A stretch of DNA of 64,000 nucleotides. Source: Nanobdellati archaeon. Lineage in GTDB: Archaea > Nanobdellota > Nanobdellia > CSSed11-243R1. Location of the stretch: the NCBI GenBank assembly GCA_027007025.1, contig JALTFL010000002.1, forward strand, positions 167,066-231,065. Reading direction: 5' to 3'. The notes beneath the pieces were generated by a model. It ran no database searches and was not told the origin of the DNA. It was given only the letters and a program-made list of their open reading frames with translations. Made by a program: the position numbers and the translations under genes. This document shows, one piece after another, positions 1 through 64,000 of the stretch; the first letter of the stretch is position 1, and every line of letters starts with the position of its first letter.

Positions 1-230
1 GACAATGTTTATTCGGTTCACAAATTTGGGACTGAGAATTTTATAGAAAAATTTGCGGAAGAGCACAACTTCAATCCCTTTCAATTGATTCAAAGAACGA
101 TAAACTTGAAGCCGACGATGGGGTTCCACGACGAGTTAAAGCATCCTGTAAAAGTTATGCTTTGGCGGTTTACGAAAAGGTAATAATATAAACCTACATT
201 TAGTTAGATATTAAACAAGGAGGCGTTAAG

Positions 231-422
231 ATGACGAATATGTCAAAAGATGAACAGGTGGGATATCACAAGGGAGCGCTTGAGTCGCTTGTCAAGGAAA
301 GGCAGGAGCTGTACAGATTAATCACAATTGTCGACCAGCTGATAAAACTTCATGCTGAGGCGCTTCAAAAGCTCGGCGTAAAGCTCACAAAAGACGAAGA
401 GGAACTGGAAAAGAAACTTTAA
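231..422 (+). CDS. hypothetical small coiled-coil protein (63 aa)
   Basis: ORF preceded by an AAGGAGG SD at 217-223. No recognisable family. Confidence 0.3.
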   Translation: MTNMSKDEQVGYHKGALESLVKERQELYRLITIVDQLIKLHAEALQKLGVKLTKDEEELEKKL

Positions 423-823
423 CTATACATTGGGTCAAACTTATCTTCTTTTTTGGTTTGTTTAGATTGAGACTCCTTTGTCTTTTGTTCAAGTATTTTC
501 TTGGCCAATTTTTGGGTCACAAAATAAGGGTCATATTTTTCTTTAATCATCTTAAGGATGTTATTTTCGGTTATCCTCAATTTCAATCTTTCGAAGTATT
601 GTACAATTTCATCCTCCAGCGGGTTATAACCAGATTCCTCTTCATACCAACTTATCTTTTTGTAGATTCCTAATCCACGTTCTAGCTCGGCTTGGAGTAT
701 GATTATGCTTCTTCCTTTGTTTAAATATTCATCAGGATTGTAGTCATTCCAATCATCTGGAAATTCCTCAAGTTCTTTCTCCAGATGGGACAATTGATTT
801 TTGAGTAGAGTTGTATAACACAT
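419..823 (-). CDS. hypothetical protein (134 aa)
   Basis: Intact ORF convergent with 231..422. No motif recognised. Confidence 0.3.
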   Translation of the reverse strand: MCYTTLLKNQLSHLEKELEEFPDDWNDYNPDEYLNKGRSIIILQAELERGLGIYKKISWYEEESGYNPLEDEIVQYFERLKLRITENNILKMIKEKYDPYFVTQKLAKKILEQKTKESQSKQTKKEDKFDPMYS

Positions 824-885
824 ATTTCATATGAATTTCGTAAGGTATATATATTTTATTATTTTAACTACTTCTTGATAGTATT

Positions 886-1656
886 ATGAGGAGTCCAGTA
901 ACATCATTTAAACACACAACTAAAGTCCAGAAGGCGTATGGCTTAAATGAAAATCTAAAAAAGGATATTATATCCAAAAGTGAGTTTTCGGAATATCCCG
1001 GCGATTACACCAATGATGTCCTCCTTGGAATGGGATTGGATTATGTTTTTGACAAAAGGGAATTGGGAGATGATGACACCTTATTCATTGTTGAAGGTGG
1101 ATTTCCACACATTCCTTTCATATCATGCGCATTGAGATATAACAATGTCGAGCCCTTTTTGTGGGTTGAAACTATCAAGCCAGACCTTAAGAGGACATAT
1201 TACTCAAACTTCGCGTATTTTAGCGAACAATTCAACAAATTGGAGCGCGGCAGTTTTCCTGCCCGAGTTTTTGACACTCACAGCAGCATTGACAGGAGCG
1301 ACTTGATACCAATGAACGGCGATTTAAAAGAGATGGGTGTTGAGACAGTCGTTTTTTTGATGGAAGGGGTTCTGCCTCTTGACAGCGAATATAACACCGA
1401 CAATGAACTTACCAAATTGTTTTCCGAGGAGAGAGAGTCGTATACCTCTTTGTATCGCTCGCTTAAGAGACGCTTTGATGTGAAGATATATGAGATTGAC
1501 CCTCGCACGACATCGCATGGTTTTGACAAGTTAGTCGAGCACATTGAATCGGACGATGACAAGATGAACTTTTTAGTTGAAGTGTGGGGGCACAATGAGC
1601 ATAGCTGGGATGAGTTGCGAAAAATCCTTTCGAAATTCAAGAAAAGTTTCTTTTAA
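886..1656 (+). CDS. hypothetical protein (256 aa)
   Basis: Long ORF with locally higher GC. No family recognised. Confidence 0.4.
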   Translation: MRSPVTSFKHTTKVQKAYGLNENLKKDIISKSEFSEYPGDYTNDVLLGMGLDYVFDKRELGDDDTLFIVEGGFPHIPFISCALRYNNVEPFLWVETIKPDLKRTYYSNFAYFSEQFNKLERGSFPARVFDTHSSIDRSDLIPMNGDLKEMGVETVVFLMEGVLPLDSEYNTDNELTKLFSEERESYTSLYRSLKRRFDVKIYEIDPRTTSHGFDKLVEHIESDDDKMNFLVEVWGHNEHSWDELRKILSKFKKSFF

Positions 1657-2328
1657 TCAATGTGTGATATCATATTTTAATCTATTCTTTTCTTTCGGCA
1701 CCCAATGCTTTTTTATGCCTTCCGTAAATTCTTTTGGAACATATTTTGCTCTATAAATGTTGTAATTTTCATCGTCAATCCTTATAACCAACCCTTCTTT
1801 TTTTGACGCTCCAAAATTGGAATTTTCGATTAAATGTTCAAGGTTATCCTTTCCATTTATACTTCCTTCGTAGATTGGTTGGTTATACACAATTTTTGTA
1901 TTATTTAGTATTCTAGACACTTTTTTTTGTGACAAAAATTTTTGTTCATTAGCATCAAATATATCATATGCAATGAAATAGGATGGAAGAGATAGATAAT
2001 GTATCGAGTGTTTCCAAAATACCCATTCACCAATCAAATACAAATTTTTATCGGATATCTTTTTTATTTCTTTTTCGTGTGTTTTATACCACAAGTCGAG
2101 ACTTTTGAATTTTGTGTCATAACCTGTAACAATACTACTTCTGCTTTTAAAATGTGGGCCAGCTTCGTCCGCGAAAATCATTAAATTATTCCCATCAATT
2201 TTCTCTTGAATTATCACATTAGATTCTAAAAATAACTTTACTTTATCCTTGTCTAATATCTTATCTTCGCGTGTGCCCTTTGAGAATATATAGGGTGTTT
2301 TTGGAAATTTGAACTCTTGCCACTTCAT
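1657..2328 (-). CDS. ATP-dependent RNA/DNA ligase-like nucleotidyltransferase (Rnl2-like minimal domain)
   Basis: Motif I KxDG (QEKIDGNN), motif IV EGLVIR and motif V AKYVPK are in the correct order. The protein is 223 aa with no OB domain. Confidence 0.5.
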   Translation of the reverse strand: MKWQEFKFPKTPYIFSKGTREDKILDKDKVKLFLESNVIIQEKIDGNNLMIFADEAGPHFKSRSSIVTGYDTKFKSLDLWYKTHEKEIKKISDKNLYLIGEWVFWKHSIHYLSLPSYFIAYDIFDANEQKFLSQKKVSRILNNTKIVYNQPIYEGSINGKDNLEHLIENSNFGASKKEGLVIRIDDENYNIYRAKYVPKEFTEGIKKHWVPKEKNRLKYDITH

Positions 2329-2384
2329 AATAGATTAATTTATCGTTATGCCTTTATAAAATTTACTACATATTAGTAGTAAGA

Positions 2385-2885
2385 CTAATATGCTTTTAAT
2401 TCTCTTTGTATATAAATCTCAGAAGGTATAACATCAACACCTATTGTTTGGTAACCATTTAGAATCTCTTCTATGTCACTATCTGAAGATATAATTTTAA
2501 CATTGTTCTGCTGTTTTGAAAGGGTATACGCAAGTTTAAGAAGAGCTGCATCCCCAAGTCCAACTCTACTATTTTTTTTGTATGAACAGTCTCTTAACGC
2601 GCCTTCTAAACTTTTGATATCAGTGTTGGTTATACCGACGTTCACTAAAGTTATTCTATCGTTCCCTATTAACCCCCACAATTTTTCCATAAGTCTTCCT
2701 GGAACAAGCAATTTTCCATCATCGCTATGTCTATGGTCATACTGTTGATGTATTAATTCATTCAAAACTTCATTAGGGAGTATATAATTGCCATCTAGCT
2801 CTTCAAGCTTGCCCTTATTGTAGAGTGTTATAACTGCTTGAGTGTCCAGAAGATATATAGGGTTTTCATCTTGAGCATTTATCAT
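2385..2885 (-). CDS. PIN-domain nuclease
   Basis: The acidic tetrad spacing matches a PIN fold: D in IYLLDTQ, E in PNEVLNEL, D in LGDAALLKLA, D in SSDSDI. It sits directly upstream of the ligase on the same strand. Confidence 0.45.
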   Translation of the reverse strand: MINAQDENPIYLLDTQAVITLYNKGKLEELDGNYILPNEVLNELIHQQYDHRHSDDGKLLVPGRLMEKLWGLIGNDRITLVNVGITNTDIKSLEGALRDCSYKKNSRVGLGDAALLKLAYTLSKQQNNVKIISSDSDIEEILNGYQTIGVDVIPSEIYIQRELKAY

Positions 2886-3184
2886 TTGTTCCTCACCAAC
2901 ATATTAATACATCAATTGTTTATAAATGTTACTACTATTAAGTAAATACATAGAGAAAGATTTATAAATACAACACTCTTTATTTCATTGTTGAAAATGA
3001 AACCAAAAGGCGATTATCGGAATTGAATCCTTCTTTGGAGATTTGCTTAGTTATATTTCTGAATTTCAGTCATATTCTCTAAAGTTTTCAGGAGGTGAAA
3101 TTATGGAAACTAGAGTTAAGAAGACAGGTGGTCGTCGGAATCACCAAAGAAAAACATTTTAAGCGTGAGGTAGTGAAGTATTCT

Positions 3185-4453
3185 ATGGATTTTGTTGAAA
3201 TTGGAGACATTTTGGATGGAAAACACACGGGCGAGAAGGTTGCGATTCGCGGATGGGTTTACAGGGAAAGAAAGCAAAAATCTGTTTCGTTTTTTTTGAT
3301 AAGGGATGATTCAGGAATAATACAAACAGCCGTCAAGCCCGGTTCTGAGTTTTGGGAAGACTCCCAGAAGCTCACGGTTGAGTCGTCAGTTAAAGTTTGG
3401 GGAACTGTCAAGGAAGACAAGAGAGCCCCGGGTGGATACGAAATCCAAGTAGAAAAACTTGAGATAGTCGGCATTGCGGAGAGGTTCCCAATCACGAAGG
3501 ACCAGAGCGAGGAATTCCTGAGAGATGTAAGGCATCTGTGGATTCGCAGCAGAAAAATGACGCTGTTCTTCAAGATAAGGAGTTTTGTGTTCGAAGCAAT
3601 ACATGAGTTTTACAAGAAGAAAGGATTCTATGAGATTCAGGCGCCAAGCTTTACGGGCTCCGCCTGCGAGGGGGGCTCTACGTTGTTCGAGGTGAAATAC
3701 TTCGACAAGAAGGCGTATTTGACGCAGTCGTGGCAGCTGTACGGCGAAGCAATGATTTTTTCCCTTCAGAAAATATATACTATTGCTCCGAGCTTCCGAG
3801 CCGAGAAAAGTAGGACAAGGAGACATCTCGCGGAATACTGGCACCACGAAATGGAAGCCGCGTGGATGCAGTTCGACGAGCTTTTGGAATTCGAGGAAGA
3901 GTTCGTAACTTTCGTGGCACATTATGTCGCGGAAAAGTGCGGCAAGGAACTCAAGGAGCTTGGAAGGGATGTTGAGGAGCTCAAGAAACTGAAACCTCCC
4001 TTCAAGAGAATGAGATATGAAGAGGCAATCAAAAAGCTCGGGAAGGAGTGGGGCTATGACTTGACGGACGCTGACGAAAGGAAACTTGTCGCGGAAATAG
4101 GTGCGCCGGTTTTCATAACCCATTTTCCGAGGGATATGAAAGCATTTTACATGCGCCCGGACCCTAAAGATAAGAAAGTCGTGCTTGCCGCTGATTTGTT
4201 GATTCCTGGAGTTGGCGAAACAACAGGCGGAAGCGAGAGAATCTATGACTTAAAGGAATTGGAAGAATCCCTTGAATTGTTCAAGCTTGACAAGAAGGAT
4301 TATGACTGGTACATTGACTTGAGGAGATATGGAACGGTTCCCCATTCAGGATTCGGACTCGGCATTGAAAGGTTGGTTATGTGGCTCGCCGGAGCGGAGC
4401 ACATAATGGAAACAATTCCATTCCCGAGAACAATTGTCCGGTTGCACCCTTAA
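3185..4453 (+). CDS. asnS: asparaginyl-tRNA synthetase (class II)
   Basis: Class II motifs are present (FRAEKSRTRRHLAEYWHHEMEAAWM, GGSERIYD, GFGLGIERLVMWL). The N-terminus aligns with archaeal AsnRS at MDFVEIGDILDG. The ORF track extends to GTG 3095. The likely ATG is 3185, with GAGGT at 3167-3171. Confidence 0.85.
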   Translation: MDFVEIGDILDGKHTGEKVAIRGWVYRERKQKSVSFFLIRDDSGIIQTAVKPGSEFWEDSQKLTVESSVKVWGTVKEDKRAPGGYEIQVEKLEIVGIAERFPITKDQSEEFLRDVRHLWIRSRKMTLFFKIRSFVFEAIHEFYKKKGFYEIQAPSFTGSACEGGSTLFEVKYFDKKAYLTQSWQLYGEAMIFSLQKIYTIAPSFRAEKSRTRRHLAEYWHHEMEAAWMQFDELLEFEEEFVTFVAHYVAEKCGKELKELGRDVEELKKLKPPFKRMRYEEAIKKLGKEWGYDLTDADERKLVAEIGAPVFITHFPRDMKAFYMRPDPKDKKVVLAADLLIPGVGETTGGSERIYDLKELEESLELFKLDKKDYDWYIDLRRYGTVPHSGFGLGIERLVMWLAGAEHIMETIPFPRTIVRLHP

Positions 4454-4511
4454 TTTTTAATTTTTTATTTTTGGGAAACTTTATAAACGAAATAAAATAT
4501 TCAACATTTGT

Positions 4512-4688
4512 GGCCGCGTAGCTCAAGCACACCCTTCTTAAGAAGAAGCGTGTACGGAAGAAGGGGGGTGCGGCAAGGCGGTTAGAGCGGCAGCCTGTTA
4601 AAGAACCCTTTCTTAGAAAGAAAGCGTTCACGGAAAGAAGGGGTTGGCTGTAAGCTGTAGGTCGGCGGTTCGAATCCGCCCGCGGCCG
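4512..4688 (+). tRNA. tRNA-Asn(GTT), two introns
   Basis: Acceptor GGCCGCG/CGCGGCC with discriminator G. D-stem GCTC/GAGC. Anticodon stem GCAGC/GCTGT with loop CTGTTAA. Variable region AGGTC. T-arm GGCGG-TTCGAAT-CCGCC. Intron 1 is about 4529-4578 in the D-loop. Intron 2 is about 4602-4653 at 37/38. TATA CTTTATAAA at 4479-4487, about -27. Confidence 0.75.
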
Positions 4689-4708
4689 CTTTCTTAATTT
4701 ATATAAAT

Positions 4709-5866
4709 GTGAACCAGTTTCTTTTTCTTATGCCGTTTACGAATATATTTCACTGGATGCAGAAGCTGAACAAGGAACTTGAGGAAGTTTATCTGACGTT
4801 GTATCTTAGGAAATTTGCCATAACTCTCGCAGGCATATTTATTCCAATTTATCTTTATACCATAGGATACAATTTTGGCGAGGTAATTGCAGTTGTTGCT
4901 ATGATGTACGCCGCAAAGATAATCCTCTCCCCTGTTTCGCTGAAAGTGAGCGAGAAGATTGGCGTCAAGCACACTATAATACTGAATGTTCCTCTTTTGC
5001 TTTTGTTCCTTTGGATGCTTTACATGCTTCCGAATTATCCCCATTATATAGGATATTTAGTTGCTCCCTTAATCTCCGCGTCGAACATGTTTTTTTGGAT
5101 TCCCATCAACAGCATATTCGCGAGATACGCTCACAAGAAAAGAACGGGCAAGGAAACAAGCTATCTTATGCTTACGTCGCGCCTTAGCGGAGTAATAGCC
5201 CCATTAGTCGGTGGTATAATTCTAACCGAACTTTCCTTCAACTACTTGTTTGCCATTGTCGGGGCAATTATGTCATTGAGCCTTATTCCATTGTTTATGT
5301 CCAAGGATTACGGCTGCAAAAGAAAAGATGTAGGCATGAAGATGGTGGGTGAGCATTTTAAGTATTATGTCGTGTATTTTATACAGGGTATGCTTTCAGC
5401 TACAATATATCTTGTGATTCCCTTCCTTTCACTTATGCTTTTGAAATCTTATGTATCAGTCGGCTCGGTCTCAACGCTTTTGCTGGTCGGCTCGTTTTTC
5501 GTCATATTTGTTGTGGGAAAACTCACGGACAAGTTTGAAGGCAAGCACCTCATAAAAATCGGCGGTGTTGTTCTTTCAGCGTCCCTCTTGATTTTGGCTT
5601 ACGCTAAGTCACCGTGGGTGGTTTATCTTTCGGTTCTTCTTGTAGGTATCGGCGTGGTGATGGTGTTTCTTCCAATTTTTGCGATTTCATCTCTGATTGC
5701 CAAGAAATACAACGAAACAGAGTTCATGATGATGCGGGAAATTTTCCTAGCCGCCGGCTCCACGACTTTTCTTTTGTCACTGCTCATTTTCCCAGATTCT
5801 CTTAAAATAATGGCGGGACTTTTAGTATCCGCTTTGGTTTCGGTTTACTTTGTTTTTTTCAGGTGA
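4709..5866 (+). CDS. MFS-type membrane transporter (about 12 TM)
   Basis: Hydrophobic helices throughout. Start uncertain. Confidence 0.45.
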   Translation: MNQFLFLMPFTNIFHWMQKLNKELEEVYLTLYLRKFAITLAGIFIPIYLYTIGYNFGEVIAVVAMMYAAKIILSPVSLKVSEKIGVKHTIILNVPLLLLFLWMLYMLPNYPHYIGYLVAPLISASNMFFWIPINSIFARYAHKKRTGKETSYLMLTSRLSGVIAPLVGGIILTELSFNYLFAIVGAIMSLSLIPLFMSKDYGCKRKDVGMKMVGEHFKYYVVYFIQGMLSATIYLVIPFLSLMLLKSYVSVGSVSTLLLVGSFFVIFVVGKLTDKFEGKHLIKIGGVVLSASLLILAYAKSPWVVYLSVLLVGIGVVMVFLPIFAISSLIAKKYNETEFMMMREIFLAAGSTTFLLSLLIFPDSLKIMAGLLVSALVSVYFVFFR

Positions 5867-6089
5867 TATGATGGAAAAGAAGATGAAAATTGCAGCTTCA
5901 AAGACGGCTTTTGTTTTTGGGCTCCTTGTTTGGATTTATGTAATCGCGATGCAGATAGCACATCCAGAAAGCGTCAGCTGGACATTTACATCTTGGCTTA
6001 GAATTAGAATGGACTTTGTCGGAGAAATTTCATTTTTGATTTCCATAATCAGTTTTTTTGTTTGGCAACTAGTAACGCTTAAAAAGTAG
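5850..6089 (+). CDS. small membrane protein
   Basis: 79 aa with 2 predicted TM helices. Overlaps the upstream stop. Confidence 0.3.
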   Translation: MFFSGDMMEKKMKIAASKTAFVFGLLVWIYVIAMQIAHPESVSWTFTSWLRIRMDFVGEISFLISIISFFVWQLVTLKK

Positions 6090-6106
6090 TGATTTTTTAA
6101 CTCATT

Positions 6107-6817
6107 ATGGGGAAACTTGAAGAAATAACTACGGAGATAGCATCGGTAGATAATGTAAAAGGAATTGTTATCTTTGGTTCATACGTCACTTCTTTGTCGC
6201 CCAGAGATATTGATGTTTTGGTTGTGTTGGGCTCGGATTTTTTTTTAACAAATCCGGAGGATTACAAGCAAATTGCGTCGTCATTGTTTAAACATTCCAT
6301 ATTTCCATCATTAGATATAACAATAAAAACGGATAAGGAATTTGAGATTACAAATATTGTTTCCCTTTCAAGGGGTTTCCTCCAGCACTTAAACAATGTA
6401 GGCAACATAATCTATGATGAGATTGGTCTTGAGAAAAATATACTCAAGCGACTTACGGAATTAAAATCAATGGACGGGTACTGGAATGAACTTGGCGACT
6501 CGCTTTCAATAAGAAAAGAGTACCTTTCAAGTTTATTGGGCAAGGATTACTCGCTTTCAGCTAGATTTTACCAGCAGGCAGTTAGAGAAGTGATGAAACT
6601 GGAGTTTCCAGAAGAGTTAGATACCAAAGATAGTATAATCCAACTTTTTTATGATACTCTTTTTGAAAAAGTGGATTATGCTTCGTTTTTTGGAGAATCT
6701 CCTGAGTTTACAGTATATAGAGTTTTGAATGCATTTAGATATAATAACCCTAGTGTGTTAAAAGATGAGATTGAAAAGGCAATGTTTGCCATGAATTCAT
6801 ATCTTGTATCTGAGTAA
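6107..6817 (+). CDS. nucleotidyltransferase-domain protein (Pol-beta superfamily)
   Basis: GS...DxD motif: IVIFGSYVTSLSPRDIDVLVVLGSD. Confidence 0.55.
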   Translation: MGKLEEITTEIASVDNVKGIVIFGSYVTSLSPRDIDVLVVLGSDFFLTNPEDYKQIASSLFKHSIFPSLDITIKTDKEFEITNIVSLSRGFLQHLNNVGNIIYDEIGLEKNILKRLTELKSMDGYWNELGDSLSIRKEYLSSLLGKDYSLSARFYQQAVREVMKLEFPEELDTKDSIIQLFYDTLFEKVDYASFFGESPEFTVYRVLNAFRYNNPSVLKDEIEKAMFAMNSYLVSE

Positions 6818-7858
6818 TGCTCCAACTTGCATTTCAGCGAATCTCTCTCCGGCTTCGTGCTCCTGGGAAATAATCGTCACGCTTGCCCCGTTTTTTTCGG
6901 CGTTTTCCATCAAGTTATTCAGTTCATCAAACTTGTTTTCCTCTTTGAGCTTTTCGATGTAACTGTCTGATACCAGTAAAGACCCCACCGCTCCGTATTC
7001 GACTGCTTTCTTGACTTCCTTGAGTCCATACGTCGCGAGCCCATCTTTTGAAACTTCCTCGAAGAATTTTTCAACTAACTTAGTCTCCTCGGAAATTCTT
7101 CCGCCTCTTGCGACTTTTTCAACGGCGCCTCTCTTGATGAGTTCGTTTATGCCTGTTTTCCCATGAGTGGATATCTTGAATAGGTTAATCTTTTTCTTGA
7201 GCTCAGGAAATTTTTCGATTATCTTTTTGAAATTTTCTGACAGGAACCCGACTCCGCCGAACACTATTTTGTTGACATTGTTGTGCTTCGCAGTTTCCTC
7301 GAGAAGTCTTGCTAGTTCAGTTAGAAATTCCTCTCTGCTTTTGTCGTAGAGCTTTTGTGCTTCCTTCTTTTTTCCGGGAAGCGACTTTGTCAAGTCTGTT
7401 ATATATTCAATTCCGAATTCCTTAAGCAGTGCGATTGTAGCGTCGCCGTAATCTGCCGCGCACAAAATCAGTTTCGGCTTTTTAGTCGATTCGACAGCAT
7501 CTTTTATTCTTTTAATCTGCCAGTTCTGCCAGTTTTCTTTTTTTATTGACAAAATATTTCCCCTTTCAACTGTGATGGTGTGAAACACTCCGTGTGGAAC
7601 ATTTTGATTTGATGATTCCACAATAGTTCCAAGAAGCCTAAGGGTGTTTTTTTGGAATTCAACTTTTTCGACTTTCAGCTTAACCCTCAATTTTACTCTT
7701 TTTCCCTCTTGCTCATCTGTCTTTTTCACAATTCTTGTCGTTTCGCTTTCAATCTCGTCGTCTTTGTCTATTATTCTTGAGAGCACCCAAATGTCATCAA
7801 GAGTGTCCACCTTAACTTTTAGGATTCCCTCTTTTTTATCCTCAAATATTATTTTCAT
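6797..7858 (-). CDS. pelA: Pelota/Dom34 mRNA surveillance factor
   Basis: N-terminus MKIIFEDKKEGILKVKVDTLDDIWVLSRII is Pelota-like. Length 353 aa. No GGQ, so not aRF1. Confidence 0.7.
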   Translation of the reverse strand: MKIIFEDKKEGILKVKVDTLDDIWVLSRIIDKDDEIESETTRIVKKTDEQEGKRVKLRVKLKVEKVEFQKNTLRLLGTIVESSNQNVPHGVFHTITVERGNILSIKKENWQNWQIKRIKDAVESTKKPKLILCAADYGDATIALLKEFGIEYITDLTKSLPGKKKEAQKLYDKSREEFLTELARLLEETAKHNNVNKIVFGGVGFLSENFKKIIEKFPELKKKINLFKISTHGKTGINELIKRGAVEKVARGGRISEETKLVEKFFEEVSKDGLATYGLKEVKKAVEYGAVGSLLVSDSYIEKLKEENKFDELNNLMENAEKNGASVTIISQEHEAGERFAEMQVGALLRYKI

Positions 7859-7946
7859 GTTTAATTTTATTCCTATGGTATATATAAACTAAACTCTATT
7901 TTGGCGTCATAAAACTTTTATAAAAGATAAACTCCTTTTTCATTTT

Positions 7947-8078
7947 ATGGTGAGAGACGAGGAAAGTTTGGTATGCCCGAACTGTGGTTCTAAAGAAATT
8001 GTTTTGCTTGAGTCTACAGGCGAAATGTACTGCAAAAAATGCGGCACCATACTTGAAGAAGAGTTGTTGAGGGCATAG
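7947..8078 (+). CDS. small zinc-ribbon protein (TFIIB-type CxxC...CxxC, 43 aa)
   Basis: Missed by the ORF track. MVRDEESLVCPNCGSKEIVLLESTGEMYCKKCGTILEEELLRA. Confidence 0.45.
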   Translation: MVRDEESLVCPNCGSKEIVLLESTGEMYCKKCGTILEEELLRA

Positions 8079-8160
8079 ATTTATAGGAAAAGCCCAATAT
8101 TGTTTTTAATAGATTTTTTCATCCACTAAGTTTATTAACTTCAGGTTAATTCTAATTCAT

Positions 8161-8412
8161 ATGTGTCTAAAACAATGGAAAAAAATGGAACCCTGGATGC
8201 AGGATGGAACGGTAGGCTTCGCAGTCGGATTGGTTCTTTACATTCTTAGACTGTTAGGGATTACATTTCCGTACTTGTCCAACTGGAACGCCGCAAATTT
8301 ATCGTTGGGAGCAGTAGGAGTAACAATGGTTGTCGCATACACCATCATTGGTATTTTTATTGGAGAACTAATTGAGCAAACGACAGGCATTAAAAGAAAA
8401 CGAAAGAAGTAA
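8161..8412 (+). CDS. small membrane protein
   Basis: 83 aa, 2 TM. Confidence 0.3.
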   Translation: MCLKQWKKMEPWMQDGTVGFAVGLVLYILRLLGITFPYLSNWNAANLSLGAVGVTMVVAYTIIGIFIGELIEQTTGIKRKRKK

Positions 8413-9516
8413 TTACTTAATTAACATCAATGTTTGGTATAAAATACCAGTGGTAAAGATAAGAATAGAATAATATATCGGTAAGTTTCCGCCTGGAATA
8501 ATCTTTTTGAATTTCTTCGTTTTTCTTGCTTTTAGGGCCATTACCATAGTCAACAAGCCGAGCATTCCGCCGGCGTATGTACCTGAGATTTGAAGGAATG
8601 TTATGAAACCCAATTTGACATACACATAAATTAGAAATGGTATGAACGCTGAAAGGAACCATGACATCCTTTTGTCAAGTCCAAAGTCGTTTACATACAC
8701 ATGTTTTATCGCGTCAGACAATGCTATGAACGGAACACCCATTGCGATTAGCACGAACAAATCCCCCAATATTCTGTAATGGGGCAGTCCAACAACAGCG
8801 ACTTCATTTACGCCAGTTCCCAAGCTGCCGACAAAAACATACGAGAACAAGGCATATGTTGACAACACTATTAGCATTGCAATTGTGCTTGCGGTTATTA
8901 CCTTTCTTTTGTCTTTTCCAAGGACTTTTTTCATTTCAGGAATTACATTGTAACCCAGACATGAGAATAATACAATCCCGAAAGGAATGAATATCTTTGA
9001 TGAGCTTAAAATGAAATTCTGTGAATTGCTTGCAGATGGAATGAAAACTGCTATCAAAAACACCAGCAGAATGATTTTTAGCGCCGCAATCGACAAATCA
9101 AGCTTGTTGAACCTCTTGAAGCCGAACAAAATCAAAGCCGCAGCAAACACGAAGAATGCAGTTCCCATTATCAATGGGCTTCCGCCAAGCATGTCCGCAA
9201 GGGCATATCCAATTGCTATAAGGTATGCTATTATCGCGGTATATATACCGAACGTTTCTGTCGCGAGCGTGAAAAATTTTCCTTTTCTTCCGAAATACTT
9301 CTTGGCGAGTCCGGATATCATATGCTCCTTTTTTTCGTTAAGCGACAATTCTGCGATATAAAGAGTCATAAATGTTGTCGCAATTCCGACGATGATGATA
9401 GTCACTAAACCTGTCAAAAATCCAATTTGTGAAAAAATATAGGGAAATCCAAGAATTGAAGCGCCGGCCACTGTGCTGACCATGAGTGCAACTGCAGTAA
9501 AAAGCTTCGAGTTCAT
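8413..9516 (-). CDS. amino acid permease (Trp/Tyr-permease / AAAP-like)
   Basis: Polytopic protein similar to aromatic amino acid permeases. The start is trimmed to an internal Met (MNSKLF) because the longer ORF would overlap the tRNA 5' end at 9560. Confidence 0.5.
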   Translation of the reverse strand: MNSKLFTAVALMVSTVAGASILGFPYIFSQIGFLTGLVTIIIVGIATTFMTLYIAELSLNEKKEHMISGLAKKYFGRKGKFFTLATETFGIYTAIIAYLIAIGYALADMLGGSPLIMGTAFFVFAAALILFGFKRFNKLDLSIAALKIILLVFLIAVFIPSASNSQNFILSSSKIFIPFGIVLFSCLGYNVIPEMKKVLGKDKRKVITASTIAMLIVLSTYALFSYVFVGSLGTGVNEVAVVGLPHYRILGDLFVLIAMGVPFIALSDAIKHVYVNDFGLDKRMSWFLSAFIPFLIYVYVKLGFITFLQISGTYAGGMLGLLTMVMALKARKTKKFKKIIPGGNLPIYYSILIFTTGILYQTLMLIK

Positions 9517-9559
9517 ACATAGTAAAGCTTTTAATATATTTATATTATTTTCTAAGTAT

Positions 9560-9812
9560 GCTCCCATAGTCTAGGAACCCTTTCTTGGGAAGAAAGCGTT
9601 CACGGAAAGAACCAAGAGAGGGATGGACATTCCGGTCAAGGATGCTGGACTCTCGCAACACCCTTTCTTAAAAGAAAGCGTGTACGGAAAGAACTTCCGT
9701 GGTGTTGGGGATATCCAGTGACCCGGGTTCAAAAGCACTTTCTCTCTTTGAAAAGAGAGAACCTGCGCTAAGAGAGAAACTTGGCGAGTGTTTGAAAGTC
9801 CCGGTGGGAGCA
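9560..9812 (+). tRNA. tRNA-Glu(CTC) (probable), three introns
   Basis: Acceptor GCTCCCA/TGGGAGC with discriminator A. D-stem GTCT/GGAT. Anticodon stem CTGGA/TCCAG with loop CTCTCG..A. T-arm CCGGG-TTCAAA..-CCCGG. Introns about 9576-9633 (D-loop), 9656-9712 (anticodon loop) and 9734-9797 (T-loop). TATA-like AT tract 9526-9545. T-tract after 9812. Confidence 0.6.
9718..9804 (+). repeat. 87-nt T-arm+T-loop-intron module, identical to 24327..24413
   Basis: GTGACCCGGGTTCAAAAGCAC...GTTTGAAAGTCCCGG reads identically in tRNA-Glu and tRNA-Gly(TCC). A diverged copy on the minus strand lies at about 38235..38292. Confidence 0.8.
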
Positions 9813-9884
9813 TTTTTTCTTTTTAGAAAATGTAAAATTTTATGAAGAATTAAATAAAAGGTATTTAATTATAATAAGAAGTAG

Positions 9885-10232
9885 GTGATGATTATCAGTG
9901 GGTTTGGATATGGTATCAAAAAGAGTACAAGCGAAGTAATTACTGGAGTTGTTGCCACCTCAGTTTATGGAGTGTTAGCAAACATGGGATTAATTCCATA
10001 TGAGATAGTTTTAGTATTTAATGTATTATCTATACTAGGGGTAATATTCCTTATAGAGAAAGCTCCATTTTGGTCGCTAACTTACTTAATTGGCTGGGTA
10101 ATTGGTATAATTTTTATGATATCTGTGGGTCTCTTGAGTTGGGTTGATATTACCATTTATATTGCTGTATCAATAGTATCTATTATGATAAAACTGGGTG
10201 TTCTTAACAGTCACTCTTCTCACTCTATATAA
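9885..10232 (+). CDS. small membrane protein
   Basis: 115 aa, 3 TM. Confidence 0.3.
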   Translation: MMIISGFGYGIKKSTSEVITGVVATSVYGVLANMGLIPYEIVLVFNVLSILGVIFLIEKAPFWSLTYLIGWVIGIIFMISVGLLSWVDITIYIAVSIVSIMIKLGVLNSHSSHSI

Positions 10233-10292
10233 TTATTTATGGTATCATTACCTCAAGGAAATTGAAAATACTTTTCAATGTATAAAAAAGTT

Positions 10293-10520
10293 TTATCTAA
10301 TTTTTTTATACATATCACATAAGTAATCATATAATGAGAACATAAATAAAAATCCTACTGTTTCACCCATGAGCCCACCTAAAAATTCAGCAGATAAAAA
10401 ATATGATACTGTTGCGCCGCCAAGTACGGAAAGGAAGGTAGTGATGATAAATGCTAATCCTATAGAGATATACACTCTTACTTTTAATCTACTTTTGAAT
10501 GTTTCAGTTGTATTTTTCAT
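10293..10520 (-). CDS. small membrane protein
   Basis: 75 aa, 2 TM. Confidence 0.25.
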   Translation of the reverse strand: MKNTTETFKSRLKVRVYISIGLAFIITTFLSVLGGATVSYFLSAEFLGGLMGETVGFLFMFSLYDYLCDMYKKIR

Positions 10521-10593
10521 GTTAATGATTAAATGGTTTGAATTATTTAAATATTTTGATGTATGTCAATAATCTATTTTGTGAAGTAGTATT

Positions 10594-11742
10594 TCACTTT
10601 TTAACAAACGCTATTAACATCACACTTGCGGCTGCGGATGTTATTGCGGCGTAGATGAACGGTGCGCTAGCCCCAACCGAATCCCAAAGAGCCCCCGCAA
10701 TCACGCTTGCTGGAAGGATAGCCAATCCTGACGCTGTCTGGTATATCCCGAGCGCAGTTCCCTTTTCGCTTTTTGGGGACAAGTCGGAAACAAATGCTCT
10801 TGACGTCCCGTCGACGAACGCAATCTGCAGCCCGTAAATGGCGAAGATAATCCATACAAGCGCATTTGAGGTTATGAATGAAAATGCTATCGCCGTCGCC
10901 CCGAGCAATACATAACCCAGCAATATTACATTTTTTCTTCCTATCTTGTCTGACCACATGCCTGCGGGCATTGAAAACACAGCATAGAAAACGTTGTATG
11001 TCAAGTAAAGCAGTGGTATAAAAGCGACGAATATTCCGAGATTCTCGGCTTTAAGTATGTAAAAAGCATAGCTGAAGTTTCCGAGGTTGAACACGACAGA
11101 TGTCAATATAAACAATTTGTAATTTCTGCTGAAATTTTTTAGAGAGAACTTTATCTTGTCCCCTATTTTGTGCCCTACATCTTTTACGAAAAACAAGATG
11201 ACTATAATTGAAAGGAAGGCAGGTATTGTGGCGTACCAGAAGATAGTCCTGTAATTTGTGGTTATATATCTCAGGAGCAAGAACGCGATTATGGTCCCTA
11301 TTATCGCCCCGCTTCTGTCCATCATCCTGTGGAACCCGAACCACTTTCCCCTTCTTTGCTTGCGTATGGATTCTGAAATCAGCGCGTCCCTCGGCGCGTC
11401 CCTTATTCCTTTCCCTATCCTGTCAGATAACCTTACCAAAAACACTTCAGCGACGTTGTTAGCTATTGCAAAAAATGGCTTTGACAGCGCTGAAAGGGAA
11501 TATCCAATTAAAACTAAAATTTTTCTTTTTTTGATTCTGTCAGAAATATGTCCTGAAAACGCCTTGAGTATCGACGCCGTGCTTGTGGCTATTCCTTCTA
11601 TTAGTCCTATTAATGACTTTGGTATTCCAAGAGTGTTGGCTAGAAATAAAGGTAAAAGCGGAAAAATCATATCGCTGCTGATGTCCGTGAATAAACTTAC
11701 CCATCCGAGAGCAATCACGTTCTTTTTAGCGTCTTTCTTCAT
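10594..11742 (-). CDS. MFS transporter
   Basis: MFS N-terminal signature (WVSLFTDISSDMIFPLLPLF), about 12 TM. Start set to the internal Met MKKDAKK. The ORF track extends to 11913. Confidence 0.6.
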   Translation of the reverse strand: MKKDAKKNVIALGWVSLFTDISSDMIFPLLPLFLANTLGIPKSLIGLIEGIATSTASILKAFSGHISDRIKKRKILVLIGYSLSALSKPFFAIANNVAEVFLVRLSDRIGKGIRDAPRDALISESIRKQRRGKWFGFHRMMDRSGAIIGTIIAFLLLRYITTNYRTIFWYATIPAFLSIIVILFFVKDVGHKIGDKIKFSLKNFSRNYKLFILTSVVFNLGNFSYAFYILKAENLGIFVAFIPLLYLTYNVFYAVFSMPAGMWSDKIGRKNVILLGYVLLGATAIAFSFITSNALVWIIFAIYGLQIAFVDGTSRAFVSDLSPKSEKGTALGIYQTASGLAILPASVIAGALWDSVGASAPFIYAAITSAAASVMLIAFVKK

Positions 11743-12100
11743 AGTTAGATAATGGCGCAAAGATGTTATTAAATGTATCGAATCCCTCTGCGACATAAAG
11801 AACATTATCTTTGACTTCAGCGATTTCTCCCCTTTTTGAAGGAAGTCCGCTGTTGGATTCAACAATGTTTTTGTAAATACCCTTAACAGATATGTTCTCT
11901 TTTGTGTTTTCAAGAGGTATCTCTGTGTAATTCACTCCGAGACTTGTTTTGCTGCGATTGTATACTACTAATTTCCCATCATCAGTTAATTCTATTGCGG
12001 AGTTCCAATCTCCTTCATAAAGCCTTTTTTCTATCTTGGACATCTTCTTGTTATCTTTTCCACCAAGGAGCTTAATTAACTCCTCATCAGTAGTAACCAT
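11726..12100 (-). CDS. hypothetical protein
   Basis: 124 aa soluble ORF. Confidence 0.35.
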   Translation of the reverse strand: MVTTDEELIKLLGGKDNKKMSKIEKRLYEGDWNSAIELTDDGKLVVYNRSKTSLGVNYTEIPLENTKENISVKGIYKNIVESNSGLPSKRGEIAEVKDNVLYVAEGFDTFNNIFAPLSNYEERR

Positions 12101-12172
12101 ACTATTTGAGAAGCATAACTCTTTTATAAACTTAACTATTTGGAAATTTAATAATCAGTCGGAGGTGATTAG

Positions 12173-12766
12173 ATGGTAGATTATGTAAAAGCAGTTAAGA
12201 GACCGTTCAGTGACTTGGCAAAGTTGTTAATTTATATTGTAATAAGTGTAATACCAATAGTGAATTTTATCAGTAGCGGTTATTTGCTTGATGTTGCTCA
12301 AACATCGATGAGACGGAAGAGTAAATTACCAGAGTTCAATGATTATACACGCTTATTTATAGAAGGAATAAAGATGATTATAATTGGATTTATTTATATG
12401 ATACCAGCATTAATTATTATGGTGCTTGCAGGGGTATCTATTGGATTTAAAATTACATCTTTAGCCACTTTTGGAGTGGGTATGATATTGGCGATAATAA
12501 CAGCATTGATTATGGCTTATATCAGCACTGGAGCAATATTGAGATATGCGGAGAAGAGGAACATAAAAGAAGCATTTAATTGTAGGGCAATTGGAAAGAA
12601 GATATTTAACTCTAAATTCTTCGTAGGCTGGATAATTGCGTTAGTGATAGCAGTGGTAATTGATGTTGTGCTTGGTATTATCCCATTGATTGGCGCATTG
12701 CTTGGAGCAGCGATAGGAGGAATTTTTTACATGAGTGTTATGGGAGAAATTTACGCTGAGGCGTAA
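12173..12766 (+). CDS. membrane protein of unknown function
   Basis: 4 TM. Preceded by an SD (GGAGGTGA). Confidence 0.4.
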   Translation: MVDYVKAVKRPFSDLAKLLIYIVISVIPIVNFISSGYLLDVAQTSMRRKSKLPEFNDYTRLFIEGIKMIIIGFIYMIPALIIMVLAGVSIGFKITSLATFGVGMILAIITALIMAYISTGAILRYAEKRNIKEAFNCRAIGKKIFNSKFFVGWIIALVIAVVIDVVLGIIPLIGALLGAAIGGIFYMSVMGEIYAEA

Positions 12767-12837
12767 TCCCCTTTCTTTTATTTTTTGCTTAGTAAACTTT
12801 TTAAGCGATTGTCACTCCTAATAAGTTAGGGTTTACA

Positions 12838-13488
12838 ATGAGTGATTCACTAACTGTTGCTGAAATTAAAAATATGAGCTTGGATGAATTAGTTCTAAAC
12901 AAAGATAAACTCCCTGACGTGGTAGATATATCTGAATTAACCTCCGATAATTTTGAGGATTTTAAATTTTGGCTTGATTACATAGACTGCAAAGAAGATG
13001 ACAATCCTGTCAAGAGTGTTAATTTTAACTTTGGAGATTCTACGAGGTATTTTCTTTCAGCTTATGGTGGAATGCCAGCCCTTATTGCCGCACATGAAGG
13101 CCTCCACGCTTTTGGGGGATTAGTTTCTGGAGCGACTATAGAGAAGATAGGTGTTAATTCCACAGGATTTTATGTTACGATGAGTGGGGATAATGTTGCT
13201 CGTTTTGTTTCTTCGATTGCACCGAACGCTGTTCTTCCGATTTTTGGTTTTTATTACATTAAAAAAGGAATTGATGAAAATGATACCGCCTATCTTGGAA
13301 TTGGTGCCTCTGCCACGCTGCTAAATTTTGGTTCAATATTTTTAGATTATGGGGACTTCGCAAATTTGACCGGTAGCGGGATAATTGGAAGATTATCTGC
13401 TTTGGGTATTGGTTTAGCAACTTATGGTATTGCATATGTTATTTCTTCTTTTGCCTACAAGCGAAGTAAAAGATTTAAAAACAAATAA
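12838..13488 (+). CDS. hypothetical protein with C-terminal TM
   Basis: 216 aa. Confidence 0.4.
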   Translation: MSDSLTVAEIKNMSLDELVLNKDKLPDVVDISELTSDNFEDFKFWLDYIDCKEDDNPVKSVNFNFGDSTRYFLSAYGGMPALIAAHEGLHAFGGLVSGATIEKIGVNSTGFYVTMSGDNVARFVSSIAPNAVLPIFGFYYIKKGIDENDTAYLGIGASATLLNFGSIFLDYGDFANLTGSGIIGRLSALGIGLATYGIAYVISSFAYKRSKRFKNK

Positions 13489-13505
13489 AGGGTAAAAATT
13501 TACAT

Positions 13506-13772
13506 GCGGGGGTGCCGGAGAGCCTTTCTTTCCGCCTTCTTAAAAAGAAGGCAGGTTGCCAAGAAGGAAAGAAAGAGCACGGAACGGTCAAACGGGCTGG
13601 GCTTAGGCGCATCTTTTCTTAAGAAGAAAAGCTGCACCAAAAGAAATCATTTTGGTGGATGCGTGGAAACCCAGTGGGTTAGTCCCTACGCGAGTAAGCC
13701 TTTTCTTGCGAAGAAAAGCCTTAAGGGAAAAGAAGCAGGATGGCTTCGCGATTTCGAATCTCGTCCCCCGCA
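13506..13772 (+). tRNA. tRNA-Leu(TAG), class II, three or more introns
   Basis: Acceptor GCGGGGG/CCCCCGC with discriminator A. Ser/Leu-type D-region (GCCGGAG...CGGTCAAACGGG). Anticodon stem CTGGG/CCCAG with loop CTTAGG..A. Long variable hairpin GGGTTAGTCCC. TTCGAAT T-loop. Introns about 13521-13584 (D-loop, looks nested), 13608-13668 (37/38) and 13695-13743 (T-stem/loop junction, with a clear 3-nt AGT bulge between CGCG and AAGCC/GGCTT helices). The T-stem has one mismatch. Confidence 0.6.
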
Positions 13773-13782
13773 TTTCATTATT

Positions 13783-13968
13783 ATGGCAAAGTGCAAATGG
13801 TACAATGTTTGTCCTATCGTGAGGTTTGTTGAGGAAGGCAGGCTCGATAGGAAGTGGGTTGAGAAATACTGCCTTGTTGGCAACAAAAAATGCATCCGTT
13901 ACCAAATGGAGGAAAAGGACGAGCCCCATCCTGACAATTTGCTTCCGGATGGAACTTACTTAAAGTAG
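13783..13968 (+). CDS. small Cys-rich protein (CxxxC...CxxxxxC)
   Basis: ATG directly after the tRNA. MAKCKWYNVCPIV...YCLVGNKKC. The longer track ORF 13504..13968 is an artefact that reads through the tRNA. Confidence 0.45.
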   Translation: MAKCKWYNVCPIVRFVEEGRLDRKWVEKYCLVGNKKCIRYQMEEKDEPHPDNLLPDGTYLK

Positions 13969-14002
13969 TTAACTTTTTAATTTAAGACTTCTTTTAGCTT
14001 TT

Positions 14003-16282
14003 ATGTCGCTTGAAGGGATTGAATTACAACTTATTAGAAATATATCAGTTCTTGAGCAAATCTTCTCAAAGCATGAAAGTTTCTTAGAGAGATTAGGTTC
14101 TTCTATAGCGAAATATGTGGAAGTTGCAGATATATCAAAGCCGCTTGTTGAAGCGGCAGGGGCGGAGATTGAATCAAAGGGAAGGGCATCTAGAAGAACG
14201 GTTTATGGAAGAAGAGGTGCATTTGGGAAGGGAAAAAGAGGCAAGGGAATTGTTCAATATCTTAGCGAGAAAAGCTGGGTGCTTGGCAATTTGATTCGTC
14301 TTGTTAAGGTTGAAAGGGCAGAGGCAGCTGAACAAGCAAGGTATCTTTATGTCACTTTAAGAGAAGTTAATTTAGAGGAAAAAAATGAAAAGTCTGAGGA
14401 GAGTAAAGAATCTAAGAAACTGAAGGCGAGAATAAAGAAAGTTGAAAAATTGACTCTTGCATGTGAGAAAGTTTTAGACAAAGAAGCAACACGGGATAAA
14501 AAATTAGCAAAAGTAACTGCAAAAGAAGTTGCCGCTTTAACTACAGCATATCACCTTTCTATGCGTGAAGGTATTTTTGCAAGGCGGCTTTTAAGTATTA
14601 TTGGCGCATCGGGAGCACTTAAAAGATTAGACATACTCTTTCAGAAAGAAGAGATCTTCTTTGCCAAGTTTATGAAGGAAGAAAATTGGATTGTTGATGA
14701 CATCGCTAATGATCTTAAAGGTATATTTAAATTAATAAAAGAAAATGAGAAAATCGAAAAGTTGATCGGTGGATCTACAGCTAAAATTAAGGGAGAAGAA
14801 AAACAGGCAAAGAAAGAAGAGAAAGTCTCTATGAGGATTAGGAGATTGATGAATTCGCTTGAGAAAATACAGAAACATTTAGAAAAAGTCAAAAAAGGTG
14901 CTGCAAAATATGGCATTAAAATTGAAAAATCAATTGTTATGCTTAATACGGAAGAAAAAGAGGTTCTTAAAGGGGAAAAGGAGGAAGAGAGAGATTTAGG
15001 TGATATTGAAAATCTATTTGAGAATATGAGAAGGTTTTCTTTGATGATTTCTAGATTTGATAATTCAATTTCCATAGCTGAGATTAGATTAGAGCCACAG
15101 ATTAAGTGGATAAACACAGCATTGATAAGTGCATACAAATTATCGAAAAAGAATCCTGCCGGTGTTACTTCCTTTTTGGGAAAAGTTGGAAATTTTGCTG
15201 GAAAAGCATTGGTTCCCTCGCTTAAGCGTATAGATGAAGAAAGAAGAGAATTGTTTAAGGAATTTGTTGGTGAAGAAGGTGTAATTAAAAGCTTGGAAAA
15301 GGATATGAGTAAGATGTATCAGCTTGAGAACAACGGTTTTGTCAGGGAATTAAAAAAGATGGAAACAAGTTTAGTAAAAATTGAGAAAAATGTCGTTGCC
15401 GGCAACAGAAAGGCAGTCGCGGATTTGAAAAAGGACATTGCTGAGTTAAGAGGCTCTTTGAGGGAAGAAAAAACGGTTGTTAAGGAAGAAGCACAATCTG
15501 GAGCTCAAAAAACAGCAGGTGAGGAAACTGAGACAAGGGCAAAGATTGCAGAATTAAACAAAAGAATTCTGGAAATTAAATCTAAATTTAGGGATATGAA
15601 GAGAGAATTTGACCCCGCTGTTAGGAAGTTTAAGCAGGCAGTTAAGGACGCACCTGAATTTAAGTTTGCAAATAAGACTTTGTTTGGGGTGTTTGGTAAG
15701 AATGTTGAGGCTAGAATGATAAAAGATGTTGACATAGCTGGGCATTATTTGAGGGATGAGGAGGATGTGGATTCCAAGGAGATTACAGCGCTTCGTAGAT
15801 GGACAGAGAATGTTACTGAGATTGACAATTATGCCTTGTTTGTTCGAGAGGTATATAAATCATTTCAAGATGAAAATCGGATGTTGAAAAGGATGATTTT
15901 CTTTTACAAAGACATTGCTCTATTTGAAAAAGATTTCTCTCTTGATGTGAGGAAGGCAGAAAAAACAATAGCAGACTTGGAAGCTGCAGTAAGGGATATA
16001 GAGGAAGTTATGAATAGGCACGCAGATATGTTTGGCGAGGAAGAAAGAGAGATGTTCACAGAGTTTAGGGAAATTTTCAGTAATTCTACTGCCATGTTGA
16101 ATGAGTTAAAAAGGACTGAAAATGCGCTTCTAGTGTATGCCCATAGCCTTCCGCAGATGATAGAAGCGAGCAAACGGGCAGAAGAATATGTGAATGATAT
16201 AAAAAAGTTGCTTAAGGAATCAGTGAAAAATGCAGTCAAACTCAAGAAAATCATGAGCAAAGGAATTCAGGCAAGATTATAG
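14003..16282 (+). CDS. large K/E-rich coiled-coil protein (759 aa)
   Basis: Heptad-like low-complexity sequence throughout. No NTPase motifs. Confidence 0.5.
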   Translation: MSLEGIELQLIRNISVLEQIFSKHESFLERLGSSIAKYVEVADISKPLVEAAGAEIESKGRASRRTVYGRRGAFGKGKRGKGIVQYLSEKSWVLGNLIRLVKVERAEAAEQARYLYVTLREVNLEEKNEKSEESKESKKLKARIKKVEKLTLACEKVLDKEATRDKKLAKVTAKEVAALTTAYHLSMREGIFARRLLSIIGASGALKRLDILFQKEEIFFAKFMKEENWIVDDIANDLKGIFKLIKENEKIEKLIGGSTAKIKGEEKQAKKEEKVSMRIRRLMNSLEKIQKHLEKVKKGAAKYGIKIEKSIVMLNTEEKEVLKGEKEEERDLGDIENLFENMRRFSLMISRFDNSISIAEIRLEPQIKWINTALISAYKLSKKNPAGVTSFLGKVGNFAGKALVPSLKRIDEERRELFKEFVGEEGVIKSLEKDMSKMYQLENNGFVRELKKMETSLVKIEKNVVAGNRKAVADLKKDIAELRGSLREEKTVVKEEAQSGAQKTAGEETETRAKIAELNKRILEIKSKFRDMKREFDPAVRKFKQAVKDAPEFKFANKTLFGVFGKNVEARMIKDVDIAGHYLRDEEDVDSKEITALRRWTENVTEIDNYALFVREVYKSFQDENRMLKRMIFFYKDIALFEKDFSLDVRKAEKTIADLEAAVRDIEEVMNRHADMFGEEEREMFTEFREIFSNSTAMLNELKRTENALLVYAHSLPQMIEASKRAEEYVNDIKKLLKESVKNAVKLKKIMSKGIQARL

Positions 16283-16311
16283 TAAATTATTAAATTATTC
16301 AGCTTCTTGAA

Positions 16312-16914
16312 ATGTTAATGGGAACATATGTCAAAAAATTGGAAGACTTTGAAAAACAGTTGGACTTGAAAAAGGAAGGCTTAACCATTACTGTTTCTGG
16401 GCTCTCAGGCTCTGGGAAATCCACTATTGGCAAGGCAATTGCGAAGGCATTTGGATTGGAACTGAAAAGCATGGGCGACGTCTTTCGTGATAGCGCGAAA
16501 GAAAAAGGTATTTCTATTGAGGAATTTTCAAAGTCGCGCAGCGAGGAAACAGATATCCTGCTTGACAAAAAAACTCTTGAGTTTGCCAAGAAGGGAAATG
16601 TTGTCCTTATCGGAAGGCTGACCGCGTGGGTCGCTGGCGACAACGCGGATGTCAAGCTTTGGGTTGACTGCGACAAGCAAACAAGAATCAAGAGGGTTGC
16701 TAAAAGAGAAAATATTTCCGAGGAAGAAGCAAAAAGGCGAATTGAGGAAAGGGACACTGCCGACGCCGAGAGATATAGTGAACTTTATGGAATTGACGTA
16801 AATGACAAGGGAGTTTATGACATCTTATTCGACAACACTGACGCGACATTTGAAGAAGCAATTACAAAACCCGTCGAGGCAATAAAAATATTACTGGACA
16901 GCACCTCAAACTAA
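16312..16914 (+). CDS. cmk: cytidylate kinase, archaeal type
   Basis: P-loop ITVSGLSGSGKSTIGKAIA. Archaeal CMK size and lid region. Confidence 0.7.
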   Translation: MLMGTYVKKLEDFEKQLDLKKEGLTITVSGLSGSGKSTIGKAIAKAFGLELKSMGDVFRDSAKEKGISIEEFSKSRSEETDILLDKKTLEFAKKGNVVLIGRLTAWVAGDNADVKLWVDCDKQTRIKRVAKRENISEEEAKRRIEERDTADAERYSELYGIDVNDKGVYDILFDNTDATFEEAITKPVEAIKILLDSTSN

Positions 16915-16932
16915 ATAAATACTGCTAGTATT

Positions 16933-17535
16933 ATGTTTTGTATGATTGATATAAATGGAAATAAAATAACACTTAAACGCCCTCTAACTCACTTGGATAA
17001 GTTTGTATTAAAGTTTATATCTGTACTTGATAAACTTAAGATAAAATATGTGATTGTTTCTGGATATGTTTCTATTTTATTGGGGAGGGCAAGAATGACA
17101 GAGGATGTTGATATTTTAATAGAAAAGTTAAGTGCACCTGATTTTACCAAGTTAGTTAAGGATATCGTGAAAAGTGGTTTTTGGTGTTTAAATTCGGATG
17201 ATTTATCTGAACTCTTTGAACTTATGAAAACTGGTCATTCTATCCGGTTTGCTGAAAAGGGGATTGTTATTCCAAATATAGAACTTAGGTTTGTTGATAA
17301 TTCTATCGACTTAGGTGCTTTGAAGAATCGTTTAGTTGTTAAATTAAGTGAGCATCGATTAAATATTTCTTCATTAGAGCTTCAGATAGCGTACAAGCTT
17401 TATCTTGGTAGCGATAAAGACGTTGAAGATGCGAGATATCTTTATAAGTTATTCGGCAATTTCATTAATAAGCGGAAGCTTAATGATTTTGTGGATATAT
17501 TAAAAGTCAAGGATAAGGTGAAGTACCTTGAATAG
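16933..17535 (+). CDS. nucleotidyltransferase-fold protein
   Basis: VSGYVSILLGRARMTEDVDIL resembles the minimal NTase motif. Confidence 0.4.
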   Translation: MFCMIDINGNKITLKRPLTHLDKFVLKFISVLDKLKIKYVIVSGYVSILLGRARMTEDVDILIEKLSAPDFTKLVKDIVKSGFWCLNSDDLSELFELMKTGHSIRFAEKGIVIPNIELRFVDNSIDLGALKNRLVVKLSEHRLNISSLELQIAYKLYLGSDKDVEDARYLYKLFGNFINKRKLNDFVDILKVKDKVKYLE

Positions 17536-17678
17536 TTTGTTAACTCAATTGAAAAAGCAAAAGGAAAAAAATTTTGAGGATAGGCTTAGATTTATTGATA
17601 TATGGGTAAATTTTGTGAAAAAACATCCTAAGAAAAGCAGCAAGCAGTATAAAAAATTATTAGATAGTTTGTATTAAA

Positions 17679-18878
17679 ATGGTTGCTCCGGCGAATCTTT
17701 GCGTGATATGTAAGGGAACAAAGCACCTGTGCGGAATAAATCCCTGCCCGCTTCTTGCTAAATTCAACGTCAAGCCAAAAATGAATATTGACAAGGAATT
17801 CTCGGGTCCATCGACGTCGGTTTTTGTGGGGCACTCAAATTATCCAAATGTTTTTGTCGGCCCGATAGGCGCCCTTGAAAACGAAAACATTGTTGACAAT
17901 CCCGCAAAATGGTTCGGCATGGAGTATGACAAAATAATTGAGATGCGTTCCCTCACAATCCGCTCGAAGTCTATCCAGAATGTAAAGTCAAAAGGAAAAT
18001 TTGTTGAGGAAAATCAGCTTCTTGCCATGTCAAAGAAGCCGACTGATGTTGACTTGAAATTTTTTAAGAAGCCAAATTTTAGAGTGAGTTTTTCGGATGT
18101 AACTCAGCCGATGGGTGCCTCCGCGCCAATTGAAAAATTGAAAATCATTGATAATCCCAAAATACCCCATAAAGTTGAAAAAGTTGTGGATGACGAATTA
18201 AAGGCGGTGGAGCAGGTTAACATACTGAAAAATAATTTTGACATCTATTACATCACCAACATATTCTCGAGCGGAGCCCTTGGCAAACATGAAAATCAAA
18301 AACTTGTCCCCACGAGATGGAGTATAACTGCTGTCGATGATATTCTCGCGAAGGAGATGATTAAAAGAATCAAAGATTATCCAAAGATAAATTCCTATTC
18401 TGTTTATGAGTCAAAATATCTGGACAACCATTTCATCATTTTGTTAATGCCCGGCAGATGGGAGTACGAAAACTTTGAGGCTTGGGCTCCCGGTTCGTCA
18501 TGGGCGCAGCAGGCAAAAGAAACGATAATCCTTGAAGAGTATGAGCCGTTTGACGGAAGGAAGAAATACGCCGACAAGGAGGCGGGTGGATATTACGCCG
18601 CGAGGTTTGCTGTGTGCGAGGCACTGGACAAAATGAAAAGGCAGGCGAGAGTCATTGTCTTCCGCGAGGTTTCTGAAGGATATATTGTGCCATTGGGAGT
18701 CTGGCAGGTAAGGGAAAATGTGAGAAACGCTATGAATTCACACCCGATTAAGTTTGATTCTCTTAATGAAGCACTTTTATATATACACTCTAAATTGAGA
18801 ATCCCGATTTTTGAATACAGGAAACAAAGCAGGATACTTCAGCAGAAAAACTTGCTTGATTTTTACCGAAAGATTTAA
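17679..18878 (+). CDS. Nre-family (COG1602-like) protein with N-terminal Cys cluster, putative DNA-repair associated
   Basis: N-terminal CxxCxG..C..C, about 400 aa, with an archaeal NreA-like C-terminal region. Assignment is from memory of the family pattern. Confidence 0.35.
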   Translation: MVAPANLCVICKGTKHLCGINPCPLLAKFNVKPKMNIDKEFSGPSTSVFVGHSNYPNVFVGPIGALENENIVDNPAKWFGMEYDKIIEMRSLTIRSKSIQNVKSKGKFVEENQLLAMSKKPTDVDLKFFKKPNFRVSFSDVTQPMGASAPIEKLKIIDNPKIPHKVEKVVDDELKAVEQVNILKNNFDIYYITNIFSSGALGKHENQKLVPTRWSITAVDDILAKEMIKRIKDYPKINSYSVYESKYLDNHFIILLMPGRWEYENFEAWAPGSSWAQQAKETIILEEYEPFDGRKKYADKEAGGYYAARFAVCEALDKMKRQARVIVFREVSEGYIVPLGVWQVRENVRNAMNSHPIKFDSLNEALLYIHSKLRIPIFEYRKQSRILQQKNLLDFYRKI

Positions 18879-18897
18879 AAGTGCCATTTTAGAGTAG

Positions 18898-19461
18898 TTG
18901 CATATGGGAATTGGGGAAGCTTTGAAAACACTCTTTGGCGAAAGTGAAGATAAAACACTAAATTCTATTCTTGAAATAAGCTCCATATTCACGAATGCAT
19001 TTGACAAATTTACATTAACCGGACGCCTGGCGGTTGATTTACATTTTGATAAAATGTTCCCTGCCGCTAGTGAGGTTGAATTATTGAGCACTATTAATAA
19101 AATCAATCCTGCCGTTAATCACATACTTGATAGGGGTTACAAAATTCAGTCAGTTGTACATGGCGATGAATTTTACAAAGTTAACCTTGGGAAAGAAAGG
19201 TATAACATTACTATTTATGCGTTTTCCGCTTTGCCGAATACAATAAAGGACTCTGAAAAGAAGATGATTAAATACAATGATACGGCGTATGATATTTTGC
19301 TCGCAAGCCCGGAGGACATTTTTTTGGTAGGGTTGCTTTATGATAAAACTTATCATACTTTAATGAACGAAATAAACAAGGAGAAACTCTTTAAAAAATA
19401 TAATAACTTTTCAGAAGACTTAAAGGATAGAATGGATAAAAACTTTAATCTAAATCAATAG
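18898..19461 (+). CDS. hypothetical protein
   Basis: 187 aa. Confidence 0.35.
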   Translation: MHMGIGEALKTLFGESEDKTLNSILEISSIFTNAFDKFTLTGRLAVDLHFDKMFPAASEVELLSTINKINPAVNHILDRGYKIQSVVHGDEFYKVNLGKERYNITIYAFSALPNTIKDSEKKMIKYNDTAYDILLASPEDIFLVGLLYDKTYHTLMNEINKEKLFKKYNNFSEDLKDRMDKNFNLNQ

Positions 19462-20433
19462 TTTCCCTTTGTCATATATCAACCTAAAATTGCCTTTTTT
19501 TATCGCTATTAACTTAGCGTTTGTTAACAAATAATCCTCATGGTCGTTACAGTAATAAATCGAGCCGAATTCTCTGCTTGGTCCCCTTGCGATGTGCAAT
19601 CCTCTTTTCTCGCTTTCGAGGATTTCTGCGGTTGGATTTGAGTTTATGTTAAATCCAAGTCCAAGTTCGCCAATAACATCCCCATACTTGTACATTTTAG
19701 CGCCCTCTTTTAGGATTTTTTCCATCTCTTTGTCTTTGCTTTCAATGTTCACAACTTTTCCGTTCTCCCATGTGACAATTACTGGCTCTTTTAAGAGATG
19801 TTCCCCTGCTCGATATTCGACATACATCTTTCCGTTTGTCATATCCTCAATTGGTCCCGTGAATATTTCTCCGGCGGGGAGATTTCCAAATCCTCTTTCT
19901 TCGACAGTTAAATCATCAAGCCATCTCCTGTCGCCTATGAATAGATCTAGCTCATACTCTCTATTCGGTCCAGATAGAACTTTGAAGACATTGTAATTTT
20001 TCAGAATATTCTTTAGCCTAAGAGCATCTTGCTTCATTTGAGTATAATTTATATCAAATGGACCATTATTTCTGAGCATTTCTTCAGTTATACCGGGGCA
20101 GTGCGCAATTTTCCCTATTTTTTCCAATTCTGTTAGCAGTTGAATTCTCATTGGGCGCTCTTCCGAAAATGCTTCAAATAGTGTGATTGTTAAGTCCGGC
20201 TGTATTTCATTTATTATATGATCTAATTCTGTTGGAATTTCCTTAAGAGGTCTTTTGTAATTATCAATTTCAAAATTAGTTATCTCTCCATCAAATTTGC
20301 TTTTAAGGATTGCATCTTCGAAGGCGTCAACAACAGCTTTTTTATGTTTGTCTTGAACTATTAAAATTCTCTTCGTATTTTGAATTTCGTAAATCGCCTC
20401 AAGTGCGCTTTTTAACCCTTCAGTAACACTCAT
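19450..20433 (-). CDS. aminopeptidase, M29 (AmpS/aminopeptidase T)-like
   Basis: C-terminal LGLGFNINSNPTAEILESEKRGLHIARG resembles M29 family motifs. Confidence 0.45.
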   Translation of the reverse strand: MSVTEGLKSALEAIYEIQNTKRILIVQDKHKKAVVDAFEDAILKSKFDGEITNFEIDNYKRPLKEIPTELDHIINEIQPDLTITLFEAFSEERPMRIQLLTELEKIGKIAHCPGITEEMLRNNGPFDINYTQMKQDALRLKNILKNYNVFKVLSGPNREYELDLFIGDRRWLDDLTVEERGFGNLPAGEIFTGPIEDMTNGKMYVEYRAGEHLLKEPVIVTWENGKVVNIESKDKEMEKILKEGAKMYKYGDVIGELGLGFNINSNPTAEILESEKRGLHIARGPSREFGSIYYCNDHEDYLLTNAKLIAIKKGNFRLIYDKGKLLI

Positions 20434-20494
20434 AAAAACACCCCTATTACTATATATCAGTAACTAATTTATATTTATTCCCATTTTAGCTATT

Positions 20495-20713
20495 ATGATA
20501 ATCAAAGTAAAAGTTGTTCCAAAATCCTCAAAAGTCTCTGTTGAGCAAAGAGACGATGTTCTCCATGTCAAGTTAACCGCTCCTCCGGACAAGGGCAAGG
20601 CAAACAAGCAGTTGGTTGAAGTTTTAGCCCGACATTTCGGCGTCAAGAAGCAAATGGTTAAAATTTTAAAAGGCGAAACATCTCATAATAAAGTAATTGA
20701 AATTGAAATTTAA
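20495..20713 (+). CDS. DUF167/YggU (UPF0235) protein
   Basis: KVKVVPKSSK...VKLTAPPDKGKANKQLVEVLARHFGV is diagnostic for the family. Confidence 0.7.
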   Translation: MIIKVKVVPKSSKVSVEQRDDVLHVKLTAPPDKGKANKQLVEVLARHFGVKKQMVKILKGETSHNKVIEIEI

Positions 20714-20786
20714 TGCCTCAGCACCGCCTTCTTAGGAAGAAGGTAGGTTGCCAAGAAATGCCTCGGTGGCATGATGTTGAGGTGAT
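20714..20786 (+). other. structured tRNA-Thr 5' leader with intron-like motif and pseudo 5'-half
   Basis: GCCTCAGCA (20715-23) can pair with TGTTGAGGT (20775-83). It encloses CCTTCTTAGGAAGAAGG-TAGGTTGCCAAGAA, a homolog of the element inside the tRNA-Leu D-loop intron. It also carries a duplicate of the tRNA 5' end, GCCTCGGTGGC, at 20760-70. Confidence 0.5.
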
Positions 20787-20940
20787 GCCTCGGTGGCGCA
20801 GTCGGTAGCGCGTAAGCCTTTTCTTTCCGTAAGAAAAGCATTAAGGGAAAAGAGATGGCTGTGCAGTTGCTTGGTAATTGGCTGCGTTTGGAAGCTTTCC
20901 AATGAGCAAAAGGTCGTGGGTTCGAATCCCACCCGAGGCT
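20787..20940 (+). tRNA. tRNA-Thr(GGT), two introns
   Basis: Acceptor GCCTCGG/CCGAGGC with discriminator T. D-arm GCGC-AGTCGGTA-GCGC. Intron 1 about 20813-20865, after position 26. Anticodon stem GTTGC/GCAAA with loop TTGGTAA. Intron 2 about 20878-20905 (28 nt, 37/38). Variable region AGGTC. T-arm GTGGG-TTCGAAT-CCCAC. Confidence 0.6.
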
Positions 20941-21030
20941 TTTATATATGCACTGTCTTATGTTAATTTTAACATTTTACAAGTGGTTACAAATAATAAT
21001 GCTTATAAATCAGCATTTTGTTATCCAACT

Positions 21031-21264
21031 ATGGGGCAAAAAGAGTTAGAAACTTTATTGAAAGAAGCAGGAATTGAAAAAGGAGATTTTGTTAAAATTT
21101 CTTTGAGGAATAAAGATTATCCAGTTTTTGGATATGTTAGATATATTTCTAATCGTCCTGTAAGCACAATTGTGTTTAATAAGGAAATAAACCAATATGA
21201 ATTTGGTGAAGAGGGTTATTTTGTTTATCTTGCTTTGTATCCTCCGGAAGAACTTAACCAATAA
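21031..21264 (+). CDS. hypothetical small protein (78 aa)
   Basis: Internal ATG downstream of the tRNA. The upstream part of track ORF 20878..21264 overlaps the tRNA. Confidence 0.35.
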   Translation: MGQKELETLLKEAGIEKGDFVKISLRNKDYPVFGYVRYISNRPVSTIVFNKEINQYEFGEEGYFVYLALYPPEELNQ

Positions 21265-21403
21265 CACATATATTATCAATGATTTCTGAAAATGCATATG
21301 GTGTGTTTTTTGATAGGAATATAAAATCTATAAAAAAGATAAACCCAAATATTTTGGAAGAATTATGATAATTTTGGTTTAACCCAACGCTTTATTATTC
21401 TTC

Positions 21404-21814
21404 ATGGTGATAACATTTTTAAACAGAAATTCTTTGTGTTACTTTATGACTTATTTGCAATTTATAATGGGTATTGGAAATCCTATTGTTGATGGGATAT
21501 ACTTCCCTCTGTACTTTGAGAACCACAAGGAGTTTGTACAATATATAAAAAGTAATCATCTTACTTATTTAAGATATGAGGAACTTCCTGCTTTGACGTT
21601 GGAATCCACATTCGCCGAAAAGGATGAAGAGATTAAAAAAATACTTAACGAGGCGTCCGCGGACACGTCTATAGTGGAAGTTTTGCATAAAGGTAGCAGA
21701 CTTTTTCCAAAGAGTATGGGAAGATATGTGGCAGATGTAACACCAATTAAGTTTAATCTAAATGAAAATTTTATAAAAATGAGTGGTATTTCAATGAAGT
21801 TGTCTGATTATTAA
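21404..21814 (+). CDS. hypothetical protein
   Basis: 136 aa. Confidence 0.35.
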   Translation: MVITFLNRNSLCYFMTYLQFIMGIGNPIVDGIYFPLYFENHKEFVQYIKSNHLTYLRYEELPALTLESTFAEKDEEIKKILNEASADTSIVEVLHKGSRLFPKSMGRYVADVTPIKFNLNENFIKMSGISMKLSDY

Positions 21815-21948
21815 ATGCTCTAGTTGAGTTTTATTTTATTCTTGAAGCGTAAGTCATATAAACCTATGCAAAGTGGATTATTTGTCGTAAGGCGCTAAAG
21901 CGCGTGCTAGTTCTTTGCGGCGGAAAAATTAGTAAAAGGTGAAAAATT

Positions 21949-22146
21949 TTGGAAGGAACTGTAAAATTTTATAACAGCAAAAAAAGATTCGGATTTATAT
22001 CCGGAGATGACGGAAAAGATTACTTCTTCCACTTTAGTGGAATAGAAAGAGGGGAGTTTGTCAAAGACAACGACAAAGTTTCCTTTGAGGTAGTAGAGGG
22101 CGACAAAGGTCCTAAAGCAGAACACGTGAAAGTAATTAAAGAGTGA
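21949..22146 (+). CDS. csp: cold-shock protein (CspA family)
   Basis: GTVKFYNSKKRFGFISGDDGKDYFFHFSGI matches the RNP1/RNP2 motifs. TTG start, with AGGTGA SD 8 nt upstream. Confidence 0.8.
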   Translation: MEGTVKFYNSKKRFGFISGDDGKDYFFHFSGIERGEFVKDNDKVSFEVVEGDKGPKAEHVKVIKE

Positions 22147-22187
22147 ATTATATTTTCTTTAAATTTTTTATTTTTTTATAGCTTTTG

Positions 22188-22817
22188 CTAAATATCTTGA
22201 AGTAGGATAGCATCTAAGTTAATTGGTATAACATTTCCATTTTTATCTATTAATCCTTTTTTCTTTAGTCTGTTTATACTTTCATCCTCTATTGGGATAC
22301 CATTACGTACGGCTTTATATTCTTCAAAAAGTCTAGGTGTTTCTTCACGCACGTATATTACAGATGAGTAGGCATTCACAAGTTCACTGTTGATTATTAA
22401 CTTTCCTCCTTGTCTCTTAAGTAATTCTAACTCCAATGCTGTAGAAACTGTTGGGTCATTTCTACTCTTGTAAGTGTCATTACCGCTATCAATCATCATT
22501 CTTAGTATACCAACAATAGATTTAATTGATTTGTATCTTCTCCTTTTGCTTGCTACTTCTTTTTTTATTGATTCTACTTCCTTATATGGCAAAAATTTTT
22601 CTATTTCGTATAGCTCATCATCTATTTTTTCAAGAATTCCAACGTCATTTAGAATTGTGATTAGTCGTTTAACATAGTCCCTACTTACTTTTTCATTTGG
22701 CTTTGAAATTTTTCTTAGATAATTTAAGAGCTCATCTTCTGAAAATTTTGTTATCCCATTGTCTTTAATAAAATTGTATAATTTTTCTATAGTCTCCTGT
22801 GGTGAGTGATACCCCAT
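22188..22817 (-). CDS. hypothetical protein
   Basis: 209 aa. Confidence 0.35.
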   Translation of the reverse strand: MGYHSPQETIEKLYNFIKDNGITKFSEDELLNYLRKISKPNEKVSRDYVKRLITILNDVGILEKIDDELYEIEKFLPYKEVESIKKEVASKRRRYKSIKSIVGILRMMIDSGNDTYKSRNDPTVSTALELELLKRQGGKLIINSELVNAYSSVIYVREETPRLFEEYKAVRNGIPIEDESINRLKKKGLIDKNGNVIPINLDAILLQDI

Positions 22818-22858
22818 ACATCCATCAAGGGGTATACTATTTTAAAACTTTACTATTC

Positions 22859-23287
22859 CTAAGAGATGACATCAATGACTTTTATTTTAAAATTTAGTGT
22901 CTTACCTGCTAGTGGAGGATTCAAGTCAACAGTTACTTTTTCATCCCCTATCTTTGTAATTCTCGCGGGCAATTGTCCCAAGTTTGGAACATCAATTCCA
23001 ATCGTCGCTCCTTCCTTCAATTCCATACTTTCGGGGAACTGCTTTTTTGGTATCTCAGCTATAAGCTCTGGGTTTGGCTGCCCGTACGCCTTTTCAGGAG
23101 GCAATTTAACATCCTTTTCTTCTCCCTTTTCCATACCTATTACAGCTTCTTCAAATCCTTTTATCAAGCTGCCGTCTCCGACCTTGAACTCCAGGGGCTG
23201 CTGCCCTTTGTTTGTGTCAAATACAGTCCCGTCTTCTAGTGTTCCTGTATACTCTACTTTTACTATATCTCCTTCCTTAATAGCCAT
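22859..23287 (-). CDS. FKBP-type peptidyl-prolyl cis-trans isomerase
   Basis: MAIKEGDIVKVEYTGTLEDGTVFDTN...FKVGDGSLIKGFEEAVIGM. Start set to the internal ATG with AAGGAG SD. The track extends to 23362. Confidence 0.75.
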   Translation of the reverse strand: MAIKEGDIVKVEYTGTLEDGTVFDTNKGQQPLEFKVGDGSLIKGFEEAVIGMEKGEEKDVKLPPEKAYGQPNPELIAEIPKKQFPESMELKEGATIGIDVPNLGQLPARITKIGDEKVTVDLNPPLAGKTLNFKIKVIDVIS

Positions 23288-23300
23288 TATATCAACTCCT

Positions 23301-23603
23301 TTACTTCCCAAGAATTTTTGAGAAAAATGATTTTTTGGTTTGTGGATGTAACTTTCTGTCAATTAAATCCACTACTTTCTCTTCAGTTATCTCTCCTCTT
23401 ATCATCTCACCATCAACAAACACCGCTGGAACTCCGAGCAAGTCATATCTTGCTGCCTTTGCCTTTCCTTCAGGTGTTGTTGTTCTATACTTATGAAAAT
23501 CTATTTCATCTCCCTTAAACTTTTTTCTTGCCTTCGCCACGGCGAGCTTAGCCGCTGGACAATGAGGGCAATTTGGAGAAACGAACAATTCCACTAATAC
23601 CAT
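23301..23603 (-). CDS. thioredoxin/glutaredoxin-like protein
   Basis: CPHC active site, then VPAVFVDG. Confidence 0.65.
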   Translation of the reverse strand: MVLVELFVSPNCPHCPAAKLAVAKARKKFKGDEIDFHKYRTTTPEGKAKAARYDLLGVPAVFVDGEMIRGEITEEKVVDLIDRKLHPQTKKSFFSKILGK

Positions 23604-23629
23604 ACTACTTTTTCCAAATTAACTCTTTA

Positions 23630-23845
23630 TTAATCTTTTGTAAAACTTCTCTTTGCGCCGCATTTCGGGCAAACCTGGGGAGGAATAGATGGTGCCCTTT
23701 GGTATGGTAATACATAACCACATTTTTTACATCGCCATTCTGCCATAGACGTTACTTTATTGTCATCCTTTAAATCATTTGTGTGAGAATCTTTGATAAT
23801 TTGTCCCTCTTTGGTGAAATTATAACTTGTATCAATATAAATCAC
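23630..23845 (-). CDS. rubredoxin-like zinc-ribbon protein
   Basis: CKKCGY...CPKCGA pair of CxxC knuckles. Confidence 0.4.
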   Translation of the reverse strand: MIYIDTSYNFTKEGQIIKDSHTNDLKDDNKVTSMAEWRCKKCGYVLPYQRAPSIPPQVCPKCGAKRSFTKD

Positions 23846-23888
23846 AACATTTAAAAAATGTCAATTTAATTTTTAGTTTGGTGATAAA

Positions 23889-24173
23889 GTGGCAGTAGTT
23901 GAGAGAGTGTTTTATGTTGAGAAGAAAGATGTATTTGACAATGATGCGCTGAAAATGCTTGGGTTTAAGTATGAAAGCGCGGCAACTTTGGGCGAGGACA
24001 AGTCCGGATATTTTATGATAATAAAAGCAGATGAAAACGAGTTTGACAAAGAAGAAATAAAATCCGCTCTTAAGGACACAACGGAATTGAGCGGAGAAGA
24101 AAAACAGAAAATAATAAATAAGTTTAAAGAAATTGAAGATAATGCAGCAAGCGGCTTTGCCATGTTTGATTGA
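23889..24173 (+). CDS. hypothetical protein
   Basis: 94 aa, acidic. Confidence 0.35.
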   Translation: MAVVERVFYVEKKDVFDNDALKMLGFKYESAATLGEDKSGYFMIIKADENEFDKEEIKSALKDTTELSGEEKQKIINKFKEIEDNAASGFAMFD

Positions 24174-24182
24174 TGTTTTTGT

Positions 24183-24421
24183 GCGCCGTTAGTCTAGCGA
24201 CCTTTTCTCTCGAGAAAAGCTCGACCAAAAGAGAGAAGGTTGGACAATGGTTAGGATCCGAGCCTTCCACCAACCCTTTCTTTCCAAAAGAAAGCGTTGA
24301 CGGAAAGAAAGGTAGGAGGTGAGCTCGTGACCCGGGTTCAAAAGCACTTTCTCTCTTTGAAAAGAGAGAACCTGCGCTAAGAGAGAAACTTGGCGAGTGT
24401 TTGAAAGTCCCGGACGGCGCA
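24183..24421 (+). tRNA. tRNA-Gly(TCC), three introns
   Basis: Acceptor GCGCCGT/ACGGCGC with discriminator A. D GTCT-AGC..GGTTA-GGAT. Anticodon stem CGAGC/GCTCG with loop CTTCCA..A. Variable region TGAC. T-arm CCGGG-TTCAAA..-CCCGG. Introns about 24199-24248 (D-loop), 24270-24321 (37/38) and 24343-24407 (T-loop). T7 tract after 24421. Confidence 0.7.
24327..24413 (+). repeat. second copy of the 87-nt T-arm+intron module
   Basis: See 9718..9804. Confidence 0.8.
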
Positions 24422-24477
24422 TTTTTTTCTTTTTTAAAAAACCAAAATTTAAAAAGAGGGTTAGTTGTTGATTTAAT

Positions 24478-25257
24478 GTGGAAAATCTGAGGGATTTGTT
24501 CAGCGAAGTAAAGAATCTAAGAGACAAAAAAAGGAACATGCTTGATAAGATTAGAGTAATTAATAATTCTATTCATACAAAGATGGAAAAAAAGAAGGAA
24601 ATTGCCAAGATTGTCAAGAAAAACAAAGGAGAGCGAGATAGAATTGTAGAAGAAATCAAGAAATTGATGGAGAAATTAAAAAGCATACCAAAGTCAGATA
24701 TCAAAGAGGATCCTAGAAGGATAAGAAAATTGATTGAAAGACTTGACTGGAAAATCCAGACAGAAGTTATGCCATACAAGAAGGAGCAGGAGCTCACGAA
24801 GAAGATAAAGGAACTACAGGTGCAGGCGGAGGAGCTTGAAAAGAAATACATAGGCATGAGAGAAAGGGGCAAAATAGAAAACGAAATCAAGCATCTGGAA
24901 CAGGAAAAGAGACTGCTTCATTCAACAGTCATCTCATATTCAAAGCAGTGGAAGGAGATTCATTCTGAAATCGAAAGTTTGATGGAAAAGAAAAACGAGC
25001 TTTTCAAGAAGATGGATGAGATTAATTCTAAAGTAAAAGAAATTGATGCCAAGATAGATTCTGTTAAGAAGGAAATTGGCAGGGAAAAAGCCAAAAGGAT
25101 AGAAGCCGAAGTTTTGGAGAGGGAAAAACGCAGCAAGATAATCAAAGACAAAATAAATGAAAAATTGCTTGAAGTCAAGGAAAAATTCAAGCATAAGAAG
25201 AAGCTGACAAAAGATGATTTGATGATACTCCAAGCGGCAGACGAAGGAATAATCTAA
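24478..25257 (+). CDS. K/E-rich coiled-coil protein
   Basis: 259 aa of heptad-like low complexity. Confidence 0.4.
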   Translation: MENLRDLFSEVKNLRDKKRNMLDKIRVINNSIHTKMEKKKEIAKIVKKNKGERDRIVEEIKKLMEKLKSIPKSDIKEDPRRIRKLIERLDWKIQTEVMPYKKEQELTKKIKELQVQAEELEKKYIGMRERGKIENEIKHLEQEKRLLHSTVISYSKQWKEIHSEIESLMEKKNELFKKMDEINSKVKEIDAKIDSVKKEIGREKAKRIEAEVLEREKRSKIIKDKINEKLLEVKEKFKHKKKLTKDDLMILQAADEGII

Positions 25258-25333
25258 AAGCACCTTCTTAAAGAGAAGCTGCACCAAGAAAAGAAAGTTT
25301 TATCAAAGAAATTATTTATAATAAATACTAAAA
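25258..25333 (+). other. intron-like element between ORF stop and tRNA-Gly(CCC)
   Basis: CCTTCTTAAAGAGAAGCTGCACCAAGAAAAGAAAG is homologous to the anticodon-loop intron of tRNA-Leu (13611-13648). Confidence 0.5.
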
Positions 25334-25454
25334 GCGCCACTAGTCTATTGGTAGGATACGAGCTTCCCAAGACCTTTTCTTTGGGAAAGAAAAGCTCTAC
25401 CAAAAGAAAGGTTGTAAACAGCTCGGGAGCCGGGTTCGATTCCCGGGTGGCGCA
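25334..25454 (+). tRNA. tRNA-Gly(CCC), one canonical anticodon-loop intron
   Basis: Acceptor GCGCCAC/GTGGCGC with discriminator A. D GTCT-ATTGGTA-GGAT. Anticodon stem CGAGC/GCTCG with loop TTCCCAA. Intron about 25371-25420 (50 nt, 37/38). Variable region GGAG. T-arm CCGGG-TTCGATT-CCCGG. Confidence 0.8.
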
Positions 25455-25545
25455 TTCTTCAGAAATATTTATATTTGATGATTACTTATTATATGATATC
25501 ACCATTTCTTTGCGTTTGGCGTTTAAATTACAAAGGGGGTAGATT

Positions 25546-26043
25546 ATGAAAAGATACGATAAAATAGATATAAGCTTAGATGAAAGAGGGGAATTATTGG
25601 ATGAACAACTTGGGGAAGATTTGTTAAGTGATACGACTTTGGTTTACATACAACAGATTGTTTCTGAAAAGATGTATTTTGGCAATAATGAAGTGGTGGA
25701 AGATGTAATGGGAAATGCTATGTTTGAGTACGATTTTGGTAATGAAGAAGTAAATATCCCATCAAGAGAAGAAGTAAATATCCCATCAAAAGAAGAAGAT
25801 ATGGACTACAATGTAAACCATACAAATTTGAGATATATGTTTCATCCATTGAGTGCTGTGTTTGATCATGCTGTAGAAACAGAGGAAGAGAAGAAGTGGA
25901 AGGATGAAAAGGAACTCGAAGGTATGGATTCATTATTGAATCCAGATAAGAACCATGCTGAAGAAACCAACTCTATATTCAGTGGACCAGAAATAGACAA
26001 TCCTGGATGGGAAGACCCTCCAGAAGATGACGACGACGAGTAA
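25546..26043 (+). CDS. acidic protein with internal tandem repeat
   Basis: D/E-rich. Contains a 27-nt tandem duplication (EEVNIPSRE/EEVNIPSKE) at about 25746-25799. Confidence 0.4.
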   Translation: MKRYDKIDISLDERGELLDEQLGEDLLSDTTLVYIQQIVSEKMYFGNNEVVEDVMGNAMFEYDFGNEEVNIPSREEVNIPSKEEDMDYNVNHTNLRYMFHPLSAVFDHAVETEEEKKWKDEKELEGMDSLLNPDKNHAEETNSIFSGPEIDNPGWEDPPEDDDDE

Positions 26044-26144
26044 TTGCATTGCTGGTGAGTGATGTGTACACATTCACCCCTCATTTGAGGGGTTTTTTTC
26101 TATAAATAGTATACATTAAGTTTATTGTTATAATATTATTCTTA

Positions 26145-26375
26145 GTGATTTTTAGGTGTAAATGGATAATTTTATTAATCATTGAAGACAGTAACTTCAT
26201 AAAACTTAAGGAGGATGTGAAAGAAATGTATGAATTTGGAGAATTTAAAGGAAGAAAAACTATAAAGCTTATGCGGACGCCAGACGACAAATATCCATTC
26301 ATATTTGGAAGGGCAAAAGCAAAGCTAATTGTTGAGAATTATGAGGTAATAAAGAAGTTTGCTGAGGAAGAATAA
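26145..26375 (+). CDS. hypothetical small protein
   Basis: 76 aa. Start uncertain. Confidence 0.25.
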   Translation: MIFRCKWIILLIIEDSNFIKLKEDVKEMYEFGEFKGRKTIKLMRTPDDKYPFIFGRAKAKLIVENYEVIKKFAEEE

Positions 26376-26538
26376 TTATTTTTCCTTTCTTCTTTTCCTT
26401 CTTGCCCTTCTTATTTTATCGTAACTTCCAGTTCTTCTTTTTCCTCTTCCTGCTTTTGACATAAATTTTTGAATGAGAGTAAGCTTTATTTAGCTTTCTA
26501 TCGCCAATTTTAAAAGACAGCAATGCTAATCAAATACT

Positions 26539-27051
26539 ATGAAACTTGTTGCTGTTTTGGCAATCGTACTGATAGTTTTTTCGCTTGGATGCGTTTCAAG
26601 TGGGAGACATGATGGAGGTGTCACCATGAAGGTTGAAAGTTCAGACTTGGGGGAATTTGTCCCAAAGCAATTCACATGCGACGGAGAGGGCATAAGCCCT
26701 TCTTTAAGTTGGAGCGGTTTCCCAAACGAGACAAAGTCATTTGCAATTGCGGTTAAAGACCCTGACGCGCCAATGGGAACATGGATTCATTGGCTCGTTT
26801 ACAACATCCCAAAAAATAAGACACATATCGCGCAAAACGAAATTCCGGGAACAGAAGTTATAAACGACTTCAAAAAGGAGCACTATGGGGGACCATGCCC
26901 GCCGTCCGGAACGCACAGGTATTATTTCATTGTTTATGCCCTTGATGTAGCTGACTTGGGGAAGATAAGTGACAAAAATGAATTTTTCGAAAAAGTTGAA
27001 TCCCATACAATTGCAAAGGGAGAATTAATGAGTAAGTATAGTAGGGAATAA
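26539..27051 (+). CDS. PEBP/YbhB-family lipoprotein
   Basis: Signal peptide with Cys (FSLGC), then the PEBP core DPDAP...HW, GPCPP, HRYYF. Confidence 0.75.
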   Translation: MKLVAVLAIVLIVFSLGCVSSGRHDGGVTMKVESSDLGEFVPKQFTCDGEGISPSLSWSGFPNETKSFAIAVKDPDAPMGTWIHWLVYNIPKNKTHIAQNEIPGTEVINDFKKEHYGGPCPPSGTHRYYFIVYALDVADLGKISDKNEFFEKVESHTIAKGELMSKYSRE

Positions 27052-27053
27052 TT

Positions 27054-27680
27054 TTGGAAGTCATTTACGAGAATAAGACAAATGAGATTAGGCTCATTAT
27101 CTCAAATCTAGTCATCATCTTAGTGTTTGGTATCCCTATGATTAGATTAAAAAACATGTTCCTCCCACTGCTCACTATTGTGCTGTTCTCAACAACAATA
27201 ATATTCGTTTTAGTAATTAGGGTATTAATAAGATCAAAGATATATTTCTCTGACAACGGAATCAAGATAGTCGATGTAAACAAAGAAATTCAAATACCCA
27301 AAGAAATAATAAGAAGCATAAACAAGGTGAGATTAACGTTCAACAACTATAACAGGTACATAGATATCCTTGGAATCTGTACCACTAGAATACCCTATGC
27401 AAAAATTGAATCAAAAAGAGGTATATTAGTTTCGATATACAATCTATTTGAGATACTACTACAAAAAGTAAATCTAACAGACTATGTTGAAATGCAATCG
27501 ATGTTCACACAAAACAAAGAGTTAAGTGGGTGTGACATAACTATCCCTCAAACATTCGACTACAAACTGCTGATGAAAAAGTTCAAAGAATACTTTCCAG
27601 AAAAAGTAACTGACAAAATCGTGGTAAAAAAGCAAAAAATAAATTTTAATAATATATCACTTAAAAAGGTATTAAAATGA
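27054..27680 (+). CDS. hypothetical membrane protein
   Basis: 208 aa, 2 TM. Confidence 0.3.
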   Translation: MEVIYENKTNEIRLIISNLVIILVFGIPMIRLKNMFLPLLTIVLFSTTIIFVLVIRVLIRSKIYFSDNGIKIVDVNKEIQIPKEIIRSINKVRLTFNNYNRYIDILGICTTRIPYAKIESKRGILVSIYNLFEILLQKVNLTDYVEMQSMFTQNKELSGCDITIPQTFDYKLLMKKFKEYFPEKVTDKIVVKKQKINFNNISLKKVLK

Positions 27681-28240
27681 AATTTGAAGAAATAAAAAAG
27701 CAAGCTGAAAATTGTAGGAAATGTGATTTGTGGAAGACGCGCACAAATGTAGTCTTCGGTGAAGGTCCAACTAATGCAAAAGTGATGTTTATAGGTGAAG
27801 CCCCTGGTTTCAACGAGGACAAGCAGGGGAAACCTTTCGTGGGAAGGGCGGGAAAGTTTCTCGACGAACTTCTGACTGCCGCCGGGTTGAAACGTGAAGA
27901 TGTATACATCACAAACATTGTTAAGTGCCGTCCGCCAAACAACAGGGACCCGACAGACAGCGAGATAAAAGCGTGTTATCCTTATCTTGATTTTCAGATA
28001 AGCCACATAAATCCGAAGATTATTGTTCCTCTCGGCAGGCACGCTTCCAAAGTCATTTTTGAGAGATACAAATTACCTTTTGAAGGGATTTCTAAGGAGC
28101 ATGGAAAAACGAGGGAAATTTCAAATTTATTTGGAAAGCTGAAAATTATTCCTATGTATCATCCCGCGGCGGCAATTTACAACCAGTCGCTTAAAGGCGT
28201 TTTAATCGAGGATTTCAAAAAGGCGCTTGGAAATGTGTGA
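27677..28240 (+). CDS. udg: uracil-DNA glycosylase, family 4
   Basis: CxKCxL cluster, GEGP..AKVMFIGEAPG, FVGRAGKFL, ITNIVKCRPP. Confidence 0.8.
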   Translation: MKFEEIKKQAENCRKCDLWKTRTNVVFGEGPTNAKVMFIGEAPGFNEDKQGKPFVGRAGKFLDELLTAAGLKREDVYITNIVKCRPPNNRDPTDSEIKACYPYLDFQISHINPKIIVPLGRHASKVIFERYKLPFEGISKEHGKTREISNLFGKLKIIPMYHPAAAIYNQSLKGVLIEDFKKALGNV

Positions 28241-28796
28241 TATAAAAGAAGCCAAAAAGCTGCTGAAAAGCAAATCTAATAAAAAGGCAAAAGAGAGTTA
28301 CAAAAAACTAATTCCAACAGCTGAGAAAGTTTATGGCGTCTATTCTAAGGAATTTAACAAGATTGTTTCTCGATTCAAAAATTGTGACTTTAATTTTGTA
28401 GAAAAACTTTGGAAAGGAAATTATTTAGAAGAAAAAATTTTGGCTGCAAAAATTCTTGGTAAAATCTGCAACAAAAATCCAGAACTAACATTAAAATTAG
28501 TGAAAAGGTTTGTAAAGGATATAGATAATTGGGCTGTTTGTGATGTTCTTGCCACGCAAGGCATAAGGAGAATTGCCAAAGAAAAACAAAGAGAACTATT
28601 CGGTTTGTCAAGGAAACTAATTAAATCAAAGAATCCTTGGGAGAGGAGATTTGCCATTGTGCTGCTTATTAATTTTGCAAAAGATTTTACTCACAAAAAT
28701 GAAATAAAACAAATAATAAAACAAGCCGAAAAAGACAAAGAGAATTGTGTTAAGAAAGCGCTTGATTGGCTGAAAAGAAAGCTCGGAAATGTTTAA
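28227..28796 (+). CDS. DNA alkylation repair enzyme (AlkD-like HEAT-repeat glycosylase)
   Basis: NWAVCDVL and WERRFAIVLLINF are typical of the family. Confidence 0.6.
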   Translation: MEMCDIKEAKKLLKSKSNKKAKESYKKLIPTAEKVYGVYSKEFNKIVSRFKNCDFNFVEKLWKGNYLEEKILAAKILGKICNKNPELTLKLVKRFVKDIDNWAVCDVLATQGIRRIAKEKQRELFGLSRKLIKSKNPWERRFAIVLLINFAKDFTHKNEIKQIIKQAEKDKENCVKKALDWLKRKLGNV

Positions 28797-29040
28797 ATAC
28801 TACTTGTGCCTAAGAAAGAGCTGGCAAGTCGGGGGCGAGAAACGAAGTGTCAAATTTTCTGTGAGTAGTTTTACCTTAGCTTATGCTCTTTAGATTATGT
28901 TATAAAAAGAGGAGGTGCCGGAATGGCAAAGAAAAAGAAGCAAGGCAAGAAAAAATAATTTCTCTCACGAATTCAATTTTTTATCATTTTTTTCTTTTTT
29001 TGTTTTGAATATATATCCGAAACATTTATATATAAGTTAT

Positions 29041-29090
29041 GAATACATATTCTTAATATATATTCAAAATGAATATATAGAATATCTTCA
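29041..29090 (+). promoter_or_regulatory. AT-rich inverted-repeat operator-like region upstream of the DUF5320 operon
   Basis: GAATACATATTC palindrome, plus AATATATATTC / GAATATATAG inverted pair and a further GAATATATA at 29009. Confidence 0.3.
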
Positions 29091-29109
29091 AAAAATGGGG
29101 GTGGTAATT

Positions 29110-29397
29110 ATGCCATACGGAGATAGAACAGGTCCGGAAGGAAAAGGACCAAGAACTGGAAGAGGACTTGGATACTGCGGCGGATACGACAGCCCAGGAT
29201 ACACAAGAGGAACACCAAGAGGAATGGGTTACGGAAGAGGTGCAGGCAGGGGCTTCGGAAGAGGCTTCGGCTGGAACAGAGCACCTGTAAACCAGACAAC
29301 GACTCAATCAACAAATGACGACTCATTGAAAGAGGAAGTAAGTGCATTGAAAAAAATGGTTGAGGAATTGAAAAAGAAAATAGATGAACTTAAATAA
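29110..29397 (+). CDS. DUF5320-like GRG-repeat protein
   Basis: MPYGDRTGPEGKGPRTGRGLGYCGG then RGxGxGRG repeats and a C-terminal coiled coil. GGGGTGG SD. The track ORF from 28915 is an extension. Confidence 0.6.
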   Translation: MPYGDRTGPEGKGPRTGRGLGYCGGYDSPGYTRGTPRGMGYGRGAGRGFGRGFGWNRAPVNQTTTQSTNDDSLKEEVSALKKMVEELKKKIDELK

Positions 29398-29419
29398 TCG
29401 GGGCTGCTAGGTAAACACA

Positions 29420-29845
29420 ATGGAAACCAAAGTCATTAAGGAAGTACTAATTAAATCTGCTAAAAGCATTTACAACAGCTTACCAATCTTGATAGGCGCG
29501 ATTTTGCTTATAGGGTTGGTAAGCGCTGCAGTTCCCAAATCATACTATGGAATGCTTTTCAGCAAAAATCCGGTCATTGATTCTTTTATAGGAAGCGGCA
29601 TAGGGAGTATCTTAGCAGGAAACCCCGTGACAAGTTACATACTCGGCGGTGAGTTTTTGAAGCAGGGAGTCAGCCTTGTTGCTGTAACCGCGTTTTTGGT
29701 TGCATGGGTTACTGTAGGTATTGTCCAATATCCCGCGGAAGCGATTTTGCTTGGAAAGAAATTCGCACTATATAGAAACATAAGCGCGTTTTTCCTCGCG
29801 ATAGTCGTGGCGATTATAACTGTCGTGGTGGTGAGAGTCATATGA
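29420..29845 (+). CDS. predicted permease subunit (DUF318-like)
   Basis: 4 TM. Start overlaps the next gene. Confidence 0.45.
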   Translation: METKVIKEVLIKSAKSIYNSLPILIGAILLIGLVSAAVPKSYYGMLFSKNPVIDSFIGSGIGSILAGNPVTSYILGGEFLKQGVSLVAVTAFLVAWVTVGIVQYPAEAILLGKKFALYRNISAFFLAIVVAIITVVVVRVI

Positions 29846-30348
29846 AACGCACCGAAAAAAGCATGGCGGGATGGTACTTTTTGATTTCAGTAATCATACT
29901 TTACGTAATCTCATTTTTCATAAGCAAAAAAATTACGCTAAACGGATTAAGATATACTATTAAGATTTTTGAAAAGGTAATCCCAATCTTCGTGCTGATT
30001 TATGTTTTGCTTGTGTTAATCAACTACTTTGTCAAGCCGAAATCCCTGGCAAAGCATCTTGGCGAGGGCTCCGGAATAAAGGGATGGACAATCGCAGTTG
30101 TCGCGGGAATACTTTCAAGCGGACCAATTTATATGTGGTATCCATTGCTAAATGAGTTGCAAAAGCACGGAGTAAGGAATGGTTTGATTGCAGTATTCCT
30201 TTACAACAGAGCTGTTAAGCCGGCGCTTTTGCCATTGATAATCTTTTACTTTGGATTGAAATTTACAATTGTTTTGACAATTGTAATGATTGGTGTTTCC
30301 ATAATCCAAGGTATGATGATAGATAAATTTGTGGAGGTGAAATCATGA
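29842..30348 (+). CDS. predicted permease subunit
   Basis: 5 TM. Translationally coupled (ATGA overlap). Confidence 0.45.
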   Translation: MKRTEKSMAGWYFLISVIILYVISFFISKKITLNGLRYTIKIFEKVIPIFVLIYVLLVLINYFVKPKSLAKHLGEGSGIKGWTIAVVAGILSSGPIYMWYPLLNELQKHGVRNGLIAVFLYNRAVKPALLPLIIFYFGLKFTIVLTIVMIGVSIIQGMMIDKFVEVKS

Positions 30349-30656
30349 AAATTGCCGTATCATCTGAGGGAGATAATGAAAATACACAAGTGAGCATGGT
30401 AAGCGGAAGGGCGCCGTATTATTTAATTTTTGAAGACGAAAATCTTGTCGAAGCTGTAAAAAACCCATTTGCCCTTGGGGGGGGTGGAGCCGGATTTGGA
30501 GTAGCACAAATGCTTGCGAATAAGGGTGTTGAAATTGTCGTAAGTGGAAAGTTCGGCCCAAATATGAGTTCCTCACTTCAGTCGAAAGGAATAAAAATTG
30601 TTGAAATGTCTGGATTAACAGCAAAAGAGGCGGTAAAGAGGGTCTTAAATGCCTAG
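30345..30656 (+). CDS. NifX/NifB-like dinitrogenase FeMo-cofactor-binding domain protein
   Basis: [10 protein letters not shown]...[12 protein letters not shown]...[23 protein letters not shown] matches the PF02579-type pattern. Confidence 0.7.
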
Positions 30657-31005
30657 ACCTATAAAATTCAGAAGAGTTGGATTCAACCCAGGTGCAATTT
30701 ATTTCAAACCTGTAGGTATACCCATGTCAACTTTGGAAGAAGTTATCTTGACAATGGAAGAATTTGAGGCAATTAGGCTTAAGGACTTGGAAGGACTTGA
30801 CCAAACAGAAGCTGCCAAAAAAATGAATGTCTCCCAGCCCACATTCAACAGAATTTTAAACTCTGCAAGAAGCAAAATAGCCGATGCATTAACAAATGGT
30901 AAGGCAATCCGTATAGAAGGTGGAAATTATGAATTTGTTGGCGGCGGAAGAGGTATGGGTAGGGGCTTTGGTAGAGGAAGAGGTATGGGGCGTGGTAGAG
31001 GATAA
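30649..31005 (+). CDS. DUF134 (UPF0251) predicted DNA-binding protein with GRG-repeat tail
   Basis: [17 protein letters not shown]...[35 protein letters not shown]-terminus [21 protein letters not shown]. Confidence 0.7.
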
Positions 31006-31007
31006 TT

Positions 31008-31738
31008 ATGGAACCCAAAATTAAGGCTAAAAATGTTACTTTGATAACTATTTATGACAACTATCAATATAACCCTAAATTAAAAACAGGGTGGGGCTTT
31101 TCTTGCCTAGTAAAAGTGAATGGAAAAAATATTTTGTTTGATACAGGAGGAAATGATTCTATCCTGTTAGGTAACATGGAAAAGATGAACATTGATCCAA
31201 ATCAAATAGATATTGTTGTATTATCACATATTCATGGAGACCATACTGGTGGGTTAACCGAATTTCTAGAAAAAATAGCAATGTAACTGTTTATGTGCCA
31301 CACGCCTTTCCCAAAAGCTTTAAAGCCAATGTTAAAAGTAGGGGAGTAAAAGTGATTGACGTCGATAAACCAATAAAAATTTTTAATTCTATTTACACAA
31401 CTGGCGAGCTTGGAACATTCATCAAAGAACAATCCTTAGTAATAACATCAGACAAAGGCTTAATTATTGTAACTGGTTGTTCTCACCCAGGTATTGTTAA
31501 TATTGTAAAAAAGGCCGAAGAAATTTTTGACAAAGAAGTTTATTTAGTTATAGGCGGATTTCATTTAATTGGAAGTTCCGATTCTGAATTAAAGAGTATC
31601 ATATCTGATTTTAGAAAACTTGGTGTCAAAAATGTAGCCCCTTGTCACTGCAGTGGAGATAGAGCAAGAGAATTATTTCGAGAGGAATATGGAGAGAACT
31701 TTATAAATAATGGCGTAGGAAAAATTATTAAAGTGTAG
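31008..31738 (+). pseudogene. MBL-fold metallo-hydrolase interrupted by a frameshift at an A6 run
   Basis: Two ORFs (31008..31286 and 31295..31738) form one MBL protein (HIHGDH motif in part 1). The frames rejoin if the A6 run at 31270-31275 is read as A7 (..FLEKNSNVTVYVPHAF..). Confidence 0.55.
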
Positions 31739-31757
31739 AAAATTCAGGTGATTAAAA

Positions 31758-32081
31758 ATGGTAAAAGTGGATAGAGAAAAATGTATTGGCTGCGGTGTCT
31801 GTGTAAGCGTTTGTCCTGAAGGCTTTGAAATTGTAGAAGGAAAATCAAGAGTAAAAAATGAGAATGCCAAATGTATTGCTGAAGCAGCTGCTAAATGCCC
31901 TATGAAAGCAATTTTATTAAATGAAAATGAAGAAAAAAGTTCCTCACAACCGCAACAACAATCTCAACAAAAACCATCCCAACCATTAGAAAGAGGTATG
32001 AGACGTGGCAGAGGAAGAGGCATGGGAAGAGGACTCGGCAGGGGACGCGGAATGGGGCGCGGAAGAGGCGGTAAGTTTTGA
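31758..32081 (+). CDS. 4Fe-4S ferredoxin-domain protein with GRG-repeat tail
   Basis: CIGCGVCVSVCP and CPMKA cysteine motifs. C-terminal [22 protein letters not shown]. Confidence 0.6.
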   Translation: MVKVDREKCIGCGVCVSVCPEGFEIVEGKSRVKNENAKCIAEAAAKCPMKAILLNENEEKSSSQPQQQSQQKPSQPLERGMRRGRGRGMGRGLGRGRGMGRGRGGKF

Positions 32082-32818
32082 ATATTTTGCTTTTGATTTT
32101 TATAGCGACTATGATTGATGGACTTGTCGCATTGATAGGTGTCTTCACGCTTATTTTTAATCCAAAAGTGCTTAACAAAATAATTTACGGGCTTGTCGCT
32201 TTCTCGGCGGGGGCTCTTTTCAGCGGGGCGCTGCTTCACATGATTCCCGAAACGTTGGGAAAGGCTTCTTCAAATATGATTTTTGGATTGGTGATAATTG
32301 GGTTTGCCGTTTTTTATTTGATGGAGCGGCTTCTTCACTGGCACCACTGCCACAAGGACAAGTGCGAAGTCCATTCATTCAGCTATCTAATTTTATTTGG
32401 AGACGGGATTCACAATTTCATAGATGGCTTGATAATCGCCGCGGGCTTTGCTGTCGGCATTCCATTTGGTATTATAACAACTTTGCTCATAATTGGACAT
32501 GAGATACCGCAGGAGCTCGGCGACTTCGGCGTTTTGGTTTACGGCGGGTTCAAGCCAAAGAAAGCGCTTTTATATAACTACATCTCGCAGCTTACCTGTG
32601 TGATTGGAGGGTTTATAGGGTATTTATTTTCATATTCTTCGCAGATGTTTTCAACTTATCTTCTGCCGTTTGCAGCTGGAGGATTCATTTACATATCGGC
32701 GTCCGATTTGATTCCCTCGCTTCACACAGAAAAGAACGTCGGCAAGTCCATGATTGCGTTTGTAGTATTTTTAACAGGTGTTCTTTTGATGGCTGGGCTC
32801 AAATTTGTTTTGCAGTAA
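32078..32818 (+). CDS. zupT: ZIP-family zinc/iron permease
   Basis: GHEIPQELGDFGVL motif. 8 TM. Confidence 0.7.
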   Translation: MNILLLIFIATMIDGLVALIGVFTLIFNPKVLNKIIYGLVAFSAGALFSGALLHMIPETLGKASSNMIFGLVIIGFAVFYLMERLLHWHHCHKDKCEVHSFSYLILFGDGIHNFIDGLIIAAGFAVGIPFGIITTLLIIGHEIPQELGDFGVLVYGGFKPKKALLYNYISQLTCVIGGFIGYLFSYSSQMFSTYLLPFAAGGFIYISASDLIPSLHTEKNVGKSMIAFVVFLTGVLLMAGLKFVLQ

Positions 32819-32885
32819 ATTGTCAATATAAGCATTACTGGACAACACCCTAAACTATAAAAAGGAAAATTTGGTAGTAATTTTC

Positions 32886-33923
32886 ATGGCAAAGAAATCT
32901 CCTAAAGAGGAAAAAGAAATTATTGAAGAAAAGGCAACTGATGTTGAAACAGCTCCAGAGCAAGTAACGGAGCCGGAGGAGAAATTTGAAATAGAAGATA
33001 TTCCTGGAGTCGGCGCGACGACAGCCCGGAAGATGAGGAGCGCCGGTTATGATGATCCAATGGGAATTGCCACGTCTAATCCTCTAAGCCTTGCGGAAGT
33101 TTGTGAGATTGGTGAGGCGACCGCAAGGAAGATTATACAAGCCGCACGCACTCATCTTAAGATGGATTTTGTAACTGGTGCGGAAATGCTCGAACGTATG
33201 AAAAAGATAAAAAAGATAACAACAGGTTCAAAGGCACTTGATAGTTTAATCGGCGGGGGAATAGAAACCCAAGCCATAACAGAAGCGTACGGCGCTTACG
33301 GAAGCGGAAAGTCACAGATGGCTTTTCAGCTCGCTATTAATGCACAACTTCCAGAGGAACAGGGAGGTTTGAATGGTGATGTAGTTTGGGTGGACACCGA
33401 AGGAACATTCCGTCCGAACAGAGTAATACAGCTTGCCGAAGCAAAAGGGTTGAATCCGAAGGAAGCCCTTGAAAGAATTCATGTCGCGAGAGCTTTTTCA
33501 GCGGACCATCAGATTTTGCTTGTTGAAAAGATACCTGAACTTTTCAAGAAATATCCTAACATAAAATTAATCATAGTTGATTCTCTCACTTCTATCTTTA
33601 GAAGCGAGTATGTGGGCAGGGGGACTCTTGCTGAGAGGCAGCAAAAACTCAACAAACACATACATACTTTGCAGAGATTGGCAGACAGGTATAATGTCGC
33701 AGTTTACATAACCAATCAGGTTATGGCAAAGCCTGATATGTTCTTTGGAGATCCGACACAAGCTGTAGGTGGACACGTGCTTGGTCACGCATCAACATAT
33801 AGGATTTATTTAAGGCATTCGAAAGGCGACAAGAGAGTAGCCAAACTTGTTGACTCACCGTGTTTACCAGAAGGCGAATGCGCGTTTAGGATAACAGAAG
33901 AAGGAATTCAAGATATTGATTAA
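32886..33923 (+). CDS. radA: DNA repair and recombination protein RadA
   Basis: HhH ([15 protein letters not shown]), Walker [10 protein letters not shown], Walker B LIIVDSL. ATG 32886. The track starts at TTG 32871. Confidence 0.85.
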
Positions 33924-35707
33924 TGGCGCTTTTTAAAAATAATATATACTCCACCAGCGAGTATTGTTATTAATAATATTAATATTGATAGCGATGACTT
34001 TCCATCTTCAAATATGAACAATCCCGTGAGGGATGGATTATTTTTTGATATTATGAATTGATAATCTTTTGAAATTATAGTTCCATCTTTGCTGCCAATT
34101 TTGAGGGTTGTATTATATACTCCTGTTTTGGTAAACTTGAGGATATACTCAAGCTTTGCTGTTTGATTAGGACATAATGTTGTTGAGTTAAATCTTTTAT
34201 CTACCATTGTAAACTTAATTGGCAATAGCGAAGAATTCAGCCCGAAAATTGTTTCGTTTGTCGGGTTTTCTATGTTGACTGAAACTGCCGTTGGTGTGTT
34301 AACATATGAATATACTTTTGTTGTGTTGTCTTTATAGATTGATGATTTGTTTATGGTAACTGTTTGATTGACAGTCTTGCTTGGTGAAGAAACACTTGTA
34401 AAAGTTTTGTCTATAATTTTTGTTTTCTGAAGTTCGAGCAAGTGAATGTCTGACAATTCAAATGGTCGCTTAACTTTCAATTTTATATCTCCTTCATAAT
34501 TGAGGCAACTGTTGTTTGCGGGAGCAATTAATATAATATTATTGTATTTTTTGAGCATATGTTGTTTTTGTGTGAGAATAATACTATCGTTTACAATCCC
34601 TTTTAAAATGCTGGATGTGTAATCTTTCGCAAAAGAAATTGTTTTGAAATCATTGTTGTCAAAATAAATAGCGAAACTGGTGTTTCTCATTCCAAATGCT
34701 TTTGCGGTGATTTTAACTTTAATAATACTTCCGTTAGCATATACCAGTCTGTTAGGATTTATTGACAATATCATTTTTGGAGACATATCAAACGAGAATG
34801 TTTTGTTTTTTGAAAATTTATCTGCGTTTATGTGAAAATTGAAATTTGTGTCAGGGCATCCTTTGCCGTCGTTATACATCCTGAAGTTGATTATTCTGCT
34901 TGACTTTCCCTCGGGGATGCTGTCAATTGGATTGTACTGTATGAACCACCCTTCATCATAATCAACCGAAATGTTTGGATAATAATTGTAATTTAAGGTA
35001 TCTATCTTGAACTGCAGCGGCATACCAATTGAAACATTTTTCTGCAATGGGGTGATGTTAACTTCAAAAATTTTGTTGTATACCTTCACAGTTGTATTGC
35101 TGCAAGTGTCGGCGCAAATCTCCAATGTGATTGTGCTTGTTTTTCTGTTTGGGTTTGTGGACTTGAATGGGATACTCACCTTTTTTGTGAACGAGCCGCT
35201 GCCCACAAAAATTTCATCGCTGGGTGTGTTGAATTCCATTTTGTTGAAATGTAATTTTATAACTACATTGTTGACATTCATAGCGTATGCTGTCGCGTTT
35301 ATGAAAAAAGAATTTCCTTTTTCAACTGTAAAACTGTTCGGGGCTGTTACTCTTGCGTATTTCGGCTTGACATTCACGAACAATATGTCGCTCTCATTGC
35401 CAATTGTAAACTTTATGCTAGTTTTTCCTGGAGTCAAAGCCGTAAAGTGATAACCGAGCGTTCCCGAGAATCCCCCATTTCCGAAGTCGACAACTTGGCT
35501 GGGAGAATCTAAACTTATGGCGCTTTCGTTGAAACTTGTTACAAGGAATATATGGTTTGATGTGTTTGTTGAAAATGAAACATTAATGCTGAAGGAATCT
35601 CCGTCAAGTACTTCAACGATGTCTTTTGAGGTAGACAAATATGGCTTTGCCACTGAAAGAATCATAAACACCAAACAAATTACCAATGCCGCCCTAACTT
35701 TATCCAT
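33920..35707 (-). CDS. secreted surface protein with C-terminal membrane anchor (adhesin/S-layer-like)
   Basis: N-terminal signal peptide. 595 aa rich in N/S/T. C-terminal TM plus KKRH. Confidence 0.45.
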
Positions 35708-35800
35708 TTCTCTTTCCGCCTTAGCGAGCGACTTTTCCCCCCTTTTAGAGGATAATTCTGGGGATTATAAAGGTTTTCCTAATATTTAGATAAGTTTATA

Positions 35801-36214
35801 TTGCTCTTTTTGTTAAATAATATTATGGAACTCAAAATTTTGATATTGTTTGTGGTCTTAGCATTAGCAGTTGTATCATTGGGATGTATTGGAGGCGAAA
35901 AACAGACGCCAATAAATTCAAATGTTAGCCACAATAATGAGATGCCTGTGACTAATGTAACAACATCAGAAAAGCAGATATACCAGTGTCCTTTAGATTC
36001 TAACAAAATAAATTATGACTGCGAAACCGATGCGGACTGTAAGATGGTAACATGCCATTCTGGCGCGGGAGATGTTGATGCGTGCGTGAGCGTGGATTCT
36101 GGATATGAAGGAGTTCATTCAACACACTGCGTCTGTAAGGTCACAGGCACATACACCTCTTTTGAGAATGGTACTACGACCACAGGGGAAATCAAAAACT
36201 GTAAGCATATCTGA
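35801..36214 (+). CDS. secreted Cys-rich small lipoprotein-like protein
   Basis: Signal peptide with LGC. At least 8 Cys in the mature part. Confidence 0.4.
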   Translation: MLFLLNNIMELKILILFVVLALAVVSLGCIGGEKQTPINSNVSHNNEMPVTNVTTSEKQIYQCPLDSNKINYDCETDADCKMVTCHSGAGDVDACVSVDSGYEGVHSTHCVCKVTGTYTSFENGTTTTGEIKNCKHI

Positions 36215-36219
36215 AGGGG

Positions 36220-36648
36220 GTGATACCTTTGTTTGAGGACATCTTTGGAGAATTTAGTAAGATGCAAAAGGATATGGAGAAATTGTTTTCTAAAATGTCA
36301 AATCAATTCAAAGAGTATGCCATTAGAGACGTACCCGCAGACATTTCTGAGTCAAATGGCGATGTGATTGTGAAGTTAGACATGCCTGGCGTCAACAAGA
36401 ATGACATAGATTTAGCAGTTACCGAGGATAGCATTTCTGTGAAAGCCAAACGTAAGGATATTCTTGAAGAAAATAAGGAAGGGATATATAGACAGGAAAG
36501 GGTGTCAAAGGGGTACAACTTTTACACCGAGCTTCCCGTGAGGGTGGAGCCGGAGACGGCTGAAGCAAAATACGAGAACGGTGTCTTGACTGTGAATATA
36601 AAAAAGGCAGAGAAGCAAAAGAATTCCAAAAAAGTGAAAGTGGAGTAA
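36220..36648 (+). CDS. hsp20: small heat shock protein (Hsp20/alpha-crystallin)
   Basis: Alpha-crystallin domain (VKLDMPGVNKNDIDLAV...AEAKYENGVLTVNI). Confidence 0.8.
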   Translation: MIPLFEDIFGEFSKMQKDMEKLFSKMSNQFKEYAIRDVPADISESNGDVIVKLDMPGVNKNDIDLAVTEDSISVKAKRKDILEENKEGIYRQERVSKGYNFYTELPVRVEPETAEAKYENGVLTVNIKKAEKQKNSKKVKVE

Positions 36649-36649
36649 T

Positions 36650-36958
36650 TTATTTTGTTATTATTTTTGTATATCTTTCTAGTAATGTTATAATAGTCGC
36701 GATTATTGTCAACCCTATTGTCCAGCTTAAAAGGACTTCCTCAAGTTTTTTCCATCCGAACTCTTGGTACATTATGATTGATGCTATGACTCCTATTATA
36801 ATAGGAATAGATATTACGCTTTTGAAGTGTGTTACTATAAATTTCAAGGATTCTTCTCTTTTGAGCCGCTCGTAGCTTTCGCCGTGCTTGTATCTCTCAG
36901 CTTTTTTTAGTTTGTATTTTTCCCATGAATTTTTCAGCATTCTATCGAGGTTGCTCAT
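36650..36958 (-). CDS. small membrane protein
   Basis: 102 aa, 2 TM. Confidence 0.3.
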   Translation of the reverse strand: MSNLDRMLKNSWEKYKLKKAERYKHGESYERLKREESLKFIVTHFKSVISIPIIIGVIASIIMYQEFGWKKLEEVLLSWTIGLTIIATIITLLERYTKIITK

Positions 36959-37015
36959 GTCAATTCCAATAAAGATTTATATTTTAAACCTTTCTAAGAT
37001 AATAGGGGGTATGAT

Positions 37016-37480
37016 ATGTTGGTGAGTTGTAGTATATGTGGCAAAAGAGATGCGACTGTTATAGCGGTTATTGAAGGAGTTTCTCTTGAAGTTTGCGACG
37101 AGTGCGCAAAGCTTGGAAGGGTGTCAAAAAGAATAGCCGAAAAGAAGGTAGTCAAGAAGACGAAGCCTGTTCCTCTGCGAAGGGAAGTGGAGGAATCAAT
37201 AGTTCTGGACTTCGCCGGAAAAATAAAGTCCGTCCGCGAGAAGAACGGCATGACTCAAGAAGATTTTGCTAAAACCCTGAATGAGAAGCTAAGCGTCATG
37301 AAGCACGTCGAAAACGGAAACCTGGTTCCGAGCCTCAAACTCGCCAGAAAGATAGAAGACAAGTTTGGCATTCAACTGATTGAGGAACAAGGAGAGGTCG
37401 GCGGAGGCGGAGCATCATTCGGCGCGTCGGAAAAGGCCACGCTGGGCGACTTGATTGAGATAAAAAGAAGAAAGAAATAA
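37016..37480 (+). CDS. mbf1: archaeal MBF1 homolog (zinc ribbon + HTH-XRE)
   Basis: N-terminal CSICG..CDEC Zn ribbon, then HTH (GMTQEDFAKTLNEKLSVMKHVENG). Confidence 0.65.
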   Translation: MLVSCSICGKRDATVIAVIEGVSLEVCDECAKLGRVSKRIAEKKVVKKTKPVPLRREVEESIVLDFAGKIKSVREKNGMTQEDFAKTLNEKLSVMKHVENGNLVPSLKLARKIEDKFGIQLIEEQGEVGGGGASFGASEKATLGDLIEIKRRKK

Positions 37481-37567
37481 TTACTGTTTTAATATTTCTT
37501 TTTTTGTTTTCATATAATTTTACATCACACCGAATGTTATAAAAAATACAAAAGAGTTAATTGATAT

Positions 37568-37906
37568 ATGCCATTTACAATTGTATCAACGCCAGCATTC
37601 ATGAGAAGAGTGAAGAAATTAAAAAAAGATCATAAGAATAGAATTAAAAAGTTTATAGAAAAAATCGAAAAAGAAGGATTGCATACCCTAAAGATTCTAA
37701 CCACTCAAAATGATTATATCCTTGGAGAAATAAAATCATCAAAGCCACCTTATAGATTATATGTTGTGTATGATCAAAAAACAAAAATATTCTACGCCTT
37801 ATTGTGGGAATCCAAAAACAAACAGAAGAAAATAATACGAAAATTAACTAAACAGCTAAAAATGGGTGTTGATATAGGGATAAATTATATATTTGGAGAA
37901 GAATAA
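37568..37906 (+). CDS. RelE/ParE-like toxin-fold protein (solo)
   Basis: The pattern ..KKFIEKIEKEGLHTLKIL..PPYRLYVVYDQKTKIFYALLWESKNKQ resembles the RelE superfamily. No antitoxin ORF is upstream. Confidence 0.3.
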   Translation: MPFTIVSTPAFMRRVKKLKKDHKNRIKKFIEKIEKEGLHTLKILTTQNDYILGEIKSSKPPYRLYVVYDQKTKIFYALLWESKNKQKKIIRKLTKQLKMGVDIGINYIFGEE

Positions 37907-37913
37907 AAAAAGA

Positions 37914-38144
37914 TTAGCCTAGTGCTTCTTTAAGTTCTTTTGCGGAGACTACTTTTATTTTTCCTGATTTTATTGCATCTACTTCTGCACCAAGCTTAAG
38001 CAATAAAAGTCTGTGGTAAAATTCAGTTGCAAAAGATTCTACAAGCTGTTTAGACATATTTCTAAGCATTTCCTTATCAAATTGTAGGACATCACCTTCT
38101 ATTTTTGCCACACCTTTCATCATTTTCACCTTGTAAATTAACAA
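37914..38144 (-). CDS. hypothetical protein
   Basis: 76 aa. Confidence 0.3.
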   Translation of the reverse strand: MLIYKVKMMKGVAKIEGDVLQFDKEMLRNMSKQLVESFATEFYHRLLLLKLGAEVDAIKSGKIKVVSAKELKEALG

Positions 38145-38201
38145 TCAAAGTGCTAAATATAAAGTTTTGCTTTATTATACACCGCTGACAAAAAGTTTAA
38201 G

Positions 38202-38393
38202 CGCCGGGACTGGGACTTCCACGCACCGCCAAGAGTTTCTCTCTTAGCGCAGGTTCTCTCTTTTCAAAGAGAGAAAGTGCTTTTGAACCCAGACATCCCG
38301 AAGGAAACAGGCTCTCGTAGACTTCTTTGGTCGAGCTTTCTTCCAAAGAAAGGTCATTCCAGGCCTGCGCAATACCAAGTTATGCGATCCCGG
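38202..38393 (-). tRNA. tRNA-Ser(GGA), class II, two introns
   Basis: Minus strand. Acceptor GCCGGGA/TCCCGGC with discriminator G. Anticodon stem CAGGC/GCCTG with loop CTGGAA(A/T). Long variable arm TTTCCTTCGGGATGT. T-arm CTGGG-TTCAAA..-CCCAG. Introns at 37/38 (about 43 nt) and in the T-loop (about 65 nt). TATA TTTATAAAAC on the minus strand at 38419-38428, about -30. T5 tract downstream. Confidence 0.7.
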
Positions 38394-38420
38394 CACTAAA
38401 CATAAAGAAATAAATCTGTT

Positions 38421-38735
38421 TTATAAAGTTTTATTTATCTCGTATTGCAACACCGGCAGGATTAGTGTGTTTCCAAATAGGATTAGTAAGAACCACAATA
38501 CCGGTTGATTGTCTTTCGTGACTTTTTTTGAAAACACTTCAGAGAAGCGGTAAATCCAGTATAAATTGACTATTGGTATTATGAGGAGCCACGCAGTTGG
38601 TATTTTGCCGCCCTTTTTGTTTAGTATATCCTTTGTCACAACAAACCAATAGAGAGCGTATATGCCGAATGTTATAATTGACAGAATGAATACAACAATA
38701 GGGTCTCTTTTTTCTATTTTTCTTTTCTTTGCCAT
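38421..38735 (-). CDS. small membrane protein
   Basis: 104 aa, 3 TM. Confidence 0.3.
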   Translation of the reverse strand: MAKKRKIEKRDPIVVFILSIITFGIYALYWFVVTKDILNKKGGKIPTAWLLIIPIVNLYWIYRFSEVFSKKVTKDNQPVLWFLLILFGNTLILPVLQYEINKTL

Positions 38736-38749
38736 GTTGTTCTATATAC

Positions 38750-39376
38750 CTATTTGTTTTTATTTGTTTTGATGCTTTTGTACACCCAGTATCCCGCTTT
38801 TTTTCCGAGAACCTCCAAGTTTCCGAAAAGCTCTTCCATATGCTCTGCTATTCTTTCCCCGCCGTGCCGCTTCCTGACTACGACTTGCAGATTTCCTTTT
38901 TCGTTAAGGTGCTCGTACGCACCATCAATTAATTTATAACAATTTTCAAGCCCGGCAGTCTGCGGGGGATTCAGGAGAACGATGTCAAACACTTCATTCT
39001 TTAATCCGGAGAAAAAGTAGCTTTGCTTTGCGGCGGCGTTTTTTACATTGTTTATCTTTATGTTTTTCTTTGCGCAGTCCACTGCCCTCTCGTTTATGTC
39101 CGCCATTGTCACGCTGCAAGTTGGACACATCTTCGCGGCGGCTATACCTATTGCTCCGTAGCCGCACCCCAAGTCAAGAATTTTACTTTCCTTTCTCAAT
39201 TCCATATATGTTATTAATGTCATTGTTCCCAAATCAATCTTCCTGGGCGAAAAAATTCCCGACGCGGTTATGAAATTCATGGGTATTCCCGCTATGACTG
39301 CGTGGAATTTGTATTCTATCCTTTTTGACTTCGGTTTTTTGACGTAGTAATGTTCATGCCTCGAAAGCCTAACCAT
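38750..39376 (-). CDS. SAM-dependent methyltransferase (MTS/RsmC-like small domain)
   Basis: Motif I ILDLGCGYGAIG and motif IV-like LLNPPQ. Confidence 0.6.
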   Translation of the reverse strand: MVRLSRHEHYYVKKPKSKRIEYKFHAVIAGIPMNFITASGIFSPRKIDLGTMTLITYMELRKESKILDLGCGYGAIGIAAAKMCPTCSVTMADINERAVDCAKKNIKINNVKNAAAKQSYFFSGLKNEVFDIVLLNPPQTAGLENCYKLIDGAYEHLNEKGNLQVVVRKRHGGERIAEHMEELFGNLEVLGKKAGYWVYKSIKTNKNK

Positions 39377-39479
39377 AAATGGAATTAGAATTAAAGGGTT
39401 TATTAATTTATTTAATCGTGATTACTTCAAAATGGGCAATTATATATATTCTAAGTGACTTATAAAATATGGGGGTGAT

Positions 39480-39737
39480 GTGATGAGTGTAGTTGCCTAT
39501 GTGCTTTTGAATGTAAGAAAAGGTGGAAATAATAACGTAGCGGAATTGTTAAGGAATATGCAAGGCATCATTGACGTCACCGAGCTTTATGGAGAGTATG
39601 ACATCATAGCAAAAGTCGAGAAGGAGAACATGGAAGAATTGCAAAGATTTTTAATAAACAACATACGTTCTATAAAAGAAATAGAGCAAACCGCTACCAT
39701 GATTGCAACAAGTGAAAAATATGGCATCAATAGATGA
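39480..39737 (+). CDS. stand-alone Lrp/AsnC RAM-domain protein
   Basis: 85 aa with a beta-alpha-beta-beta-alpha-beta pattern, typical of the AsnC C-terminal domain. Confidence 0.5.
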   Translation: MMSVVAYVLLNVRKGGNNNVAELLRNMQGIIDVTELYGEYDIIAKVEKENMEELQRFLINNIRSIKEIEQTATMIATSEKYGINR

Positions 39738-40050
39738 CTTCCAAAAATTAGACATTCGTGTGGGCAAGATATTGTCTGCTGAATTGCATGAAAAGGCAAG
39801 AAAGCCTATGTACAAATTAGTTATTGATTTCGGCGAAGAAATAGGTAGAAAAAATGCCGTCGCCGGGGTAACGGAATTTTACAGCAGGGACGAGCTTGTT
39901 GGAAAAATTGTAGTCGCGATAGTCAATCTCGAGCCTAAAACCATTGCGGGGTTTACTTCTGAATGTATGACGCTTGGGGCGCTTGATGAGGATAAGTTCG
40001 CGCTTCTAATGCCCGACAAAGAAGTAAAGCTAGGTAGTAAAATTTATTAA
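39703..40050 (+). CDS. csaA: tRNA-binding protein (CsaA/Trbp111 OB-fold)
   Basis: LDIRVGKILSAELHEKARKPMYKLVIDFGEE...VGKIVVAIVNLEPKTIAGFTSECMTLGA. Possible start at 39721. Confidence 0.7.
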   Translation: MQQVKNMASIDDFQKLDIRVGKILSAELHEKARKPMYKLVIDFGEEIGRKNAVAGVTEFYSRDELVGKIVVAIVNLEPKTIAGFTSECMTLGALDEDKFALLMPDKEVKLGSKIY

Positions 40051-40071
40051 CTATATAGTAATAAATAAATT

Positions 40072-40716
40072 ATGAGAAAACAACTTGAGGATATGCTTGG
40101 TATTCACACACGTGAAGAATTTCTAAAAGTAATTGAAGAAAAATATAAAAAAGACCCAGATTATAGATTATCTCTTGATCCATCTCTATATAGGTTGGGG
40201 TATAAGAGACGCTTTGATTGGAATCTTGCTGATTCAGAAGGAAATTTCTCTCTAAGTAGGTTGGAAGAAGAAATTGTTGGGAAATCTAGAAGAGAAACTA
40301 ATGTTGTTTGGACAAAAGAAACAATTTTGTATTGCGTAAAATATTTTGTTGATAAGAGTATGTTTAGCTCAGAAAATCCAATGAATGTAGAAATTAGACT
40401 TCCGAGTGGGGATTTGGTTAATGTTTCTCCAAAGAAAGTTTATAACATTGCTTCAAAAAAAAGAAAGATGTTTTCAAGAAATAATAGATTCGTTGGTTTG
40501 AGTGGTTTAGTGAACATGGCATGTGGGGAATATATTGAACCTAATAATATGGACTTAAAAGAGGAAGTAGTTAGGTGGTGGTATTCCACTCACGGTTTTT
40601 TTGGAGTTGATAAGATGATGATTTCTCCAGAGATGTCATGGGCGCAAATTGAAAAACATACAGGTAGAACAAGGCGGCAAATTATCAGTGAGATGGGTAA
40701 ACACCAACAGGCATAG
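40072..40716 (+). CDS. hypothetical protein
   Basis: 214 aa. Confidence 0.35.
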   Translation: MRKQLEDMLGIHTREEFLKVIEEKYKKDPDYRLSLDPSLYRLGYKRRFDWNLADSEGNFSLSRLEEEIVGKSRRETNVVWTKETILYCVKYFVDKSMFSSENPMNVEIRLPSGDLVNVSPKKVYNIASKKRKMFSRNNRFVGLSGLVNMACGEYIEPNNMDLKEEVVRWWYSTHGFFGVDKMMISPEMSWAQIEKHTGRTRRQIISEMGKHQQA

Positions 40717-41671
40717 TAACCCTGTCAAGTTTTACCGCTATTCCCTTTTCAGCCTCAACCATGCCCTGCGAGCGCATTTGTGCAAATCCGATACCTACAA
40801 GCTCGTTCTTTAATGTCATTACTGCAACTTCATTTCCTTTTTTTATACCCTCTTCGACTTTTGAGATTCCAGGGACTCCAAGGGGCGCGCCGTGAGTAAG
40901 GGAATCAACTGTAGAATCAAATACCCATACCTTCGGCACGAGCTTTGTGACATTTTCCATTGGCTGCATGACATACCTCAAATATTTTTCGTTGCCCTCT
41001 TCCTTCCAGAAGGCGTATGCATCCTCCAAGTCCTGAAGGGTTGCCATTCTTTCGTCTTCTTTGAATCCGCCTGCCTTTGTTCTTCTCAATTCTGCCATGT
41101 GAGCGCGGGTTCCAGCCATCGAGCCGAGCTGCTCGCAAAGTCTTCGTATGTATGTTCCCTTTTCAGTTCCGGCTCTGAATAACACATCTCTTCCTTTTTT
41201 CTCTATGAATTCCAAATAATAAATCTCCCTTTCTCTGACTACACGCTTCACGTGGGAGCGCTTTGGCGGGAGTTGTTCTATCTTGCCTATGAATTTTTTC
41301 ATGGCATCTCTTATTTTTCCCTCATGTATGTCAGAGTGCAGGTGCATGAGCGCGACATATTCCTTTCCGGACAGCAGAAACAATCTCATTATCTTCGTGG
41401 CGTTGTTTATTGCAATTGGAAGGACTCCTGTTACTGCCGGGTCCAGCGTCCCTCCGTGCCCTGCCTTTTTGGCGTGAAGTATTTTTTTTACCCAGTCGCT
41501 TACCTGGTGGCTTGTGGGTCCCTTCGGCTTGTCAAGATTTATGATTCCATTTTTTAAATATTCATCAATTGGCCTCTTTTCAGGAATGTAACCATAGCTA
41601 AAGTCAGTCTCATCTTCCTTGCGGATGAGTATTTCTCTTTTTTCCATTTTCTCGTACGGCAGTTGTCCCAT
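40685..41671 (-). CDS. cbf5: H/ACA RNP pseudouridine synthase Cbf5 (TruB family)
   Basis: Catalytic GHGGTLDP motif. KPKGPTSH. C-terminal PUA domain. Confidence 0.85.
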   Translation of the reverse strand: MGQLPYEKMEKREILIRKEDETDFSYGYIPEKRPIDEYLKNGIINLDKPKGPTSHQVSDWVKKILHAKKAGHGGTLDPAVTGVLPIAINNATKIMRLFLLSGKEYVALMHLHSDIHEGKIRDAMKKFIGKIEQLPPKRSHVKRVVREREIYYLEFIEKKGRDVLFRAGTEKGTYIRRLCEQLGSMAGTRAHMAELRRTKAGGFKEDERMATLQDLEDAYAFWKEEGNEKYLRYVMQPMENVTKLVPKVWVFDSTVDSLTHGAPLGVPGISKVEEGIKKGNEVAVMTLKNELVGIGFAQMRSQGMVEAEKGIAVKLDRVTMPVGVYPSH

Positions 41672-41713
41672 TGTAAAAAATTTAAATACTAGTAAGTATT
41701 TAATAATTACCCC

Positions 41714-42601
41714 ATGAAAGCGAAGAAAGCGGTTGTCGTAGGCAACTTAGCGATACGGAATGAAATAAAAGGCAGGAAGAAGGTAACCACTCTAGCAGGT
41801 TCTTATTTTGCGGCGCTACAGCTTGCTAAACTAGGATATGACGTAACCTTAGTGTCGCGTTTGGCGTCAAATTTCCCAGAAAAGTATTTGAAGATGATTA
41901 AATCCGCGAAGATTCACCTGCTGAAGCAGCCGTCTTGGGAAACTACAGAGTATGATGTAACATACCATAAGGACGAATCTAAAACAGCATTTGTCCATTC
42001 CGATGCCGGACCCATAATGAGCGTCCCGCGCATTGATGCAGATTTGGTAATCATAACTTCTTACATAGGGCACATAGGAATTGACGTTTTGAAAAACTTG
42101 AAGAGGGAGGAAAATATACTTGCGCTTGATGTCCAGGGATTTACCAAGTACAAGCACCAAAATGGTGAGTTGACTTACGTCCCATGGCTTGAAAAAGAAG
42201 AGTACCTAAAATATGCAGACATTGTCAAACTTAATGCCGCTGAATTGTATTATTTAACTGGGAAAACTACCATAAATTCTGCTTCCGAGCTCTTAAAACT
42301 CGGTCCGAAAGTTGTCATGCTGACATTGGGGAACAGAGGTGCATACGTTTTCCACGACAAGAAATACATGAAGATACCTGTATATAAAGACGTCAAGTTA
42401 AAAGACAAAGTCGGCGTTGGAGATGTTTACACAGCTGCATTTGCCTCAAAGTATTCCGAAAGCGAGGATATAGTCAAGGCATCTTACTTTGCTTCAGCCG
42501 CGGCGTCATTCTGTGTAGAAAAAGTCGGCGCTGAGGGAATAGCAAACGAGAAAAAAATAAACAAAAGATATAAAGTTCTAAAAGATATTTTTTTAGTTTG
42601 A
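41714..42601 (+). CDS. PfkB-family carbohydrate/nucleoside kinase
   Basis: GGxGxN-like N-terminus and the C-terminal VGVGDVYTAAF anion-hole motif. Confidence 0.7.
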   Translation: MKAKKAVVVGNLAIRNEIKGRKKVTTLAGSYFAALQLAKLGYDVTLVSRLASNFPEKYLKMIKSAKIHLLKQPSWETTEYDVTYHKDESKTAFVHSDAGPIMSVPRIDADLVIITSYIGHIGIDVLKNLKREENILALDVQGFTKYKHQNGELTYVPWLEKEEYLKYADIVKLNAAELYYLTGKTTINSASELLKLGPKVVMLTLGNRGAYVFHDKKYMKIPVYKDVKLKDKVGVGDVYTAAFASKYSESEDIVKASYFASAAASFCVEKVGAEGIANEKKINKRYKVLKDIFLV

Positions 42602-42997
42602 TTTTGTTGCTTCTGCGGATTTCAATGCTTCTTCGACAATTTCATCTTCTGTCTTTTTAGATTTCTTCTTTGACTTTGCTTCTGGTGCCTTTTTCTTCAA
42701 TGGTCTTATCTTCTTTGGCTTTTCTCCGCCCTTTCTCGCTCGTTTTTCTTTTACTTTCGGCTCATGTTTTTCCAAAATGCCTTTTTCTTCAAATATCTTT
42801 TTGACTTCCTCTGTTGTTGCTCCCTTTTTTACGTCTATTTTTTCAGGAAGCAACTCAATGTGGTTTATATTACATTTTCTTCTTTTGACATTGCCATCTA
42901 TAATCACGAATTTGTTATCAACTACATCCACAATGACTGCTTTTTTTCCGGCTTCTCTCCCGGCTATTTTCATGCATAGTCTTCCGATTTCTATCAT
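42593..42997 (-). CDS. rpl14e: ribosomal protein L14e with K-rich C-terminal extension
   Basis: KOW core IEIGRLCMKIAGREAGKKAVIVDVVD. Confidence 0.75.
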   Translation of the reverse strand: MIEIGRLCMKIAGREAGKKAVIVDVVDNKFVIIDGNVKRRKCNINHIELLPEKIDVKKGATTEEVKKIFEEKGILEKHEPKVKEKRARKGGEKPKKIRPLKKKAPEAKSKKKSKKTEDEIVEEALKSAEATKSN

Positions 42998-43251
42998 AAT
43001 CCTCCCCTCACTCTAGATACCATCTCTTTTCTCATGCATTTCGGACACAAGTCCGGCATGATTCTTGAAGGTCTCTTCTTTGATTTTGTGCTGCTTCGCT
43101 CTATACCATGTAGTGGTTTCCCACAAATTCTACACTTACGTTCAGTTTTTTCAGTCTTTTTGTAATGCGTTTTTGACTTTCCGCCAGGTGTTTTCAATCT
43201 TTTTTGGGTTTTGCTTCTTGATCTTAACATAGGTTTTACCATCATTCCCAC
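42994..43251 (-). CDS. rpl34e: ribosomal protein L34e
   Basis: RSRSKTQKRLKTPGGK...CRICGKPLHG. Confidence 0.75.
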   Translation of the reverse strand: MGMMVKPMLRSRSKTQKRLKTPGGKSKTHYKKTEKTERKCRICGKPLHGIERSSTKSKKRPSRIMPDLCPKCMRKEMVSRVRGGL

Positions 43252-43919
43252 TTCCTTAAATAAACATTTTTCAATGCTTTATTTAAAATAGATGATGTCA
43301 CTAATGATATTAAAATGTATGTCCCAAGCCATCCAATCTCGCTTCCCATCCATGGGAGACTAAATGGCAGTTTGATAAACACTAATTTGTGGGGCGTTAT
43401 CTTTACTGTTAAATTATCCTTAGCTATATTCACTACTTTGCTTGCACCTAATATTGACGTGTTTACCTCATTTCCGTTTATAAAAACCTTGCAGTCACTT
43501 GAGTTGATTGTGGCATCCATACTCTGTGATTTACTGAATGTTTCGTTTATGCCTGCGCATGGAATTGCTAAGTGCCCATTACCGCTTATGTCAAAATGTA
43601 TTTGGGAGCCAACTCCTATTGGAGCATACGCGAACGATGCTCCTATAATATAAAACACAATTATATACGGTAAAAATGTTATGAACATCGGCTTGAACTG
43701 CTGCTTCATGATTGTCATGTTTATATTGAGCAGTTCATCCTGTTTTTCATGATATTCCTTGCTTTTTGGGTCGACTTCTTTTAACTCCTTCTGAAGTTTT
43801 TTCATCCTTTCTCTTGAGTCATTTACTAATTTTTCATTTATAAGTAATTTATTGATTAAGATAGTTATAACGGAAAGTCCAATTGCTATTCCACTTACCG
43901 CTAATAAATCACTAACCAT
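43242..43919 (-). CDS. DUF106 family membrane protein (archaeal Oxa1/YidC-like insertase)
   Basis: TM1, coiled coil, TM2, TM3 topology. Conserved position next to secY. Confidence 0.5.
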   Translation of the reverse strand: MVSDLLAVSGIAIGLSVITILINKLLINEKLVNDSRERMKKLQKELKEVDPKSKEYHEKQDELLNINMTIMKQQFKPMFITFLPYIIVFYIIGASFAYAPIGVGSQIHFDISGNGHLAIPCAGINETFSKSQSMDATINSSDCKVFINGNEVNTSILGASKVVNIAKDNLTVKITPHKLVFIKLPFSLPWMGSEIGWLGTYILISLVTSSILNKALKNVYLRKWE

Positions 43920-43920
43920 A

Positions 43921-45315
43921 TTATCCCATCACCTTTCTTACCATAGGATTCATTTCAGCCATATGTGCCTTTTGAAGGTCCTCATATATCTTGTATATAA
44001 TCATTACTGTCAAGATTATACCTGTCCCTCTGCTGAGGGCGTTGAATACATCCGCAACTGCGGCAAGCGCACCTACTGTGATTCCACCAAGAATTGTAAG
44101 CGGTATTATGTACCTCGCTAGAACTTTTTCTAATATTCTTTTGTCTCTTCTGAACCCTGGCATGCTCAGTCCAGAGCTTAATATCTGGTCTGCCACGTCG
44201 CTGGGACTGCTTTTGCCCACGTTCAGCCATAAATATGAGAAGAATATGGAACCTATAATCATAAATGATGCGTAGAAAATGGTTGACTTTAATGCAACCA
44301 TGTTTAATCCATTAACGAAGATTGATGAGATTGATGGATGTTGGATATACTTAGCTATCCCGGAAATTGGCACCTGCGTGTACCTGCCCCCTCCCATTTG
44401 GACTGTTTCAAATTCACCTAGCCATGGAAGACCCGCGTTGAACATCATCAATGCCCACATCTGAAGGCTGGCGATGAGCGCTGCTGTTAATATAACAGGT
44501 ATATTCGAAGTGTAAAACCATTTGATGGGCCATTTTATACCATATCCTCTGACCTTACCGAAGGATAAAGGAATGTTAATCTGCACACCTGAGAAATATA
44601 CCGCCATTAAGAACACCACTATTGTTGACACTATACTTATGAACGGCCAAAATGCAAGGGATGAATTTCCGCTTGATACAAGTGCTATTATTTTGGGTAC
44701 GGCTCCTACGGGGTATTGCGTTCTGGGGTCAAGCAATGGAGATAACCCTTTTGTTATTATTTGTCTGGATACCCCTGCTGCGATGAACAATGATATACCT
44801 GAGCCGACACCCCATTTGCTTGTTACTTCATCAAGAAGCATAAGTATTGAACCGCCTGCAATTAATTGTACTATTAGAATTGTTGCACCTACCAGTCCTG
44901 GAACTGCAGGTGGAAGTGCACCAGATAGTACATATGCAGCGTTTTCGAATATTATAAAAAATAGCGAAAAGAATTTTTGATATCCTTGGTATTTTTTTCT
45001 ACCTTCGGGTGTTTTCAAGTCGACTTTTATAACTTCCGCACCTGAAAGCAATTGAAGCATGATTGATCCAGTTACTATAGGACCAATACCAAGTGATATC
45101 AATGAGCCGAAGTTAGCGGCGAGTAAAATTGAAAGAGTTTCAAATTGGGCGACATAATTTCTGTTAAGGCCATATAATGGTGTTAAAGATAGAATAAAAT
45201 AAAGTGTTAGCGCTACTCCCGTCCATATTAACTTTTCTTTAAGCGTGAGCTTCTTTATAGGTTTTACAACCTCTGGAAAGCTCGAAAAAATTTTTTCAAA
45301 TCCCATTTTATTCAC
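43921..45315 (-). CDS. secY: preprotein translocase subunit SecY
   Basis: 10-TM SecY signature. Positioned after L15. Confidence 0.9.
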   Translation of the reverse strand: MNKMGFEKIFSSFPEVVKPIKKLTLKEKLIWTGVALTLYFILSLTPLYGLNRNYVAQFETLSILLAANFGSLISLGIGPIVTGSIMLQLLSGAEVIKVDLKTPEGRKKYQGYQKFFSLFFIIFENAAYVLSGALPPAVPGLVGATILIVQLIAGGSILMLLDEVTSKWGVGSGISLFIAAGVSRQIITKGLSPLLDPRTQYPVGAVPKIIALVSSGNSSLAFWPFISIVSTIVVFLMAVYFSGVQINIPLSFGKVRGYGIKWPIKWFYTSNIPVILTAALIASLQMWALMMFNAGLPWLGEFETVQMGGGRYTQVPISGIAKYIQHPSISSIFVNGLNMVALKSTIFYASFMIIGSIFFSYLWLNVGKSSPSDVADQILSSGLSMPGFRRDKRILEKVLARYIIPLTILGGITVGALAAVADVFNALSRGTGIILTVMIIYKIYEDLQKAHMAEMNPMVRKVMG

Positions 45316-45721
45316 TTAATATCTTTCCGCCGGCAGCTTCTATTTTATTTTTGGCTTTTTCTGTGAAAATTTTTACTTTTACCATAAGTTTTTTTGTGAC
45401 TTTACCGCTTCCCAATAATTTTTGGTAGCCAAGCTTTGACAAGTCTATTTCGTTGCCTATCTTTGAAGCCATTTTGTCCAGGCTGCCGATATTTGTTGCC
45501 TTTGGGTGGAAATCCTGCTTTTGTTTTACGCTTGTGAATCCTTTTCCATGCGAGCTTAATTCGGGATGTTTAATTAAGAGGGTTCTTTTATGGGCTGCTC
45601 TTTTGTTTATGCCCGCCTTTCCTCTTCCTCCTCTGTTACCTGCTCCTCGGGCTCTCTTGCCGCTGCCTCTGCCTGTTTTTCTTCCTCTAATTCTTTTGGA
45701 TTTCTTTCTGTGTCTTATCAT
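45308..45721 (-). CDS. rpl15: ribosomal protein L15 (uL15)
   Basis: RKKSKRIRGRKTGRGSGKRARGAGNRGGRGKAG. Confidence 0.85.
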   Translation of the reverse strand: MIRHRKKSKRIRGRKTGRGSGKRARGAGNRGGRGKAGINKRAAHKRTLLIKHPELSSHGKGFTSVKQKQDFHPKATNIGSLDKMASKIGNEIDLSKLGYQKLLGSGKVTKKLMVKVKIFTEKAKNKIEAAGGKILSE

Positions 45722-46194
45722 ATCATCCTCTCCAAAAGCGCGTTAATTTCTTTTCCGCGGTATCCAAATACTCCGCCAAGTGAATATGGTTTCTTTAACC
45801 CTTTTCTTTCAAATCCTTTTGTTGGGGGTTTCAACTTGAAGAATTGTTTTAACCCAGGGATATCTTTTAGTCTAATCTTTTCTTCTGTGACTTCTTTGGC
45901 AATTTCATCAACACCTTTGCCCGTCTTTTCTTTTATATACTCAGGTGTGATTTTCTTGTTGCCTGGGAGCTTGCCTCTCTTTTCAATGAGTTTCTTTGCG
46001 ATTTTTTCGTCAAGTTCTCCCCATGCGATATATCTATCAACTTTTTTTAGCATACCAATTATTTCTTTTTTATTTGGCAATATTGTGCAATGGTGTTTCT
46101 TGTACAGCTTAAGCAGCTGCAATGTTTTTTCTACTTCTTTCTTAACATTCACTTTCCCTTTTATTCTAACGACTGCTATTGCCATATTAATCAC
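45718..46194 (-). CDS. rpl30: ribosomal protein L30 (uL30)
   Basis: AVVRIKGKVNVKKEVEKTLQLLKL. Archaeal long form. Confidence 0.85.
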   Translation of the reverse strand: MINMAIAVVRIKGKVNVKKEVEKTLQLLKLYKKHHCTILPNKKEIIGMLKKVDRYIAWGELDEKIAKKLIEKRGKLPGNKKITPEYIKEKTGKGVDEIAKEVTEEKIRLKDIPGLKQFFKLKPPTKGFERKGLKKPYSLGGVFGYRGKEINALLERMI

Positions 46195-46885
46195 TTAAGT
46201 TTCCCTCTTTCATACCTGATTGCTTTTTGAAACTTTCATTTACTTTTGTTCCGGTTAATTGCTTGAGCGCATTAAAACATGCAAATGCAAGATTTATTCT
46301 TGTGGATGTCTGCCCGAAAGTTTTGCTCCAGACATCATTTACACCTGCCAATCTAAGTATCTTCTTACATTCATCCGCTATGCATAATCTAAGTCCTTTT
46401 GGAGCGGGTTTAATTATTATCCTTGAACTTCCCATCTTACCTTCTATAGTAAATGGTATTGAATGTGGTTCTCCACATGCACATTCCCAGCTTCCACATC
46501 CTCTTTTTATTTTGATTATGTTCAATTTGGCGTTTCTAATCGCCTTTTCCTTTGCCGGGACTGTTTCTCCTGAAGAGCCAAGTCCGATTCCAACATATCC
46601 GTCTTTGTTTCCGACTGCTGCCAGACATGTAAACTTGATTTTGGAGCCGTCACCTGTTTTCTTTTGGGTTTGCTTGAATGCTCTTCTTTTTCCACCACCA
46701 AACTTACCTTTTGATTGCCCTATGAGTATCAAGTCAGTTTCAAGATTTGGAAGTAAGAGGTCTACTATTTCCGGCTCTTTTATTTTCAGTCCCTTGTCTA
46801 TTATTTCATCTATACTTTTTATCTCGCCGTTCTTTACCATTCTTCCAAGTTTTGTTTTTGGAATCCATTCTTCTGAACTATTCAT
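46187..46885 (-). CDS. rps5: ribosomal protein S5 (uS5)
   Basis: Conserved uS5 core (FKQTQKKTGDGSKIKFTCLAAVGNKDGYVGIGLG). Confidence 0.85.
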   Translation of the reverse strand: MNSSEEWIPKTKLGRMVKNGEIKSIDEIIDKGLKIKEPEIVDLLLPNLETDLILIGQSKGKFGGGKRRAFKQTQKKTGDGSKIKFTCLAAVGNKDGYVGIGLGSSGETVPAKEKAIRNAKLNIIKIKRGCGSWECACGEPHSIPFTIEGKMGSSRIIIKPAPKGLRLCIADECKKILRLAGVNDVWSKTFGQTSTRINLAFACFNALKQLTGTKVNESFKKQSGMKEGNLSD

Positions 46886-47472
46886 CCGTGTTCACCACTT
46901 ATTCTTTTTTTGACTTCCTGGAAGTGTTCCACAAACTTATCTGGTTCCAGCTTGTTTTTTAAAACTTCTGAAAATTTCTTTTCATATTCTTCCGGATTTT
47001 CCGCCTTTAAAATTTTGGCGTAATCTTCAATATGATACCCCTGAATTACCCTTTCTTTAGGGAATACTTTCTCGTCGTGAGGTATGTTCAATTCTCCATC
47101 GACAGCGCCTTTTAAGGCAGCGTAAATTTTACACCCTTTTGTTAAATTATATAACCCTGTATCCAATATCGCGTCTTTTATTCCTTTCTTAATTGCTTTA
47201 AGGGCGCAAAGGTATCCTGTAAGGTATGCTGCTGGTATATTGCTTGTGTTTCCTTTGTATCCATATTGTTTTAGCTGAAGGGATGAAACCGAGACTTTTA
47301 CCTCATCTCCTTTTGGATTATATTTTACTATTTGACAGGTTATGCTATTATTTGATTTCCTCACTACGAATCTCATCTTGCCTGACTTCAAGAGAGTTAG
47401 TCTCTTCTTGTAATTAGTCAATCCTTTTCTTCTTCGTTTATACTTTACTATGTATCTTGGTCCTTCAGCCAT
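46882..47472 (-). CDS. rpl18: ribosomal protein L18 (uL18)
   Basis: Operon position and the RFVVRKSNNSITCQIV motif. Confidence 0.85.
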   Translation of the reverse strand: MAEGPRYIVKYKRRRKGLTNYKKRLTLLKSGKMRFVVRKSNNSITCQIVKYNPKGDEVKVSVSSLQLKQYGYKGNTSNIPAAYLTGYLCALKAIKKGIKDAILDTGLYNLTKGCKIYAALKGAVDGELNIPHDEKVFPKERVIQGYHIEDYAKILKAENPEEYEKKFSEVLKNKLEPDKFVEHFQEVKKRISGEHG

Positions 47473-47473
47473 T

Positions 47474-47917
47474 TTATTCCCTCATTAATTTTTCCAGGTA
47501 TGTTCTCAGATGTGATGCGCTTCTGAAAAAGTTACCTTTTACTTTTGAGTATAAATTTCTATGTGTCTTCGAATCAATTTTTCCTGACATCTTTATTGAC
47601 TTAAGCACTCCTCTTAGCGGACGCACTTTATTTATCCATTCTCTTTTCTTGTTGGTTCTTGCCTTTTCCGCACCTTTTCTTCTTCCGTGTCCCTTTCTTC
47701 TCCCTTTCTTCCTTTGGGCTTTAAGCATTCTTGCTCTGGCACGGCTAACACCTACTTTTGGTTTTGCTTTTATCATGCCTTGCTTAATCAATCCTCTGAT
47801 GTCTTCTTTTGTTATCGCCTTGGAAATTTCCTCCGCGCTATCTGGGTCTATCCAGATGCGTTTTTCTCCAACCTTCAATATTTTTGCCGCGATTCTTCTT
47901 TGCAAGTTGAGCTTCAT
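47474..47917 (-). CDS. rpl19e: ribosomal protein L19e
   Basis: MKLNLQRRIAAKILKVGEKRIWIDP. Confidence 0.85.
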   Translation of the reverse strand: MKLNLQRRIAAKILKVGEKRIWIDPDSAEEISKAITKEDIRGLIKQGMIKAKPKVGVSRARARMLKAQRKKGRRKGHGRRKGAEKARTNKKREWINKVRPLRGVLKSIKMSGKIDSKTHRNLYSKVKGNFFRSASHLRTYLEKLMRE

Positions 47918-48333
47918 TTCTTAGCCTCTTTTTTGTTTTTCTTTAAATATTCTTCAGGTTTTCTAACATTTACAATCTTTATTTTTTTGCTGAGTGCTTT
48001 TTCTATTACGGCTATTTTCTTTTTCTTGCCTATGTTCGCAATCTTGATTGCATCTGTTGCTGGATTTACCTTTTCTAATTGAACGAGATTTTTAATATCA
48101 ATAATCTTAAGCCCGCTTGTATGTGTCCCTCTTAGCTTTTTCGGGGACGCGTAACCAATATCTGGTGCAGCACCTTTGTGGTAGCTGAGCAATTTCTTTA
48201 CTCTGCCATGCATTCCTTTGGCTTTTCTCCATATAGATTTTATTCTTTTTCTTGAAGCGCCAAGCCTAGGGAACTTTGGTTTCTTCTTTCTCATGTTTTT
48301 TATTTTGCTTGTCATTTTACTTACCTTTTTCAA
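47914..48333 (-). CDS. rpl32e: ribosomal protein L32e
   Basis: Operon position and a basic core. Confidence 0.8.
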   Translation of the reverse strand: MKKVSKMTSKIKNMRKKKPKFPRLGASRKRIKSIWRKAKGMHGRVKKLLSYHKGAAPDIGYASPKKLRGTHTSGLKIIDIKNLVQLEKVNPATDAIKIANIGKKKKIAVIEKALSKKIKIVNVRKPEEYLKKNKKEAKK

Positions 48334-48838
48334 CTATAAATATGCCGTCCTGGAATATCCTTCTGTCTTTTCCAACAATTCTTGTTGTACGCTCTATATT
48401 CGCGGCTGTCTGCGCGACTGCATCTAGGTTTATTCCGGTTACGGTTATGTCTTGCTTTTGGATTTTTACTTCAGCACCTGGCAATATCTTCGCTTTTCTT
48501 GGTGCTCTTTCTCCTATGAAGTTTTCGATTACCACTTTGTCCCCATCAACTTTGACAGTTGTTGGGAAGTGGGTGTATACGACCTTTAGTTTGTATGTGA
48601 ATCCTTCAGTGCTCCCTTTTATCATATTGTTTATGTGGGCCACAAATGTTTTTATAAGCCTCTTGTCCTTTCTACTTTCTCCAGATGTTGTAAGTTTTAT
48701 TTCGTCTCCTTTAACACTAATCTTAACTATTGGATGAGACAATTTCTTTTTTACCTCACCCAATTTTCCTACGACTATCATATTGCCTTTCTCGTATTTT
48801 GCTTGCATGCCTTCTGGCAGTTTGATTATCTCTTCCAT
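48317..48838 (-). CDS. rpl6: ribosomal protein L6 (uL6)
   Basis: Two-domain uL6 pattern, in operon position. Confidence 0.85.
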   Translation of the reverse strand: MEEIIKLPEGMQAKYEKGNMIVVGKLGEVKKKLSHPIVKISVKGDEIKLTTSGESRKDKRLIKTFVAHINNMIKGSTEGFTYKLKVVYTHFPTTVKVDGDKVVIENFIGERAPRKAKILPGAEVKIQKQDITVTGINLDAVAQTAANIERTTRIVGKDRRIFQDGIFIVEKGK

Positions 48839-48847
48839 TTTTATCCC

Positions 48848-49231
48848 TTAGTATATATACGCTAAAAGCTGTCCTCCAATTTTTTCTTTCTTTGCTTTTT
48901 CCTGTGTCATTATACCTTTTGTCGTTGAGATTATCAACATCCCAAATCCTTTTGCCGGAAGATATCTCTTCTCGAACTTTTCAAAGTTCAAAGCTGAGGT
49001 TGAGAATCTTGGCTTTATAGCTCCGCAGTTGTTGATTGCACCCTTTAGCTTTATTTTTGCTATTCCTCCCTTGTTGTCGTCGATTATCTCAAATTCGTCA
49101 ATATATCCTTTTTCATGTATGAGTGTCAATATGTTTTTTAGCAATTTGGATATTGGCTTGACTATGCATTCTGATTTTCCCTTCTTTTCTGCATTTTTTA
49201 TCTGCGAGAGCGCATGTGCAAGTATATCCAT
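48848..49231 (-). CDS. rps8: ribosomal protein S8 (uS8)
   Basis: MDILAHALSQIKNAEKKGK. Confidence 0.85.
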   Translation of the reverse strand: MDILAHALSQIKNAEKKGKSECIVKPISKLLKNILTLIHEKGYIDEFEIIDDNKGGIAKIKLKGAINNCGAIKPRFSTSALNFEKFEKRYLPAKGFGMLIISTTKGIMTQEKAKKEKIGGQLLAYIY

Positions 49232-49233
49232 TT

Positions 49234-49473
49234 TTACACCTCATGTCCATACTTCTTGAATCCTAAGTCGGATGACAAATCTCTGAAGCACTGCCTACAC
49301 AAATTAAGCCCATATTTTCTTATATGTGCCGTGTGCTTGCCACACCTTTCGCATTTTCTTGTGGCAATTCCATGGCTTCTTTTCTTTGGCTTGCTGTGTT
49401 TCAAAAATCTCTCCTTCTTTGCAGGTTTGTGTTCGATTTGTTTCAACAATTTCTCATAACTTTTTATAGTCAA
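49234..49473 (-). CDS. rps14: ribosomal protein S14 (uS14, zinc-binding type)
   Basis: CERCGKHTAHIRKYGLNLCRQCFR. Confidence 0.85.
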   Translation of the reverse strand: MTIKSYEKLLKQIEHKPAKKERFLKHSKPKKRSHGIATRKCERCGKHTAHIRKYGLNLCRQCFRDLSSDLGFKKYGHEV

Positions 49474-49483
49474 TTATATCACC

Positions 49484-50041
49484 TTAAAAATATGTTGTCC
49501 TCTTTCTTTTTCCAACTTGGATTTCAAATTTATTTTTGAAAAATTCTATGGATTCATCTTTTGTTATCCTGTGATGAGTTCCTATCTTCGCACGTCTATA
49601 TGCCTTTCTTTTTGTTCTATACCCACCTTTTCTTTTTAGCGTAATGCTTACATCTAATCCAATTATACCAAGTGATGGGTCATATCTGACGTCTGGTATG
49701 TGGATATATTCATTTATTCCGAATGAAAGGTTTCCTTCCTCGTCAAACTGGCTCGGTTCGACTGTATTGTCAACCGCCTTGAACAACCTTTTCAGCAATG
49801 CTATTGCTTCTTTTCCTCTTAATGTTGTTTTTACACCCAATGCAAGCCCAGGTCTTACTCCCCAGCTTGGGATTCTTTTTTTGGAGCGAGTCACTACAAC
49901 TTTGGTGCCTGCGATTCTTTCCAGGAGAACTTTTGCCTTTTCCAATTTGTCACCTGCTTCACCTACTCCAACGTTTAGGGTAATCTTGTCAATCATTATT
50001 TCTCTCATTGGATTTTCTTTTTCGTCACTCACTTTCTTCAC
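49484..50041 (-). CDS. rpl5: ribosomal protein L5 (uL5)
   Basis: KITLNVGVGEAGDKLEKA. Confidence 0.85.
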   Translation of the reverse strand: MKKVSDEKENPMREIMIDKITLNVGVGEAGDKLEKAKVLLERIAGTKVVVTRSKKRIPSWGVRPGLALGVKTTLRGKEAIALLKRLFKAVDNTVEPSQFDEEGNLSFGINEYIHIPDVRYDPSLGIIGLDVSITLKRKGGYRTKRKAYRRAKIGTHHRITKDESIEFFKNKFEIQVGKRKRTTYF

Positions 50042-50747
50042 CCGGCAGTTTTATTTCAGGCTTGTCTTTTCCAATTACAAAAATATATTTCTTAAGTGTC
50101 TCGAATGACTTTCCGTCATTTGTCTGCAATGCCACTCTGTCCTGGTTTGAACCTGGCATCGACTTGAACTCAATAATTTTTGCTGTTTCGCCAATGTGTG
50201 TTCCATCTGTAATATAAACATAAACATCTTTTTCAAGAGGCAAGTGTTTCTTTATTTCCTGGTTTGGAAGGGATATCTCAATAGTGTCCCCCGTGTTGAA
50301 TTTCTTTTCATCAATTAGTATGTTTCTTCCATCATGCAATGTGATTTGTATCTTTCCTTTTTTAGCGGCTTTTTTATTCTTTATTTTGCACAGTTTTATC
50401 TTAGCTTCATTTTCACTTATCTTCACGAGTTTTACCTTTCCTTTTTCGTCAAACAAAAATCTGTAATTGCTGTTTATTGATGGAATTGATATAACATCCA
50501 TAAGCCCGACAGGGAACTTGTAATCCTTTCTTATCTTTTGGTCAACAAGCACGCTGTTCGCGTTCAATATTTTTTTTGCTTCTTTTGCACTTTTTGTTAA
50601 TCTCATTAAGTCACGTAAAATTACCGCTAGTGGTAGGCTATTGTCTTTCGGATGAGGTCCAGGATTAGCTCTAATTATATAGTGTGCCTCTTTCTTAAGT
50701 ACTGGATATATTTTTGGTGATGCTAATCTGTGAATATGTCTGCTCAT
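50025..50747 (-). CDS. rps4e: ribosomal protein S4e
   Basis: HIHRLASPKIYPVLKKEAHYIIRANPGPH. Confidence 0.85.
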   Translation of the reverse strand: MSRHIHRLASPKIYPVLKKEAHYIIRANPGPHPKDNSLPLAVILRDLMRLTKSAKEAKKILNANSVLVDQKIRKDYKFPVGLMDVISIPSINSNYRFLFDEKGKVKLVKISENEAKIKLCKIKNKKAAKKGKIQITLHDGRNILIDEKKFNTGDTIEISLPNQEIKKHLPLEKDVYVYITDGTHIGETAKIIEFKSMPGSNQDRVALQTNDGKSFETLKKYIFVIGKDKPEIKLPGEESE

Positions 50748-51109
50748 TTCTTTTCACCCTTTGTTTTATTTTCAATTTTTGATTTTCTAAGCTTGTCACT
50801 TAAATCCAAGCCGGTTATTATTAAATTTGATGGGTTTATTGGAACTTTTGTGTTTGTCCCGTCTGCTTTTTGTATTTGAATACTCTCGATGTAAACTTTG
50901 CCTTTGTTTGGAATTATTCTCTCAACTTTGTTTATTTTTCCCTTGAATTTTCCTCTCACAATTTTTACTTCATCTCCTTTTCTTAATCCAAAAGTTCTCA
51001 ATTTGTATTTTGCGCGGAGATCTTTTGATAGATAAACCATGACTCCTTTTATGGTTGATTTTTTACTCATTCTTTTCCTATTTTTGGATGGGTTTTTTGT
51101 TTTTGACAT
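50744..51109 (-). CDS. rpl24: ribosomal protein L24 (uL24)
   Basis: KOW motif GDEVKIVRGKFKGKINKV. Confidence 0.85.
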   Translation of the reverse strand: MSKTKNPSKNRKRMSKKSTIKGVMVYLSKDLRAKYKLRTFGLRKGDEVKIVRGKFKGKINKVERIIPNKGKVYIESIQIQKADGTNTKVPINPSNLIITGLDLSDKLRKSKIENKTKGEKK

Positions 51110-51110
51110 A

Positions 51111-51515
51111 TTATACCACCATATTTGAAATTCTAGTCACAAGCGAAAATCTTTCAATTACTTCTCTTGCAACGGGACCTTTTATTACGGTTCCCTTTGG
51201 TTCCCCTTTCTTTAAGTCTTTCATGACAATTGCGGCATTGTCTTCAAATTTTATTCTTGTTCCATTTTTCCTTCTGTATTCTTTCTTCTGTCTTATTATT
51301 ACGCATGGAACTATTGTGTGTTTCATATCCGGCGTACCCACCTTAACTGCTCCGAGTACAACATCTCCAACACCGCACTTTGGAAGTCTTGACCTTACTC
51401 CCTTATACCCTTTTACTGCAATTATCTCTATCTCTTTGGCTCCTGAGTTGTCAGCTATCTTAACTCTGCTTCCAACCTGCAGTCCTCTTGTTACTTTTGC
51501 CTTTAGTCCTTTCAT
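51111..51515 (-). CDS. rpl14: ribosomal protein L14 (uL14)
   Basis: VGSRVKIADNSGAKEIEII. Confidence 0.9.
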   Translation of the reverse strand: MKGLKAKVTRGLQVGSRVKIADNSGAKEIEIIAVKGYKGVRSRLPKCGVGDVVLGAVKVGTPDMKHTIVPCVIIRQKKEYRRKNGTRIKFEDNAAIVMKDLKKGEPKGTVIKGPVAREVIERFSLVTRISNMVV

Positions 51516-51859
51516 TTTTTATTCACTTTTCCAATCACTACGAATTTTTTTGTTTTGGATATTGGGCGACATTCTCCAATAATTACCTTGTCGCCTTCTT
51601 TTATGTGTATACATGGGGGTTTGTGAGCATTAACTTTGGTGAATTTCTTTTCAAATCTTTCATACTTTGGGAAATATACCATTCTCTCCCATTTAATTAT
51701 GGCAGTTCTTGATGACTTCACGCTTTCAACTACACCTTCAAAGATTCTCCCCCTTATACTTAAATTCCCATGAAACGGGCAATTAATGTCATTACAAGTT
51801 TCACTAGGGGGTTCTATCCCAGGTATCCCAACATTTTTTTTCTTTATCTTTTCCGTCAT
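51512..51859 (-). CDS. rps17: ribosomal protein S17 (uS17)
   Basis: GRIFEGVVESVKSSRTAIIKWER. Confidence 0.85.
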   Translation of the reverse strand: MTEKIKKKNVGIPGIEPPSETCNDINCPFHGNLSIRGRIFEGVVESVKSSRTAIIKWERMVYFPKYERFEKKFTKVNAHKPPCIHIKEGDKVIIGECRPISKTKKFVVIGKVNKK

Positions 51860-51860
51860 T

Positions 51861-52142
51861 TCAAATCCTCTTTTTTGGAATTGATTTTTTGATTCTTTTT
51901 TCGGGGTTTCCGCTTAAGAGCGTACCTTCGATTTTGACAATTCCTTTGTCGGTTTTTATCTTCAGGGTGCATTCCCTTTTTATTATTTTTTTTTCACCTT
52001 TCTTTGTTTTTATTGTGAGCATGTTTTTTGTTTCGTCGACTATTTTTCCTTTCAAGCCGACGAGACTTTTGTTTTTGCTTTCTTCAATCTCGGCTTCAAG
52101 CCCAATCAACTCGTGTTTTATGAGGTTTTTTGGAGTTATCAT
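51861..52142 (-). CDS. rnp1: RNase P protein subunit Rpp29 (Pop4)
   Basis: Conserved position between SUI1 and S17. Sm-like LIGLEAEIEESKNKSLVGLKGKIVDETKNMLTI. Confidence 0.7.
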   Translation of the reverse strand: MITPKNLIKHELIGLEAEIEESKNKSLVGLKGKIVDETKNMLTIKTKKGEKKIIKRECTLKIKTDKGIVKIEGTLLSGNPEKRIKKSIPKKRI

Positions 52143-52466
52143 TTACCTCACTTCGATTTGGTCTTCCGTGAATCCGGATTTCACGAGCACTTCTTTTGCC
52201 TTTTGTTTGTGTTCGCCTTGGAGTTCGATTGCGTTATCTTTGCTTGTTCCACCACATGCGAGTTCGGATTTGAATTTCTTAGCCAATTTTTTCACGTCAA
52301 TATCTTTTGGGTCAAATCCTTCGATGATGGTTGTTATTTTTCCATATCTTCTCTTCACAGTTCTTATGCGTATTTTTTGTTTTTCCTTTGCTATTGTCTC
52401 GCAAACGCATAATTCCTTGGGCAAACCACATTTTGGGCAAACTTCTGCCATGTTACTTTGAAACAC
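52143..52466 (-). CDS. sui1: translation initiation factor SUI1 (aIF1)
   Basis: N-terminal CPKCG..CVC zinc knuckle and the SUI1 domain. Confidence 0.8.
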
Positions 52467-52659
52467 CTCTCTCTCTTTTTACTGTTAAAATCCTGGCGAT
52501 TGTTTTTCTTATCTCTCTTATCTTACCAGGATTATCTGGAGCAGCACCTTGTGATATTTTTGTTCTCGCTTTCATGAGCTCTTTTTTCAAGTCAAATAGC
52601 TTCTTATCAAGTTCTTCATCTTTCATTTTCTTTATATCTTTGATGTGTAATATTGCCAT
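52453..52659 (-). CDS. rpl29: ribosomal protein L29 (uL29)
   Basis: [18 protein letters not shown]. Confidence 0.8.
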
Positions 52660-52661
52660 TT

Positions 52662-53297
52662 TTACTTTGCCTCTTCCTCGGGTACTTCTTCGACTTTTAT
52701 TTCTTTTGAATATACTTGGTCAGGCATCTTTATCCCTGGTGGTAATAGATTGACTGTTATGCCGACTACGCCAGGTTTTAGCTTGACGACTTTGTATCCT
52801 TTCTTTACCTTGCTTATCGCGATATCACCGCACTTTGGAAGGTGTCCCGCGTAAAATCTCCAGCTTCTAGCACGAGAGCTTGGTATCTTCCCGGACAATC
52901 TTATCTCCGCGCCTACTGCTCCTGCTCTCAGCATTTTTTCAATTGACTTGTGTCCAATTGCTTTAAATCTTGATACACCGAATTTCATTATTTGCGAACC
53001 AATTCTTTCAGCCATAACCTGTGCGTCAAGCTCTGGAATGTCAACTTCTCTTACTTCTACCACCGGTGATTCCAGTTTGAATTTCTTTTGAAGAGTTTCT
53101 TGGATTGATCTTATGTTTATTCCTCTCCTTCCGACAATCAATCCGGGTTTTGATGAGTAGATTATTATGCTATACCCTACAGGTGTCTTTTGAATATCCA
53201 CATGTGAAAATCCAACTCTATCTAATTTATTTTCAAGATATTCTTTAATTGAGTGCTCGTTTATCTTGTCTTTGATGAATTTCCTTTCTACGACCAT
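52662..53297 (-). CDS. rps3: ribosomal protein S3 (uS3)
   Basis: KH domain GLIVGRRGINIRSIQETL. Confidence 0.9.
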   Translation of the reverse strand: MVVERKFIKDKINEHSIKEYLENKLDRVGFSHVDIQKTPVGYSIIIYSSKPGLIVGRRGINIRSIQETLQKKFKLESPVVEVREVDIPELDAQVMAERIGSQIMKFGVSRFKAIGHKSIEKMLRAGAVGAEIRLSGKIPSSRARSWRFYAGHLPKCGDIAISKVKKGYKVVKLKPGVVGITVNLLPPGIKMPDQVYSKEIKVEEVPEEEAK

Positions 53298-53298
53298 T

Positions 53299-53895
53299 TT
53301 ACTTCTTCACCTTTTTCTTTGTTGGTTTTTTCTCTTTTTCTCTTTCAGCAACAATGATTTCTATATTTGAATATCTTCCTTTCTTTTCTTTTGATATCAC
53401 ACGCTCGCTACGCGCTATTTTGACATAAAGTCTTTCCGGGTCCATATTAAGGTATGTTGCGTTTGCAATTGCGTTCTCCAAGACTTCAAGTATATATTTT
53501 GAAACTTTTACGGGATATCTGCCCGCGCCAAAACCCTTTCCAGGCTTGTGAGGCGTGTCCTTTTTGTACCTGTAGTATCTTATTGGTCTCTTCAATTCAA
53601 TTGCGTCTTTGAGTATTTTTTTTGCATTTTCAACAGGTTGTCCCTTTATTGCTCTGCAGACTTCTACTGATATCTTTGGGGATATCGGAAGGTAAGATCC
53701 TTTTCCTTTGATTTCACTTACCTTTGGTTTTTTTATTTCTGCTTTTTTCTTTGTTTCTTTCTTTTTGGTTTCTTTTGGAGCTCCTTCAGCTGCTGCTTCT
53801 TTTTCTTCCTTCTTCTTTCTAGCTTTTTCTTCCAATTTTTCCTTTGTCTTTTCCTGTCTTGCTTCAAGCTTTGAACTTGTCATAATTTGCCTCAT
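53299..53895 (-). CDS. rpl22: ribosomal protein L22 (uL22) with about 55-aa K/E-rich N-terminal extension
   Basis: Core YLPISPKISVEVCRAIKGQPVENAKKIL. The N-terminus is a lysine-rich low-complexity addition. Confidence 0.85.
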   Translation of the reverse strand: MRQIMTSSKLEARQEKTKEKLEEKARKKKEEKEAAAEGAPKETKKKETKKKAEIKKPKVSEIKGKGSYLPISPKISVEVCRAIKGQPVENAKKILKDAIELKRPIRYYRYKKDTPHKPGKGFGAGRYPVKVSKYILEVLENAIANATYLNMDPERLYVKIARSERVISKEKKGRYSNIEIIVAEREKEKKPTKKKVKK

Positions 53896-54311
53896 TACTT
53901 AGTTGGTACAAACGCCGAACCACGTGTAGCTCCAACTCCTGGTGAATTGTGCTGAACTTTTTTTCTTGTTATTGCAAATTCTCCAAGATAATGTCCGAGC
54001 ATTTCGGGTGTAACATCAAGTTTTACAAACTCCTTCCCATTATGTATTCCAAATGTAAGTCCTACCATTATTGGAAGTGTAACCATGCTTCTGCAGTGTG
54101 TTTTTATCATCTTTGGTTCTTTTCCAGATTCAGCTTCCTTTCTTGCCTTCTTTATTTTAATCAACAATTTCTTTTCTTCGTCGGTCATTCCTTTCTTTAT
54201 GCTTCTTCTTTGCCTTGATGGAATTAAATTTATAAATTCATTTATGTCCATTTTTTTAAGTTCACTGAATGTGTATCCTCTATATGTGAAATCTTCTGCC
54301 AACATGATCAC
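53895..54311 (-). CDS. rps19: ribosomal protein S19 (uS19)
   Basis: [19 protein letters not shown]. Confidence 0.9.
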
Positions 54312-55039
54312 CTTTTCTTCCTACCTGTTCTCTTGGAAGCTATGCTTCCGACTTTTCTTCCAGGTGGAGCATTTCTTGGAGCAACTTTCTTCTTTGAACT
54401 CTGGGTTGACCTTCTCTTACCTCCAAATGGATGCGAAACCGCGTTCATTGCCACACCTGATACTTTTGGCCAGTATTTTCCTCTTGCCTTCTTTATGAAA
54501 AAATTCTTACCTGCTTTGACAAGCGGTTTTTCTTTTCTTCCGAAGCCCGCAACCAAACCTATTGTTGCCCTACAGTTTGGATTCAACTGCTTCAATTTTT
54601 TGCTTGGTAATTTGACTATAACCCTATTCTCTTCGTGTGCTACAACCTTAGCAGCGCTCCCGCTTGTTCTTACTATCTTTCCGCCATCACCGGGTGCCAA
54701 TTCCAAGTTGTATATCTGGGTACCCGCGGGTATGCTTTTTAATGGAAGTATGTTTCCTGTTTTCACAGATGCTGCTGCACCCGCTTCTACTTTGTCACCC
54801 ACTTTGATGCCATATGGCGCAGGAAGTATAGCCTGAGCGCCTGATTTGTATTCTACAAGCATGACTGGCGCGGTTCTTGCGGTGTCATTAACTATATTCA
54901 ATACTTTTCCTTCTATCTTGCCTTCTCTTTCATCTTCATCAAGCGGCTTGTATCTTGATTGGAATCTGTACCTGAAGCTAGGTGCACTAAATGCTGTTGT
55001 TCCTTTTCCAGCTCTTTGTTGTCTCATTCGCTTTGGCAT
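54308..55039 (-). CDS. rpl2: ribosomal protein L2 (uL2)
   Basis: uL2 core ([26 protein letters not shown]). Confidence 0.9.
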
Positions 55040-55048
55040 AATTCACAC

Positions 55049-55300
55049 CTACATCAAACCTAATTGGGTGGCTATGTCAATTGCAGGATATTCCTTTTGC
55101 AATCTTACATAAGCCTTTTTTCTTCCCTTTTGGTCTATTAACACTCTTACTTCCTTAACCTTGACTTTGAATCTGTCTTCAAGTTCTTTTTTTATCTTGC
55201 TTCTTGTTGCAGTTTTATCTGCTACGAAAGTTATAACATTATCTGATTCAAGCATTCTTATTGCTTTTTCAGTTGATATTGGATATTTTAATACTTCCAT
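55049..55300 (-). CDS. rpl23: ribosomal protein L23 (uL23)
   Basis: KYPISTEKAIRMLESDNVITFVAD. Confidence 0.85.
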   Translation of the reverse strand: MEVLKYPISTEKAIRMLESDNVITFVADKTATRSKIKKELEDRFKVKVKEVRVLIDQKGRKKAYVRLQKEYPAIDIATQLGLM

Positions 55301-55306
55301 TTTTTA

Positions 55307-56116
55307 TCACATGAACAATTTTTTTTCTCCAAGTGTTTTGATTGCTTCTTCGCTCCATATGACAATCCTTCCAGGATGTGTTCCCGGAGCAAGCACTTCT
55401 GCGTTCAAATCTTTTACAACATAAACGTCTGCGCCTGCAATATTCTTTGCGGATTTTGACAAGTCACATTTCTTTGAAACGACAAAAAGAGGACCTACTT
55501 TTTTCTTATATCTTCTTCCTCTCATTGTTCCTTTTCCTGCTCTTACTTTCTTTTCTTTTGCCCTTTCTATTTCTTCTTTCAAACCGACTTTCTCAAGAAG
55601 CTCTTTAATCTCTTTGGCTTTTTTCACATTTTCAATTTTGGATTCTATAATGATTGGGATTTCTTTTACGTTTTCAATTTTGTGTCCGCGTGACAACACG
55701 ATTTCCTTTACGGCTGTTGCCGCTATAGCGCTTCTTATTGCTTTCTTTCTCTCCTTGTTGTTTATCTTTTCGGCAAGCACCTTTTCAACCTTAGGTGGGT
55801 GAGCCACCCTTCCGCCGACAGTGTTTGGAGCTGTTGCACCAAGAGTAATGAACCTGCTTCCCTGTCTAACTGTTATCTTTCTTGGAGTTCTTGACTGTCC
55901 GAATCCATAGGTTGTCCTATATTCCCTTCTTCTTTTTGAGAATTCAGATGAATATCTATTCCCTGCGTTTTCTTTTAACCCATGAGGCTGCATTTTGTGG
56001 GATTGAATCGCAAGAACAGTGCGCCTAATCAAGTCTGGCCTGACTTCCTCGCTGAACTGTGCTGGAAGTTTTATATCTCCCTTGGCTTCTCCTTTGATTG
56101 AAAGTACTTTCGTCAT
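55307..56116 (-). CDS. rpl4: ribosomal protein L4 (uL4)
   Basis: Operon position and uL4 core. Confidence 0.85.
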   Translation of the reverse strand: MTKVLSIKGEAKGDIKLPAQFSEEVRPDLIRRTVLAIQSHKMQPHGLKENAGNRYSSEFSKRRREYRTTYGFGQSRTPRKITVRQGSRFITLGATAPNTVGGRVAHPPKVEKVLAEKINNKERKKAIRSAIAATAVKEIVLSRGHKIENVKEIPIIIESKIENVKKAKEIKELLEKVGLKEEIERAKEKKVRAGKGTMRGRRYKKKVGPLFVVSKKCDLSKSAKNIAGADVYVVKDLNAEVLAPGTHPGRIVIWSEEAIKTLGEKKLFM

Positions 56117-57108
56117 TTCTTAACACCATCGATTTGGATTATATCCGGGGCTTGTGATGGAACGCTGCTTTTTGGGTTTATGGCAAATCTCATCCTCACC
56201 GGTCTCTTTGATGAGCCCGGTATAGAACCCTTTACAATTATATAATCTCCTTTGATAATCCCGTAGTTTTGAAATCCACCTTTCGGGGCGATTCCTTCAT
56301 TTCCAATACCTATTATCCATTTATTGTAATCGTACCTGTTGTGGAATCCCATCTGTCCAGGCATTGGAATCGTCCATCTTACCTTTCTTGGGACATCCGG
56401 ACCTATTGATGCGACTCCTCTTCTTTTTCTGTCTGTCTTTTTGGATTCCAGTTTTACGCCAAATCTTTTGATGGTTCCCTGAAATCCTTTTCCTTTTGTG
56501 ACTGCGATTATGTCAACTTGGTCTCCCGGCTTTAACACGTCTGAAGCCGAAATTTCATTTCCCAATATTGACTTTGCATACTCAAATTTGCTAGAAACAT
56601 CTTTGCCGCCGATTCCAATTTCAAATATTTCAGGCTTCTTCTTGTTGGCTCTTCCTTTTGGTAATGTGTAAACAAGAACTGTGACTTCAATTACTTCATC
56701 CAATTTGACTTTTGAAATTTGCTCTTCGATTTTCTTTTCTTTTTTTGGAGGTGTTATCTTTTTCTTCAGCTCCTTGTCAAGTTTTTCGGTCCAAATTTCT
56801 GTGAGAACTTTCTTGAATCCTCTAGCATCTTTTTTGTATAATCTTATTGCTGCAATTTTCATCTTTGGAGAATCCAAGATTGTGACTGGGATTGAAATGA
56901 CTTCGCCTTTTGTCGGCGAGTGTGGAGAATTATCGACGAAGGAAATTTGTGTCATACCTGCTTTGTATGCGGCAAAGCCAAGAAGTTTTGGTTCGTCGGA
57001 ATGAGGCCAGTTTTTTATTCTTGGATAAATTCTTTTAGCCCTAACTTTAGGTACAAATGCTCTACTTCCTCTTGTTGGTCTTTCTTTTTGTCCGACTTGA
57101 TGTCCCAT
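56113..57108 (-). CDS. rpl3: ribosomal protein L3 (uL3)
   Basis: First gene of the cluster. Core FKGTIKRFGV... Confidence 0.9.
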   Translation of the reverse strand: MGHQVGQKERPTRGSRAFVPKVRAKRIYPRIKNWPHSDEPKLLGFAAYKAGMTQISFVDNSPHSPTKGEVISIPVTILDSPKMKIAAIRLYKKDARGFKKVLTEIWTEKLDKELKKKITPPKKEKKIEEQISKVKLDEVIEVTVLVYTLPKGRANKKKPEIFEIGIGGKDVSSKFEYAKSILGNEISASDVLKPGDQVDIIAVTKGKGFQGTIKRFGVKLESKKTDRKRRGVASIGPDVPRKVRWTIPMPGQMGFHNRYDYNKWIIGIGNEGIAPKGGFQNYGIIKGDYIIVKGSIPGSSKRPVRMRFAINPKSSVPSQAPDIIQIDGVKK

Positions 57109-57247
57109 TTATTCACCTTTTGATGTGTTTTTTCATATTCCAGGGGTTTTTAAAGCTTACTTATGTGTCTAAGGGCCCTATTTTGCAGAAAACGACTTGT
57201 AACGGTTTTTTAACGGCTGATCAGTACACTAAACACCAATCTTATGC

Positions 57248-57257
57248 TTTATAAATA
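57248..57257 (+). promoter_or_regulatory. TATA-box candidate for the P-type ATPase gene
   Basis: CTTTATAAATA about 60 nt upstream of ATG 57314, in the divergent region with the r-protein operon. TTTAAAAA on the other strand at about 57144-57155 may serve rpl3. Confidence 0.3.
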
Positions 57258-57313
57258 TTTCCCAAATAAAATCTCCAAAAAACCTTTTAAGGAATTACTA
57301 ACTTTATTTGCTC

Positions 57314-59821
57314 ATGAAATACAAGGGATTGTCTTCAATTGAGGCGCAAAAGCTGCTTGAGGAGTATGGTCCAAATGAACTGAAGCGCACAAAAAAAGTC
57401 AGTCCAGTTAAAATATTTATTTCTCAATTCACTTCGCCTATTATACTGCTGTTAATTGCCGCCGCGATTATTTCATTTGCAATGGGATACCTTCCAGGAC
57501 AAGAATCTAACACAGTGGATACAACATTAATTTTGATTATAGTTTTTGCGTCAGGCATAGCAGGTTTTGTTCAGGATTACAAGGCGGAAAAGGCAGTCGC
57601 CGCCCTTCAAAAAATGGCACAACCTAAGGCGATAGTTATCAGGGATGGAAGACAAATACAAATTCCATCTTCGCAGGTTGTTCCGGGAGATATACTCATT
57701 TTAAATGCGGGGGATGTAATTGCTGCCGACGCGGTTGTTTTGGAAACTGCTAAGTTGAAAGTAAACGAATCCGCGCTTACTGGTGAGTCCAAAGCTGTTA
57801 CTAAAAAAGAAAAGGATCATGTCTTCAAGAATACTTATGTTTATGTCGGAGAGGCTGTCGCGAAAGTTGTCGCGACTGGAATGAAAACAAAGATTGGGCA
57901 GATAGCAAGCAAGCTTCAAGAGATAAAAGAAGAAAAAACTCCGTTTCAGGATGAGATGGCAAGTTTGAGCAAAAAGCTTGTTTACTTAACAGTTGGTATA
58001 ATTATTGTGACTCTTATATTCTCTGTTTTCAAATATAGTTTGTATGAATCTTTGCTCACTTCGATTTCTCTTGCTGTCGCGGCAATTCCAGAAGGGCTTC
58101 CAGCGGTTGTAACATTGTCTCTTGCGCTTGGAGCGAGCATAATGGCAAAGGAGAACAGTTTGGCGAGAAAGCTTTCGACTGTGGAATCAATTGGCGCGGT
58201 GGATGTTATATGCACCGACAAGACGGGGACAATAACCAAGAATGAGATGACTGTGACTAAGCTTTATACTTCTGAAGAAATGGATGCCAATCATCTAAAG
58301 TTCAGCCGAAGCACCAAGCAGCTTTTGCTTTGTGGCGGACTCTGTAATGACGCCGAAATGAATGAGGAAGGAAACTACATTGGAGACCCGACGGAAATCG
58401 CTTTGCTGAAAATTTCCAAGAAATATATTGATGATGAGATAAATTCTTTTTCAAGAGTTGATGAGGTTCCATTTTCCTCGGAAAGAAAGATGATGAGTGT
58501 TGTCGTGAAGAAAAAAGGAAGCAAGGATTTATTAGTATACTCAAAGGGCGCCCCTGAAGTTTTGATTAAAAAATGCACCCGCATATTTGAGGATGGAAAA
58601 ACAAGAAGGATTACCCAAAAAGATAAGAAAAAAATACTGTCGCAGAACAAGAAGTTCGCGTCCGCTGGATTGAGGGTTTTGGGATTTGCCTTCAAGCAGA
58701 CTAAGTCTAAGAAAAACGTGGAATCCGGATTAATTTGGATTGGGCTCCAGGCTATGATAGACCCGCCTCATCCTGAAGTAAAGGACGCGCTTGTTAAGTG
58801 TAGGACAGCAGGAATTCGTGTCATAATGATTACGGGTGATAGTCCAATAACCGCCAGTGCTATTGCCCGCGAGGTTGGACTTGAAAGCAAGGGAGTTTTG
58901 ACGGGAGATCAACTCAAAAAAATGAGCGACTACGAGCTTGAAGAAAAGTTAAATAATGACTATAATATATTCGCCCGTGTTGACCCATTTCACAAGCTTA
59001 AAATTCTTGAGATTCTGAGAAAAAACAAAAGGGTTGCTATGACCGGCGACGGCGTGAATGACGCCTTGGCAATAAAGCGTGCAGATGTCGGGATTGCGAT
59101 GGGCATAAACGGAACAGAGGTTGCAAAGCAGGCGAGCGACATGATTCTTCTTGACGACAATTTCGCGACTATCGTCACGGCAATAAAAGAAGGAAGAAGA
59201 ATATTTGACAACATACGCTCGTTTGTTGATTACTTATTAACCACAAATACTGCTGAAGTTATGCTTGTTCTGCTGGCGACGATATTTTTGACACTTAAAT
59301 ATCCTATTCTGCTTCCGGTTCAGCTTTTGTGGATAAATCTTCTTACTGATGGACTTCCGGCTTTGGCTCTTGGGGTTGAACCTCCACGAAAGGACATCAT
59401 GAATGAGAAGCCGAGAAAAAAAGGGGAGCCAATCTTGAACAGGCAGTTGATGTGGTTGATAGGTGCTATAGGGACAAAGAAAACGATTCTGGTATTCCTT
59501 ACTTTCTTTTTGGCTCTGCCGTTCGGAGTTGACGTCGCAAGAACAACGTTATTTACAGGTATAATATTGTATGAGTTTGTCAGGATTGGCGCCATTAAAT
59601 ATATGAACAAGCAAAGCTGGCTTTCCAACAAGTGGCTTCTTGCGGCTCTTGGCGGTTCTGTTGTGGCACAACTAGTAATTTTATACACGCCATTAAACAG
59701 CTATTTTCATATAGTCCCGCTTGGACTGGTTCCTTGGATAATAATAATCGGAGGAGTAACTGTTGGTTACATCCTTGCAATAATAATAACAGAAATAATA
59801 ATGAAAAAAATAAAAGATTAG
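57314..59821 (+). CDS. P-type cation-transporting ATPase (type II, Ca2+/Mg2+-like)
   Basis: DKTGTITKN phosphorylation site, TGDSPITA, and the TGDGVNDALAIKRADVGIAMG hinge. ATG 57314. The track begins at TTG 57308. Confidence 0.85.
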   Translation: MKYKGLSSIEAQKLLEEYGPNELKRTKKVSPVKIFISQFTSPIILLLIAAAIISFAMGYLPGQESNTVDTTLILIIVFASGIAGFVQDYKAEKAVAALQKMAQPKAIVIRDGRQIQIPSSQVVPGDILILNAGDVIAADAVVLETAKLKVNESALTGESKAVTKKEKDHVFKNTYVYVGEAVAKVVATGMKTKIGQIASKLQEIKEEKTPFQDEMASLSKKLVYLTVGIIIVTLIFSVFKYSLYESLLTSISLAVAAIPEGLPAVVTLSLALGASIMAKENSLARKLSTVESIGAVDVICTDKTGTITKNEMTVTKLYTSEEMDANHLKFSRSTKQLLLCGGLCNDAEMNEEGNYIGDPTEIALLKISKKYIDDEINSFSRVDEVPFSSERKMMSVVVKKKGSKDLLVYSKGAPEVLIKKCTRIFEDGKTRRITQKDKKKILSQNKKFASAGLRVLGFAFKQTKSKKNVESGLIWIGLQAMIDPPHPEVKDALVKCRTAGIRVIMITGDSPITASAIAREVGLESKGVLTGDQLKKMSDYELEEKLNNDYNIFARVDPFHKLKILEILRKNKRVAMTGDGVNDALAIKRADVGIAMGINGTEVAKQASDMILLDDNFATIVTAIKEGRRIFDNIRSFVDYLLTTNTAEVMLVLLATIFLTLKYPILLPVQLLWINLLTDGLPALALGVEPPRKDIMNEKPRKKGEPILNRQLMWLIGAIGTKKTILVFLTFFLALPFGVDVARTTLFTGIILYEFVRIGAIKYMNKQSWLSNKWLLAALGGSVVAQLVILYTPLNSYFHIVPLGLVPWIIIIGGVTVGYILAIIITEIIMKKIKD

Positions 59822-59822
59822 A

Positions 59823-60194
59823 TTAATATTTTTTTTTAGACTCTTTTATGAACCTGTTATATGTGTCTCCGTCAATTTCTGTTATGTCCATTACTGCAAC
59901 TTTCTTTAATTCCCCACTTTCTTTGTCTTTATATGGGCGTATTGTTATATCTATATGATAAAATGATGGTGTATACTCCTCTTTTTGTGTTTGGTATGGT
60001 GCGTTGTCAGGGTCATCCAATGCGTATAATCTATTTTCTATTTCGTCGGGCATTTTGAGTCCAACAACTTTGTGTTTTGCGCCTATCCCACTGTCACCAA
60101 TAGACATAACTTTTGTTCCCTTATTTAACTCAAGTTCTCTAAGAATTTCATCTAAACTGATTTTGTTTTCGAAAGGTATTGCCTTTTTAGCCAT
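59823..60194 (-). CDS. hypothetical protein
   Basis: 123 aa. Confidence 0.35.
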   Translation of the reverse strand: MAKKAIPFENKISLDEILRELELNKGTKVMSIGDSGIGAKHKVVGLKMPDEIENRLYALDDPDNAPYQTQKEEYTPSFYHIDITIRPYKDKESGELKKVAVMDITEIDGDTYNRFIKESKKKY

Positions 60195-60212
60195 TTTCTC
60201 ACCTCTAATTTA

Positions 60213-60740
60213 TTATGCAACTTTTCGTTTATAAACCTTTCTATTTTTACTACTATAAAATGACGATAAATTATGCTTTATGTGGATAATATCCTTCCTG
60301 TCAGCAAAAAGCTCGTAGGCATTCAATATTCCAACCAAATATGGCAGTTCTTCATCATAATTAATTATTCTGCTGCAACTTAATTTTTTGTCAAACTCAA
60401 GTAGAGCATACACCTTTCCTCCTTGTTCATCGATGTAATACATAGTTAAGTTAGGTATGTTGTTTCCTACCTTTCGCAACCCAATCAATGATGTATCTTC
60501 TCTTATTGAGTGGTTTATCTGTAGGGTGTAATATGTATCATACCCCTTTCTCATCCTGACTTTACCGTCCCAATTCGCCTCGTGTTCCTTGTCCAGGAGT
60601 ATTGACGGCGGGGTGTCCATTGCTATCGCGAACAATATATTATACGCGTTCATTCCGTTAATCGTCTTTAAGAATCTTTTTTTGTTCCGATTAAGAATTG
60701 TCTCGAGTAAACTTTCGCTTGCTTCAAAATCTTTTTTCAT
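60213..60740 (-). CDS. hypothetical protein
   Basis: 175 aa. Confidence 0.35.
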   Translation of the reverse strand: MKKDFEASESLLETILNRNKKRFLKTINGMNAYNILFAIAMDTPPSILLDKEHEANWDGKVRMRKGYDTYYTLQINHSIREDTSLIGLRKVGNNIPNLTMYYIDEQGGKVYALLEFDKKLSCSRIINYDEELPYLVGILNAYELFADRKDIIHIKHNLSSFYSSKNRKVYKRKVA

Positions 60741-60797
60741 TTTTTAATCTATGAATATTAAAATATAATAGTTAATAAAATTTACTACTTTTTAGTG

Positions 60798-62261
60798 TTA
60801 TCCTTTGACAACACCAAGGGGCTTCAGTCTTGCGACAAGATTTCCTATTCCTGCCTCTTGACTGACTCTTGCGACTTCGTCGATGTCTTTGTAGGCGCCC
60901 GGCGCTTCCTCCGCAACCCCACGCTTTGACGCTGATTTTATTATAATGCCTCTTTCTCCAAGCTGCTTCTTAATGATATCTGCTTGATACTGTCGCATTG
61001 CGGCGTGCCTGCTCATCAACCTTCCAGCCCCGTGCGCAGTTGAGCCGAACGTCTTTTCCATTGATGTTGAGCTTCCAGCCAGTACGTAGCTTGCGGTTCC
61101 CATACTTCCGGGAATAAGCACAGGTTGCCCAACATCCCTATAATCTATTGGTATCTCAGGGCGCCCTGGACCAAATGCCCGGGTTGCGCCCTTCCTGTGA
61201 ACATAAACTTTTCTCAATTTTCCGTTAATCTTATGCTCTTCGACTTTTGCGAGGTTGTGAGCTACGTCATATACGAGTTCCATGCCGAGGGATTCCCAGT
61301 CTTTTTTGAAAACTTCTTCGAATGCCTGCCTACTCCAGTGCATAATCATCTGTCTGTTTGTCCACGCGAAGTTTGCCGCCGCGCTCATTGCCTTGAAATA
61401 TTTTTCAGCGAGCTCGCTTCCTGACGGCGCGTAAATCAATTCCCTGTCGGGTAAAGTTTTAATTATGTCCGGAAATGTTTTTTCCATCTCGCGGAGGTAG
61501 TCTGAACATACTTGGTGTCCGAATCCGCGGCTACCCGTGTGAATCATCAACGTTGCTTGTCCTTCCTCAAGCCCGAATGCCTTGGCTGCTTTTTTGTCAA
61601 ATATTTTTTCGACATATTGAACTTCAAGGAAATGGTTTCCTGCTCCGAGGCTTCCTAGTTGTGGCATACCTCTCTTTTTGGCTTCCTTGCTGGTGTATCT
61701 CGGGTCCGCGATTTTCAATCTTCCATTTTCTTCTATGTGTTTCAAGTCCCTTTCGGCACCGTATTCATTTTCAACAGCCCACTCAACACCATATTTCAAG
61801 ACTTTGTTAAACTCATCGACGTTTTTTATTCTAGTGAGTCCCTTGCTGCCGAGCCCGCTTGGAACATTCTTAAACAGGGCGTTTAGAATTGGTTTCATAT
61901 TATCTTCGGCATCTTTTTTTGTTAGGTTTGTTCTTATCAATCTAACTCCACAATTTATATCATAACCAATTCCGCCCGGCGATATCCCACCGTTTTCATA
62001 GTCGAGTGCCGCGACTCCACCTATTGGGAATCCATATCCCTCGTGTCCGTCTGGAAGAATTATGGAATACTTGTAAATGCCCGGCAGTGTCGCTACCCCC
62101 GCGCCCTGCGTTAGTGTCCTGTCTTGTTTCATTTTGTTCAACAATTTTTCAGACGCAAAAACTCTTCCTGGAACGTTCATATTTGGCACGGTTCCAACTG
62201 GGATTTCCCATTCGACGTCGCTTATTTTCTTCAATTCCAAATTATTGATTTCTTTCATCAT
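60798..62261 (-). CDS. rtcB: RNA-splicing ligase RtcB (tRNA 3'-phosphate/5'-OH ligase)
   Basis: Metal-binding GYDINCG, NHF, HTGSRGFGHQV, HNLA motifs. Start at ATGATG after the GAGGTGG SD. The track extends to TTG 62285. Confidence 0.9.
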   Translation of the reverse strand: MMKEINNLELKKISDVEWEIPVGTVPNMNVPGRVFASEKLLNKMKQDRTLTQGAGVATLPGIYKYSIILPDGHEGYGFPIGGVAALDYENGGISPGGIGYDINCGVRLIRTNLTKKDAEDNMKPILNALFKNVPSGLGSKGLTRIKNVDEFNKVLKYGVEWAVENEYGAERDLKHIEENGRLKIADPRYTSKEAKKRGMPQLGSLGAGNHFLEVQYVEKIFDKKAAKAFGLEEGQATLMIHTGSRGFGHQVCSDYLREMEKTFPDIIKTLPDRELIYAPSGSELAEKYFKAMSAAANFAWTNRQMIMHWSRQAFEEVFKKDWESLGMELVYDVAHNLAKVEEHKINGKLRKVYVHRKGATRAFGPGRPEIPIDYRDVGQPVLIPGSMGTASYVLAGSSTSMEKTFGSTAHGAGRLMSRHAAMRQYQADIIKKQLGERGIIIKSASKRGVAEEAPGAYKDIDEVARVSQEAGIGNLVARLKPLGVVKG

Positions 62262-62274
62262 TACCACCTCAGAA

Positions 62275-62709
62275 TCATATATCAATTAACACCTTTATTA
62301 TGTATTTATTATTTTCTTTTTTTATTTCCATATAATGATATGTTATTGCCTTTACATGAGTGCCTTCCTCGTGCTTTTCAGGGTTGTACTTTTCGCCCCC
62401 CGCCTCTGCTCTAAGATACCATTTTCCTTCTTTTTCATCGATTTTTTTAACTTTGACATTATGGAACACCAACCCTTCGGCGTCCTGCAGTATTAGAAAT
62501 TGCGAGAGGAAATCAAACAAGAGAGATTCCTTATCCTCTGACGAAATATGGATGGTTTTTTTCACGTTTTTGCCCACATTGTCCGAAACCACAATCGCAT
62601 AGCCTAATCCCACAGCCGCGTTTTCAAATGCTTCTTCTAGTGTATCTCCCCACGATTCAATATACATGTCCGCCGTGTGCTCCAAAAACCTGAATTTTTT
62701 TTTGCTCAT
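62275..62709 (-). CDS. archease (RtcB activator)
   Basis: FRFLEHTADMYIESWG N-terminal archease signature. Directly upstream of rtcB. Confidence 0.8.
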   Translation of the reverse strand: MSKKKFRFLEHTADMYIESWGDTLEEAFENAAVGLGYAIVVSDNVGKNVKKTIHISSEDKESLLFDFLSQFLILQDAEGLVFHNVKVKKIDEKEGKWYLRAEAGGEKYNPEKHEEGTHVKAITYHYMEIKKENNKYIIKVLIDI

Positions 62710-62743
62710 ACACTTTTTAAATTATCATTCTATTAAAAACTTA

Positions 62744-63247
62744 ATGAAATCCGAAGATTACTACAACAAAATCGCGAAAGGATACAACGAGCTTTACGGG
62801 AGAGAGCAGATGAACAAGTGGCATATAGCCAAAAAGATGATTCCCCTGTCAAAGGAAGATGTCGTCCTTGATTTGGGTAGCGGCACGGGCATAATACTTC
62901 CGGAGCTTTCGAAGATGGTTCGCTATGTTTTCGCAGTGGACAGCTCAATAAGTATGTTAACTAAATCTCCAAAACTTGAAAACGTGAAGTATATCCAGGC
63001 GGACGCCGAAAAGCTTCCATTTCCAGACAAGCATATTGACAAGACAATTTCCCTTTCAATGATGCAGGATGTTGACGATTGGGACAAGGTGCTAAGGGAA
63101 ATAAAGAGAGTGACTCGCGGATATGTCTTGATTTCAATGATAAAACGCAACAAGGATTTAAACAACGTAAAAGAAAAACTTTCTAAGTATTTTAATATTC
63201 AAAAATTCGTTGAGGAAGAAAAAGATTTCATATTCCTACTTTTGTAG
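62744..63247 (+). CDS. class I SAM-dependent methyltransferase (Methyltransf_11-like)
   Basis: VLDLGSGTG motif I. Start at MKSEDYY. The track ORF extension would overlap archease. Confidence 0.65.
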   Translation: MKSEDYYNKIAKGYNELYGREQMNKWHIAKKMIPLSKEDVVLDLGSGTGIILPELSKMVRYVFAVDSSISMLTKSPKLENVKYIQADAEKLPFPDKHIDKTISLSMMQDVDDWDKVLREIKRVTRGYVLISMIKRNKDLNNVKEKLSKYFNIQKFVEEEKDFIFLLL

Positions 63248-63964
63248 TCATTTTCTTCTGTACCATAACCTTACTTTATTAGGGGATATGTTTATTGTTT
63301 GTTTGGCTTCCATTTCAGCAAATGTTCTCATCAATTTTAATCTCAAATAATTTTTTATGGTAACTTTTGTGTAACCTGTCGCCTTTGATATTTTGTTAAG
63401 TGATATGTGTGGATTTTCTAACATCATATCATATACCACTTTTTCAAGCGCGATTTTTTTTATCTCTTTTATAGATGTGAATCCGTAACTCTCGTAATGA
63501 ATCCCCAATTCTTCTCTCATTTTCTTTTGAGTAATTCTTCTTCCGTTTTCAATTTCGTTTAGGGCGTAGTCAATAATCATCCTCCTTCCTTCCATATAAT
63601 CATACTTTCTTTTGTTGAACTCACTCACTGGAAGCCCGGCAGCTTTCTTCAATTCTGCCCAGCTTTCAAAGTAAGAATCAAATCCAATTCCAAAGAGGGC
63701 ATTAAATAGTGAAGGTGTGATATTTGGGCGCTTTTTAAGTTCATCAATAAGGTATAATTTAATTTTTTCTTTTTCTTCTTCGTCTGGGGAGATAACCCAT
63801 TGTTTTCTTCTTTCTTTTCCTATGTCCTTTCTGACTACTTTTGCCAGCTCGCTTTCGTTCATTTCCAATAAAGATGATAAATACTCCTTTTCTAAAAGCA
63901 AAGTTACATCTTCTTCTGTGAATTTTCCATAGTACTCCTTTAGGAATTCATCAATATTATGCAT
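63248..63964 (-). CDS. hypothetical protein, possible C-terminal HTH
   Basis: 238 aa. Confidence 0.35.
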   Translation of the reverse strand: MHNIDEFLKEYYGKFTEEDVTLLLEKEYLSSLLEMNESELAKVVRKDIGKERRKQWVISPDEEEKEKIKLYLIDELKKRPNITPSLFNALFGIGFDSYFESWAELKKAAGLPVSEFNKRKYDYMEGRRMIIDYALNEIENGRRITQKKMREELGIHYESYGFTSIKEIKKIALEKVVYDMMLENPHISLNKISKATGYTKVTIKNYLRLKLMRTFAEMEAKQTINISPNKVRLWYRRK

Positions 63965-64000
63965 AATTTAACATATATTTTATAAGATATAAATTTGTCG

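Follow-up and report, generated by a model that had tools for sequence, protein, structure and literature searches.

How do two tRNA genes that decode different amino acids come to share an intron, together with the exon sequence on both sides of it, base for base? As the original prediction had claimed, positions 9718-9804 of the 64-kb window (the whole stretch of DNA that was analysed) recur without a mismatch at 24327-24413 (87/87 bases); the match ends exactly at both borders. The shared module is composed of 16 exon bases, a 65-nt intron and six further exon bases; it represents the variable loop and the T-arm of both tRNA-Glu(CTC) and tRNA-Gly(TCC), and the intron is located between T-loop positions 59 and 60. 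The window contains three copies of the 47-nt core at the start of the intron (9734, 24343 and, on the minus strand, 38281; the last spans 38235-38281 and is exact), while no match to it was obtained in any shuffle of the control sequences. We propose that the identity is the outcome of ongoing short-patch gene conversion among T-loop intron copies, which belong to one intron superfamily and which in tRNA-Glu and tRNA-Gly have flanking exons that were ancestrally alike. On the strength of the sequence comparisons set out below, we give this reading a probability of about 75%.

Close homologues of proteins from the window bear the NCBI label "Nanoarchaeota archaeon", which places the organism among the DPANN archaea. 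All seven tRNA genes of the window are split (Table 1), with 16 introns in total. On the raw 64-kb sequence ARAGORN found no tRNA, and Rfam found only one (tRNA-Thr, 20787-20940), because there are several interruptions per gene. The genes were parsed by hand, the candidate introns were removed and ARAGORN was run on the spliced sequences, which were called as Glu(ctc), Gly(tcc), Ser(gga), Leu(tag), Thr(ggt) and Gly(ccc). These calls confirm the Glu, Gly(TCC) and Ser assignments that had been made earlier for the three genes carrying the T-loop intron. The seventh gene, Asn(GTT), kept one extra A as it was spliced, which is why ARAGORN read a 4-base anticodon there. Spliced tRNA-Glu(CTC) forms a 75-nt cloverleaf. 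A structure-based scan of the window detected no tRNA genes beyond the seven. Since ARAGORN misses 7/7 and Rfam 6/7 of these genes, the tRNA complements of such genomes are likely to be under-counted. Gene callers put spurious ORFs on top of these tRNA genes.

Table 1 Coordinates of the tRNA genes, the module copies and the relevant protein-coding genes in the window; BHB types are predictions.
Feature	Coordinates	Strand	Details
tRNA-Asn(GTT)	4512-4688	+	two introns (D-loop, 37/38), same superfamily
tRNA-Glu(CTC)	9560-9812	+	three introns; exons 9560-9574, 9631-9655, 9713-9733, 9799-9812
tRNA-Glu D-loop intron 15/16, 56 nt	9575-9630	+	relaxed BHB (HBh'-type)
tRNA-Glu canonical 37/38 intron, 57 nt	9656-9712	+	
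Glu module, exon part	9718-9733	+	position 43, variable loop, T-stem 5' strand, T-loop 54-59 (GTGACCCGGGTTCAAA)
Glu T-loop intron 59/60, 65 nt	9734-9798	+	AGCAC family
Glu module, exon part	9799-9804	+	T60 and T-stem 3' strand (TCCCGG)
tRNA-Leu(TAG)	13506-13772	+	three introns (D-loop, 37/38, 53/54)
tRNA-Thr(GGT)	20787-20940	+	two introns (27/28, 37/38)
tRNA-Gly(TCC)	24183-24421	+	three introns; 15/16: 24198-24247; 37/38: 24270-24321; 59/60: 24343-24407
Second module copy, tRNA-Gly(TCC)	24327-24413	+	intron 24343-24407
tRNA-Gly(CCC)	25334-25454	+	one 37/38 intron
RadA recombinase	32871-33923	+	Pfam PF08423 Rad51, E = 2.4e-91
tRNA-Ser(GGA)	38202-38394	-	43-nt 37/38 intron and 66-nt 59/60 intron
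Third, mosaic T-loop intron copy, tRNA-Ser, 66 nt	38216-38281	-	
RtcB tRNA-splicing ligase	60798-62285	-	Pfam PF01139, E = 6.7e-175

The 65- and 66-nt T-loop segments are BHB tRNA introns according to their modelled fold: their removal restores the cloverleaf, and a BHB motif is predicted at the junctions. Ten members of this T-loop intron family (hereafter the AGCAC family), originating from the window, the "archaeon isolate Dive96_bin10.467" MAG, a Candidatus Woesearchaeota MAG and one metagenome contig, were aligned and a consensus was computed with RNAalifold. The consensus is of the textbook hBHBh' type. Next to the T-stem, exon TTCA pairs with intron TGAA over 4 bp, and this helix separates the bulges AA|A and AG|T; an inner helix pairs GCAC(C) with (G)GTGC, and the intron contains two hairpins. 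In this ten-member consensus 13 predicted pairs stay paired despite changes on both sides, and the structure of the T-loop intron is strongly non-random (z about -4). One additional unpaired base faces the 5' bulge in the consensus, and the minimum-energy fold of the single sequence adopts a slightly different register near the junction. The junction at 59/60 is confirmed by an intron-less orthologue from a sister species, which reads TTCAAA|TCCCGG. As to the 37/38 intron of tRNA-Glu, a hand-traced BHB has a CUCU:GGGG central helix with bulges CG|C and AU|A.

In the splicing reaction that we envisage, the T-stem, the TTCA:UGAA helix and the 3-nt bulges AA|A and AG|U would offer both splice sites to the archaeal splicing endonuclease, after which the exons would be joined by RtcB, a ligase that might, as in other archaea, circularise the introns as well. 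A second RNA ligase (PF09414) is also encoded in the window; a scan of 30 ORFs of the window revealed no splicing endonuclease (EndA), the 64 kb being a part of the genome. The presence of RadA, identified by its Pfam match, indicates that homologous-recombination machinery is available.

Several other classes of element were considered for the T-loop intron and rejected. A self-splicing group I or group II intron does not agree with a length of only 65 nt, and no Rfam intron model matched at the gathering score or at E <= 1. An intron-encoded box C/D guide RNA would be expected to match Rfam, which gave no match, or to contain RUGAUGA and CUGA boxes, which were not encountered on reading the sequence, and there were no Rfam matches to support a riboswitch either. 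A MITE or IS-type transposon is contradicted by the lack of a direct repeat (target-site duplication) beside the T-loop intron, and by the fact that the units found in the 64 kb are all in or adjoining tRNA genes.

The identity of the module has two components of different age, of which the exon part is the older. The metagenome collection was scanned for GACCCGGGTTCAAA followed, after 40-70 bases, by AGTCCCGG, which yielded 74 loci. About nine of these do not represent interrupted tRNA genes, as some unrelated feature comes after the T-arm, and most of the remaining ones are Asp-like, Glu or Gly tRNA genes, in which the exact T-arm encloses varied, unrelated 59/60 introns. The same T-arm exons are present in the orthologous tRNA-Glu genes of two relatives (L087 and L089) and in the tRNA-Gly(TCC) gene of a third (L085). 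Judged by these comparisons, the 22 exon bases were already alike in tRNA-Glu and tRNA-Gly long before the intron copies became identical; the flanking exons agree because the T-arm is ancestral and shared. Exon identity thus carries no recency signal, since this T-arm is old, is common to Glu, Gly and Asp tRNAs, and occurs also without an intron or with another one. In the same window, the T-arm of tRNA-Gly(CCC) is uninterrupted and has the T-stem of the module with a different variable loop and T-loop. The original prediction of recent gene conversion or recombination between the tRNA genes is upheld in its main idea by the orthologue and within-species comparisons that follow, whereas the argument on which it was built, that identity extends across exon and intron, does not stand.

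Orthologous tRNA-Glu genes with exons identical to those of the window gene were found in three relatives (L087, L089 and L094). In the sister species GCA_021162365.1 (L087), which is syntenic with the window (86% amino-acid identity in Nre and 79% in the permease), the two other introns of tRNA-Glu(CTC) are retained, with 53/56 identical aligned columns for the 15/16 intron and 54/58 for the 37/38 intron (107/114 together, 94%), and the gene is cleanly devoid of the 59/60 intron. This is the distribution expected of a late gain; according to the sequences, the Glu 59/60 intron was either gained after the split from this species or lost in it. In the Dive96 MAG (L089; 82% identity in Nre), tRNA-Glu has its T-arm intron at 53/54, with a different sequence. 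As to the Gly locus, the exons of tRNA-Gly(TCC) are the same in a syntenic and more distant relative (L085), but its 59/60 site is occupied by an unrelated intron of 45 nt. The DUF7121 neighbours of tRNA-Gly have only three homologues, leading to L085 and to one contig that has no Gly(TCC) gene, and the loci anchored on Nre (L090-L093) were not syntenic for Glu or Gly. A second instance of sharing comes from metagenome Ga0078972, where a tRNA-Gly(GCC) (L026) and a tRNA-Glu(CTC) (L029) have the T-arm and an identical 62-nt intron in common; this intron differs from that of the window, and the two genes come from one metagenome, perhaps not from one genome.

That tRNA-Glu and tRNA-Gly share an identical intron in two separate lineages, and that tRNA-Gly(TCC) contains a 59/60 intron even in the distant L085, may also be read as a sign that the intron has long been present in both genes and is continually homogenised by concerted evolution, the sister species having lost its Glu copy by precise deletion. 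We treat this as a version of the favoured explanation and not as a genuine rival: the mechanism is the same, and only the first copy is older. Besides the precise loss in the sister species, it requires a shift of intron position in Dive96, and we regard it as unlikely.

Direct evidence for short-patch conversion within the species was obtained from strains closely related to the window. Two of these have the window version: GCA_015522785.1 (L009), 99.98% identical over a 21.2-kb stretch, carries both modules, and scaffold_640 of the ENA REYS20-1 assembly (L010), 99.0% identical to this stretch, carries the Gly module. The sample behind L010 also yielded L094, a 528-kb scaffold with 98.6% identity to the window across 9.8 kb. 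Over its first 222 nt the tRNA-Glu gene of this scaffold equals that of the window. These 222 nt are counted here as comprising every exon, the other two introns and the first 48 nt of the T-loop intron, and all differences are confined to a single cluster in the final 17 bases of the intron (CT-TGGCGAGTGTTTGAAAG in the window, CTCTTGGCGGTGTATGAAAG in L094). Among the strains the Glu intron thus occurs with two 3' ends, CTTGGCGAGTGTTTGAAAG and CTCTTGGCGGTGTATGAAAG, and the CTCTTGGCGGTG in the L094 end is also present in the window's tRNA-Ser intron. In L010, which derives from that sample too, the Gly copy is the window version, and by this comparison perfect identity of Glu and Gly is confined to the window strain. 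Where a gene is otherwise unchanged, several changes that lie close together and match a paralogue are the pattern of a short conversion tract. Taken together, the comparison of orthologous tRNAs in related genomes, which had been suggested as a check, speaks for recent conversion, both by the intron-less gene of the sister species and by the Ser-like cluster in L094.

The tRNA-Ser intron itself is a mosaic. The longest run identical between Glu and Ser is 57 nt (at about 38234-38290) and consists of GGGTTCAAA and the first 48 intron bases; no difference occurs in these 57 nt and six differing columns follow in the next 21. In a Fisher test based on slightly different counts (0/58 vs 7/22) this asymmetry gave p = 5e-5. 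In its last ~19 nt the Ser copy differs from the Glu/Gly copy by a 2-nt indel, a 1-nt indel and three substitutions, so that the diverged third copy with another 3' end, which had been noticed originally, proves to be real. The Ser-type 3' end, GCGTGGAAG, is also found in a Woesearchaeota tRNA-Ser intron (L005). A comparable mosaic is seen in the Dive96 MAG, in which the T-loop introns of tRNA-Arg and tRNA-Ala share their 3' halves exactly and differ in their first hairpins.

These partial tracts bear on the possibility that the intron moved as a whole at the RNA level, i.e. that it was reverse-spliced by endonuclease and ligase into the T-loop of another pre-tRNA, reverse-transcribed and recombined into the genome. 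With their identical exon context, Glu and Gly would present the same BHB target; RtcB and the second ligase (PF09414) are encoded in the window, and the mechanism of archaeal tRNA-intron transposition is called unknown in a review (PMC4090602), which favours a DNA-level process. Movement of the whole intron, however, does not predict shared tracts that are partial and end inside the introns, as they do in the Ser mosaic, in the 3' cluster of L094 and in the Arg/Ala pair of Dive96; moreover, no reverse transcriptase was present among the window ORFs tested. We consider such an RNA-level transfer distinctly improbable.

Turnover of the intron is also seen between close relatives. Locus L067 is 95.9% identical to L029, the Glu locus of the second lineage, over 4.3 kb, and its tRNA-Glu exons are identical, and yet the intron that it has at this site, 69 nt in length, is unrelated; the two loci also differ in how many copies of a 39-nt unit their D-loop introns contain. 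Paralogues that are identical within a lineage and orthologues that are unlike between close relatives imply homogenisation and turnover, not conservation. This applies in particular to the original suggestion that the module may be a selected functional unit, for example a stable circular intron RNA. In such a reading an old sequence would be held identical by purifying selection for a sequence-specific function of the intron RNA, which might also be that of a guide. The non-random structure (z about -4), the covariation in the two hairpins and the pyrimidine/purine/purine architecture that is kept across the family are what such a function might leave behind, and the shared family architecture may indeed be under constraint. 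For this particular sequence a function is unsupported: the intron is missing from tRNA-Glu of the sister species (L087), is at another position in L089, is replaced by an unrelated one in tRNA-Gly of L085, is polymorphic between strains that are 98.6% identical, has been exchanged between relatives that are 96% identical, and matches no Rfam family, all of which renders this explanation highly improbable. Finally, metagenome assemblers can mis-join at repeats of ~90 nt, but a collapsed or chimeric join of the two tRNA loci is extremely unlikely, as each copy lies inside a complete gene whose 5' and 3' acceptor strands match each other, both loci recur in the independent NCBI assembly of L009 and the Gly locus in the ENA contig of L010, and the Glu locus is present in a fourth contig (L094) with a variant of its own.

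Ongoing short-patch conversion is therefore the reading that we retain. According to it, patches of DNA would still be copied between the T-loop introns of tRNA-Glu, tRNA-Gly and tRNA-Ser by short-tract conversion that relies on exon and intron homology, and the Glu and Gly introns would be identical because of this copying. The 3' end of the Glu intron in the window strain would have been made identical to the Gly copy after divergence from the 98.6%-identical strain. We infer both the recombination pathway and the splicing enzymology. The homology on the 3' side amounts to only six exon bases, which is short for classical RadA-mediated recombination and was counted against this view. The locus amounts to a natural time series, in which a sister species is without the intron, a strain of 98.6% identity shows the 17-base cluster, and a second lineage has another shared intron. 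The series points to a DNA-level, short-patch process and makes the question testable in metagenome populations of DPANN archaea. Its main interest is for the evolution of tRNA genes, as the mechanism by which introns spread becomes accessible to tests.

The closest known phenomenon is the transposition of tRNA introns described in the Thermoproteales (Fujishima 2010, summarised in PMC4033280 and PMC4090602), the mechanism of which is called unknown in these summaries. Transposed-intron groups were defined in that work, as summarised, by >70% similarity between introns of tRNAs of different identity, and introns of the window exceed this similarity. By the Thermoproteales measure of 70%, the window introns, with one exception among the 16, form one group by sequence. 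In both cases the gains are late, and, as far as the Thermoproteales work is summarised, insertion sites are limited to places where a BHB can form. The differences are that the hosts are Crenarchaeota there and DPANN/Nanoarchaeota here, and that the intron family described here has a design of its own, with a pyrimidine strand, a loop, a purine strand, a linker and a second purine strand. In contrast to the Thermoproteales, identity of 100%, polymorphism within a species and mosaic tracts are observed here, which point to short-patch gene conversion.

A second parallel is the heterogeneity of the tRNA-Thr(GGU) locus of Caldiarchaeum subterraneum (Sugahara et al. 2012, PMC3293823). Common to both systems are intron variation at the population level, a 5' tRNA fragment upstream of the gene and a tie to integrating mobile elements: in our material, 5' tRNA fragments are located upstream of the Thr, Glu and Gly(CCC) genes, and an element with a tyrosine integrase is found at tRNA-Glu in a sister strain. 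Unlike in C. subterraneum, the change in the intron involves no element inside the tRNA gene here, and the variable tract matches the intron of another tRNA, which identifies a paralogous intron, not a plasmid, as the donor. Duplications of the 5' exon flank intron-like elements upstream of some tRNA genes. In yeast, intergenic gene conversion is known to equalise exons and introns of tRNA genes (in the account given by the review PMC4090602). There, as here, dispersed tRNA genes are homogenised together with their introns; in yeast, however, the partners are copies of the same isodecoder, whereas here they belong to different amino acids and homogenisation does not reach beyond the T-arm and intron that they share.

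DPANN lineages are known for numerous split tRNA genes and for predicted tRNA sets that are incomplete. Such genes, together with splicing endonucleases of broad specificity, were reportedly described by Fujishima in 2011. The genes of the window resemble these in that non-canonical and multiple introns are numerous, standard tools miss the full tRNA set and a relaxed BHB is found in the D-loop. Intron numbers and positions in DPANN genomes have been catalogued and the splicing endonuclease studied by Kaneta (2018, PMC5829648). A literature search, incomplete in its coverage, for this intron family and its turnover, for sharing of introns between tRNAs in DPANN and for tRNA introns of the triplex type returned nothing specific. 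What is new is the host lineage, the design of the introns and the evidence of short-patch conversion obtained directly within a species; the kind of element, transposed BHB tRNA introns, is a known one.

The T-loop introns are part of a larger superfamily. Out of the 16 introns of the window, 15 share an architecture that consists of a pyrimidine strand, a short loop, the purine complement, a 6-9-nt linker and a second purine tract. Many pairs among them are 70-79% identical despite different positions in the tRNA: Leu-53/54 and Thr-27/28 agree at 46/58 columns (79%) and Asn-37/38 and Glu-15/16 at 42/53, compared with 65/65 for the Glu/Gly and 61/67 for the Glu/Ser T-loop introns. The core of the Asn 37/38 intron (37 nt, 4603-4639) is 95% identical to that of the Glu 15/16 intron (family D2). 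Judged from sequence similarity, the superfamily occupies at least six positions across the 7/7 tRNA genes of the window, as well as many tRNA genes of related Nanoarchaeota and Woesearchaeota. A scan of the genome collection with the pattern of the AGCAC family returned five real matches, in two MAGs, together with three chance matches in bacteria. Two scans of viral contigs, one for the pattern of the T-loop intron and one for the unit motif, returned 0 matches each and thus give no connection with known viruses.

The second purine tract is related to the first as its mirror image in 32 distinct units and as a direct copy in 11, with 18 ties, and it covaries with the pyrimidine strand, as 0/5000 permutations of the partners reach the observed match; because the copies are related to one another, none of these figures is a true probability. 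The units display the mirror symmetry that is characteristic of homopurine-homopyrimidine triplex sequences, in short tracts of 7-12 nt; a unit reads CCTTTCTT-GGGA-AGAAAG-CGTTCAC-GGAAAGAA. It is conceivable, albeit doubtful, that these are self-propagating tRNA introns, in which a triplex or H-DNA-like fold of single-stranded DNA or RNA would make replication or transcription stall where tRNA genes are highly expressed, and the stalling would in turn provoke short-patch conversion. If true, this would supply the missing mechanism of the 'transposition' of archaeal tRNA introns. In the consensus of the T-loop introns a part of the second purine tract sits in the stem of the second hairpin, and RNAfold sometimes pairs this tract with the pyrimidine strand. 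A role of the second purine tract as a plain Watson-Crick alternative partner is possible for symmetric tracts, while asymmetric tracts favour the mirror relation. Mirror homopurine repeats beside a hairpin correspond to the topology of an intramolecular triplex.

All seven tRNA genes of the 64-kb window are interrupted, with 16 introns in total at the D-loop/15-16, 27/28, 37/38, 53/54 and 59/60 positions, and no uninterrupted tRNA gene is present within it. ARAGORN detected none of the seven genes and Rfam one. The public annotation table lists a 154-aa gene whose ORF overlaps the intron-rich tRNA-Leu; this is probably a spurious gene call, made because the tRNA-Leu went undetected.

The introns have a common layout, consisting of a pyrimidine strand, a loop, a complementary purine strand, a linker and a second purine strand. 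The pyrimidine strand invariably lies on the 5' arm. Covariation links the second purine strand to the first, of which it is mostly a mirror image; such an arrangement corresponds to a triplex-like or H-DNA-like topology. In another lineage, tRNA-Gly(GCC) and tRNA-Glu(CTC) have compound D-loop introns: the 39-nt unit GAGCCTTTCTTAGAAAGAAAGCCTCGGGAAAGAAACTGA occurs in tandem, a second unit being inserted into a hairpin loop, and its copy number varies between contigs that are 96% identical. Genes for RtcB, another RNA ligase (PF09414), RadA and Cbf5 are present in the window; a splicing endonuclease had no match among the 30 window ORFs scanned.

In the metagenome scan (loci L011-L084, matched by the T-arm with a 40-70-base gap), tRNA-Asp-like genes (acceptor 3' strand CCAGGGC plus G73) of many environments frequently had T-loop 59/60 introns, of many unrelated sequences. 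Within this T-arm, 59/60 thus seems to be a site where introns are widespread. Among relatives with 83-86% amino-acid identity in the Nre protein, the orthologous tRNA-Thr(GGT) genes vary in both the number and the content of their introns; some carry 27/28 plus 37/38 introns, others the 37/38 intron only, and the 37/38 introns differ in sequence. Intron turnover is therefore general and extends beyond the T-loop.

Directly 3' of tRNA-Glu, the sister strain (98.6-99% identical to the window) carries a tyrosine integrase gene of 406 aa. L010 748-848 holds a repeat of a 101-nt stretch in which the last 13 nt of tRNA-Glu are followed by 88 nt containing the integrase start; the 13-nt tRNA end (CCCGGTGGGAGCA) begins one base past the 59/60 splice site. 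The region looks like an integrated element with flanking att repeats. The element is absent in the window, where 9813-10595 is without similarity to either sister-strain contig (L094 or L010).

Some tRNA genes have, directly upstream of their true start, a short duplicate of their own 5' end and then an intron-like element: GCCTCGGTGGCA precedes tRNA-Thr in the window, GCTCCCAT precedes tRNA-Glu in the Dive96 MAG and GCGCCACTAATC precedes tRNA-Gly(CCC). The arrangement resembles the tRNA-fragment pattern of Caldiarchaeum (PMC3293823) or, alternatively, a target duplication. A solitary intron-like element, AGCACCTTCTTAAAGAGAAGCTGCACCAAGAAAAGAAAG, belongs to no tRNA gene: it follows the stop codon of the DUF7121 gene and precedes the TATA-like AAAGTTTTATC, which itself lies upstream of tRNA-Gly(CCC). 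A solitary element occupies the equivalent location in two relatives.

Coordinates of the features discussed (window positions unless a locus is named)
Feature	Location	Remarks
Interrupted tRNA gene	4512-4688	
Interrupted tRNA gene	9560-9812	
Interrupted tRNA gene	13506-13772	
Interrupted tRNA gene	20787-20940	
Interrupted tRNA gene	24183-24421	
Interrupted tRNA gene	25334-25454	
Interrupted tRNA gene	38202-38394	(-)
154-aa ORF	13504-13968	gene 5826-6290 of L009 (99.98% identical contig)
Introns/units with shared design	4534-4575, 4608-4640, 9580-9612, 9663-9695, 9740-9783, 13535-13580, 13613-13650, 13700-13740, 24349-24392, 25374-25412	
Shared design outside window	L003-L008, L026, L029, L067, L087-L093	
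Compound D-loop introns	L026 5338-5480; L029 about 9287-9400; L067 about 3612-3760	L029 and L067, minus
RtcB	60798-62285	(-)
RadA	32871-33923	(+)
Second RNA ligase (PF09414) and Cbf5	1657-2328; 40685-41671	both (-)
tRNA-Thr(GGT) orthologues	L087 (sister species) 13046-13167; L092 4393-4563; L093 2229-2353	compared with window 20787-20940
Integrase region	L094 1081-2378 and L010 1-848	corresponds to window position just past 9812
5'-end copy upstream of tRNA gene	20716-20786; L089 (Dive96) 1623-1672; L086 786-827; L085 about 1500-1587	
Solitary intron-like element	25258-25298; L085 1424-1470; L086 about 728-760	L085 and L086, relatives

Follow-up and report, generated by a model that had tools for sequence, protein, structure and literature searches.

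Families of transposed tRNA introns have been described in Thermoproteales, with their spread placed, by inference, at the DNA level and its mechanism given as unknown (Fujishima et al. 2010, summarized in PMC4090602). The mechanism by which archaeal tRNA introns in general spread between genes is likewise called unknown in reviews (PMC4090602). [quoted passage not shown] In Caldiarchaeum subterraneum, a 5' tRNA-Thr fragment is found together with a 1.8-kb insert encoding a recombinase (PMC3293823), and DPANN genomes contain many disrupted tRNA genes as well as EndA variants (PMC5829648).

The DNA analyzed here is a 64-kb stretch (the window) from a DPANN archaeon (Nanoarchaeota/Woesearchaeota-like) in which two tRNA genes, tRNA-Thr(GGU) and tRNA-Gly(CCC), are preceded by short elements that, judged by sequence kinship, are real members of the repeat family of the tRNA introns. 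We consider it reasonably probable that both are solo, non-spliceable copies of this family in fast-changing DNA upstream of tRNA genes, that the structured Thr leader is removed by RNase P and that the Gly copy is promoter-adjacent.

tRNA genes and the intron repeat family of the window

The window has a GC content of ~37-40% and an archaeal gene content including Nre, a ribosomal-protein operon with SUI1, RadA, aRF1, RtcB and archease. By its Nre protein, the closest genomes are metagenome bins of DPANN archaea that bear the labels Nanoarchaeota, Woesearchaeota or Parvarchaeota. Reading combined with a T-arm/intron-motif search identified seven tRNA genes, six on the plus strand and one on the minus strand, all of which contain one to four introns:

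About 4512-4688, plus strand: tRNA-Asn (T-arm/intron-motif search)
About 9560-9815, plus strand: tRNA (T-arm/intron-motif search)
About 13506-13783, plus strand: tRNA-Leu (T-arm/intron-motif search)
20787..20940, plus strand: tRNA-Thr(GGU) (Rfam tRNA 46 bits, BHB scan, ARAGORN on the spliced sequence)
20814-20866 and 20877-20904, plus strand: the two tRNA-Thr introns, at positions 27/28 and 37/38, respectively (BHB scan)
24183-24422, plus strand: tRNA-Gly-TCC (ARAGORN after intron removal)
25334..25454, plus strand: tRNA-Gly(CCC) with a canonical family intron at 25371-25420 (reading; ARAGORN on the spliced sequence)
About 38400-38200, minus strand: tRNA (T-arm/intron-motif search)

Intron-rich tRNA genes of this kind represent an annotation blind spot, as they escape ARAGORN when it is run on the raw window (0/7 found) and for the most part Rfam (1/7 recovered). 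Once the predicted BHB introns are removed, ARAGORN calls Thr(GGT), Gly(CCC) and Gly(TCC). Nearly all tRNA introns of the window belong to one hairpin-repeat family in which a pyrimidine arm leads through a loop to a purine arm, followed by a short GC-rich mini-hairpin and another run of purines. A 65-nt intron in the T-loop is present in identical copies in two tRNAs and as a variant in a third. Across the tRNA genes read in the window and in relatives, a TATA-like box of 8 nt precedes the tRNA, from which it is separated by 22-24 nt. At most tRNA genes here the TATA box plus 22 nt lands exactly on +1, representing a leaderless design, and other tRNA genes have short leaders of 2-7 nt.

The tRNA-Thr leader, its intron-family module and the Thr locus in relatives

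The stop codon of a yggU-like gene (TAA, 20711-13) and the start of tRNA-Thr at 20787 enclose a leader with the following layout:

20495..20713, plus strand: yggU-like gene (DUF167; Pfam PF02594, E = 1e-23; orthologues in relatives 76-85% identical)
20713..20719, plus strand: stub a, ATGCCTC, a partial copy of tRNA-Thr positions -2 to +5 (sequence reading)
20715..20723, plus strand: 5' strand of the leader helix, GCCTCAGCA (pairing by eye with 20775-83)
20724..20758, plus strand: intron-family module of 35 nt, CCGCCTTCTT-AGG-AAGAAGGT-AGGTTGCC-AAGAAA (core invariant in relatives L015 and L102 and in the window's Leu intron)
20758..20770, plus strand: stub b, ATGCCTCGGTGGC, a 13-nt copy of tRNA-Thr positions -2 to +11 (direct repeat of 20785-97)
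20775..20783, plus strand: anti-stub strand, TGTTGAGGT, the complement of the stub and of the tRNA 5' end (pairing, predicted fold)

The initial annotation had described a 9-bp helix and a duplicated tRNA 5' end in this leader, and both are present. The helix formed by GCCTCAGCA and TGTTGAGGT comprises 9 bp including two G.U pairs, and 8/9 of its pairs appear in the RNAfold minimum-energy fold (20715-22 with 20776-83). The 73-nt leader has a z-score of -3.2 relative to shuffles, and strong structure is a feature of the leaders tested in the window and in relatives (z = -3.2 to -5.8). Two copies of GCCTCGGTGGC are present, one at 20760-70 and one at 20787-97, the latter forming the tRNA 5' end; the preceding AT makes this a 13-nt direct repeat, and stub a adds a third, partial copy. 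The background of direct repeats of at least 13 nt at a random position in these sequences is about 0.1%. The module is placed inside the helix formed by the duplicated tRNA 5' end (the stub) and its complement (the anti-stub). Because tRNA-Thr adjoins yggU and the spacer between the two contains no AT-rich promoter in the window, a leader-bearing or co-transcribed tRNA-Thr precursor is plausible. Two other readings of the leader were dropped. An 8-bp pairing of leader UUGCCAAG with the Thr anticodon loop is equaled by 15% of shuffled leaders, and a C/D-box or other known RNA family returned no Rfam match even at permissive thresholds (AUGAUGU is present, with no D box).

The kinship of the Thr element with tRNA introns, also proposed in the initial annotation, is borne out by a subfamily match. 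The Thr core AAGAAGGTAGGTTGCCAAGAA (20737-57) differs from the tRNA-Leu intron at 13545 by 1 mismatch over 21 nt, and no other match to it is found in the 64 kb even when 4 mismatches are allowed. The homology claim rests on this match because the HMM of the general intron family gives only E = 1.1 for the Thr core. The corresponding module copy is located within the tRNA-Leu gene:

13532..13566, plus strand: module copy in the first intron of tRNA-Leu (sequence match to the Thr core)

This copy replaces the interior of the intron, and the Leu introns of relatives L001 and L002 are without the module, which would therefore have been copied into the Leu intron in the lineage of the window. All flanks of the module differ between the window, L015, L102 and the Leu intron, but its core, CCGCCTT...AAGAAGG(T/C)AGGTTGCCAAGAA, does not vary among the four, and the element is thus conserved in related genomes. 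In L102 the module stem contains one additional, compensating T-A pair. Identity of the 30-nt core in three species, with yggU proteins ~82-83% identical to that of the window, suggests purifying selection for some function. The same identity counts against an explanation by solo copies, which names no function for the module.

Neither the ends nor the flanks of the module resemble those of a transposon. The terminal sequences CCGCCTTCTT and CCAAGAAA are not inverted repeats, ends of the MITE or transposon type are absent, and there is no target duplication of fixed length, the flanking repeats varying from 7 to 15 nt. No match to the module was obtained in a viral contig collection, and the single match of the tRNA-Thr 5' end in viral contigs, located in a GC-rich contig, was judged to be due to chance. 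Target duplications were also considered at true intron boundaries, where likeness is seen only if the central-helix sequence is palindromic (GCGC, CTAG) and is not general.

Relatives of the Thr locus were gathered via the yggU protein, with identities of 76-85% for the closest of them and 63% for L002; among the matches listed, metagenome matches to the yggU alignment are at most 61% identical and none is informative for the Thr locus. Contigs of the same species have an identical Thr leader. In L001, the yggU 3' end is followed by AT and then by tRNA-Thr without any leader, the called ORF runs into the tRNA, and the tRNA begins where the window has stub a after yggU. L013 possesses only a 13-14-nt stub and anti-stub hairpin followed by GAT and tRNA-Thr, L016 a tandem pair of GCCTC...GAGGC hairpins and L017 three tandem units of ~22 nt upstream of the tRNA; the spacers preceding tRNA-Thr in these three relatives are promoterless and 34-67 nt long. 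In L102, the 35-nt module is present in two tandem copies beginning within the last yggU codons. The tRNA-Thr of L015 lies apart from yggU, yet the same module precedes it, with a 43-nt two-hairpin insertion in the module loop. The module is missing in five relatives (L001, L002, L013, L016 and L017).

Promoter spacing suggests where the tRNA originally began. In L002, TTTAAATG plus 22 nt reaches the tRNA +1, and in L015 the homologous promoter, TTTAAATG plus 22 nt, reaches the G of a 5-nt stub GCCTC, which is the predicted transcription start. This stub is followed by the module, ATGCCTC and the complete tRNA-Thr, the same layout as in the window. Because identical spacing hits the stub in L015 and the tRNA +1 in L002, the stub likely marks the old +1. 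The tRNA intron patterns group the window with L013, L016 with L001, and L017 with L015 and L002. These groupings cross the distribution of the module (window, L015 and L102), and several gains or losses of the module are therefore needed.

Direct repeats of the tRNA 5' end measure 7 and 13 nt in the window, 7 nt in L015, 14 nt in L013, 10 nt in L016, 9 nt in L101 and 14 nt in L007. The last is a nanohaloarchaeal tRNA-Gly in which the 14-nt repeat of the 5' end surrounds 39 nt with no recognized family element. These recurring arrangements of stub, insert and tRNA in relatives point to duplication or insertion at the DNA level. In close genomes, one tRNA 5' boundary can be seen both empty and filled, with visible target duplications, and a single module is found as leader sequence and in the interior of an intron, all of which provides material for understanding the insertion mechanism.

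The stubs and the GCCTC...GAGGC inverted repeats could be no more than DNA scars, as what remains of attachment or recombination sites used by elements that insert at tRNA 5' ends, or as traces of snap-back or templated break repair, without any function in RNA. Such an origin would account for the tRNA 5'-end direct repeats of 7-14 nt that flank short inserts at several independent loci, for the promoter-box duplication flanking an element in L100 and for the very high turnover among close relatives, and a 5' tRNA-Thr fragment together with an insertion is documented for the integrating element in Caldiarchaeum (PMC3293823). However, no integrase or transposase is encoded nearby, the inserts are merely 14-83 nt long, the repeats have variable lengths (7 to 14 nt) and the module is both absent from the viral contig collection and invariant in its core between species. 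In addition, the helix mismatches are G.U and not A.C, and the L102 stem gains a compensating T-A pair, which fits a constraint at the RNA level. We therefore regard scars without RNA function as unlikely.

A more general possibility, which we put forward tentatively, is that the intron family is or was a mobile or copy-paste element at the DNA level that landed in or beside tRNA genes with short target duplications. This reading draws on the module found in the Thr leaders of several species having been copied into the Leu intron here, and on the recurrence of stub, element and tRNA at Thr, at Gly(CCC) and, without a recognized family element, in the nanohaloarchaeon. If it is true, the leader and promoter copies would be snapshots of archaeal tRNA intron gain and exchange, and the stub/anti-stub hairpin would represent a compensatory device making insertions harmless.

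Processing of the Thr leader

The initial annotation had offered BHB-like release of the tRNA by the splicing endonuclease and a permuted or split tRNA ancestry as possible roles of the leader element, neither of which is upheld by what was found in the window. From true introns we took a cleavage rule in which a 4-bp central helix is followed on either strand by a 3-nt bulge, with the cut between bulge nucleotides 2 and 3; a BHB scanner based on this rule recovers the true introns. All stub-to-tRNA joins and all partners for an exact cut at +1 were tested, both manually and with a script, in the window and five relatives, and no BHB with a useful cut was found in any Thr-leader register, nor was any conserved. 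The best register in the window, with cuts after 20715 and 20787, has 3/4 central helix pairs, no outer helix pairs and an inner helix of 7, and all other Thr-leader registers have at most 2/4 central pairs. Nothing comparable is found in L013, with a central helix of 0/4, or in L015, which lacks an anti-stub.

A relaxed version of endonuclease processing would have EndA recognize the helix, the 3-nt GAU linker and the acceptor stem as a bulge-helix-bulge or bulge-helix-loop, thereby either freeing the tRNA 5' end or excising the insert from a yggU-tRNA co-transcript. Helix, three unpaired nucleotides and acceptor stem do recur in the window and L013, and more loosely in L016 (4-nt linker), and the 72-nt insert would be excised precisely by the register that cuts after 20715 and 20787. 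Moreover, DPANN EndAs with an L3 loop have been linked to disrupted tRNA genes and broad specificity (PMC5829648), and real introns of the window already have 3/4 central helices. The 3/4 central pairs of this register are, however, weak (A-U or G.U) and lack an outer helix, and they face competition from a more stable continuous helix of 9-10 bp. Cleavage of the GAU bulge under the validated rule would leave an extra U at -1, the motif is without equivalent in L013 and L015, and an RNase P subunit gene is present. Processing by EndA is consequently very unlikely in our estimate.

We find it hard to credit that the insert is a true acceptor-stem intron, with transcription starting at G20715 and a 5-nt stub exon 1 joined to G6 onward by removal of 72 nt. 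The stub occupies the place of the tRNA +1 of empty-site relatives at the same promoter-box spacing, and the interior of the insert comes from the intron family, both as expected for such an intron, but all six possible registers fail the BHB test (6/6) and the tRNA further downstream, being complete, needs no splicing. Such an intron would also require the central-helix sequence and its partner to be direct copies and not complements, and a 5-nt exon would be poorly anchored.

With regard to split or permuted ancestry, tRNA-Thr is complete and colinear after removal of its two internal introns, and the upstream insert does not interrupt it. The search for a matching Thr half elsewhere in the 64-kb window found no second copy of either half at up to 5 mismatches, and the complement of the leader occurs there only once, as an 11-nt match at chance level. 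No integrase, transposase or recombinase is found near the tRNA loci, where neighboring ORFs are housekeeping genes or have no recombinase match. The Thr leader element is thus outside the class of spliced introns, which have a BHB at their boundaries and interrupt the tRNA, and outside the class of split tRNAs, whose tRNA body is incomplete or permuted, as judged within the window. Of the hallmarks of an integrative element, it has the flanking direct repeat of the tRNA end and lacks an adjacent integrase or recombinase.

The window also contains a gene relevant to leader removal:

51861..52142, minus strand: gene for RNase P/MRP subunit p29 in the ribosomal-protein operon (Pfam PF01868, 82 bits, E = 3e-23)

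This is the only RNase P subunit gene seen in the 64-kb window, which also encodes RtcB and archease and in which no RNase P RNA was found by Rfam. Every archaeal genome examined, those of DPANN among them, is reported to encode proteins of the RNase P RNP (PMC6380272); a lack of RNase P has been reported for Nanoarchaeum equitans (PMC10100707). With p29 encoded in the window, normal removal of leaders by RNase P is plausible, and the 2-7-nt leaders together with the promoterless 34-67-nt spacers imply some 5'-processing activity, for which RNase P is probably the simplest candidate. Long leaders are unusual for this genome, in which most tRNA genes look leaderless like those of the RNase P-free Nanoarchaeum equitans, and this, like the single subunit gene and the RNase P RNA not found in the 64 kb, counts against the RNase P model.

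The effect of the leader on tRNA folding was assessed by partition-function folding, comparing the probability of acceptor-stem formation between native and altered leaders. With native leaders, this probability is 0.99 for the window, 0.65 for L013 and 0.95 for L016. Scrambling the anti-stub lowers it to 0.45, 0.01 and 0.10, respectively, with the stub capturing the acceptor 3' strand, and for the window stub b plus spacer alone it is 0.06. This folding suggests a decoy model, in which the stub became a hazard through duplication and its complementary strand has been retained to mask it. More generally, and as an idea open to testing, leaders that contain a second copy of the tRNA 5' end may endanger correct folding unless this copy is sequestered. 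The stub case of L007 folds badly (P = 0.00), and together with the native value of only 0.65 for L013 this counts against the decoy model.

According to the explanation by solo copies, a lineage-specific hairpin repeat of ~35-45 nt that forms most of the tRNA introns would also have given rise to single copies just upstream of tRNA genes. At the Thr locus, duplication or insertion of DNA at the tRNA 5' boundary would have left behind the stubs and one module. Transcription, driven by a promoter-like box in the yggU 3' end or yielding a yggU-tRNA co-transcript, would turn the region into a structured 5' leader. Based on the folding model, pairing of the anti-stub with the stub would keep the latter from rivaling the true 5' end for the acceptor 3' strand, and the module would form an independent hairpin within the leader loop. 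The whole leader would then be removed at +1 by RNase P and not by the splicing endonuclease.

The Gly element and comparison with known systems

The second element is located downstream of a coiled-coil ORF and is separated from its tRNA by a putative promoter:

24478..25257, plus strand: coiled-coil ORF (DUF7121; PF23435 precomputed for homologues)
25260..25297, plus strand: solo intron-family element whose purine tail forms a BRE-like stretch (nhmmer E = 0.006; homologous element at the same place in L100)
25298..25333, plus strand: promoter-like spacer consisting of TTTTATCA (25298-25305) and AT-rich sequence (box conservation, TATA spacing rule)

Its kinship with tRNA introns, likewise claimed in the initial annotation, is supported by E = 0.006 for 25261-25293 using an HMM built from 16 introns only and by AAGCTGCACCAA, which the element has in common with a Leu intron. 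The reported order of ORF stop, element and tRNA holds at both Thr and Gly, but at Gly the element does not adjoin the tRNA, as ~36 nt of AT-rich, promoter-like sequence (25298-25333) lie between it and tRNA-Gly(CCC) at 25334. The TTTTATCA box and the spacing rule from other tRNA genes predict a transcription start 4-7 nt before tRNA-Gly. Directly after the Gly element follows AAAGTTTTATCAAAGAA, which is kept in L101 and L100 despite the neighboring DUF7121 protein being only ~50% identical. The Gly element is thus upstream of a conserved BRE/TATA-like box and probably outside the tRNA leader, of which it had initially been taken to be a part.

In L100, a Gly element at the same promoter-proximal place forms part of an array composed of box, element, box, spacer, diverged stub GTGCCACTAGT, element, box, spacer and tRNA. 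L101 contains a box, a 9-nt stub GCGCCACTA and a 31-nt family element followed by the tRNA, and L002 has a family copy with no nearby tRNA at an ORF end (9955-9990). Structure in the Gly region overall is not significant (z = -1.7).

The remaining proposal of the initial annotation, that integrated intron copies serve as terminator or processing signals, is possible, mainly for Gly. In its broader form, the solo copies would be cis-elements, acting as terminators or 3'-stabilizing hairpins for yggU or DUF7121 mRNA or as elements upstream of tRNA promoters. Several placements agree with this: the Gly hairpin is immediately followed by TTTT (25298-25301), a perfect hairpin of 11 bp occupies the corresponding place in L101, copies adjoin or overlap ORF stops in the window, L102 and L002, the L100 element precedes a BRE/TATA box twice, and the module core is kept across species. 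In L015, however, the Thr module is found away from yggU and after the tRNA promoter, and hence travels with the tRNA and not with the ORF; the five relatives without the module and the insignificant structure of the Gly region also argue against such a role, and we consider it improbable. The explanation by solo copies would place the Gly copy, located between the ORF stop and the BRE/TATA of the tRNA, in promoter-adjacent DNA, where it may possibly provide a terminator-like hairpin for the ORF.

Overall, the finding does not establish a new route of tRNA 5'-end maturation, and the elements probably represent stray copies of a repeat and not a new processing route. The Thr leader resembles ordinary leaders processed by RNase P in that a spacer, likely transcribed, is present upstream of +1, the tRNA body is intact and an RNase P subunit gene is encoded. 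Unlike ordinary leaders, it combines duplicates of the tRNA 5' end with a complementary strand and a hairpin of the intron family, and most other tRNAs here look leaderless. Intron-type sequence in a tRNA leader and partial tRNA pieces are features in common with split and permuted tRNAs, whose body is incomplete or permuted; here, in contrast, the tRNA is complete and colinear, and no partner or BHB is found in the window. As in Caldiarchaeum, intron content differs among close genomes and the sequences point to a DNA-level event at the tRNA 5' end, but the inserts are only 14-83 nt long, no recombinase is nearby and what was inserted is itself intron-family sequence.

The closest likeness in intron content is to Thermoproteales, where a single family of short introns is likewise found in many unrelated tRNA genes of the same genome, at canonical as well as non-canonical positions, and the module described here has moved, namely into the Leu intron, as have members of those families. 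The present system differs in belonging to a DPANN lineage and in having copies outside tRNA exons as well, in a 5' leader, upstream of promoters and at ORF ends. In comparison with the selected literature considered here, the apparently new features are family copies without a BHB outside the exons of intact tRNA genes, very small inserts between repeats of either the tRNA 5' end or promoter boxes, and a single module shared between a leader and an intron, together with a stub/anti-stub leader hairpin.

Interrupted tRNA genes and their introns

Seven tRNA genes, each interrupted by one to four introns, are located in the window:

4512-4688, plus strand, tRNA-Asn gene
9560-9815, plus strand, tRNA gene
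13506-13783, plus strand, tRNA-Leu gene
20787-20940, plus strand, tRNA-Thr(GGU) gene
24183-24422, plus strand, tRNA-Gly(TCC) gene
25334-25454, plus strand, tRNA-Gly(CCC) gene
about 38400-38200, minus strand, tRNA gene

ARAGORN detected none of the seven genes in the window and the Rfam tRNA model only one, and most tRNAs of this genome would therefore escape standard annotation. An intron of 65 nt is found at the same T-loop position, and with identical sequence, in the genes starting at about 9560 and 24183, while the minus-strand gene carries a variant with a different 3' end:

about 9734-9798, plus strand, T-loop intron
about 24343-24407, plus strand, T-loop intron
about 38287-38223, minus strand, variant T-loop intron

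This pattern points to recent copying or gene conversion among tRNA genes. Most tRNA introns are filled by a family of hairpin repeats consisting of a pyrimidine arm, a loop, a purine arm, a GC-rich mini-hairpin and a second purine run. The two purine runs mirror each other in the majority of copies (e.g. window 24199-24245, 24343-24407 and 25371-25420), and all three runs covary from copy to copy (e.g. AGAGAG variants), indicating that the pyrimidine arm is able to pair with either purine run. The same pattern constitutes a polypurine mirror repeat, a type of sequence able to form a triple helix in DNA.

Family elements and tRNA 5' end duplicates in relatives

Upstream of tRNA-Gly(CCC) in one relative (L100 1410-1600), the promoter box AAAGTTTTATCAAAG occurs three times in a tandem array that also holds two family elements and an 11-nt stub, a diverged partial duplicate of the tRNA 5' end. 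At a nanohaloarchaeal tRNA-Gly(TCC) (L007 16172-16296), the 5' end is directly repeated over 14 nt (GTATTTGCGGCGAT), bracketing a 39-nt insert that bears a hairpin; in folding models the stub takes the acceptor 3' strand.

The called yggU ORF of L001 (13016-13060) has no stop ahead of the tRNA and extends about 17 nt into tRNA-Thr, so that the gene end overlaps the tRNA start. The loop of the Thr-leader module, an intron-family piece that in the window lies between yggU and tRNA-Thr, carries a 43-nt insertion in L015 (2750-2792) that folds into a pair of hairpins, each with a perfect 9-bp stem; large loop insertions are thus tolerated by the module stem. Family elements overlap protein-gene stop codons in L002 (9955-9990) and L102 (780-854) because the hairpin loop provides TAA or TAG. 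The L102 element is tandemly duplicated and its second copy runs into the contig end, suggesting that family repeats may break assemblies.

RNA-processing genes and promoter spacing

The window also encodes RNA-processing proteins:

1657-2328, minus strand, separate RNA_ligase (PF09414) gene
51861-52142, minus strand, RNase P subunit p29 gene, in a ribosomal-protein operon between SUI1 and S17
60798-62285, minus strand, tRNA-splicing ligase RtcB gene
62275-62709, minus strand, gene for the RtcB cofactor archease

The RtcB and archease genes are neighbours with overlapping ends. Promoter spacing was compared across window upstream regions 4480-4511, 9526-9559 and 38429-38400, L002 13423-13452, L015 2704-2733, L003 and L004. 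In most tRNA genes of this set, exactly 22 nt separate an 8-nt TATA-like box from tRNA position +1; leaders of 2-7 nt are predicted for the other tRNA genes. In L001, the box CATAATAA is located 22 nt ahead of the tRNA-Thr +1. Such a layout is the leaderless tRNA design described for Nanoarchaeum equitans; unlike the RNase P-free N. equitans, however, the window encodes an RNase P subunit.

What the first reader, a model, noticed from the sequence alone, without database searches (positions are those of the whole stretch)
28915..32818. DUF5320 / permease / NifX-like / DUF134 / MBL / ferredoxin / ZIP cluster with GRG-repeat tails on three unrelated proteins
Eight co-oriented, tightly spaced or overlapping genes. 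Three different domain proteins end in near-identical G-R-G-(M/F/L) repeat tracts: DUF5320 29110-29397, DUF134 30649-31005 and 4Fe-4S ferredoxin 31758-32081. The DUF134 plus NifX-like neighbourhood is a conserved module of unknown function in anaerobic archaea and bacteria. Adding a ferredoxin, an MBL hydrolase, a two-subunit permease and a ZIP metal transporter points to metal or cofactor handling. The shared GRG tails could be an interaction, condensate or nucleic-acid-binding module that targets all three proteins to one complex.
Basis: partly seen in the sequence, partly recalled or inferred. Interest (0 to 1): 0.7.

Follow-up and report, generated by a model that had tools for sequence, protein, structure and literature searches.

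The report
Archaeal metal–sulfur operon with GRG tags
A small archaeon carries an eight-gene operon for handling iron-sulfur or other metals, three of whose proteins share a floppy, positively charged Gly-Arg-Gly repeat. The same repeat marks this gene set across many anaerobic microbes, which suggests a common tag that brings the proteins together.

Summary
Positions 29110-32818 form one co-oriented operon: DUF5320, two half-size permeases, a NifX-like protein, DUF134, an MBL hydrolase split by a one-base frameshift, a ferredoxin and a ZIP transporter.

True GRG-repeat tracts occur only in three of its proteins within the 64 kb window. In DUF5320 the tract is internal and belongs to the family, so it is not a tail.

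The gene order DUF5320-permease-permease-NifX-DUF134 recurs in Methanosarcinales and DPANN archaea. Across 80 DUF5320 loci, 77 of 81 strict GRG tracts fall in this gene set.

Many bacterial proteins fuse a NifX domain, (GMGRG)n repeats and a coiled coil, usually with a ferredoxin as well. The separate genes in this window therefore work together.

The promoter carries a TATA box followed by variants of TGAATAnnTATTCA. This palindrome is conserved upstream of DUF5320 across archaeal phyla and tracks an SQPTF recognition helix in DUF134.

Best reading: a DUF134-autoregulated, IssA/ORP-like metal-sulfur handling system. The cationic GRG repeat would be a portable module that binds a polyanionic Fe-S species or co-assembles with the DUF5320 scaffold.

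The function of the repeat is inferred, not shown. Verdict: a new variant of a known kind, of moderately high interest.

The parts
29017..29037 (+). Archaeal promoter core: a BRE-like CCGAAACA followed by the TATA box TTTATATA (29025-29032).
   Evidence: Read directly from the sequence. The same block, CCGAAACATTTATA(T/A)A..GTTA, is conserved upstream of DUF5320 in L091, L093 and L002. A TTTAAATA or TTTATATA box precedes the palindrome in nine of the fourteen palindrome-bearing loci printed: Methanosarcinales, DPANN, two unclassified archaeal contigs and the 'Dojkabacteria' contig.
29040..29079 (.). Candidate operator. It holds two abutting one-mismatch copies of the 14-bp palindrome TGAATAnnTATTCA (29040-29053 TGAATACATATTCT; 29053-29066 TTAATATATATTCA) and a further TGAATATATA half-site repeat at 29070-29079. 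Another half-site lies at 29006-29015.
   Evidence: TGAATATATA with up to one mismatch gives 5 hits in 74 bp, out of 21 in 64 kb where 7.9 are expected. This is the only TGAATA-N(0-18)-TATTCA in the window. The exact 14-mer occurs 21 times in 1.0 Mb of DUF5320 loci against 0.28 expected, nearly always 29-115 nt upstream of DUF5320 or NifX genes. It co-varies with an SQPTF recognition helix in DUF134.
29110..29397 (+). DUF5320 protein (95 aa). It has the conserved N-terminal motif MPxGDxTGPxGxGPxTGRGxGYC with one invariant Cys, an internal GRG-aromatic repeat tract (residues 33-55, nt 29206-29274), and a C-terminal coiled coil.
   Evidence: Pfam PF17253 gives 94.5 bits over residues 1-94. Alignment A1 shows the invariant columns. 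pI 9.67. There are 510 confirmed DUF5320-encoding stretches in GTDB species representatives.
29420..29845 (+). Half-size permease A (141 aa), ArsP_1/UPF0718-type.
   Evidence: Pfam PF03773 gives 38.3 bits, matching profile positions 14-134 of 294. The pair is conserved directly after DUF5320 in L022, L025, L043, L050, L059, L074 and L091.
29842..30348 (+). Half-size permease B (168 aa), a paralogue of A. The two presumably form a heterodimer.
   Evidence: Pfam PF03773 gives 25.1 bits, below the cut-off, and matches the same profile half, 9-133 of 294. It overlaps both neighbours by 4 nt.
30345..30656 (+). NifX-like (IPR003731 / Nitro_FeMo-Co) single-domain protein, 103 aa, with no tail and no Cys.
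   Evidence: Pfam PF02579 gives 60.2 bits. Best PDB matches are MTH1175 1eo1 (1.5e-16), TM1290 1rdu and the orange protein 2wfb. pI 6.23.
30649..31005 (+). DUF134 (UPF0251) helix-turn-helix protein, 118 aa, with a disordered C-terminal tail [21 protein letters not shown] (residues 98-118, nt 30940-31002).
   Evidence: Pfam PF02001 gives 91.7 bits. The AF2 core has block-mean pLDDT of 88-95 (residues 31-90), and the tail at 98-118 is below 50. The fold matches sigma-E region 4 bound to -35 DNA (2h27, rmsd 0.9 over 48 columns, E 0.05, so the match is weak) and the DeoR DNA-binding domain. 106 of the 120 closest homologues have an RG tract after residue 90.
31008..31738 (+). MBL-fold hydrolase, interrupted by a frameshift in the A6 run at 31270-31275 (ORFs 31008-31286 and 31295-31738).
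   Evidence: The repaired 243-aa protein matches PDB 7dck over residues 7-242 (6e-59) and also matches TM1679 3h3e. The same split is present in L001. An MBL of this type ends many DUF5320-NifX-MinDFer4 operons.
31758..32081 (+). Single-[4Fe-4S] ferredoxin (residues 1-56), then a Q/S/P-rich linker and a C-terminal tail [29 protein letters not shown] (residues 77-107, nt 31986-32078).
   Evidence: Pfam Fer4_13 gives 45.5 bits. The tail raises the net charge at pH 7 from +0.5 to +10.5. RG-tailed ferredoxins are found in archaea and bacteria and account for 39 of the 147 best 50%-identity clusters in an index-free search. Six of the seven RG-tailed ferredoxin lineages examined have the gene next to or near DUF5320, NifX or MinD-Fer4 genes.
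32078..32818 (+). ZIP-family divalent-metal transporter (246 aa). Its start overlaps the ferredoxin stop.
   Evidence: Pfam PF02535 gives 136.7 bits. NCBIfam ZupT gives 46 bits, below the cut-off. In the relatives L091, L092 and L093 a 246-aa ZIP directly follows and overlaps DUF134.

Best explanation
This is the version, in a DPANN archaeon, of a widespread anaerobe-specific gene neighbourhood built around a NifX-like (IssA/ORP-type) domain. The neighbourhood handles iron-sulfur or other metal-sulfur species. The model has five parts.

1. Operon (shown). The eight genes form one operon. It is driven by a TATA promoter whose start region is covered by variants of the palindrome TGAATAnnTATTCA.

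2. Regulation (inferred). DUF134, the sigma-region-4-like HTH protein encoded in the operon, binds that palindrome and autoregulates the operon. This would include the ZIP metal importer.

3. Working partners. The tail-less NifX-like protein, the DUF5320 protein (cationic GRG-aromatic tract plus coiled coil) and the GRG-tailed ferredoxin act as physical partners. In many bacteria the same three modules are one polypeptide: NifX, (GMGRG)n, coiled coil, ferredoxin. That fusion is shown. That the separate proteins here form a complex is inferred.

4. The GRG repeat (inferred). The G-R-G-(M/F/L) repeat is a portable, intrinsically disordered, strongly cationic module. By analogy with the Gly/Arg/aromatic tail of Pyrococcus IssA, which is proposed to wrap anionic thioferrate (FeS2-)n chains, the most likely role is to bind a common polyanionic Fe-S species. 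That would gather a scaffold (DUF5320), an electron carrier or cluster acceptor (ferredoxin) and the regulator (DUF134, which could sense the filling of the store) on one particle.

5. Other components. The two half-permeases and ZIP would supply or remove the metal or ligand. The MBL enzyme's role is unknown, and here it is frameshifted.
For: Operon and promoter anatomy.

Gene order is conserved:
- Near-identical in L001.
- DUF5320-perm-perm-NifX-DUF134-ZIP in L091 and L092, and DUF5320-DUF134-ZIP-RadA in L093.
- The same five-gene core in Methanosarcinales, Woesearchaeota and Aenigmatarchaeota.
- Within 5 kb of DUF5320: NifX 64/80, MinD-type 59/80, DUF134 38/80.

The GRG tract is specific to this gene set:
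- for the window.
- 77 of 81 strict tracts in 1 Mb.
- 106 of 120 DUF134 homologues.
- 39 of 147 ferredoxin clusters in an unbiased search.

Fusions:
- All 120 best hits to a NifX-RG-coiled-coil query carry PF02579 plus PF17253.
- 103 of those 120 add a di-cluster ferredoxin.
- Ferredoxin-RG-coiled-coil (P0324) and ferredoxin-RG-Cys-ribbon (P0290, P0348) forms exist.
- The short RG plus Cys-ribbon module sits on CDF transporters in four lineages.

Regulator:
- HTH fold and a disordered tail.
- The palindrome occurs 21 times against 0.28 expected, just downstream of the TATA box in most palindrome-bearing loci (nine of the fourteen printed).
- 15 of 16 loci whose DUF134 has an SQ(P/S)T(F/L) helix have the palindrome with at most one mismatch. 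The one exception is cut off upstream.
- 25 of 28 loci not classed as SQPTF have none. Of the other three, in two the helix could not be read by the script (L050, L066), and one SR(K)T locus (L067) has a single one-mismatch match.

Iron-sulfur link:
- The NifX-like protein's best structural relatives are MTH1175, which the IssA paper calls a tail-less IssA-type protein, and the orange protein.
- IssA is an IPR003731 domain plus a cationic Gly/Arg/aromatic tail proposed to bind thioferrate, and it rebuilds the [4Fe-4S] cluster of a ferredoxin in vitro (PMC5524996).
- The DvH ORP complex combines a NifX-like protein with MinD-Fer4 ATPases and takes clusters from MrpORP (PMC6345978).
- A DtxR-family gene lies next to DUF5320 in L002.
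Against: - No experiment or computation here shows what the GRG tract binds.
- The thioferrate-binding role of the IssA tail is itself only proposed. P. furiosus lacking IssA still forms thioferrate-like iron (PMC8219758).
- The window tails are much denser in G and R (57% G and 29% R+K in DUF134) and poorer in aromatics than the IssA tail as described. I could not obtain the IssA sequence for a direct comparison.
- The window NifX-like protein fails the paper's IssA-clade criteria: pI 6.2, and 10% Gly in the last 40 residues.
- No MinD-Fer4 ATPase lies in the 64 kb window.
- The transporters (ZIP, CDF) do not identify the metal. Zinc or another cation is possible.
- The palindrome-DUF134 link is correlative and partly phylogenetic. 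Three Asgard-group loci (two Promethearchaeota, one Odinarchaeota) have the palindrome but no DUF134 within 10 kb.
- The MBL is frameshifted here, and in L001 the ferredoxin tail and ZIP are also disrupted. Some members may therefore be decaying, or the assemblies may carry indel errors.
Confidence: 0.45

Rival explanations
1. The GRG repeats are protein-protein 'stickers' of the RG/aromatic pi-cation type. They drive a condensate or multi-protein complex scaffolded by the DUF5320 coiled coil and need no inorganic polyanion.
For: The module travels with a coiled coil in DUF5320 and in the fusions. It appears on diverse client proteins of one neighbourhood. The tails are predicted to be disordered. 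Aromatic or Met residues sit at regular positions between the RG units.
Against: Uniformly cationic tails with no acidic partner segment in any cluster protein would repel each other unless a polyanion bridges them. The DUF134 tail has a net charge of +6 and the ferredoxin tail +10. No acidic-tract protein recurs in the neighbourhood.
Confidence: 0.22
2. The GRG tracts are nucleic-acid-binding RGG/RG boxes, or AT-hook-like minor-groove binders. They raise the affinity of DUF134 for its AT-rich operator and give DUF5320 and the ferredoxin DNA, RNA or G-quadruplex binding.
For: DUF134 is an HTH protein with an AT-rich operator. A survey of archaeal G-quadruplexes flagged the Methanosarcina mazei DUF134 and DUF5320 proteins as carrying an RG-type G4-binding motif (PMC7565180). 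RGG boxes bind nucleic acids in eukaryotes (established knowledge).
Against: The same module sits on ferredoxins, NifX-like proteins and the cytoplasmic end of a membrane CDF transporter. It is also fused between a NifX domain and a ferredoxin. A nucleic-acid role has no obvious rationale for any of these. RG tracts are absent from the other DNA-binding proteins in these loci.
Confidence: 0.15
3. The operon is mainly a divalent-metal (Zn, Fe, Mn, Co) homeostasis or detoxification unit. DUF134 would be a metal-responsive regulator of ZIP or CDF transporters. DUF5320 and the RG/Cys-ribbon modules would act as metal buffers or sensors. The Fe-S polymer idea would then be wrong.
For: The minimal conserved set in the closest lineage is DUF5320-DUF134-ZIP. 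Elsewhere it is DUF5320-CDF-DUF134, with the CDF carrying the RG plus Cys-rich ribbon. DtxR and TRASH genes are nearby in L002. The permease pair belongs to a family that includes the ArsP organoarsenical exporter.
Against: Across the wider sample the dominant partners are NifX-like (64/80) and MinD-Fer4 (59/80) genes, whereas ZIP is found in 3/80. The fusions join the RG module to NifX and ferredoxin domains, not to transporters. GRG repeats carry no metal-ligating side chains.
Confidence: 0.15
4. The GRG tracts are non-functional low-complexity expansions from replication slippage of GGN-AGR repeats, tolerated at protein termini.
For: The tracts are encoded by imperfect 12-nt DNA repeats. 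Tail length varies between homologues. The tail is frameshifted in L001.
Against: The tract is kept in 106 of 120 DUF134 homologues of 52-94% identity (61-94% for all but one). It forms part of a Pfam family model. It is restricted to one functional gene set across bacteria and archaea. It carries conserved sub-motifs such as GRGLGRGPRDGRGxGRGGGGRR.
Confidence: 0.03

Closest known systems
IssA (PF2025) iron-sulfur storage protein of Pyrococcus furiosus (PMC5524996)
   Same: It has a NifX-like IPR003731 domain combined with a disordered, cationic, Gly/Arg/aromatic-rich repeat region. It comes from an anaerobe and has a functional link to a single-cluster ferredoxin, whose [4Fe-4S] cluster IssA rebuilds in vitro. 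The window's NifX-like protein is closest to MTH1175, which that paper describes as a tail-less IssA-type protein.
   Different: Here the NifX domain has no tail. The cationic repeat is carried in trans by DUF5320, DUF134 and a ferredoxin. The repeats are far richer in G and R and poorer in aromatics and Pro. No thioferrate or particle data exist. The window protein fails the paper's pI and Gly criteria.
Orange-protein (ORP) complex of Desulfovibrio vulgaris (Orp3/4/5/8/9; PMC6345978)
   Same: It is an anaerobe-specific cluster combining a ~100-aa NifX-like protein (ORP, PDB 2wfb; hit 1.2e-09) with Fe-S proteins. The wider DUF5320 neighbourhood contains the Orp3/Orp4-type MinD-Fer4 ATPase pair in most loci.
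   Different: The window has no MinD-Fer4 ATPase and no MrpORP. Regulation is by an archaeal TATA promoter and operator, not by sigma-54 and OrpR. Neither DUF134 nor DUF5320 nor GRG tails was mentioned in the passages of the ORP paper that I read.
Eukaryotic RGG/RG motifs (such as those of FMRP, FUS and nucleolin)
   Same: They are disordered Arg-Gly repeats with interspersed aromatic or hydrophobic residues, and they act as multivalent binders of polyanions (established knowledge). A G4-motif search picked up the M. mazei DUF134 and DUF5320 proteins for this reason.
   Different: The hosts here are prokaryotic. The module is attached to redox and metal proteins and a transporter, so the partner polyanion need not be nucleic acid. 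Arginine methylation is unknown here, although a class I SAM methyltransferase lies within 5 kb in 12 of 80 loci.
Sigma-70 region 4 / ECF sigma -35-binding HTH and the DeoR DNA-binding domain
   Same: The DUF134 core (residues 36-83) superposes at 0.7-0.9 Å on these DNA-bound HTH domains and matches Sigma70_r4_2 below the cut-off.
   Different: DUF134 is a stand-alone ~95-aa domain with flanking beta strands. In this subfamily it also carries an RG tail, and often a Cys-rich ribbon. It is not a sigma factor.
ZupT/ZIP and CDF metal transporters; UPF0718/ArsP_1 permeases
   Same: Family membership of the ZIP is clear (136.7 bits). The permease halves match ArsP_1.
   Different: The substrates are unknown. 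The permease is split into two paralogous half-proteins. In related loci a CDF transporter carries the short RG plus Cys-ribbon module at its C-terminus.

Membership tests
DUF5320 (PF17253) | Full-length match to the Pfam model above the gathering score, including the N-terminal MPxGDxTGP...GRGxGYC motif. | tested here: met
   94.5 bits against a cut-off of 27; residues 1-94 match profile positions 1-99 of 99. The invariant motif columns are seen in alignment A1.
DUF134 / UPF0251 (PF02001) | Match to the Pfam model above the gathering score, with an HTH core. | tested here: met
   91.7 bits against 27. NCBIfam PRK04217 gives 70.4 bits, below its cut-off of 115. The AF2 model shows an HTH like sigma region 4.
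IssA clade of IPR003731 proteins (criteria of PMC5524996) | Presence of the IPR003731 / Nitro_FeMo-Co globular domain. | tested here: met
   PF02579 gives 60.2 bits against 26.3. The best PDB relative is MTH1175, at 1.5e-16.
IssA clade of IPR003731 proteins (criteria of PMC5524996) | pI of at least 9, fewer than 5 Cys, and at least 20% Gly in the C-terminal 40 residues (a cationic Gly-rich tail). | tested here: not met
   pI 6.23, 0 Cys, and 4 of 40 Gly in the last 40 residues. The protein has no tail. The criteria come from the paper's supplement.
IssA clade of IPR003731 proteins (criteria of PMC5524996) | Binds thioferrate and forms Fe-S nanoparticles. | not testable with these tools
   This needs anaerobic reconstitution, XAS or Mössbauer spectroscopy, and EM.
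ORP complex (Desulfovibrio) | Orp3/Orp4-type MinD-like ATPases with two [4Fe-4S] motifs encoded alongside the NifX-like ORP. | tested here: not met
   An HMM built from MinD-Fer4 proteins finds no such gene in the 64 kb window; its only hit is the small ferredoxin. Such genes are present in 59 of 80 related loci.
ORP complex (Desulfovibrio) | MrpORP (an Mrp/NBP35 P-loop domain fused to a NifX-like domain). | tested here: not met
   NCBIfam MrpORP gives 20.7 bits against a cut-off of 450, and only the C-terminal domain is matched.
Single-cluster [4Fe-4S] ferredoxin (Fer4_13 type) | A CxxCxxC...CP cluster motif in a ~55-aa domain. | tested here: met
   Fer4_13 gives 45.5 bits against 24.5. Cys 9, 12, 15, 19, 39 and 47 were read from the translation.
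ZIP metal transporter (PF02535) | Match above the gathering score. | tested here: met
   136.7 bits against 35.1. The ZupT equivalog is not met: 46 bits against 252.
ArsP organoarsenical permease (PF03773 ArsP_1) | A full-length ~300-aa permease matching the whole model, with arsenical efflux activity. | tested here: inconclusive
   There are two half-size proteins, and each matches only the first half of the model (38.3 and 25.1 bits against 32.3). The substrate was not tested.
MBL-fold hydrolase similar to 7dck and TM1679 | An intact ~245-aa reading frame with the HxHxDH motif. | tested here: not met
   The HIHGDH motif is present, but the frame is broken at the A6 run 31270-31275. It is intact only after adding one A.

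The most novel reading that the evidence does not exclude
The G-R-G-hydrophobic repeat would be a portable 'address tag' of anaerobic bacteria and archaea. It would recruit otherwise unrelated proteins to a membrane-less iron-sulfur (thioferrate-like) mineral-protein body nucleated by NifX-like/IssA-type domains and the DUF5320 coiled-coil scaffold. Clients would include a ferredoxin, a transcription factor, NifX-like carriers and the cytoplasmic end of a CDF transporter. DUF134 would read the filling state of that store through the same tag and control the operon through the pan-archaeal operator TGAATAnnTATTCA. This would be a prokaryotic scaffold-client organelle for Fe-S storage, with a defined targeting signal and a dedicated regulon.
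Probability: 0.25. Interest if true: 0.85.

Novelty: new variant of a known kind. Interest (0 to 1): 0.62.

Why it matters
How strict anaerobes store, traffic and sense iron-sulfur material is poorly understood. IssA and the ORP complex are the only studied entry points. DUF134, DUF5320 and the small NifX-like proteins are among the most widespread uncharacterised families of anaerobes.

This locus and its relatives supply three testable handles that I did not find described in the searchable literature:

1. A shared cationic GRG module links DUF5320, DUF134, ferredoxins, NifX-like proteins and CDF transporters. Natural fusion proteins show that these act together.
2. A sharply defined operator, TGAATAnnTATTCA, is conserved from Methanosarcinales to Asgard and DPANN archaea. 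It co-varies with the DUF134 recognition helix, which gives DUF134 a candidate function and a candidate regulon.
3. The same operon and operator exist in Methanosarcinales, an order with genetically tractable members, so the ideas can be tested directly.

If the tag recruits proteins to an Fe-S mineral body, it would be a new kind of prokaryotic compartment-targeting signal.

Tried and rejected
- **Encapsulin link.** I looked for encapsulin cargo or targeting-peptide literature. The 'DUF134' hits in that paper and others were prefix matches to DUF1345 and the like, and were irrelevant.
- **IssA sequence.** I tried to obtain the IssA tail sequence for a direct alignment. The supplement holds only primers and a figure legend, and PMC2953673 is not held. 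The comparison therefore rests on the paper's verbal description.
- **Pfam and NCBIfam on the RG plus Cys-ribbon module.** Only sub-threshold generic zinc-ribbon hits came back.
- **PDB sequence searches.** DUF134 and DUF5320 have no solved relatives.
- **Word-index bias.** The first ferredoxin homologue search is biased by its word index towards RG words. I repeated it with the index-free representative search.
- **Script artefacts.** My first family-assignment script mixed families through RG low complexity, and it appeared to label a 'CDF' family with RG tracts. I redid it with domain-only seeds. The CDF signal proved real, because the transporter itself ends in the module.
- **Threshold choice.** A relaxed RG criterion produced many false tracts in spurious ORFs of high-GC loci, so the statistics use a strict criterion of three or more GRG.
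- **Other RG tract in the window.** The tract at 45620-45661 is ribosomal protein uL15.
- **tRNA scan.** None found in the window.
- **Literature search for the palindrome.** No relevant hit.
- **Recent duplication.** I rejected recent DNA duplication between the three tracts, because they are only 64-82% identical over 33 nt.

Full report
**1. What is in the window**

Positions 29110-32818 (+) hold eight co-oriented genes. Their spacing runs from an 8-nt overlap to a 22-nt gap. Pfam assigns them as follows.

| Gene | Coordinates | Pfam score |
|---|---|---|
| DUF5320 | 29110-29397 | 94.5 bits |
| Half-size ArsP_1-type permease A | 29420-29845 | 38.3 bits |
| Half-size ArsP_1-type permease B | 29842-30348 | 25.1 bits |
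| NifX-like Nitro_FeMo-Co protein | 30345-30656 | 60.2 bits |
| DUF134 | 30649-31005 | 91.7 bits |
| MBL hydrolase | 31008-31738 | 47.3 bits |
| Single-cluster ferredoxin | 31758-32081 | 45.5 bits |
| ZIP transporter | 32078-32818 | 136.7 bits |

- Both permease halves match the same half of the ArsP_1 model.
- RadA follows downstream. Homologue names point to a DPANN archaeon of the Nanoarchaeota or Woesearchaeota.
- The GTG at 28915 is not the DUF5320 start. The family's invariant N-terminus MPYGD begins at ATG 29110, and the promoter lies in between.
- The MBL is two ORFs because the run A6 at 31270-31275 is one base short. Adding one A gives a 243-aa protein that aligns end to end with PDB 7dck (E 6e-59). 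The same break is present in the 98.3%-identical contig L001.

**2. The GRG tracts**

- DUF134 ends in [21 protein letters not shown] (net charge +6).
- The ferredoxin ends in [29 protein letters not shown] (+10).
- DUF5320 carries RGTPRGMGYGRGAGRGFGRGFGW internally, at residues 33-55. That stretch is followed by a coiled coil and lies inside the Pfam model.

A six-frame scan of all 64 kb finds GR-rich tracts only in the DUF134 and ferredoxin tails. The one exception is the ordinary G/R-rich N-terminus of ribosomal protein uL15. The DUF5320 tract fell below that threshold, but the repeat search recovers it in the same DNA repeat family.

At DNA level the tracts are 64-82% identical over 33 nt. 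They are therefore not recent copies of one another. An AlphaFold2 model of DUF134 has a confident core (block-mean pLDDT 88-95 for residues 31-90) and a tail below 50.

**3. Conservation of the cluster**

- The near-identical L001 has the same order.
- Relatives with 80% identical DUF134 (L091, L092) have DUF5320-perm-perm-NifX-DUF134-ZIP. L093 has DUF5320-DUF134-ZIP-RadA. MBL and the ferredoxin are therefore lineage-specific insertions between DUF134 and ZIP.
- A scan of GTDB species representatives found 510 DUF5320-encoding stretches, and 80 loci were fetched.
- Within 5 kb of DUF5320 in those 80 loci, the counts are: NifX-like 64, MinD-type ATPase 59, Fer4 domain 53, DUF134 38, a second DUF5320 24, ArsP-like permease 13, SAM methyltransferase 12, MBL 9, ZIP 3.
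- The exact order DUF5320-perm-perm-NifX-DUF134 recurs in Methanosarcinales, Woesearchaeota and Aenigmatarchaeota.
- MBL typically closes DUF5320-NifX-NifX-MinDFer4-MinDFer4 operons in Thermoplasmatales and in bacteria.

**4. The GRG tract is a hallmark of this gene set**

- Of the 120 closest DUF134 homologues, 106 have an RG tract after residue 90. Of the same 120, 62 add a Cys-rich ribbon.
- RG-tailed ferredoxins occur in archaea and bacteria and share a conserved sub-motif, GRGLGRGPRDGRGxGRGGGGRR.
- In an index-free search, RG-tailed forms account for 39 of the 147 best 50%-identity ferredoxin clusters.
- Six of seven such lineages have the gene beside or near DUF5320, NifX or MinD-Fer4 genes.
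- In about 1 Mb of DUF5320 loci, 81 ORFs carry three or more GRG units within about 20 residues. Of these, 77 belong to DUF5320, DUF134, NifX-like, ferredoxin or a small RG plus Cys-ribbon module. One of the rest is an end-truncated ribbon ORF. The other three lie in ORFs of no assigned family in loci with GC above 0.6, and I take them to be spurious.
- The RG plus ribbon module has no Pfam model. With a shorter G/R stretch, it also ends CDF transporters in four lineages.

The 'compositional bias only' reading is therefore rejected.

**5. Fusions**

I searched with a Zixibacteria protein consisting of a NifX domain, (GMGRG)n repeats and a coiled coil.

- All 120 best hits carry PF02579 plus PF17253.
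- 103 of them add a C-terminal di-cluster ferredoxin.
- Ferredoxin-RG-coiled-coil and ferredoxin-RG-ribbon proteins also exist.

The three modules encoded separately in the window (NifX-like, RG plus coiled coil, ferredoxin) are therefore one polypeptide in many bacteria. That is strong evidence for a joint function.

**6. Regulation**

Upstream of DUF5320 lies a BRE/TATA element, CCGAAACATTTATATA (29017-29032). It is followed by TGAATACATATTCT (29040-53), TTAATATATATTCA (29053-66) and TGAATATATA (29070-79).

- The canonical palindrome TGAATAnnTATTCA occurs 21 times in the 1.0 Mb of loci against 0.28 expected. Markov simulations give 0-2.
- Nearly all copies lie 29-115 nt upstream of DUF5320 or NifX genes. 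In most palindrome-bearing loci they directly follow a TTTAAATA or TTTATATA box (nine of the fourteen printed).
- This holds in Methanosarcinales, Promethearchaeota, Odinarchaeota, Woesearchaeota and Aenigmatarchaeota.
- Fifteen of 16 loci whose DUF134 has an SQ(P/S)T(F/L) recognition helix carry the palindrome with at most one mismatch. The exception is truncated upstream.
- Twenty-five of 28 loci not classed as SQPTF have none. Of the other three, in two the helix could not be read by my script (L050, L066), and one SR(K)T locus (L067) has a single one-mismatch match.
- The DUF134 core superposes on sigma-E region 4 bound to DNA and on the DeoR DNA-binding domain.

I infer that DUF134 is the operator-binding autoregulator. 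The operator's position over the expected transcription start suggests repression. This is correlative. Three Asgard-group loci (two Promethearchaeota, one Odinarchaeota) have the palindrome without a DUF134 within 10 kb. I found no literature on the motif.

**7. Comparison with known systems**

- The NifX-like protein is closest to MTH1175, TM1290 and the Desulfovibrio orange protein.
- IssA of P. furiosus is an IPR003731 domain plus a disordered cationic Gly/Arg/aromatic tail. The tail is proposed to wrap anionic thioferrate. IssA forms Fe-S nanoparticles and rebuilds the cluster of a ferredoxin in vitro. The IssA paper describes MTH1175 as an IssA-type protein with little or no tail.
- The ORP complex joins a NifX-like protein to MinD-Fer4 ATPases and receives clusters from MrpORP.
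- The window locus is not a member of either system in the strict sense. The NifX-like protein fails the IssA tail and pI criteria. No MinD-Fer4 or MrpORP is present in the window.
- It looks like a disaggregated IssA-type arrangement, with the cationic repeat supplied in trans.
- The IssA tail's role is itself only a proposal, and cells lacking IssA still make thioferrate-like iron.
- The only prior mention I found of RG motifs on DUF134 and DUF5320 is a G-quadruplex motif survey.

**8. Verdict**

The best mechanism is a DUF134-autoregulated metal-sulfur handling operon whose proteins share a portable cationic GRG module that binds a common polyanionic Fe-S species or co-assembles on the DUF5320 scaffold (confidence about 0.45).

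The rivals are a polyanion-independent sticker or condensate role, nucleic-acid binding, and general divalent-metal homeostasis. Novelty: a new variant of a known kind. Interest: 0.62.

Noticed in passing
window 31266-31300 (A6 run at 31270-31275); L001 7251-7981: The MBL hydrolase gene is broken by a one-base deficit in a homopolymer A run. Adding one A restores a full-length 243-aa protein that matches PDB 7dck. The same break is present in the 98.3%-identical contig L001. It could be a shared pseudogene, transcriptional or translational slippage, or a systematic assembly error.
   Followed up: partly
L011, L021, L022, L025, L027, L029, L032, L041-L043, L050, L062, L064, L074, L094 (upstream of DUF5320/NifX genes); window 29040-29066: The 14-bp palindrome TGAATAnnTATTCA, usually placed just after a TATA box, is conserved upstream of DUF5320 operons across Methanosarcinales, Asgard and DPANN archaea. 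It occurs 21 times against 0.28 expected and co-varies with an SQPTF recognition helix in DUF134. I found no literature on it.
   Followed up: yes
L002 6506-7546, L011 458-1510, L042 7337-8419, L062 1885-2931; L005 3363-3548; many DUF134 C-termini: This is an unannotated portable module: an RG-rich linker followed by a Cys-rich ribbon (GPGGxCxCPxCG...H..G.PC....CPxCG..M.R; six Cys and one His). It occurs as a 60-75-aa stand-alone protein and at the C-terminus of DUF134, DUF5320, ferredoxins and CDF metal transporters. In the CDF copies the G/R stretch is short and only some pass my RG criterion. It has no Pfam family.
   Followed up: partly
window 27677-28240; L002 11075-11647; L044, L050, L053, L062, L074: A family-4-type uracil-DNA glycosylase gene recurs inside or next to these clusters in several unrelated lineages. 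It is sometimes wedged between ZIP genes or placed before the MBL. Family-4 enzymes are known to hold an Fe-S cluster. The reason for the association is unknown.
   Followed up: no
L001 8001-8309 and 8355-9069, against window 31758-32818: In the near-identical contig the ferredoxin's GRG tail is frameshifted (it ends ...GMGERTWQGTRNGTR) and the ZIP gene is split in two. The window copies are intact and agree with more distant homologues (P0122; the 246-aa ZIPs in L091-L093). There are 12 gapped positions in the 8.8 kb alignment between the two contigs.
   Followed up: partly
L062 (record titled Candidatus Dojkabacteria): A contig binned as a CPR bacterium carries an archaeal-style TATA box plus the TGAATAnnTATTCA operator and a DPANN-like DUF5320-CDF-DUF134 operon. 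It is either mis-binned or a horizontal transfer.
   Followed up: no
L002 4198-4815(-), L007 5049-5633, and 12 of 80 DUF5320 loci: A class I SAM-dependent methyltransferase recurs beside DUF5320. In L002 it is divergently transcribed from the palindrome-bearing intergenic region. It might methylate the RG arginines or a small molecule. No such gene lies in the window cluster.
   Followed up: no
L083 476-802, L063 9661-9999 (Thermoplasmatales): In at least two Thermoplasmatales DUF134 proteins (L083, L063) the Arg/Gly-rich stretch is at the N-terminus (MPGYGHRHGGQRGRCRGRRW...) instead of the C-terminus. The Thermoplasmatales DUF134 genes read here use an SRKTLW recognition helix, and these loci lack an exact palindrome.
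   Followed up: no
window 45308-45721 (-): The only other G/R-rich stretch in the window is the N-terminus of ribosomal protein uL15, next to SecY. This is an ordinary feature of that family.
   Followed up: yes
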